Positions 1 through 64,000 are shown, numbered from the stretch's first letter. The stretch: 64,000 nucleotides of DNA from Salpingoeca rosetta (GCA_033442325.1 JAWQFM010000020.1:681564-745563), one strand, 5' to 3'. Numbers and translations: made by a program. The notes: generated by a model from the sequence alone, not told the origin.

Positions 1-13304: not shown

Positions 13305-15279
13305 TCAGCAGTTTGAGTCGTCGACTTCCTCCACGTAGTTGCCTGGGAACACGCCCTCCTTCTCTGTTCCAACGATGCGCCCAAGAAACCACCCGTCCTC
13401 ATTCTTCAACAGCACCTCCACCTCTTGCTCCTCCTCCAGATCAAGCTCGTCAGGCGCCGTCGCAGTGTAGTCGTACTGCACAATGGCTGCAGCGAACAAG
13501 ACAAGCATTGGGGGTGAGGCATGCGCGCGCTGTGCTTGCAAGCATGCATGGACAACCAATGTGCGGAACACCTGCACACAAAAAAAGGATACACAGACAC
13601 AGGCACAGACAGACAGACAGACACACAGACAGACAGACAGGTACACACAGACAGACAGGTACACACAGACAGACAGACAGACAGACACATAGCATGTGCA
13701 AGAACAAACCTCTGCTGATGACGGTGCGAGGCCCACTGGGAGGTTTGGCGGTGGGCGGGGGAGGTGGCTGCGACAGCGGCGCGACAACGCCGTACACGTG
13801 ATCCGAGTCATCGCCCTGCGCAGGGGGCGGTGGTGGTGGCGGCATGGATGCTGAGGATGGCACAACTGTTCCATACATGGAGTCGCTTGTATCTGAAGTC
13901 CAAGCATCGTTTTACCGCCGCGTGAGTGTGTGCATGGAACAAATGGAGGTTGGTAATGGTGAATCAGGTGACACACCCCAAAGCCAATTTCGCGCACACT
14001 GCACCCACAAACAGACACAAACAGACACAAACAGGCACACACAGACACACACAGACACACACACACAGACACACACACACACACACACAGAGACACACAC
14101 ACACACAAACCACACAAAACACTAAGCAGTGGTGACCAGGAAAGCACGCACCATCTTTGTCAATGTCAGTGTACAGCGGGTCATTGGAAATGGGCACGGA
14201 TGGGGGTGCGCCTGGTGGGGGCGGGGGCGGTGCTTGGGTGGGCGCTGTTGGTGGAGGTGGTGGTGGTCCAGGCATAGACGGCGGAGGCGGTGGCGCCTGT
14301 GTTGGTTGTGTGGGTGGTGCAGCTGGCGTCGCTGGCGTCGCTGGCGTCGTGGGGATGCTGGGGATGGTTGGTGCCTGGGGCGCGGCCGGGGACACGGGTG
14401 CTTGCGGCACAGAGAGGGAGCCAAAGTCCTCATACAGGCTCTCTGTTGGTGCCATGCCCGTTGAACGGGACGTGATCTCCAGGGAGCCGTAAATGGAGTC
14501 GGCGCTGGGCATGGACGGCGCTGCTTGGCCCTGCGGTTGCTGCGGCGGTGCAGAGAAGAAGTCGTTGACAGGAGGGCCACCCATGGGCGGGCGCTGCTGC
14601 TGTTGCGGCGGTTGCTGCATCATGGCGTCCTTCACGCCCGTGCCCAACCCATCCAGCGCGTTGTAGTTGATGCCCATGTGCATGAAGCCGTTGCCTTGCA
14701 GCGGAGCCGTGTGTGGCGCTAAAGATGGCAGTGGCAGCGCACGAAGAGGCGAGGAAGCCCGCAAAGGCAAGGGGGGGGGGGAAACGAGGAGGGGCAGGAC
14801 AGATACGGTGGTTTGAGTGCGAGGGCGAGGGCGAGTGCGAGTGCGAGGGCGAGTGCGAGTGCGTGAGATGACGTCCAGATTGAGAGGTGCGTTGTGGATG
14901 AGGAGGTACGAGCAAACACGAGACATGGGCAAAAGGGGCACGCAGTTCTTGACAGGGCTGTATGACACGCCAGAGGCAGTGCGTGCGAACGAGGGGGAAG
15001 GAGGAAGCGACTTACGTCTGATGCCCCAGTTGGGGCGCAACTGCTTCTCACGCTTTGCGGGCGCAAACTTGGAAAACTCCTTGCGGCCGCCCTGTGCTGC
15101 ACACAGCTTGATGGGAAGCGGAAATGGCTGTCTCTGTTGTCACGCTGCGTTGAAACAGTGCAAGAGTAGCATCACCAAGACAAGCTGAACAGCAGAATGG
15201 GCGTTTACAACACGCACACGCACACACACGCCCACACACGCGTTTACAACACGCCCACGCACACACACGCCCACACACG

Positions 15280-15317
<38 letters not shown>

Positions 15318-16191
15318 ACCTCTCCAAGGGAGTAAACGGAGAGTGAGGCATGTTCGCAGTTGAGCAGCTGTTGGTCAAGTTGTCGGCTCTGTCATTGGCA
15401 TGTTGCAAGCGAGGACAAATCGACGACGCGTTTGGCGCATCGTATGTGAGCGTACAAGAGAAGATTGCGCGAAACCATTTCGTGTGAACAGAAGGGAAGG
15501 ATAGGGACCAGAGCAGCGGCGATTGTAGTGGAGCACTGCACCGCCCAACCACAACAACAGCTCAAAGGCGTCACGGTGAATATGCACGCAATGGCCAGCA
15601 GCACTGCTCACCAAGCCCTTTGCTGCACCGTTGACTTGAAAGGCGACGGCAGCCTGCGGCAAGTACAGCGCAGATGAGAGTGAAAAAAATGAGGAAATGC
15701 AGGACAAGGAAGGAAGGAAGGGCCTCAATGTCAGTTTCTGACACGCAAAGATGCAAGCACGCAGCACAACATACACACATACACAGAAAGATAGGCAGGC
15801 AGGCAGACAGACACAGACGCAGACACAGACACAGACACAGGCAGACATGCACAGACACAGACACAGACACATGCACACAGAAACACACATACACAGACAG
15901 ACAGAATCACACATACACAGGCAGACAGACAGACAGACACATACACAGACACACAAAACAAAACAAGCAAGATGAGATTGCTTGCAAGCACGCAAAACAC
16001 AATCAAGACGCAAAGTCGCCCGAAACAACAAAGGCAGCCCGGAATTGCCCCTCTTGGTAGTTACATACCAGTGCATCAACAGCGTATTTCTTGCTTTGGT
16101 CCAGAGGATCGGAGCTGGCGCCCTCAATGTAATCTGCCAGCTCCTTCAGGCTCTGCGCACTCTTGCGCAGCGGTTCCACAAACCCATCCAT
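13305..16191 (-). CDS. ABI: Abl-interactor (Abi) family adaptor: N-terminal WAVE-complex helices, Abi_HHR-like motif, proline-rich region, C-terminal SH3
   Basis: LRKSAQSLKELADYIE..KKYAVDAL|AAVAFQVN resembles Abi 'LTRVADYCE..KAYTTQSLASVAYQIN'. INYNALDGLGTGVK resembles 'IDYTVLDDVGHGVK'. Poly-Pro region, then SH3 QYDYTATAPDELDL..NEDGWFLG..EGVFPGNYV. Confidence 0.88.
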
Positions 16192-16413
16192 ATCCGCCCT
16201 CTCTGGTTCCAGCTTGGTGTGCCTTTGTTTGCCGAATTTTAATGCACAACTTTCTCTAACATTCGAAATAAGCAGGTAACACATTTTGTCATGTCGCAGT
16301 GGCGGCAGCAGCGATGCATTTGCGTCTGTCCACCACCATCCATCCTCCGTCCTCCATGCTCCTCGTTCTCCTCTCCATGGTTCATCTCCAAGGTGTCTCT
16401 AGTTTGGTCCTCT

Positions 16414-27079
<10,666 letters not shown>

Positions 27080-27224
27080 GGTTGTTGACCCTGCTTGTAA
27101 TTGGTTGTTGTGGTGTTGGGTCGCGTCGAGAGATCAAGGCATGCGGTGAGCTCCTCTGTTGGAAGGTCGAGACTGCTTTGGTTCAACCGCCTCACATAAC
27201 ACAGCGCAGCATGTTGCTCTCTAG

Positions 27225-27353
<129 letters not shown>

Positions 27354-28498
27354 CACACACAAACGCCATCTTGGTGAGCTTGCTGCGCTGACCTTTGAGG
27401 TTGGAATCACTGGCGTTGTTGCTGGCTCTCAATGCGACACCGTGGACCAATCTTGTTGTCATGGTCCAGCCTCTGCGTTGTGTAGTTGCTGTACGCCTGT
27501 GCGTATCTCTCTCTCTCTGTCTGTCTCCCCTGCGCACTCACACTCACACGCTCACACACGCATACACTCACTCGCACACACACTCGTCCTTGCTCCCTGC
27601 TTCTGGTCCTGGCTGCAACTCGCCAAGCGTCACCGCCTCCGCTGTTCCGGTTTGCTGAATGGACGCTGGTGGATGGTTGACGATGCCTTCCTTCTTCGTT
27701 GTCGTCTCTGGCGTGCTGCCGAGTTTTGTTGCTGTGCTTCTTGTGTGTTGGAGTGTTTGAGTGGACTGGGACTGTGTCTTGGTCGGCGAGAGCGTCTGTG
27801 GTCACGCACCCGTCCTCCTGCATCGCCCCACAGTCATCGCAGTTTGGATGGTATGCCTGACCAAAGCCTGTGGCATGTTGCCAAAACTCCTGTCCTTGAA
27901 GATCGTATTGGACCGAAAAAGTCGCGAAACGACAGTGGAGACACGCGACACACAGAAATATGGTGGCTTTTGGGTCTTCGCGTATGTCGCCTCTCCTCTT
28001 CGTTCGTGTCTTGTCTCTCCTCTCCAGTCTCCTCTCCTCCCTGATCCCTCTCTCTGTCAACCAACATCACCAGCGGCATGAGAGCGTGTTCCTGTTGTTG
28101 CGTTTATTTACTCTCTCTCTCTCCTTCACAGCAAGGATTTGCTTCTCTGAACGATTGCCCAAACGAACATGACAAAAGCAGGAATGTCGACGCACAGTCA
28201 CATGATACATGAAAAAGCGTTGGTTGGCTGGCTTGCTTCTGCTTCACGCAATGCTCTACAACACTATCTCCTTCTCCTGGCTTGAATTGCTGCGTGTGTC
28301 TGGTCGCCGGCGAAACACAGATCGGGAGCGGTGGTGCCTTTCAACAGCCACAAGAGTGAGGTGTCAGTGAGGACATTGGAAAACAAACCATGCGCATGGA
28401 TACGGTAAACCATGGCGATAATGTGGTGGTGGTGGTGATAATACATGTGCCCTCCATTTCTCAAGCCTCAACTCCCCAACCGCGAAAGCTCAAGTCCC

Positions 28499-28732
28499 TC
28501 ACCGCTTCTGTGATGCACGATGCCGCCGGGAGCTGAACCGTCGCCTCAGCCCGCGCTGTCACGCACACACACACACACACACATGATGGGAGCAGCAGCA
28601 ACAACCACAAAGCCGCCCGTGTGAGGTGAGTGAGTGTTGGGCGAACGTTGTATGCACGCAATCACAGAGAAGTCGGTAAACGCGTCACTGTTCAAGCAAT
28701 CACACACCCACTCGCGCACACGCACTCACAGC

Positions 28733-28768
<36 letters not shown>

Positions 28769-31696
28769 CACACACACTCACTCGCGCGCACGCACACACA
28801 CACACACACACTCGCGCGCACGCACACACACACACACACACACGCAGCACTCACGAGGCTGCTGGTAGTCTTGGTGAGAGAGGTGGACGACCCTGTGCGG
28901 GATGTGTTAGTGCTGCGTCTGCTCTTTGGTTGTGAGTCCATCAGCGCTTCAAAGGCCGACCGGTAGCGGTCAATGGTGTCAGCCTGTGTTTGCAGTGCCG
29001 ACGACAATGCGTCCACGCGGCCCTGGCTCTCCACGGGATCGGCAGAGACGGGGTGCTCCTTCACAAAGTGCATGCGGTCGCGTATGCTCGCCGTGTACCT
29101 GAGGAAGACAGAGTACGCGAGTGAGATGGGCACACAAGTAGGCAAACAACGCGCACACACGCACGCACACACACACACACACAATATGGCTTACGGGTTG
29201 CTAAAGAGGCGAGCAGCGAGGTAGTTTTCGTGCTCGCGCTGGGAGAGGCGGGTGTTGAGGAGGCGCGTGGGCACGTCGTCGCCCGTGGCGTAGACAGGTC
29301 GCATCTCAGGCGGCTTGGTCTGCACAGACGAGTCACAGCATCAAGGGCGTCATGGGGAGTGAGCTGCGAGACGTGTAAACTGACGCCATCAACAACGAAC
29401 CACGTGTAGGGCGTGACACACACACACATCCACATACACAAACACACATGCACACACACAAATGCACAAACACACATGCACACACACAAACGCACAAACA
29501 CACATGCACACACACAAACGCACAAACACACATGCACACACACACACGAGCACAAACACAAACACATACACATGCACACATGCACGAGCACAACAACGCA
29601 ACAGCGGGCGATGTACACAGACCGCGTTGGCTGCGTCCTCTGGCAGGACGTGTTTGCCTGCGATGATGGGGTTATCGTCGCCGGTGCTGTAGGCAGACAT
29701 CTTGATGACGACGTCTTGGGAGTGGCGCGGCCGCCGCGTTGTGCGGCGCAGCTCTGCTCACGGTAAAGGTGCAAGGGGGCAAAGGGATGGGGTGAGTGTA
29801 CAAACAACGTGAGAAGGACGACAACGTGCATGCATGCATGCGTGCATGTAAGCACTAAGGGGTGAACCTGCGTCGATGTGTTCATCACACAGACATACAC
29901 AGACACACACACACACAGACATACAGACACAGACACACACACACACACACATACACAGACACACACACGGGCATACAGGCACACACACACAGACACGCAC
30001 CGAGGAGGTGGGTGAGGTCAACGGCCTGTGTGTCGTAGCGGCGGCGCGATGTTTCTTCATCAATGGGCTCCAGCCGCGGCTTAAATGCGCTGTCATGTGA
30101 CGTCTTCCTGCTGCTGCTGCTGCTGTTGTTGCTGCCGCCGAGTGTCATGGTGTGGTGGATGAGCTGTGCAGCAGCAGATTCAGACCACCTTCGCCTGTGC
30201 TGGCTTCCTGTTGAGTGCGTCGCAGCAGTGCCCGTTGTGCTCTCCACACCATCACTCTGCTGCTGTCGCTGTTGCTGCGGGTGCTTGCTGCTTCTCCATG
30301 ATTGCCAGAATCTGAAGCTTCCGCCCCTGTTGTGAGGTTCCCTCACTCCCACTCCACCCTCTGCGTCCACTCTACTTCCTCTCTCCTGCTGCATTTTCTG
30401 CGGCACCCCATCATCGCTCGCGTCCCCGTTGTGGCCATCATGGCTGTCAACATTGCTGCCGTCTCCCGCGTCCCCACCGTGCTCGAAGCCCTCCTCCACC
30501 CCTTTGTCTTTCTCCTTCCCGTTGTTCTTCCCGGCCTCCTCCTTCTCCTCCTCCTCCTCCTCATCCACCACCACCACCTGCTGCTCGTTGATGCCGCCTG
30601 TTGTGTGCCGGCGTGTGTGGCGTCGAAAGCGGCGGGAGAGGCGGGGCGACCAGCGGAAACTGATGCGGCGCCGCCGCGTGGATGGGCTGGCCTCACCATT
30701 CGCTGCTGTCGTCTCCACGGCTGCTGACGATGGCGATGATGATGATGGCATTGGTGCATCCGATGTGTCTGTTGTTGTGTCTGTGCTTGCGCTTGGCAGT
30801 GTTGTTGGGGCTGCGGGCGTATGTGGTGTGGTTGTGCTTGCTCCTGGTGGTGCAGATGATGTGTCATTCGCATCTGGGTTGTGTGTTTGACGGCAGCGTT
30901 CGTGCAGCACAAGCGTTTTGCTTCCCTGCCGTTGGTGCATGGCATCCACGGCAGGGTCCCTGATTCGCTTCATGCTTCCGCACGGACGGGATGGTGTGCT
31001 GCTATGTACGCCAGTGCGTGCTGGACCCACATCACAGTCCTCGCTGGCACAAAGCGCATGACTGTTGTCGATGTCCTGCGGCGATCCGTGGCGTCGCAGG
31101 TCTTCATAGCACCAGTCCAGACTCACGGTATCATCGTCGTTGTCGTCGTCGCTGTTGTTGTTGTTGTTGTGGTGGTGGTGAGGTCGGTGGCGCGAGAGCA
31201 GTTCACAGCAGCTGCTGGTGTTGTCTTCATCATCCTCATCGTCAGCAACTGGGAAGACACCAGCAGCGTGGTCATCGTCAGCGCCAAAGGCAGTGCCCCA
31301 TCGGTTGTTGTGTGTGACTTCCTCGCTGGTGTCGCCCTCTGGTTGAGGTTGCACCGTCATATACCCGCCATCCGCTCGCAAATCATCAGCAAACACCTCC
31401 GCTTCACCCTCATCATTATCATCACGAGCTGTGCCACACGGCAAGATGGCCAGGTAGGTGTGCTCTTCCAGCAGTTGGCTGTGTTCGTGTGTCTTGTCTT
31501 CTAGCGCCTTGCCGTTCTGCTGTTTCCCTTTCCTCCTGCTCTTCCCCCGCTTGCGCCAACCCTGTTTGCTTGGCGGTGCGGCCTTTTGGCGCCCTCTACC
31601 GTCATCACCATCACTTGACGTGCTGCTGTGGCTGCTGTTCTTGCTGCTCTTGCCACGATTGTGACTCCGATTTCGACGCGAGAAGAACGAGAGCAT
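28499..31696 (-). CDS. Hypothetical protein: large low-complexity first exon plus several small C-terminal exons
   Basis: About 565-codon first exon from ATG 31696 to a donor near 30000, then coding-like exons at ~29620-29765, 29213-29320, 28855-29098 and 28499-28555. No recognisable domain, and the 3' end is uncertain. Confidence 0.6.
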
Positions 31697-32033
31697 GGCG
31701 TGTCGTCTGTTGCCCGTTTGGCCAAGCGTCTATGTAAATGCAAGCATCAGGCTGGCGCCTTGGGTTGTGTTGTATGCCTGGAGTTCCTTGTGTCGTCTTT
31801 GTCCTTTCTGTCTTTTACAGAGACAAGACTAGCATCAACCTCAGCAAGCAGCATTCCGTGCTGGTGATGACAGAGAGATGTCTGCGTTGTGCGGGGAAGC
31901 GCGCTCCAACCATGCATGCTTCATCTTCGCCACTCCAAACCAACACAGACATCCCAAAACGCCACCTGCATCGTCACGCTGAAAAGTCGTCAGGCAATGG
32001 AGACTGAGGCTGAATTCAGTCACAACAGATATG

Positions 32034-32120
<87 letters not shown>

Positions 32121-32353
32121 GTGTGTGTGTGTGTGTGTGCTGTGTGCGTGTGTGTGTGTGTGCGTGTGTGCTGTGTGTGCAGTGATGGGAGGCTTGTCTT
32201 TTATGAACATGATGCACAAGCACAAAAAGGAAGCGGGGCAGTTACGTTTCAAAACACACCGGAACAAAGAGTGACCAGAATTAGAAGTACAAACCAACCA
32301 AGCACCTACAAGCACGCATGAGACGAAGCGCAAAACACCATCAGGGTGGACCG

Positions 32354-32971
32354 TTAGGTGGGGGAGTTGACGTGTGCTTGGAGGAGGTGGAAAGCTTTGC
32401 CAAACACGGCGCACACACGCGAGGCCTCATCCTCGCTTCGCGCCTGGTACAAAAAGTACACACACGTGTCCGAATCGGTCTTGCCAGTCTCAACCACAAT
32501 CACGTTCTATGGTGCGCGCGGGCGCGTGTGTGTGTTTGTGCGGCAAGAGAAATAAGTACAGCAATGGAGAGGGGGTGGCAGTGCGCGTGATGTGGGTGGC
32601 GTGAGTGAAACGAGCAGTGATTGCGTGCATTGATATGTCTGCGTAGGTAAGGTCAAGCATATGATTGCGCGTGCTTTGCTATTGTCGTAGGAGCGTNNNN
32701 NNNNNNNNNNNNNNNNNNNNNNNNNNNNNNNNNNNNNNNNNNNNNNNNNNNNNNNNNNNNNNNNNNNNNNNNNNNNNNNNNNNNNNNNNNNNNNNNNNNN
32801 NNNNNNNNNNNNNNNNNNNNNNNNNNNNNNNNNNNNNNNNNNGTGCGTGTGTGTGCGAGTGGTACGTGAGAGAGAGTGTGTGTACATGTGTGTATGCGTG
32901 TGTGCGTCTTGTATTTTTGAGATCGTTGCTTTCGCGCGGATCGGTATGGCTTTTTCTCTTTCAATCTCGCG

Positions 32972-33061
<90 letters not shown>

Positions 33062-33859
33062 CTCACTCTCTGCCCTCTTCGACACACGCACCTCTTCGTT
33101 GATGTCCGTGACTTTGACACCGTAGCGTGTGAGACACATGCGCACGGCGTCCTGGGCAGTTGCCACGTGTGCTACGTTGCCTTGAAGCTTCTGCTCATCA
33201 ATGTACTCAATCAGCTCACTCCCTGATCGTCGCACACCAGACACCCGTCCAAGGAACTGCAACACACCGCGCAAGCGTGTGTGTGTGTGTGTGCGTGTGT
33301 GTGTGTGTGTGTGTGAGAAAGTGTGAGAGCAAGCAGAGGGGCAATGTGCGTGTGCTGTGTGCATGCGCTGTGTGATGATGGAAAAGCATGCACAAGCTGT
33401 CCAACTCCCCCCCCCCCACACACACACACATGCCAATACACACAATCCAACCTCCTCTCACCTTTAGGGTGAAGAGAAATCTTGAATCGAGTGTGAACAG
33501 CTCTTGTGCCTCCGTTGCTACAAGAAAACAATCAACACAAGCCAATCGTGAGTGCAGATGAGTGTGCGCTGTTTCCACACAAAAGCGACCAACACACACA
33601 CACACAAATCTGTCACAATTGCACACACAAACAACACACACACACATACATGCGCATGCAGATACACATACAGACACATGCACATGCACACACACTCAAC
33701 ACACACACAATCAGCACGCACATACTCACACAATCAACACACACACACACACACGCTCTCACCGTGTGTTGCTCTTCTGGCCTGACCGGCCTGGGCTGCG
33801 TTGGATTTCTCCTCTGCAACCCAAAACGCAAGCGCAGTATCATCATCCACCCCAGCCAT
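32354..33859 (-). CDS. Small single-PTB-domain protein resembling ICAP1 (integrin beta-1-binding protein 1)
   Basis: Joined exons read FLFTLK|FLGRVSGVRRSGSELIEYIDEQKLQGNVAHV..VRMCLTRYGVKVTDINEE|[gap 32697-32842]..|NVIVVETGKTDSDTCVYFLYQARSEDEASRVCAVFGKAF. This parallels ICAP1 as recalled: '[61 protein letters not shown]'. Confidence 0.75.
32697..32842. other. Assembly gap (N run) within the ICAP1-like gene, probably hiding part of an exon
   Basis: Ns. Confidence 1.
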
Positions 33860-34957
33860 GGCGTTTGTCGTCCGTCCGTGTGCAACGTGTGCGTTGTGTT
33901 TGTTTGTTTGCTGCTGTGGTGGGTGTGTCCCCTTCTCTCACGCTCCTCTTTGCTTCTCCTCACTCTTCTCCTTGTTCGTTCTTCGTCGTCGTCGTTGTTT
34001 GTGTTTCGTGGTTTTGCCAATTGCATGGCATTGGGATGCAAATTGGAAGAGCATGCAAAAAAGTACGTATTGCCCTTGAAAAATTTACCTCCTTTGCAAC
34101 AAACGGGACGTTCGCATGGCATCATGGCTGATTTTCGCCCTGCCTCGCTCAAGCCACGCACGCACACCGCACGCACGCCTGCCTGTTTTTTCTGTATCTC
34201 GTTGCAAGTTCTTGGTGTCAACCACCATAAACACACAAACCACAGCTGCTACTTCAAGCACGACCACCTGCTTGCTCTGCTTGCTCGTGTCTCGTTGGGG
34301 CACCTCTCCTTCTCCAATCAACTGTAACCGCCCTCCACACGTTCTGTCTGTTGTCGCGTCTGCTGTTGTGGGTGTCTGTGTGGGTGACAGCACCAGCACC
34401 ACAACTGCTGCCGAGCCAGCTTGCTTCCACTCGTCGTTTCCTTGTCTTTCCTTGCTTTGGTGTCAGCAAACCAGCCTTCCCGGCCTGTCTGTTCTGTCTT
34501 TGTCTTCTTCTTGTCGATTGTCCTTCTTCGTTGTCTCCTTCTCCTGGTTGTTTGGTCTGTGTGGTCGACACCTTGCAATTGACTCAAAAGGTCGGTTGGG
34601 CCGCGTGATTGCTGGTGGCTCTTGTGGAAAGGGAGTTGTTGCACTTGCCTTGCCATGCACCTGCTTCGCCCGCCACGTGCATGCACGTGGTCCACGTGGC
34701 AGCGTGCACGCGTGGCAACTTGTGCACGCGAAAACCCGCGTGCCACGCGCCCATGCTCATGCCACATCTTTACTACCCCTGTTGTTTGTCACCATGCATT
34801 CATTCATTCATTCATTCACTCATTCGTTTGCTCGTTCGCGCTCGTTCATTCATTTGTGCTTCCCTGTCGACACACACACACACGCACACCCAATATGGGC
34901 AGGCTTGACTCTTGTCGAGCAGCGTTTGCTCGCTTGCACAAGTACGCGTGCGCGCTC

Positions 34958-35528
34958 ATGGGCGAAGCGGTTGTCGCCGCCATGGGGCGCGTCATCCTCG
35001 TCCTCTTCCTCACCATGCTGATGGCCGTGCCAGCATTCACAACTGGTCCACACCCTGGATGGCGTAAGTGCTCGCTCCTCACCGTTGTTCGCCGGCTCGC
35101 ATTCGCTCGTATTCGCTCGTTCGTTCGTGCGTGCGTTCGTTCGTTCGTTCGTTCGTTCGTGTGCTCCTGTTTGTCAGTCCACCAACCTGTGCAGCCACGC
35201 TCACTGACCAGCACACCCATGCAACCACAGCTCACACCAGCTTCTCGGTCACTGGCTTTTTGTTGTTGTTGCTTATCATGCCCCCTCATGCTGGTGCCTG
35301 GGTGCTTGCCACAAACGCCATTCCACTCGCTTTGCCACTCACTCCGCGTGTGCTCCATGTTACACAACAAACCCAGTCTTGTCGCCGTCCTCTGAGGGCA
35401 TGGACCTCTCTTATGGAACCCTTTTTAAGCACAGGTGAGTACAGGGGAACGAATGCTGCTGCGTGCCCTCACAAACCCCGTCTTCTCACAACACCACTGT
35501 TCATTGCTCTCGACTCTTGTTCACTGAC

Positions 35529-35560
<32 letters not shown>

Positions 35561-38500
35561 CACACGCAACTCTTGCCGTTGTCATCCTTCTCTCCCCTGT
35601 TATAGCCACTCCATCTCTGCCTCAACCGGCACTGCCACGGAACACCAGCATCAGTTTGTGACCGATGCTGCCAGCAGTGGCGCATCCCTACCCGCCCTTG
35701 TCCCGCCAACTGTCGACTTTGGAGACCAGTGCGTTGCCATTGTTCGCATTGCTCTTGTTCAACTTTCATTCTTGTGTTCCCATGCATCGACTGTCGACAA
35801 CAGCCTCCCTTCTGCTTCTCTCCTTGTTCTTGTTCTTGCAACCCTGCACACTGCCCCCCATTGTTGTGTCAAATCGCTCCATGTTGCAGTGCAATCCACG
35901 CTGTCCCTCTCTCTCCCTCTCCCACCCGCTCATTTCACTCTTGTACGCCTCTTACCACTGCCACCCCTCCGCCCGCTCAACTCACACACACTCACACACA
36001 CACACACACACACTCTCTCTCTCGCTCGACAGGCCGCTTTGTCGCGCTGTTCAATCCACAGTTGTTGTCGTCAACGTGAACGCCCGCTCGGAGCTGACAT
36101 TGTTGTCGCTTTCCTCAAAGAGCAACGATGTGCATGCCTCATGGTTTGCGCGCGAGGTCATCCCGCCCGGGGAAAACACCACCTTCTCCATCGTGTTTCT
36201 TGGTCGCAGCCTCGGTCGCAGCGAAAGCACCATCCTCATCAGCACATCCCTCGGCGACCTCAAGTTTGAGGTGAGTCATTCATGCGCGCGCGCGCGTGTG
36301 TGTTAATGCGTGCCTGCGTGGTGTGTGTGTGTGTGCGTATGCTTGTGCTGGTTTCGTGCATATGATGGCCGAGCTTGCTTTCTTTGTGACCAGCCGCCAG
36401 CTAATTGACTGCTTCATCCTCCCCCCCCCCCACCCACACTTGTCCTCGCTCTCGCCCGTCTCAAGGTTACCGGGACGAGCGTGCGCAACCCGAATGGCCT
36501 GCGGCCATACGTTAACGGGCGCATCCCAAGCCACCTTCGTCTGGCTCAACCCATCCTCTTCTACAACCCGCACCCGTTTCCCATCAAGGTGAGCGAGGCA
36601 CACGTGCAACACACCAACGCCAGCACACTCGACCAGCTGCGTGCATGTGTGTGTGTGTGTGTGCATTAACGTGTGCGCACATTTGCATAAATCCCTCGCT
36701 TAATATGTTTGTGAATGCACACAACCCCTCATGGTTGTGCTCCTGCGTGCCTCGCCATCACTTGCCTGTCTGCCTCTGTGCTGTCTATCAAGGTCGAAGA
36801 GGTGCTTTCGAGCACAGAGGAAATTCAGCTTGACATGAACGCCCTCTTCCTGGACAAAACCGATGGCGACGTCCAGGTGCGTGTGTGGGTGTGGGTGTGT
36901 TGGTGTGCCTCGTGTACTGCGTGAGCTCTGTGCCCCATTTACGTGGTGCCAACAATATTTTCTCCACCTTGCTTGAAACTTGTACCCCTGTTTTGGCTTT
37001 TTCCGTTTGCTAGATTTCGGACAAGGTGTGGGAGATTGAGCCATTTCGCATGAAGCCTCTCATTGTCGCCGTGGTCACCTCCGAGGTCAACCCCTACGTC
37101 TCTGTGAGTTGCCATCACCAACGCTGACTCGCCCGCGTACACGTACACGTCTGTGTGTTTGCTTGCATGCTCTTGATTTTGTCTGTGTGTTTATCTGTTC
37201 AAACATCCTCGTGTGCACGCACCACTGCGCGATGACTTAACCTTGTCCAGCAGCCGCTGCATGTGCTGCTTCCCTCCAAGCTTCCCTCCGCATTTCTCAC
37301 ACTCCATGTGGCGTTTTTCCTTGGTCCTTTGGCGATGCGTGTTGTGGGCACAGGGGTACATCAACGTTCGCACAAACCATACGCATGACAACGCCATCAT
37401 CCCCGTGGAGATTGACATCTCCTCAGGTGCTTCCCCGCGTGCTTTTGAACCATTGCAGTTTTGTGCCTTTGTTCGTCCGTACCATATGGTGCATGGGTTG
37501 CTTGTCAGCAAGCCTCCCTTGCTCGTCCACATGACGTTCTGCTCCACTCATGCGTGCTTCGTCTGCCGACGTCAATCCGCTTGCCTCACTCATAACCTCC
37601 TGCCTCCCCTGCGCGCAGATGATGGCTTGTTTTATGGGCCTGGGGACAGCCTTGACTTTTCCATCGTGTACCGGTCCGACCCGCGCCGGCACAGGCCGCT
37701 CCAGCTCCTGTTTAAGGACTCAAAGAGCGTACGTAGCGGAGCGCCTGTGGCATGTCTCACGCCCATGTTCTGGTGTTGCGTGTGTTTGCGTACTGTGTCT
37801 GCACACGCGCGATTGTGGTTTCTCACCCGCTTGACTTGCGTTCCCTCGCTGTTTTGTGTTGCAAACACAGGCGGCGGTGGCCACGATTGGTGGTATCCGC
37901 GTTGTGCGGTGTCACAAAGCCACGGATCCAACCATCAACTGCCCCCACGTCACTGTCCACCACCGTCGCGAGCGTCTTCAGCTCAAGCCATGTACGATGC
38001 CACCACCGTTATTTTGTTGTGGTTCACGCTGTTCACGTCGCGATGGGCGTGTGTGTGTGTGCTGGTGTGTGCCTGATGTTGGACTTGCTTGCCCGTTTCC
38101 CGTTTCATTTTCTTGCCTTGCGGTCTACTGAATTGTTGTTCTGGACTGCTCTTCCTGCTGTCCTCACTCACATACACATACACATGCACGTGTGTGTGTG
38201 GTTTTGCCGTTTTGTAGATGTGTGGAGTCGTGTGGCGACCATCAGCCTTGCGTCTGCCCGGCTTGTGGAGTCGCCTGGTGTGTACACAGGCGCCCTCGCC
38301 GTGGAGTACATCACCTCACGCGACAACTCCAGAACACGCCTGCTGGAGGTGCCCTTCCACATTGACTACGCCGAGGGCTCGCTTGACCTGCCCAACCTCA
38401 ACTCGAGCTTCTTCGTGAGCGGCCCGCCGTTTGAACCAGACACCCGAAGCTTCACCATCCATAACACGCTCCCCTTCCCCGTCAACCTGTCGGAAGCGCG

Positions 38501-38869
38501 TGTGCCCGCCTCAATCTCCAGCATCTTCAAGGTACGCCTATTATGTAATGTAGCTCGTTCACCCGCGACAGCTCATGTTCAACGTGGCTCCTTCCTCTCG
38601 CGGCTCGTTGAACGCGATTCGTTTCTGCCTTTCCCTCTCCCTCTCTCCCTTCCCCCATCTCTCGTTGTTGGGGTGGGTGCACGAGCAATTGATGATAACT
38701 TTACCACATGTTGGGTGACGGAGGCAGGCGTACTCCGGTACCCTCCTTCGATGGACCACCAACACTTAGCTCTAGAATTTCTGATGCGTGCAATCCATAT
38801 CTTTTCCTTGACATGAGTTGTCCTGTCCTCCCTGCCTCTTGCGTTCTCCTCCTCCCCCTCCTCCTCCTC

Positions 38870-38923
<54 letters not shown>

Positions 38924-41900
38924 CTTGTGGCCGTGTGAGGATAACTTTACCACATGTTGGGTGACGGAATGAGCATTTATGTGCGACTTTCGATGGACCA
39001 CCAACTTAAGCTCTAGAATTTCTGACGGCCACTCGTTGAACTTTTGTTGATGTCCGGGCTGCTGACCCACGTGGTCAACGTTTCTCTTTTTACCTCCTGT
39101 GCTTGCTCCTTGCTTGTTTGCACGCACCTAGCTCACACACACGCACGCACACACGCACACGCACACACGCACACGCACACGCACACACCAATCCACAGGT
39201 GTCTGGCTTTGAGCCAACCATCCTGGGGACCAACAAGTCCACCACGCTGGATGTCACGTTCCAGGCCAACTCGTCTGATCTGAACGTGCACTCGAGCGTC
39301 ATCGTGGCAGCTAATGCCAGCGAGGTTCCACTGTCCATCCCCATTTTCAGCTACAACGGCATGCTCAAGTACGCCGTCAGCGATGATGTAAGTACCAGCT
39401 TCAAAAGCCCCCCCCCCCACGCCCCATGCACATACATATGTGCATGTACCCCACGAGCACTTTTCTGCAGCACCACAGACAACAACAACAACTACCACCA
39501 CCACCACCACCACCACCACCACCACCACCACCACTACTACTACTACTACAGCGACAACTACAAACAACAAACAACGCCCGTGAAACTATCCATTGTCGAG
39601 CGAATTCCCACCTGGCATTGGTATAAACACAGGCCACAACAACCACAGCTCTTCAACACCTGTGTTTGCTTGCGGTTCTTGCCGAGAACTGTCAACAGCA
39701 GACCCATGTTGTCGAGCCGTGTACATTCCACACTGGTTGCATTTCTTTCGACACCCAAATTCTTGCCATCTGCAACTGCCTTGCTCCATGCACACACCTC
39801 TTCTTACTCCCATCCTTCGCTGACACACGCTTGTGTTTCCTCCATCCTCTCTTTTTCTTTTTCTTGTAGGGTTACGATGATGTGGCGTTTGGGGCTGTGC
39901 CTCTGGACAACGTGGCGACAAGCCCACTCCGGGTGCTCAACCCCAATCCCGTGAGTGTATCCATGCTGTCATATTCAAGCTCTTTGCCGGAGGTTGGCCT
40001 GGAACTCGTCAACGTGGCGCCGTCTCCAGAGCACATGGAAGTTGTCGAGTACGGGAAGATCTACAGCTCGCACTGGCAAGAGCCCCTCACCAAGGAGTCC
40101 CACACCGACGTGTCTTCGGATCAGGTGCGTGCGCGTGATGTTGCGTGAGCCAACGACGCCACAAGGCTGTCAAGCACTCGAATGGGGACGAACCGCAACA
40201 CATGTGTGCCACAGTGCTTCAAGAGAGCGACAGCACACCCAACATTCCTTGCGAGCAGCCACCACGATTGCACACACAATAGAACAAAACACGAACACAG
40301 TCGCACACACACACACACACAGAAGCGTGCACACGCACACACACAGTTGCACACACAGTCGCATCAACACAAGAGTCACCCGCATGCACGTAGCCACAGC
40401 CGCAGCCATACACACACAACTTACGCTCACACACTTGTTGTTTCTCCTCGCTGATGCGGGTGCATTTGCAGCATGACTTCAACTTGGTGCTGAAGCCCGG
40501 GTACATTGCCACGTTCAGCGTCACCGTGTCACCGAACAAAGGCAAGCACACCGGCAGCCTGGAGCTGCGCTCAACCTACCACAACATCCACGTTCCCGTG
40601 TCCTACGAGGGCGCTCGCCGTGCAATGCAATTTTACCCGACACGCGTCGTCTTCAACGCCAGCTACCCTTGGCAGCTGCTGCTTCACAATGACTACGGCA
40701 TTGAGTTTTCCGAGTCGATGCGGCCCCTCGTCCAGCCGCAGACGGTGCCGCTGCACATCAAGCCTGCGGACCGGAACGTCACCATTGACCGCATCTCCAC
40801 CACCGATCCGCGCGTGGTGCTGCGCCAGAACCCGGCCGTTGTTCGCGGCGTCCGCGCCAACTCCTCCACCAACATCCTCATTGGCCACATTGTGTTCAAC
40901 GCCTCCCTGGGGCCCGAGGAAGACAACTACATGCCCAAGGTGCGCCGGCACTTCAACTCGCTCACCCGCCCAGCCGTGCTCACCCGCGGCGATGTGGATG
41001 AGGTGGTGCGCTGCAACAAGCTCTGGAACACGCTCAGCCGCCGCAGCAAGACGGACGTCGTGGCATACCTGACGCTCGAGGCCAGCGGCGAGAAGCCCCA
41101 CGTCATCGACGTGCAGGCGCCGCTCATGAAGCCGTCCATCCTCTCCACCCCAGACCTCGCCTTTGACCTGACCCATGTGAAGATGACGTCGACCCGGCCG
41201 TTTGTCATCACCAACCCAAGCGACATGCCGCTGCTCGTGACGATTGTGCCCGTGGACGCCATTCCCGACGGCCCCATGATTAGCGCCCTCGAGCAGGCCA
41301 TGGCCGTCACCCACGCCGAACTCAAGTCTGCGCGCCAGCACAAGGGCGTCTTCTTCTCCACGCCATACCCACTGGACACCAACTCCACGGAGTACCTGAG
41401 AGGCTTTGCCAGCGACCGCGTGTCCGTTGGCGGCAGTGCAGCGCCGCGGCGGGCCCACTGCGGCGACGAGTGCGTCGACGGCCTCAATGACAACGCCTTC
41501 TTTCCAGAGGGGGAGGTGCCGGACGACTTTCTGCGCACCGCCCAGAAGACGCGCCAGCTCGCCAGCCCGCACCTCGATGAGTACGACGAGCTGGACGACG
41601 GCACGGGCAACAGCAACCCGGGCGGCGTATCGGACTCTGCCAGGCAGCATCTCACCGCAGCCAGCAACACCAAGCACAAGCTCGCCGCAGCCAGCCTGGC
41701 CCGTGCTCCCCGCGGCCAGCCGCTGGTGCTTGACTTTGAAGGCATCAGTGGTGGTGGCGCCTGGGCCTCCGCTCGCACCGACGGCCACGGCCAAGCTGAC
41801 GAGGACGAGGGCGAGGAAGACGACGAAGCTGATGGACCTGTGCTCGTCCCCGCATCAACCTTCCTTGGCCTCTCGCCAACAGCTACGGAGGAGGAACGCC

Positions 41901-42817
41901 GCGCCGCATCCACCAAGGCACAGCGCCGGAGGTGGGCGCTGCTGCTTGAGCCCAGACAGAACGTCACCATCAACGTCAACTTTGCGCCCGAGGACACGGG
42001 CTTCATCTCCTCGTACCTCCTGCTCGTGAACAACCTCACCATTGTCGAGGCGCTGCACGTCACGGGCGAGGCCGGCCGCGGCTCGTTTGGCTTCCCAAAG
42101 ACCCAGCCTCACATCCTCAACGGCACCCTGTCCATGCGCGTGCGCGAGAAGGACCTGCAGCACTGCCTTCGCGCCGGTGGCCTCACCCAACAGGAGACTC
42201 AGCACACGTTCATCTTCAACTTCACTGTTGTGAACCGCGGGAACATGCCCGTCACTGTTAGCGACATTGGCGTCAACGGCAACGGCTGCTCCGTCGACGG
42301 ATTCACCGTGTTCACGTGCAAGCCGTTTGTGCTCCGCCCACGCGAGCACCAGAAGATGGTCATTGGCTTCAGGCCCGACTTCACCACGGCCACCGTCAGG
42401 CGTTCGCTTCACGTCAAACTCAACAACGTGTCACAGCTCACCTTCCCCATGACAGCGTGGCTTCCTTCGGACATGCTCGCCCCATGCTTCGCCGCGCTTC
42501 CCGGGCCCGCGTGGGCCCAGTACTTCAAGCACACGGTTGTGGTCGGTATTGTCCTGATTGCCCTTGTTCTAGCCATGATTGAGTACCGGTTTGGCACGCT
42601 TCGCATGCACCTCAGCCGCGCAGCAGCGTTTGCCGCGCCCGCCCGCGCTGATACCACCGTCACCCAGCAGCAGCAGCAGCAGCAGCAGGAGCCGCCGCAG
42701 CCGTCCCAGGCTCGTGGTGCTCGGTCAGCTTCCAAGCCCACCGACGACGCCTCAGCCTCGGCCTCCTCAGCAAGAGCAGCCGCTCAAGCCACAGTGATTG
42801 ACAAACAACAGCAACAA

Positions 42818-42852
<35 letters not shown>

Positions 42853-45800
42853 AACGTCGCAGCCATCTTCGTCATCGTCCACACGGCGTGGTCAGGCCAA
42901 GAAGCAGGCTACTGGCAAGTCATCGTCAAAATCAAAGAAGCGCGGCAATGGCGGACGCCGCAGCGGCACATCCTCCGTGTCCAGCGCTTCGCACGATCGC
43001 AAGTCTGGCAATGCCAGCAGTGGCACCTCAAGCACCAGCACAAGTCGCACGTCCACTCCTCCTGTTACAGCCTCTGCGTCCCCGCCACTCGGTGATGAGC
43101 CAGTCCAGTTCCCACCCACACGTGCGGCCGCAGATGCCGGATCTGGCAATAGCGCGGGCCACGTGCTGACGGGGCCCGTTGACAAGGCGCCGGCGGCCCA
43201 GCAAGGCAAAGGGAAGAAGACCAAGCATGCGAAGACGCAGCACGCCGGCAAGCAAGCGGCGTCCAAAGCGAGGCCAGGCACGCCCGAGACCCTGCACGGG
43301 CGCGAGCGCGAACCAAGTTTGCAAACGACGGCGGCCAGTGTCCCGCAACGCTCAGCCGCAACTGAAAGGAAGAAGCCGCGCAAAGCAGCACACGCACCGG
43401 GTCACCCCTCGTCGTCCTCCGCGTCGTCCTCCTCGTCCACCGATGCATCCTCACCTGCAGCTGCACCAACAGCAGCAGCAGTTCAGCAGCCACCGCCAAC
43501 ACAGACAGACGGCAGCGGCCCCACGACAGAACCTGCCACGTCCACAATCACGCGTGCTCCTGGTCAGCACGAGCGAGACGATGGCAGGAGAAGTAGCAGC
43601 AGCGGTAGCGGCGGTGGTCGAGGCAGCACGAACAGTAATGTTGCCGCGGCTGCTGAACTGGTTGGTGGCAAGAAGGCTGGCCGTCATCAAGGCAAGCGGC
43701 AGTCCAGGGTCCGAGTCAGGCAGGGCGCAGCCCCCGCGCTCAAACAGCCTGGTGCGCTGCCTGCTGTGCAAAACCACGACGCCCTCATTCGCCAGGCCTT
43801 TACCCTCTTTGAGGAGCGGCATCACCTGAAGGCAGCTGACCGTGCTGAAGAAGGGGGTGAAAAGCCGGCCGAAGAGGCCGAGGATGATGATGGCGAGGAG
43901 GCGGAGGAGGAGGAGGATGTGCGCGAACAGACGCATGGTCGTACAGAGGTCCCCGCCGCAGGCGCCGTTGGCGACCCTGACTACGACGTTCTCACCCGGC
44001 ATCAGCAGCCGTTGGCGAGCAGTGAGAGCGTCTTACAACCAGATCAGTCCCACGCCGCACCCTCACCCATGTATGCTTCGGTGGGTAGCCACTTGACCAG
44101 CGCTTACGTCAACGATGGCCAGTTACCACAGCAGCAGCAGCAACAGCACAAGGCCCCGGCAGCACACGGCACCAAGACGTACGCCCAACTTGCTGATGGG
44201 CGAGCACAGCCGCAGGCATCTCTGCTGCAGCCTCCCCGTGCGTCTGAGTCGTCAACGACTGGCTTGGTTGGGCAGGGCGTTCCTCATGCGCAGTTCCACG
44301 AGGGCACGTTTGGCCAGTCGCAGTTTCTGACTTCGCACCAGGAACCGCAACTGCCACAGCAACAGGCCCTGGGGCCGTCGCTACCACAGTTGGACGAGCG
44401 CTTGGAGGCGGCGAGACACACGGGCTGGCCGATGGCCACGGAGCCTGCCGCGTCGTCCCAGGCACCAAGCTTCTCGCCCTTTGGCCTGTACTCCTACGAC
44501 GACAGCCGCACCACCTTCAGCGACACGGATGCCCTGCTGGAAGCGTCGACCTCGCAGACGGTCATCCACGACCCATTTGCAATGTATGGTGGCGGTAGCC
44601 TCCTGGAACAAGGCCCTCACCACACGGAGCCTGTGGCAGCCACCACCACCACTCAAAGCGCGCACCACGCTCATCAACAACAGCCGCCGCCGCAGCAGCA
44701 GCAGCAGCAGCAGTACCAGCACTTCCAGCAGCAAAATTTCCAGCAGCACCAGCAGACACAGCCACAGCAACTGCCATCCTCTGCAACCTTTGCCAGCACC
44801 AGCACCAGCACCAACAGCAACCTTCGCAGCAGCCATGGCAGGTACCATTACGGGTATGGCACGTCCAGCACTGGGCTTGGCCTGCCGAGCGAAGCCTTGG
44901 CTTCGGCCATGCAGGAAGGGTGGGACGATCGATCCCTGGCTTCGTCGACGAGTGTCGCCATGCAACATGCGGATGCTGGGCTTGCCACCTCATCGCCGTC
45001 CCTCCCTGCCCGGTATGCGATGGCACCGCCGTACATTCCACAAACGGAGCGGTTTGCGGAGGCGTCGTCCTCGTCGTCACCATCGACGTACACGTACGGG
45101 CACCCTGAAAGCACGGGGTTGTTGGGCCAACAACCAGCGACGAGCTTGTCGGCACAGGCATCGTCGAGCACTTCGCCGTTTTTCTCGGGAACCTATGTTC
45201 CATCGTTCTCCTCCTCGTCGCACGAGTCGCAGCATCAGCAGCACTCGCTGTCGCATGCTTCGTCGACCGACGACGCCTTTTCCCACTACGAGGCAGCCAC
45301 GGACTACGAGAACTACACAGCCTCTGCCACCTGGACCGAGGGCCTGGCGAATCTGATGCCGCAGGTTTCTTCGGACGAGCCGTACGTGCCTACAATTGGC
45401 GACGACCAACTCCTTGGCACTGGCGTGTCTTTCTTTGGCCAGGGCACCAGCTCCCCGTTTTACTCGTCAGTGCCCATGCACCAAGGCACGACGGCGTCTG
45501 CCACCTCGTCCGCCCCCGCCTCGAGCCTGCCGTCCACGACCGCAACTGCGTCGTCTACCGCAGGCCTTTTCACCCGCGAGACGGCCATCTGGTACGTTAT
45601 CGCTGAGCTTGTGTGTGCGTGCATGTGTGTGTGTGTGTGATGGCAGCCTGTACGAAAATTGTGCTTGTGATGAGAAATGTGCCTTCATGAGATAGGTGCC
45701 TCGTTGTGAGTCACTTGTGCATTGCATTGTGTTTCCGGCTCACCTTCTAATGCGCACATGTTTGACTGTCTGTTTTGGGTAGGGCGTCAAGTGTTCCATG

Positions 45801-45891
45801 GAGCCAGGGAGCAGGGGACGATGATGAGGAAGACTGGGGCCGTGCCGCCCGGGATTTGTTGAACCCTCCTCCTCCTTCTTCTTCCAGTTGA
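34958..45891 (+). CDS. TMEM131: TMEM131-like type I membrane protein (signal peptide, PapD/ASH-like Ig repeats, one TM helix, long disordered tail)
   Basis: Signal peptide VILVLFLTMLMAVPA. Motifs HASWFAREVIPPGENTTFSIVFLGRSLG, NPNGLRP, FYNPHPFPIKVEEVLSS, KVWEIEPF, AIIPVEIDI, LLLVNNLTIVE, FTVVNRGNMPVTV..INGNGC..DGF..FRPDFT. TM helix TVVVGIVLIALVLAMI (~42535). One 5.1 kb exon (40472-45591) and a final exon 45783-45891. Confidence 0.88.
38678..38792 (+). ncRNA. Intronic box C/D snoRNA, copy 1 (18S-antisense; U22/SNORD22-like)
   Basis: Box C TTGATGA (38689-38695) and box D CTGA (38781-38784). Terminal stem TGCAC-ga-GCA / TGC-GTGCA. TTAGCTCTAGAATT just before box D is the reverse complement of the conserved 18S segment AATTCTAGAGCTAA. 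Confidence 0.82.
38927..39032 (+). ncRNA. Intronic box C/D snoRNA, copy 2 (paralog of copy 1)
   Basis: Box C GTGAGGA (38935-38941) and box D CTGA (39022-39025). Perfect 7-bp terminal stem GTGGCCG/CGGCCAC. Same antisense elements as copy 1, with a different internal hairpin. Confidence 0.82.
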
Positions 45892-45979
45892 TCTGCCGGT
45901 GTTTTCGCTGCGTCTCCTGTGTTGCGTTGTCGTCCAACTTAGAGCGCAACTAACAGGTGAACTTCCTCCAATACTGCCG

Positions 45980-46031
<52 letters not shown>

Positions 46032-46725
46032 AACAATGCTGCGTTTCATGTGATGGTGGTGGTGATGCGATGCATCAGCACCAACAGCCGCACAAGCAAC
46101 ACAGCAACTGCGAGTTGTTTGTGCGGAGCGTCTTCGTGAATGTGTCCTTGATACGTGCAAGCGTCTTGTCTAAGCTTGCTCGCCATGTGATTCCCTCTCC
46201 TCTATTGCTGCCTGTACTCGTCTTAATATTTGATGTCAGCAATGTAAGTAATGCTCGCGTCCGTCGTCTTATCCTCAGAGAACATTTCGCTAGTTGTGAT
46301 TGATTTTCGTGTCCTTGTGTACTTGCGAATAAGCCACTGAACAGGCGTGGTGTTGGTTGCTTGAATCTGTCACACGTTTTCGCCAATGGGTTTGTTGAGT
46401 GCGCGCGTGCCTCTTGTGTTGCGTGTGATTTGCGGGATGATGGGTTCCTCGTTGCGCTGCGTGCGTGAATTGCGTCGTTTATTCATTCGCATCGCGTGGG
46501 CATGTGTCAGTGAGCACACCCCAACTTCCTCCCTCAGCGCATACACACACGCGCGCGCGCGTGTGTGTGGTGACGGCACACGTCGACAGCTGTTGTCAAA
46601 ACACAAGTAAACTAACATCTCGTACACGTGCACAGCCAAGAAAAATAAAAAGCAAGAAAAAGAGAGAGAGGGGGGGGGGGGTGGAACATGGGCAGAGGGC
46701 AATCATGAAAGTTGATGGTGGTGTG

Positions 46726-52973
<6,248 letters not shown>

Positions 52974-53496
52974 CTCGCACACCCAGGTGGTGGTGCTTCT
53001 TGTGTGCGAGCGTGGCGGTGGCTTGTGTTTGTTTGTTGGCTCAAGAGAGGAGGGCAGGCAGGGTAAACAACGGAAATCAACACCAAATAAAGTAGTGTAC
53101 ACAAACCACTCTGGTCTTGCTTGCTTGCACACACCGCGCTTGTTGCTGGCGGCTGTCCTGCGTGGCTGTTGAAGCTGTTTGTTTGTTGTTTGTGTGTGTG
53201 TGTGTGTGTGTGGCACACATCCTGCTGCTGCCTGTGCTTGTTGTCTCACTTCTTGATCGTTGTGGTACCTTGCTCCTCGCTGCCACTACGAGTACCACTG
53301 CAACTACCACACTCTTTTTTTGGGGATAGGAGTGCCGCCACTGGGGCTGCTTGTTTCCTGCGTGCTTGCTTGCTTGCTTGCTCGTGGCGGTCTGTGATTT
53401 GACACACCGGATACTGCCTTTTTGTTCTCCCCGTGTACAAGCAAGTTCGTGTTCCTTTTTTTGTGTTGTTGAGCGTTGTCCTGGGTGACCAGAAGG
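52974..53496. promoter_or_regulatory. Divergent intergenic region (probable bidirectional promoter) between the MGCGSS gene and Miro
   Basis: Head-to-head ATGs about 520 bp apart. Confidence 0.5.
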
Positions 53497-58390
<4,894 letters not shown>

Positions 58391-58413
58391 CATTAGGACT
58401 GCAGACAGAAGGA

Positions 58414-58524
<111 letters not shown>

Positions 58525-59419
58525 TGTGTGTCTGTGTGTCTGTCTGTGTGTGTGTGTGTTGTCGGCGCCATTGTCACATCCATCATCGACCAGGCATGTG
58601 TCGTGCTCATCGTTGTTGGCGTTGGGTGTGCGTGCGTGCGGTTCTTGCCGTAAGTTTATCGCACGTTTGTGGAGAACAATGGCACATCAAGCGAAACAAG
58701 CAGGTTTGTGGTTCGTCGTTCGTGTTGGTCGTGGATCTCTCACTGTGTAGTTCGCCTCGCATAATGTTGTGCTTGCTTGCTCGTTTCACGCGGGGTTTGT
58801 AATGTAAAAGAGCGATGTGTTCTTGGCTCCCAGCAGCTGATGCAGCGAATCAGCCAGCGAGTGGAGCGAGTAAACATCCATGAAGTGCCTCGAACTGTCC
58901 ACGCACGCAAGACCAACCGCTGCCACCACCAAGCACCACCAACCATCACCACCACACACCACGCGCGCACCCACCACGCTTGCTCCTTTTCACGGGTGTG
59001 CAAAGCATCGTATCATGTATTGGGTTCGAGAGCCTATGTACAGCGTAAGAGCGCAGCGAAAATATAAGGGAGCAAAAAGGCAGAAGAAAAAAGAGGGGAA
59101 GAGAGCAAAGCAAGGCAGGCCACACGAGGGGCTGGGTCAAATAACAAAAACCAGCCCCAGGCCGCACCGCACACACATGACGAGTACGTGCAAGCCACGC
59201 GTGACGCCAGGCAGGGAGGCAATAACAAGCCCAGACCAGAGCTGGGCTTCAAGTTAACGAGAACAAAGGCGAAAGGGGGCGGGTAGCAATGCAAGCCAAT
59301 CATCACACAGAAAGCAGCAACGCAACCACGCGTCACATACGGTCATCATCACACAAATGAGGTGGAGGCAAGTGCAAGTGCGAGTGCACGTTCTGCCGCC
59401 GCCGCCCTCAATACACCAC

Positions 59420-59548
59420 ACGACAACGCCACCACGACAACGCCACCACAATCACACGCCAACGCCACCACAATCACACGCCACGCCACCACAATCACAC
59501 GACAACGCCACCACAATCACACGACAACGCCACCACAATCACACGACA
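59420..59548. repeat. ~21-23-nt tandem repeat (CAACGCCACCACAATCACACG) just downstream of the glycosyltransferase stop
   Basis: About 5 imperfect copies are visible. Confidence 0.75.
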
Positions 59549-59561
59549 CGCCACTAGGCCA

Positions 59562-62009
59562 CTAGACGGCGCGTGCGAGCTGCGAGAGGTGGCGGCGGTG
59601 CACGTCGGTGATGTCGTTGTCGGCGCCGCCTGCAAAGTTGTGCCACCGCTTGGCGACCGGGGACGCGCGCTGCACGCATTCGAGCGCAGCGTCAATCGTG
59701 TCGGGCGCGTCCCACGCGCCGAGCGGGTGCTCCATGGCGCGCGCCTGGAAGGTGGGCAGCTGGCTGAGAAACGACTGCAGGCGGTCTGGGGTGAAGCTCT
59801 GGAAGGACGAGGCGACGCCGAGACCCGTGCGCTCAAACATCTCTGCGTTGAGCATCTGCTCCGAGTCTGCCGCGTCGTACATGGCCATCATGGGGATGCC
59901 CAGCCACATGCACTCCGCAATCAGGTTGTCGCCCGACGTGGCAATCACTGCGCTCGCCTCGCTCATGCTCGTGATAAAGTCCTTCTCCGTAAACGCGCGC
60001 ACGTGCACATATGGCGTGTCCAGCTTCTGCGGCCCAAACGCGCGCACCTCGTAGCCGCTCTTGTTGAGCTCCTCAAAGATGTGCTGCCCGGAGCCGTGGT
60101 CGCGAAAGTAGACCACCACCATCTTCTTCGGCGGCAGCACCCGCTCCGTGCGCAGAATGGCGTCGCGCAGCCGCGGTTTTGCCACAATGGTCGTGTTGCT
60201 GTTGAGCGGCGTCAGCGGCACAAACGAGACGTCAACGGTGCACTTCGCAAGACGCGTCGTGCGGCCGTTGAGCACCTCCTGGTGGCCCCACGCATAGTCC
60301 GACACGTGGTCGGGCTTCTCCGTCGTGCTGAAGAGGTACCCGTGGCCGAGCGCAATGGCGGGGATGCCTGCACGCGACGCGCGCCACACGCCGGGGAAGT
60401 CGCCGTCGCTGATGACGAGGTCGGGCGTGTGGTGTGCCCGGTCGCAGATGGAGCAGTCCGCGTCCGTCAGGTAGCGGAACACAAAGATCTTGAGCGTCTC
60501 CCACACGCTGTGCACCGAGTTGGCAATGGGCAGCGACTTGACGCTCACTGTCTCCGCGCCCACGGTGCGCACGAGGTCTGCCACGTGGTCGTCCACAAAC
60601 ACGCACACCTTGTACCCAACACGCTCCAGCGCCTCAATCACCGTTTTCCCGCGCGACGCGTGCCCGCGGCCGTGGCCGTGGATGTAGTACTCCACAATGG
60701 GCGGCCGCACGTGCCCTTCAAACTGGTGCGCGCCAGCACCCTGCTTTGCTGCACACGTGTCCGACATGGACAGGTACAGCCCAACCTGCACCACTGCAAA
60801 GACGAGCGCAATCGCCAAGACCATGGCGCCAACGCGCTTGAACGTGCGCGATGTGCGCGGTGGGCCCGGGGTCTTGCCGCCACGCGGACGCCAAAACCCG
60901 CCAATCGCATGCTGCTGGTGCTGCTGGTGCTGCTGCTGGTGGTGGTGGCCCTTGGTAGAGCTGGTGCTTTGGTGCTGTCGGCGCTTGGTGTTGGCGATTC
61001 GCCAGCCGCGGGAGGGAGCAGCGCCGCTCCTGGCGTCGTGGTCGCCGTCGCGTATTCTGTCATCGGCGTCACCACCAGCGCGGTCGGTTGGTGCAGTCAC
61101 GGAAGCGAAGATGGAAGCAAGCGAGAGCCAGGCTGTTGCGAGCAGGGACGGAGACGCAAACACATCGTCGGCATCGTCCGCAGCAGCGTGATGCTGGTGA
61201 TGGTGGCGGCGGTGCTGTGATTCGTCAGAGGTGGACGATGATGCGGAGGTGGAGAGGCTGGATCCAGACGTGGTGGAGGTGGAAGAAGCAGCAGCGGCAG
61301 CAGCAGGTGCAGCGCTGTGGTGGTGGTGGTGGTGCCTGTGCGCGTCGCTCGACTGGCTCAGCGGTGACGCCGTGTGTTTCTGTGCAGCAGTAGTGACAGC
61401 AGCAGCAGTAGCATGCAGGGCCGATGGCGCGGACGAAGCTGCTGCTGTTGTTGCCACACCGGCGGTGCTTGAGTGAGCGGCAGGGACGGCGGCGGAGGAG
61501 GAAGAGGACGACGACTCAGGGTGGCCTGTGGATGTGTTTGAGTGGCGGCGGTGCATGGTTGGGCTGAGCGGGGCCTCGATGAGCACGGCAGAGTACGAGC
61601 CTTGCCTGCTGGGCCTGCCAGAGTGGGGCGCCACCGCGGAGGATGCTGTCGAGGAGTTGATCGAGGAGCTGCTGCTGCCATCCACGTGGATGGTGTGTGC
61701 CGGGGACTCGAGCAGCACGACGGTGGACGGGTCGTCGCGCGGGACGTCCAGCGGCCTGGTCATGGGTTGCAGGATGTCGCTGTCCTTGCGCTTGTGGCCC
61801 TTCTTCTTGTGATGGCTGTGATGGGGCGCTGCGTCTCCGGCAGCTGTTGACGATGTAGACGCGGGCGATGGGGATGCCGTGGCGTGCTCATGCGGCGCGT
61901 GGTGGGGCAGCTGGTGCTGCTGGTTGTGTTGGTGTTGGCGGAAACGCTGGGGAGTCCATGCCCATTGCCGGCGTCCAGAGGAGGTCCAGTCGAACATGGA
62001 AAAGTACAT
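59562..62009 (-). CDS. Type II membrane GT-B glycosyltransferase (MJ1255/VC2487-like, GT28/MurG-related fold), uninterrupted 815-aa ORF
   Basis: Disordered N-terminus, TM segment VGAMVLAIALVFAVVQVGLYL (~60775-60840). Then YYIHGHGRGHASRG, PDLVISDGDF..AGIPAIALGH, AVIATSGDNLIAECMWLGIPM..SEQMLNA. An additional upstream exon cannot be excluded. Confidence 0.82.
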   Translation of the reverse strand: MYFSMFDWTSSGRRQWAWTPQRFRQHQHNQQHQLPHHAPHEHATASPSPASTSSTAAGDAAPHHSHHKKKGHKRKDSDILQPMTRPLDVPRDDPSTVVLLESPAHTIHVDGSSSSSINSSTASSAVAPHSGRPSRQGSYSAVLIEAPLSPTMHRRHSNTSTGHPESSSSSSSAAVPAAHSSTAGVATTAAASSAPSALHATAAAVTTAAQKHTASPLSQSSDAHRHHHHHHSAAPAAAAAASSTSTTSGSSLSTSASSSTSDESQHRRHHHQHHAAADDADDVFASPSLLATAWLSLASIFASVTAPTDRAGGDADDRIRDGDHDARSGAAPSRGWRIANTKRRQHQSTSSTKGHHHQQQHQQHQQHAIGGFWRPRGGKTPGPPRTSRTFKRVGAMVLAIALVFAVVQVGLYLSMSDTCAAKQGAGAHQFEGHVRPPIVEYYIHGHGRGHASRGKTVIEALERVGYKVCVFVDDHVADLVRTVGAETVSVKSLPIANSVHSVWETLKIFVFRYLTDADCSICDRAHHTPDLVISDGDFPGVWRASRAGIPAIALGHGYLFSTTEKPDHVSDYAWGHQEVLNGRTTRLAKCTVDVSFVPLTPLNSNTTIVAKPRLRDAILRTERVLPPKKMVVVYFRDHGSGQHIFEELNKSGYEVRAFGPQKLDTPYVHVRAFTEKDFITSMSEASAVIATSGDNLIAECMWLGIPMMAMYDAADSEQMLNAEMFERTGLGVASSFQSFTPDRLQSFLSQLPTFQARAMEHPLGAWDAPDTIDAALECVQRASPVAKRWHNFAGGADNDITDVHRRHLSQLARAV

Positions 62010-63330
62010 GTTCTTGAGCGGGCAAGACAGGGCCGCAACAGGGAGTTGTTGTGGTGATCGGGGGAGTGGTGCCTGGGAAAGGATGTGTGTGTGTGTGTGT
62101 GTGTTTGGAGGGGGAGGGAGGGGGAATCAACGGGAAAGTGAGTTTGATGAGGAGGAGGAGGAGCTGGCAGTTGGCGTGGGTGGGTGCTTGTCCATGTCCA
62201 AGCACTGCACGCATTGTGCGTGCTTGCGTGCATGTGGATGGTGCAGAGGGTGCGTGCTTTGGAGCGTGGGTTGGATGGGTACGTGTGTGCACATCGTGTG
62301 TTGTGCGTGCTCGTGTGTGCATGTGTGCTTGTGTGACTGTTGGGGGGGGGGGGATACTGGCAAGCAAGAGTTGCTGCGGCAGGCCTCGAAGCGGACACAA
62401 CATCAATTCACAGACACGCATTCACAGACACGCACATGGACGAAGAGAGAGAGAACAAGGTGGGACACAACGTGGGTGTGTGGGTGGCCAGGAGCAAGCA
62501 TATCGCCACAGCAACGAGCACACGAGGTGGTTGCTTGTGGCGGTGGTGTGGGAACCGGATACATGCATGCGCATACACACACGCACCAGTCGATGTCGCT
62601 GAACGAGGAGAAAATGGATGGGTGGAAGCGTGAGTCTTCGATGCGAGTTCACCACCAGCTCTGGCTGACGAAGAAGGAAGCAACCAAAATAGGAGGGAGA
62701 GTGATCACACCACGCTGATCAGCAGTAAGGGGGGGGGAAGAGGTCTGATGGTGATGACGACGGTCGAGGGTGATGTTGGTGTGGATGGATGGATGGGAGG
62801 AGGTGTGGTGTTGGTGCTGCTGTGTGGGTGGTGGGTGTGAAACTGGCCACGCAGCATCAGCGGGCTGGCTGCCTTGTTGCTTGCCTTCTGGCTTGGCTTG
62901 CCTGCAGATTGTGTGTCAAACAACAAACTTCGTTCCGACGGCCAGCATGCACGTCCTTGTTCTCACAGCACAACAGCAAGATGCAGCATGTCAGCTAAAA
63001 GCGGGCGCATCGAACGCCCCATTTCTTACCCAAAATGAAGAAAAACTGCATTTGTGTGAAGAAGGACTCTGCAACGACGCTGTCTGTTTGCAAATTGCTT
63101 TGCAGCAAAACTGTCCGGTTTCTAAGATATGTTGACCTAAGGGTCAATTGTATAGCTGGAGCTCAATTTTTAAGACTTGTTGATACCAAAACTACCAAAA
63201 CTATGATATTTTAGCGCACGTGCGGTTTTCCACCGTTTTGCAACGCCCGCCAATGCTGGTGTCCCGACAATCTAAGACCTTCAAGGGCGGTCTGGGTATT
63301 CGCATTTAGTTTTGTCGTCTGTGTTTTGCG

Positions 63331-63435
<105 letters not shown>

Positions 63436-64000
63436 TCTGTGTGTGTGTGAGACAGTGTGTGTGTGTCTGAGTGTATGTCTATGTGTCCGTCTACCGTGCC
63501 GTGTGTGTGTGAATCTGCCAGAGAGATCACAACTGCCAGCGGGCTATAGCGCAAAAAATAAGAAAAACAGACCCCAATTGCTTTGCGCACATACTAATGA
63601 TGGTGACTGATGAGTATATGGGTCCTCGCCACACCGGTTGAGCGAAGTTAGTGAGAAAATAGGGACATAACCAGGTTCGCTAACCGCAATAGGAGTACGA
63701 GAGAGGAGAACACACCATACGCATCGCGTTTGTCATCGGAAGAGATAATCCCACACAATCAGTGTTATCGCGCAACAGTAGCGGACAGAGAGAAGATGAG
63801 CATCACATCAGATGACCCACCCGGAACAGTTCGTTGCTTTATTGTTTTATCCACGAGGCAAGTGAGGGGCCGGGGGAGGTCATGCAAGCAGTTAGAAATA
63901 AGGAAACGAGGACCTGTACAAGTTGTGTGGGGTGCACGAAATAAATCTAGATTATGAACGAGTGACATGCGCAAAATTGGGTCCACGAGAGTTAGCCTGA

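Follow-up and report, generated by a model that had tools for sequence, protein, structure and literature searches.

The locus raises the question of what function may be served by two box C/D snoRNA-like sequences lying in tandem in one intron of a TMEM131-like gene of Salpingoeca rosetta, namely whether they are ordinary guides for 2'-O-methylation of 18S rRNA or, as the initial annotation proposed, a U22-like processing snoRNA outside animals. Within the window (the whole 64,000-nt stretch of DNA analysed, from whose first letter all positions are counted), the intron spans 38532..39198 on the + strand, and is a phase-0, GT..AG intron with the ends aag/gtacgc (5') and cacag/gtg (3') as read from the sequence; its start is thus as first annotated, but its end had to be moved from 39199 to 39198. 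The exons on either side are in frame once joined, and the large exon 3' of the intron matches the Pfam domains Ig_TMEM131L_4 (E 5e-18) and Ig_TMEM131L_5 (E 5e-22), so that the original prediction of a TMEM131-like host gene, as judged from these matches, holds.

Two paralogous box C/D snoRNAs of ~105–115 nt were found in this intron where they had been described, both on the + strand and each with its boxes and terminal stem: copy 1 at 38678..38792 and copy 2 at 38927..39032, with a CT microsatellite between them. Copy 1 has a box C TGATGA (38690–38695; TTGATGA with the preceding T), a box D CTGA (38781–38784) and a 6-bp terminal stem TGCACG/CGTGCA (38678–83/38787–92), the latter supported by sequence and fold. 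Copy 2 has the variant box C TGAGGA (38936–38941), which as GTGAGGA deviates once from RUGAUGA and retains both GA dinucleotides, a box D CTGA (39022–39025) and, again from sequence and fold, a 7-bp terminal stem GTGGCCG/CGGCCAC (38927–33/39026–32). The two terminal stems are unrelated in sequence and pairing is kept in both folds, in flanks that cannot be aligned, in line with the earlier observation that each copy keeps the structure with a different stem of its own. Pairwise alignment revealed three segments identical between the copies, a 29-nt 5' block (GATAAC...GACGGA), a 17-nt central block (TTCGATGGACCACCAAC) and the final 15 nt (CTCTAGAATTTCTGA), while the hairpin apex, guide positions 13–17 and the whole of the flanking intron differ too much to be aligned. 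Both copies fold an internal hairpin (38719–50 in copy 1, 38965–92 in copy 2, + strand), the two being unlike in sequence. Around each hairpin, GTGA (38715–18 and 38961–64) and TCGATGGA (38748–55 and 38990–97), all on the + strand, may represent degenerate D' and C' boxes respectively, because their GA dinucleotides are kept; divergent C'/D' motifs are tolerated in box C/D snoRNAs (PMC3116282).

We then examined complementarity to the organism's own 18S rRNA, which was located by a pattern search that yielded 12 copies with one mismatch to a 20-mer, all reading CGTGGTAATTCTAGAGCTAA, and one more copy with a further mismatch; two 18S copies were confirmed by Rfam as full-length SSU rRNA. When each snoRNA was scanned exhaustively and without gaps for complementarity to 10 kb of rDNA, a single outstanding Watson-Crick match per snoRNA emerged, to the 18S segment AATTCTAGAGCTAA, and this target segment occurs in all the 18S copies that the genome search had found. 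(One of the rDNA copies has N at 8087 of its 10000 bases, and in the others 28S ends or becomes dissimilar after ~650 nt.) The D guide of copy 1, TTAGCTCTAGAATT (38766..38779, + strand), pairs perfectly over 14 nt with 18S 183–196 (predicted duplex energy −20.6 kcal/mol) and that of copy 2, AGCTCTAGAATT (39009..39020, + strand), over 12 nt with 18S 183–194 (−17.2 kcal/mol), bearing out the complementarity to the host 18S that had been claimed. Because the nucleotide at position 2 upstream of box D is the first to pair in both duplexes, the D+5 nucleotide for both copies is 18S U186, the second U of AAUUC and the same U that had been named in this segment.

A chance origin of the main guide match is unlikely on the strength of two controls, spacer shuffles and a survey of CTGA sites across the window. 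Shuffled spacers reached 14 nt against the 10-kb rDNA in at most 1 of 300 cases, and among the 305 CTGA sites that the 64-kb window has on its two strands only the two snoRNAs combined a box-D-adjacent match of at least 12 nt to mature rRNA that was not low-complexity with a box C 86–91 nt upstream, the remaining matches being microsatellite against repeat-rich rDNA spacer. Guide positions 1–12 are the same in both copies, and the overall pattern of divergence between the paralogues, with boxes and these positions kept and hairpin loops and flanks diverged, fits that expected of a guide. We consider it probable, with good confidence, that the locus encodes a canonical box C/D methylation guide for 18S U186 in two paralogous copies arranged in tandem, with a probable accessory pairing that is dealt with below.

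The predicted target falls in a part of 18S that is well known for methylation, the human rRNA being modified at A159, A166, U172 and C174 via SNORD45 and SNORD44 (PMC11550049). Like human SNORD45A/B/C and SNORD44, the S. rosetta copies are intronic box C/D RNAs directed at the same conserved 18S segment, GGUAAUUCUAGAGCUAAUAC; unlike these guides (Am159, Um172, Cm174 and Am166), they have a different D+5 register, and neither the SNORD44 nor the SNORD45 model matched the locus at E ≤ 10. A SNORD45-type match, which had been raised earlier as a possibility, was thus absent when run against Rfam at this threshold, and the target differs too. From the shared motif, in which only one register fits the spacing of the listed sites, U186 would lie two nucleotides 3' of the equivalent of human Am159. 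The equivalent of U186 is not among the human sites (PMC11550049), nor is it a modified U in the tables for Arabidopsis, Dictyostelium and yeast, and we found no mention of Um161 in 18S in the literature. Since no modified U is tabulated there in human, Arabidopsis, Dictyostelium or yeast, the predicted U186 site seems to be specific to this lineage, in a region already known as a hot spot of methylation. Rfam searches of the whole window at gathering thresholds gave no matches; under permissive settings, snoZ103, sn2417, ceN70 and snR40 appeared as generic weak C/D matches, all with E > 0.1, and a mir-297 match corresponded to a CA microsatellite, and all of these were discarded.

Besides the main guide, each copy carries in its 5' spacer the block TTACCAC (38701..38707 in copy 1 and, identical to it, 38947..38953 in copy 2, + strand), complementary to 18S GUGGUAA (178–184), which directly borders the main target and shares 2 nt with the main duplex; the two blocks together span 19 contiguous nt, 18S 178–196. 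The initial annotation had envisaged pairing of an 8-nt block, and the pairing itself stands but over 7 nt, since at the accessory site the host 18S reads CGUGGUAA, with a C where the eighth base would need a U, rather than the UGUGGUAA assumed earlier; all 12 of the one-mismatch 18S copies have CGTGGTAA instead of TGTGGTAA. In copy 1, the candidate D' box follows TTACCAC at a distance of 8–14 nt, so the block is not placed to guide methylation.

Such a bipartite layout had been regarded as unusual for a methylation guide, but it is that of published extra base-pairing (PMC3116282, PMC8053127). Conserved 4–11-bp complements beside the methylation site have been described for 24 box C/D snoRNAs in yeast and 18 in human (van Nues et al., 2011; PMC3116282), and these lie away from D/D', sometimes overlap the canonical duplex by 1–2 nt and can raise methylation up to five-fold (PMC3116282). 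In Arabidopsis, 45 of the 104 assigned sites (~43%) have extra pairs of 7–15 bp, more than half of which are directly adjacent on the substrate, usually with the extra complement in the other spacer (PMC8053127). Like yeast snR75, snR13 and snR76 and human U16 (PMC3116282), the S. rosetta copies have a single active D guide and a short complement in the other spacer, off D', beside the target and with a 2-nt overlap, the 7 bp flanking the predicted methylation site falling within the described 4–11 bp. They differ from those guides (PMC3116282) in sequence and predicted target, with no orthology seen, and in that conservation here is known from two paralogues alone and the accessory role is putative. 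The geometry is sensible, because the rRNA leaving the D-spacer duplex on its 5' side would emerge at the start of the 5' spacer, beside the kink-turn of boxes C and D.

The accessory match is nonetheless suggestive, not compelling, and marginally better than chance: a match of at least 7 nt within 10–50 nt of the target arose in 2.3–5.9% of shuffles of the 19-nt spacer and in 8.5–29% when all non-guide sequence was shuffled. It is accordingly possible, although we are inclined to doubt it, that the RNAs guide methylation of U186 while the TTACCAC match is coincidental, the 5' spacer serving instead a second target (28S, an snRNA or another RNA) or the internal stem GTTGG.TG/CACCAAC. Together with these shuffle frequencies and the C opposite the eighth base of the block, such a reading would be favoured by the fold of copy 2, which uses the stem GTTGG/CCAAC, and by the identity of the entire 19-nt 5' spacer in the two copies, which extends beyond 7 nt and of which the 7-bp pairing and a possible GTTGG/CCAAC stem would explain only part. 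Against it, we found no Watson-Crick complement of the spacer of at least 9 nt in 18S, ITS, 5.8S and the first ~650 nt of 28S, we did not regard G-U-rich matches as credible second targets, and near-complements of the spacer were fewer genome-wide than those of a reversed control pattern. Moreover, the match exactly adjoins the main target, as do more than half of the Arabidopsis extra pairs (PMC8053127). Of the readings that would ask more of the 5' spacer, a dual-purpose RNA that would both guide Um186 and, by clamping 19 contiguous nt within the 5' domain of 18S, serve as a chaperone of folding or processing, or one whose 5' spacer would have a second, non-rRNA target, strikes us as unlikely.

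To these features of a methylation guide can be added RNA-seq reads. We compared two stranded raw RNA-seq runs from the same species (X23 and X24) with positions 38450–39349, and all reads had the orientation of those from the host gene. In X23, all 11 reads fell on 38690–38839 and 38930–39049, the rest of the intron and the flanking exons having no reads, and depth over copy 2 reached 8 within the predicted ends. In X24, exon depth was 7–36 and intronic reads occurred only on 38720–38839. Reads at copy 1 overran its predicted 3' end by ~45 nt, and they may for this reason derive from a precursor or from the excised intron. Given these small totals (11 and 52 reads over the two runs), the reads over snoRNA parts are supportive, not decisive, for expression; standard RNA-seq libraries under-sample 100-nt RNAs. 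In a third run, X19, whose library type is unspecified and which was not counted, the region of copy 1 had 3–13 times the word depth of the exons. Searching sequencing runs with the copy 2 sequence by itself yielded none recorded as RNA.

At the genome level, searching all 55.4 Mb of the assembly as DNA gave only two full-length copies, both in the TMEM131-like intron, and a genome-wide pattern search for the guide with box D gave no further gene carrying this guide. A metagenome scan for the same D guide with box D and box C returned 12 matches, none with a terminal stem or TTACCAC, which look like chance occurrences in unrelated, mostly coding-like DNA and were rejected. The TMEM131 protein led us to a 7.2-kb genomic contig from a related species with AT-rich DNA, whose protein is 49% identical. 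The exon junction is shared (L025:380/711); the orthologous intron of 330 nt (L025:381–710) contains no snoRNA, and none was found on the rest of the contig. The position of the snoRNAs in the TMEM131-like gene is thus not an ancient one, given that the orthologous intron of the related species lacks them. No orthologue was found in the metagenome scan or on the related species' contig, and conservation rests on the two paralogues. Intronic snoRNA clusters, with more than one snoRNA per intron, exist in plants and Drosophila, and the S. rosetta intron resembles these in holding more than one snoRNA, but differs in that it has only one kind of snoRNA, duplicated in tandem to give two copies. 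That either copy, or both, should be a pseudo-snoRNA that is decaying or not expressed, as the variant box C (TGAGGA) and shorter guide of copy 2, the low read support and the snoRNA-free intron of the relative might suggest, is very unlikely, since both have kept their boxes, independent stems and an intact core guide despite fully diverged flanks, and the X23 reads at copy 2 are confined within its predicted ends.

There remains the proposed kinship with U22, whose mode of action is not known (PMC7277114). The SNORD22 Rfam model (RF00099) had no match at the locus at E ≤ 10 in searches with 751-nt and 119-nt sequences, the latter with laxer filters, and its best match in the whole genome, at 20.1 bits against a cut-off of 50 bits, lay on another contig in a CA-rich stretch. 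A resemblance of the 5' end to U22 had been noted, and a short one does exist beside box C, where the SNORD22 consensus reads approximately GAAAC-auu-CAC-au-GUC and the S. rosetta copies GAUAAC-uuuac-CAC-au-GUU, but it does not extend to the rest of the consensus: what is shared is only box C and roughly AAC..CAC.UGU, about a dozen bases with two indels. The 126-nt consensus lacks the ACC needed for pairing to GUGGUAA, and its central blocks and the 3' spacer before box D are unrelated to those of the S. rosetta copies. Thus, like vertebrate U22/SNORD22, the two copies are intron-encoded box C/D RNAs with a few common bases after box C; unlike it (~126 nt), they lack its conserved internal blocks, and whereas U22 is an orphan needed for processing, they carry a methylation guide that is perfect and in register. 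The U22 or processing interpretation is therefore not supported by these comparisons, the suggestion of a U22-like snoRNA outside animals falls with the missing model match and the unrelated 3' spacer, and with it the idea that the locus points to the pre-rRNA binding site of U22, on whose target or evolutionary age the locus says nothing. We consider it highly improbable that the pair is a U22-like or chaperone-type snoRNA that clamps the 19 contiguous nt of the 18S 5' domain in pre-18S processing rather than methylation, a role with which the span of the two blocks, the complete identity of the 5' spacer, the obscure action of U22 and the resemblance beside box C could be reconciled, but which is opposed by the failure of the SNORD22 comparisons, the exact D+5 register of the main duplex and the frequency of bipartite layouts among plain methylation guides.

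Returning to the U186 guide with probable accessory pairing, from what was directly seen, namely motifs, stems, complementarity, copy number and RNA reads over snoRNA parts, we infer snoRNP assembly, U186 methylation and a contribution of the accessory block as follows. Both RNAs would be released from the one intron of the TMEM131-like pre-mRNA, and in each the terminal stem would fold boxes C and D into a kink-turn that binds the core snoRNP proteins. The 12–14 nt upstream of box D would then pair with 18S 183–196, placing U186 opposite position 5 from box D for 2'-O-methylation by fibrillarin, and TTACCAC in the other spacer would probably add 5–7 bp directly 5' of the target, which may stabilise docking.

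Choanoflagellates are the closest unicellular relatives of animals and their snoRNAs have barely been catalogued; our literature search found no dedicated paper on them, and Rfam has no matching family for the present pair. The two copies are a new member, probably lineage-specific, of a well-known class of RNAs and constitute a well-supported new entry for choanoflagellate snoRNAs. Moreover, the predicted ribose methylation of U186 would fall in an 18S segment that is methylated at neighbouring positions in vertebrates, and so would bear on the question of how sites of methylation shift inside a conserved hot spot of rRNA.

The snoRNA-bearing intron of the TMEM131-like gene also contains two simple repeats. 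A (CT)n/CCT microsatellite at 38839-38929 lies between the two copies of the box C/D snoRNA, and the intron's 3' end is occupied by a (CA)n-type repeat (39125-39195), which is the source of a weak, spurious match to mir-297. Across the S. rosetta genome, the highest score obtained with the SNORD22 (U22) model, whose cut-off is 50 bits, was 20.1 bits, at a CA-rich stretch lacking a convincing box C (L008:1501-1624, corresponding to G000:C17:588148-588271 in the assembly), and this match is probably due to chance. In a related AT-rich species, the TMEM131-like orthologue (Logan contig L025:1-2000) shares the phase-0 intron position with S. rosetta, with ~72% DNA identity across the neighbouring exon; the orthologous intron is just 330 nt long and the snoRNA is absent from it.

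Copies of rDNA are scattered across many contigs of the S. rosetta assembly G000 (C3, C4, C7-C9, C14, C22-C25, C30, C32, C35 and C36; loci L003-L007 and L021-L024), frequently no more than ~30 kb from a contig end, and are 90-99% identical to one another, several being partial. One full 18S on C3 has neither 5.8S nor 28S in the next 7.6 kb downstream, and in the C4 unit the match to the LSU model is limited to the first ~650 nt, followed by GT-microsatellite-rich sequence. In one stretch of C9, 8087 of 10000 bases are N.

In run X19, whose library type is unknown and which we excluded from the expression evidence, word depth reached 1500-3500 at the copy 1 region (38632-38838), compared to 116-472 in the flanking exons. 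Adapter-like loose ends at 38690 and 39017 suggest short inserts terminating within the snoRNAs, and X19 may derive from small RNA or from protein-bound RNA.
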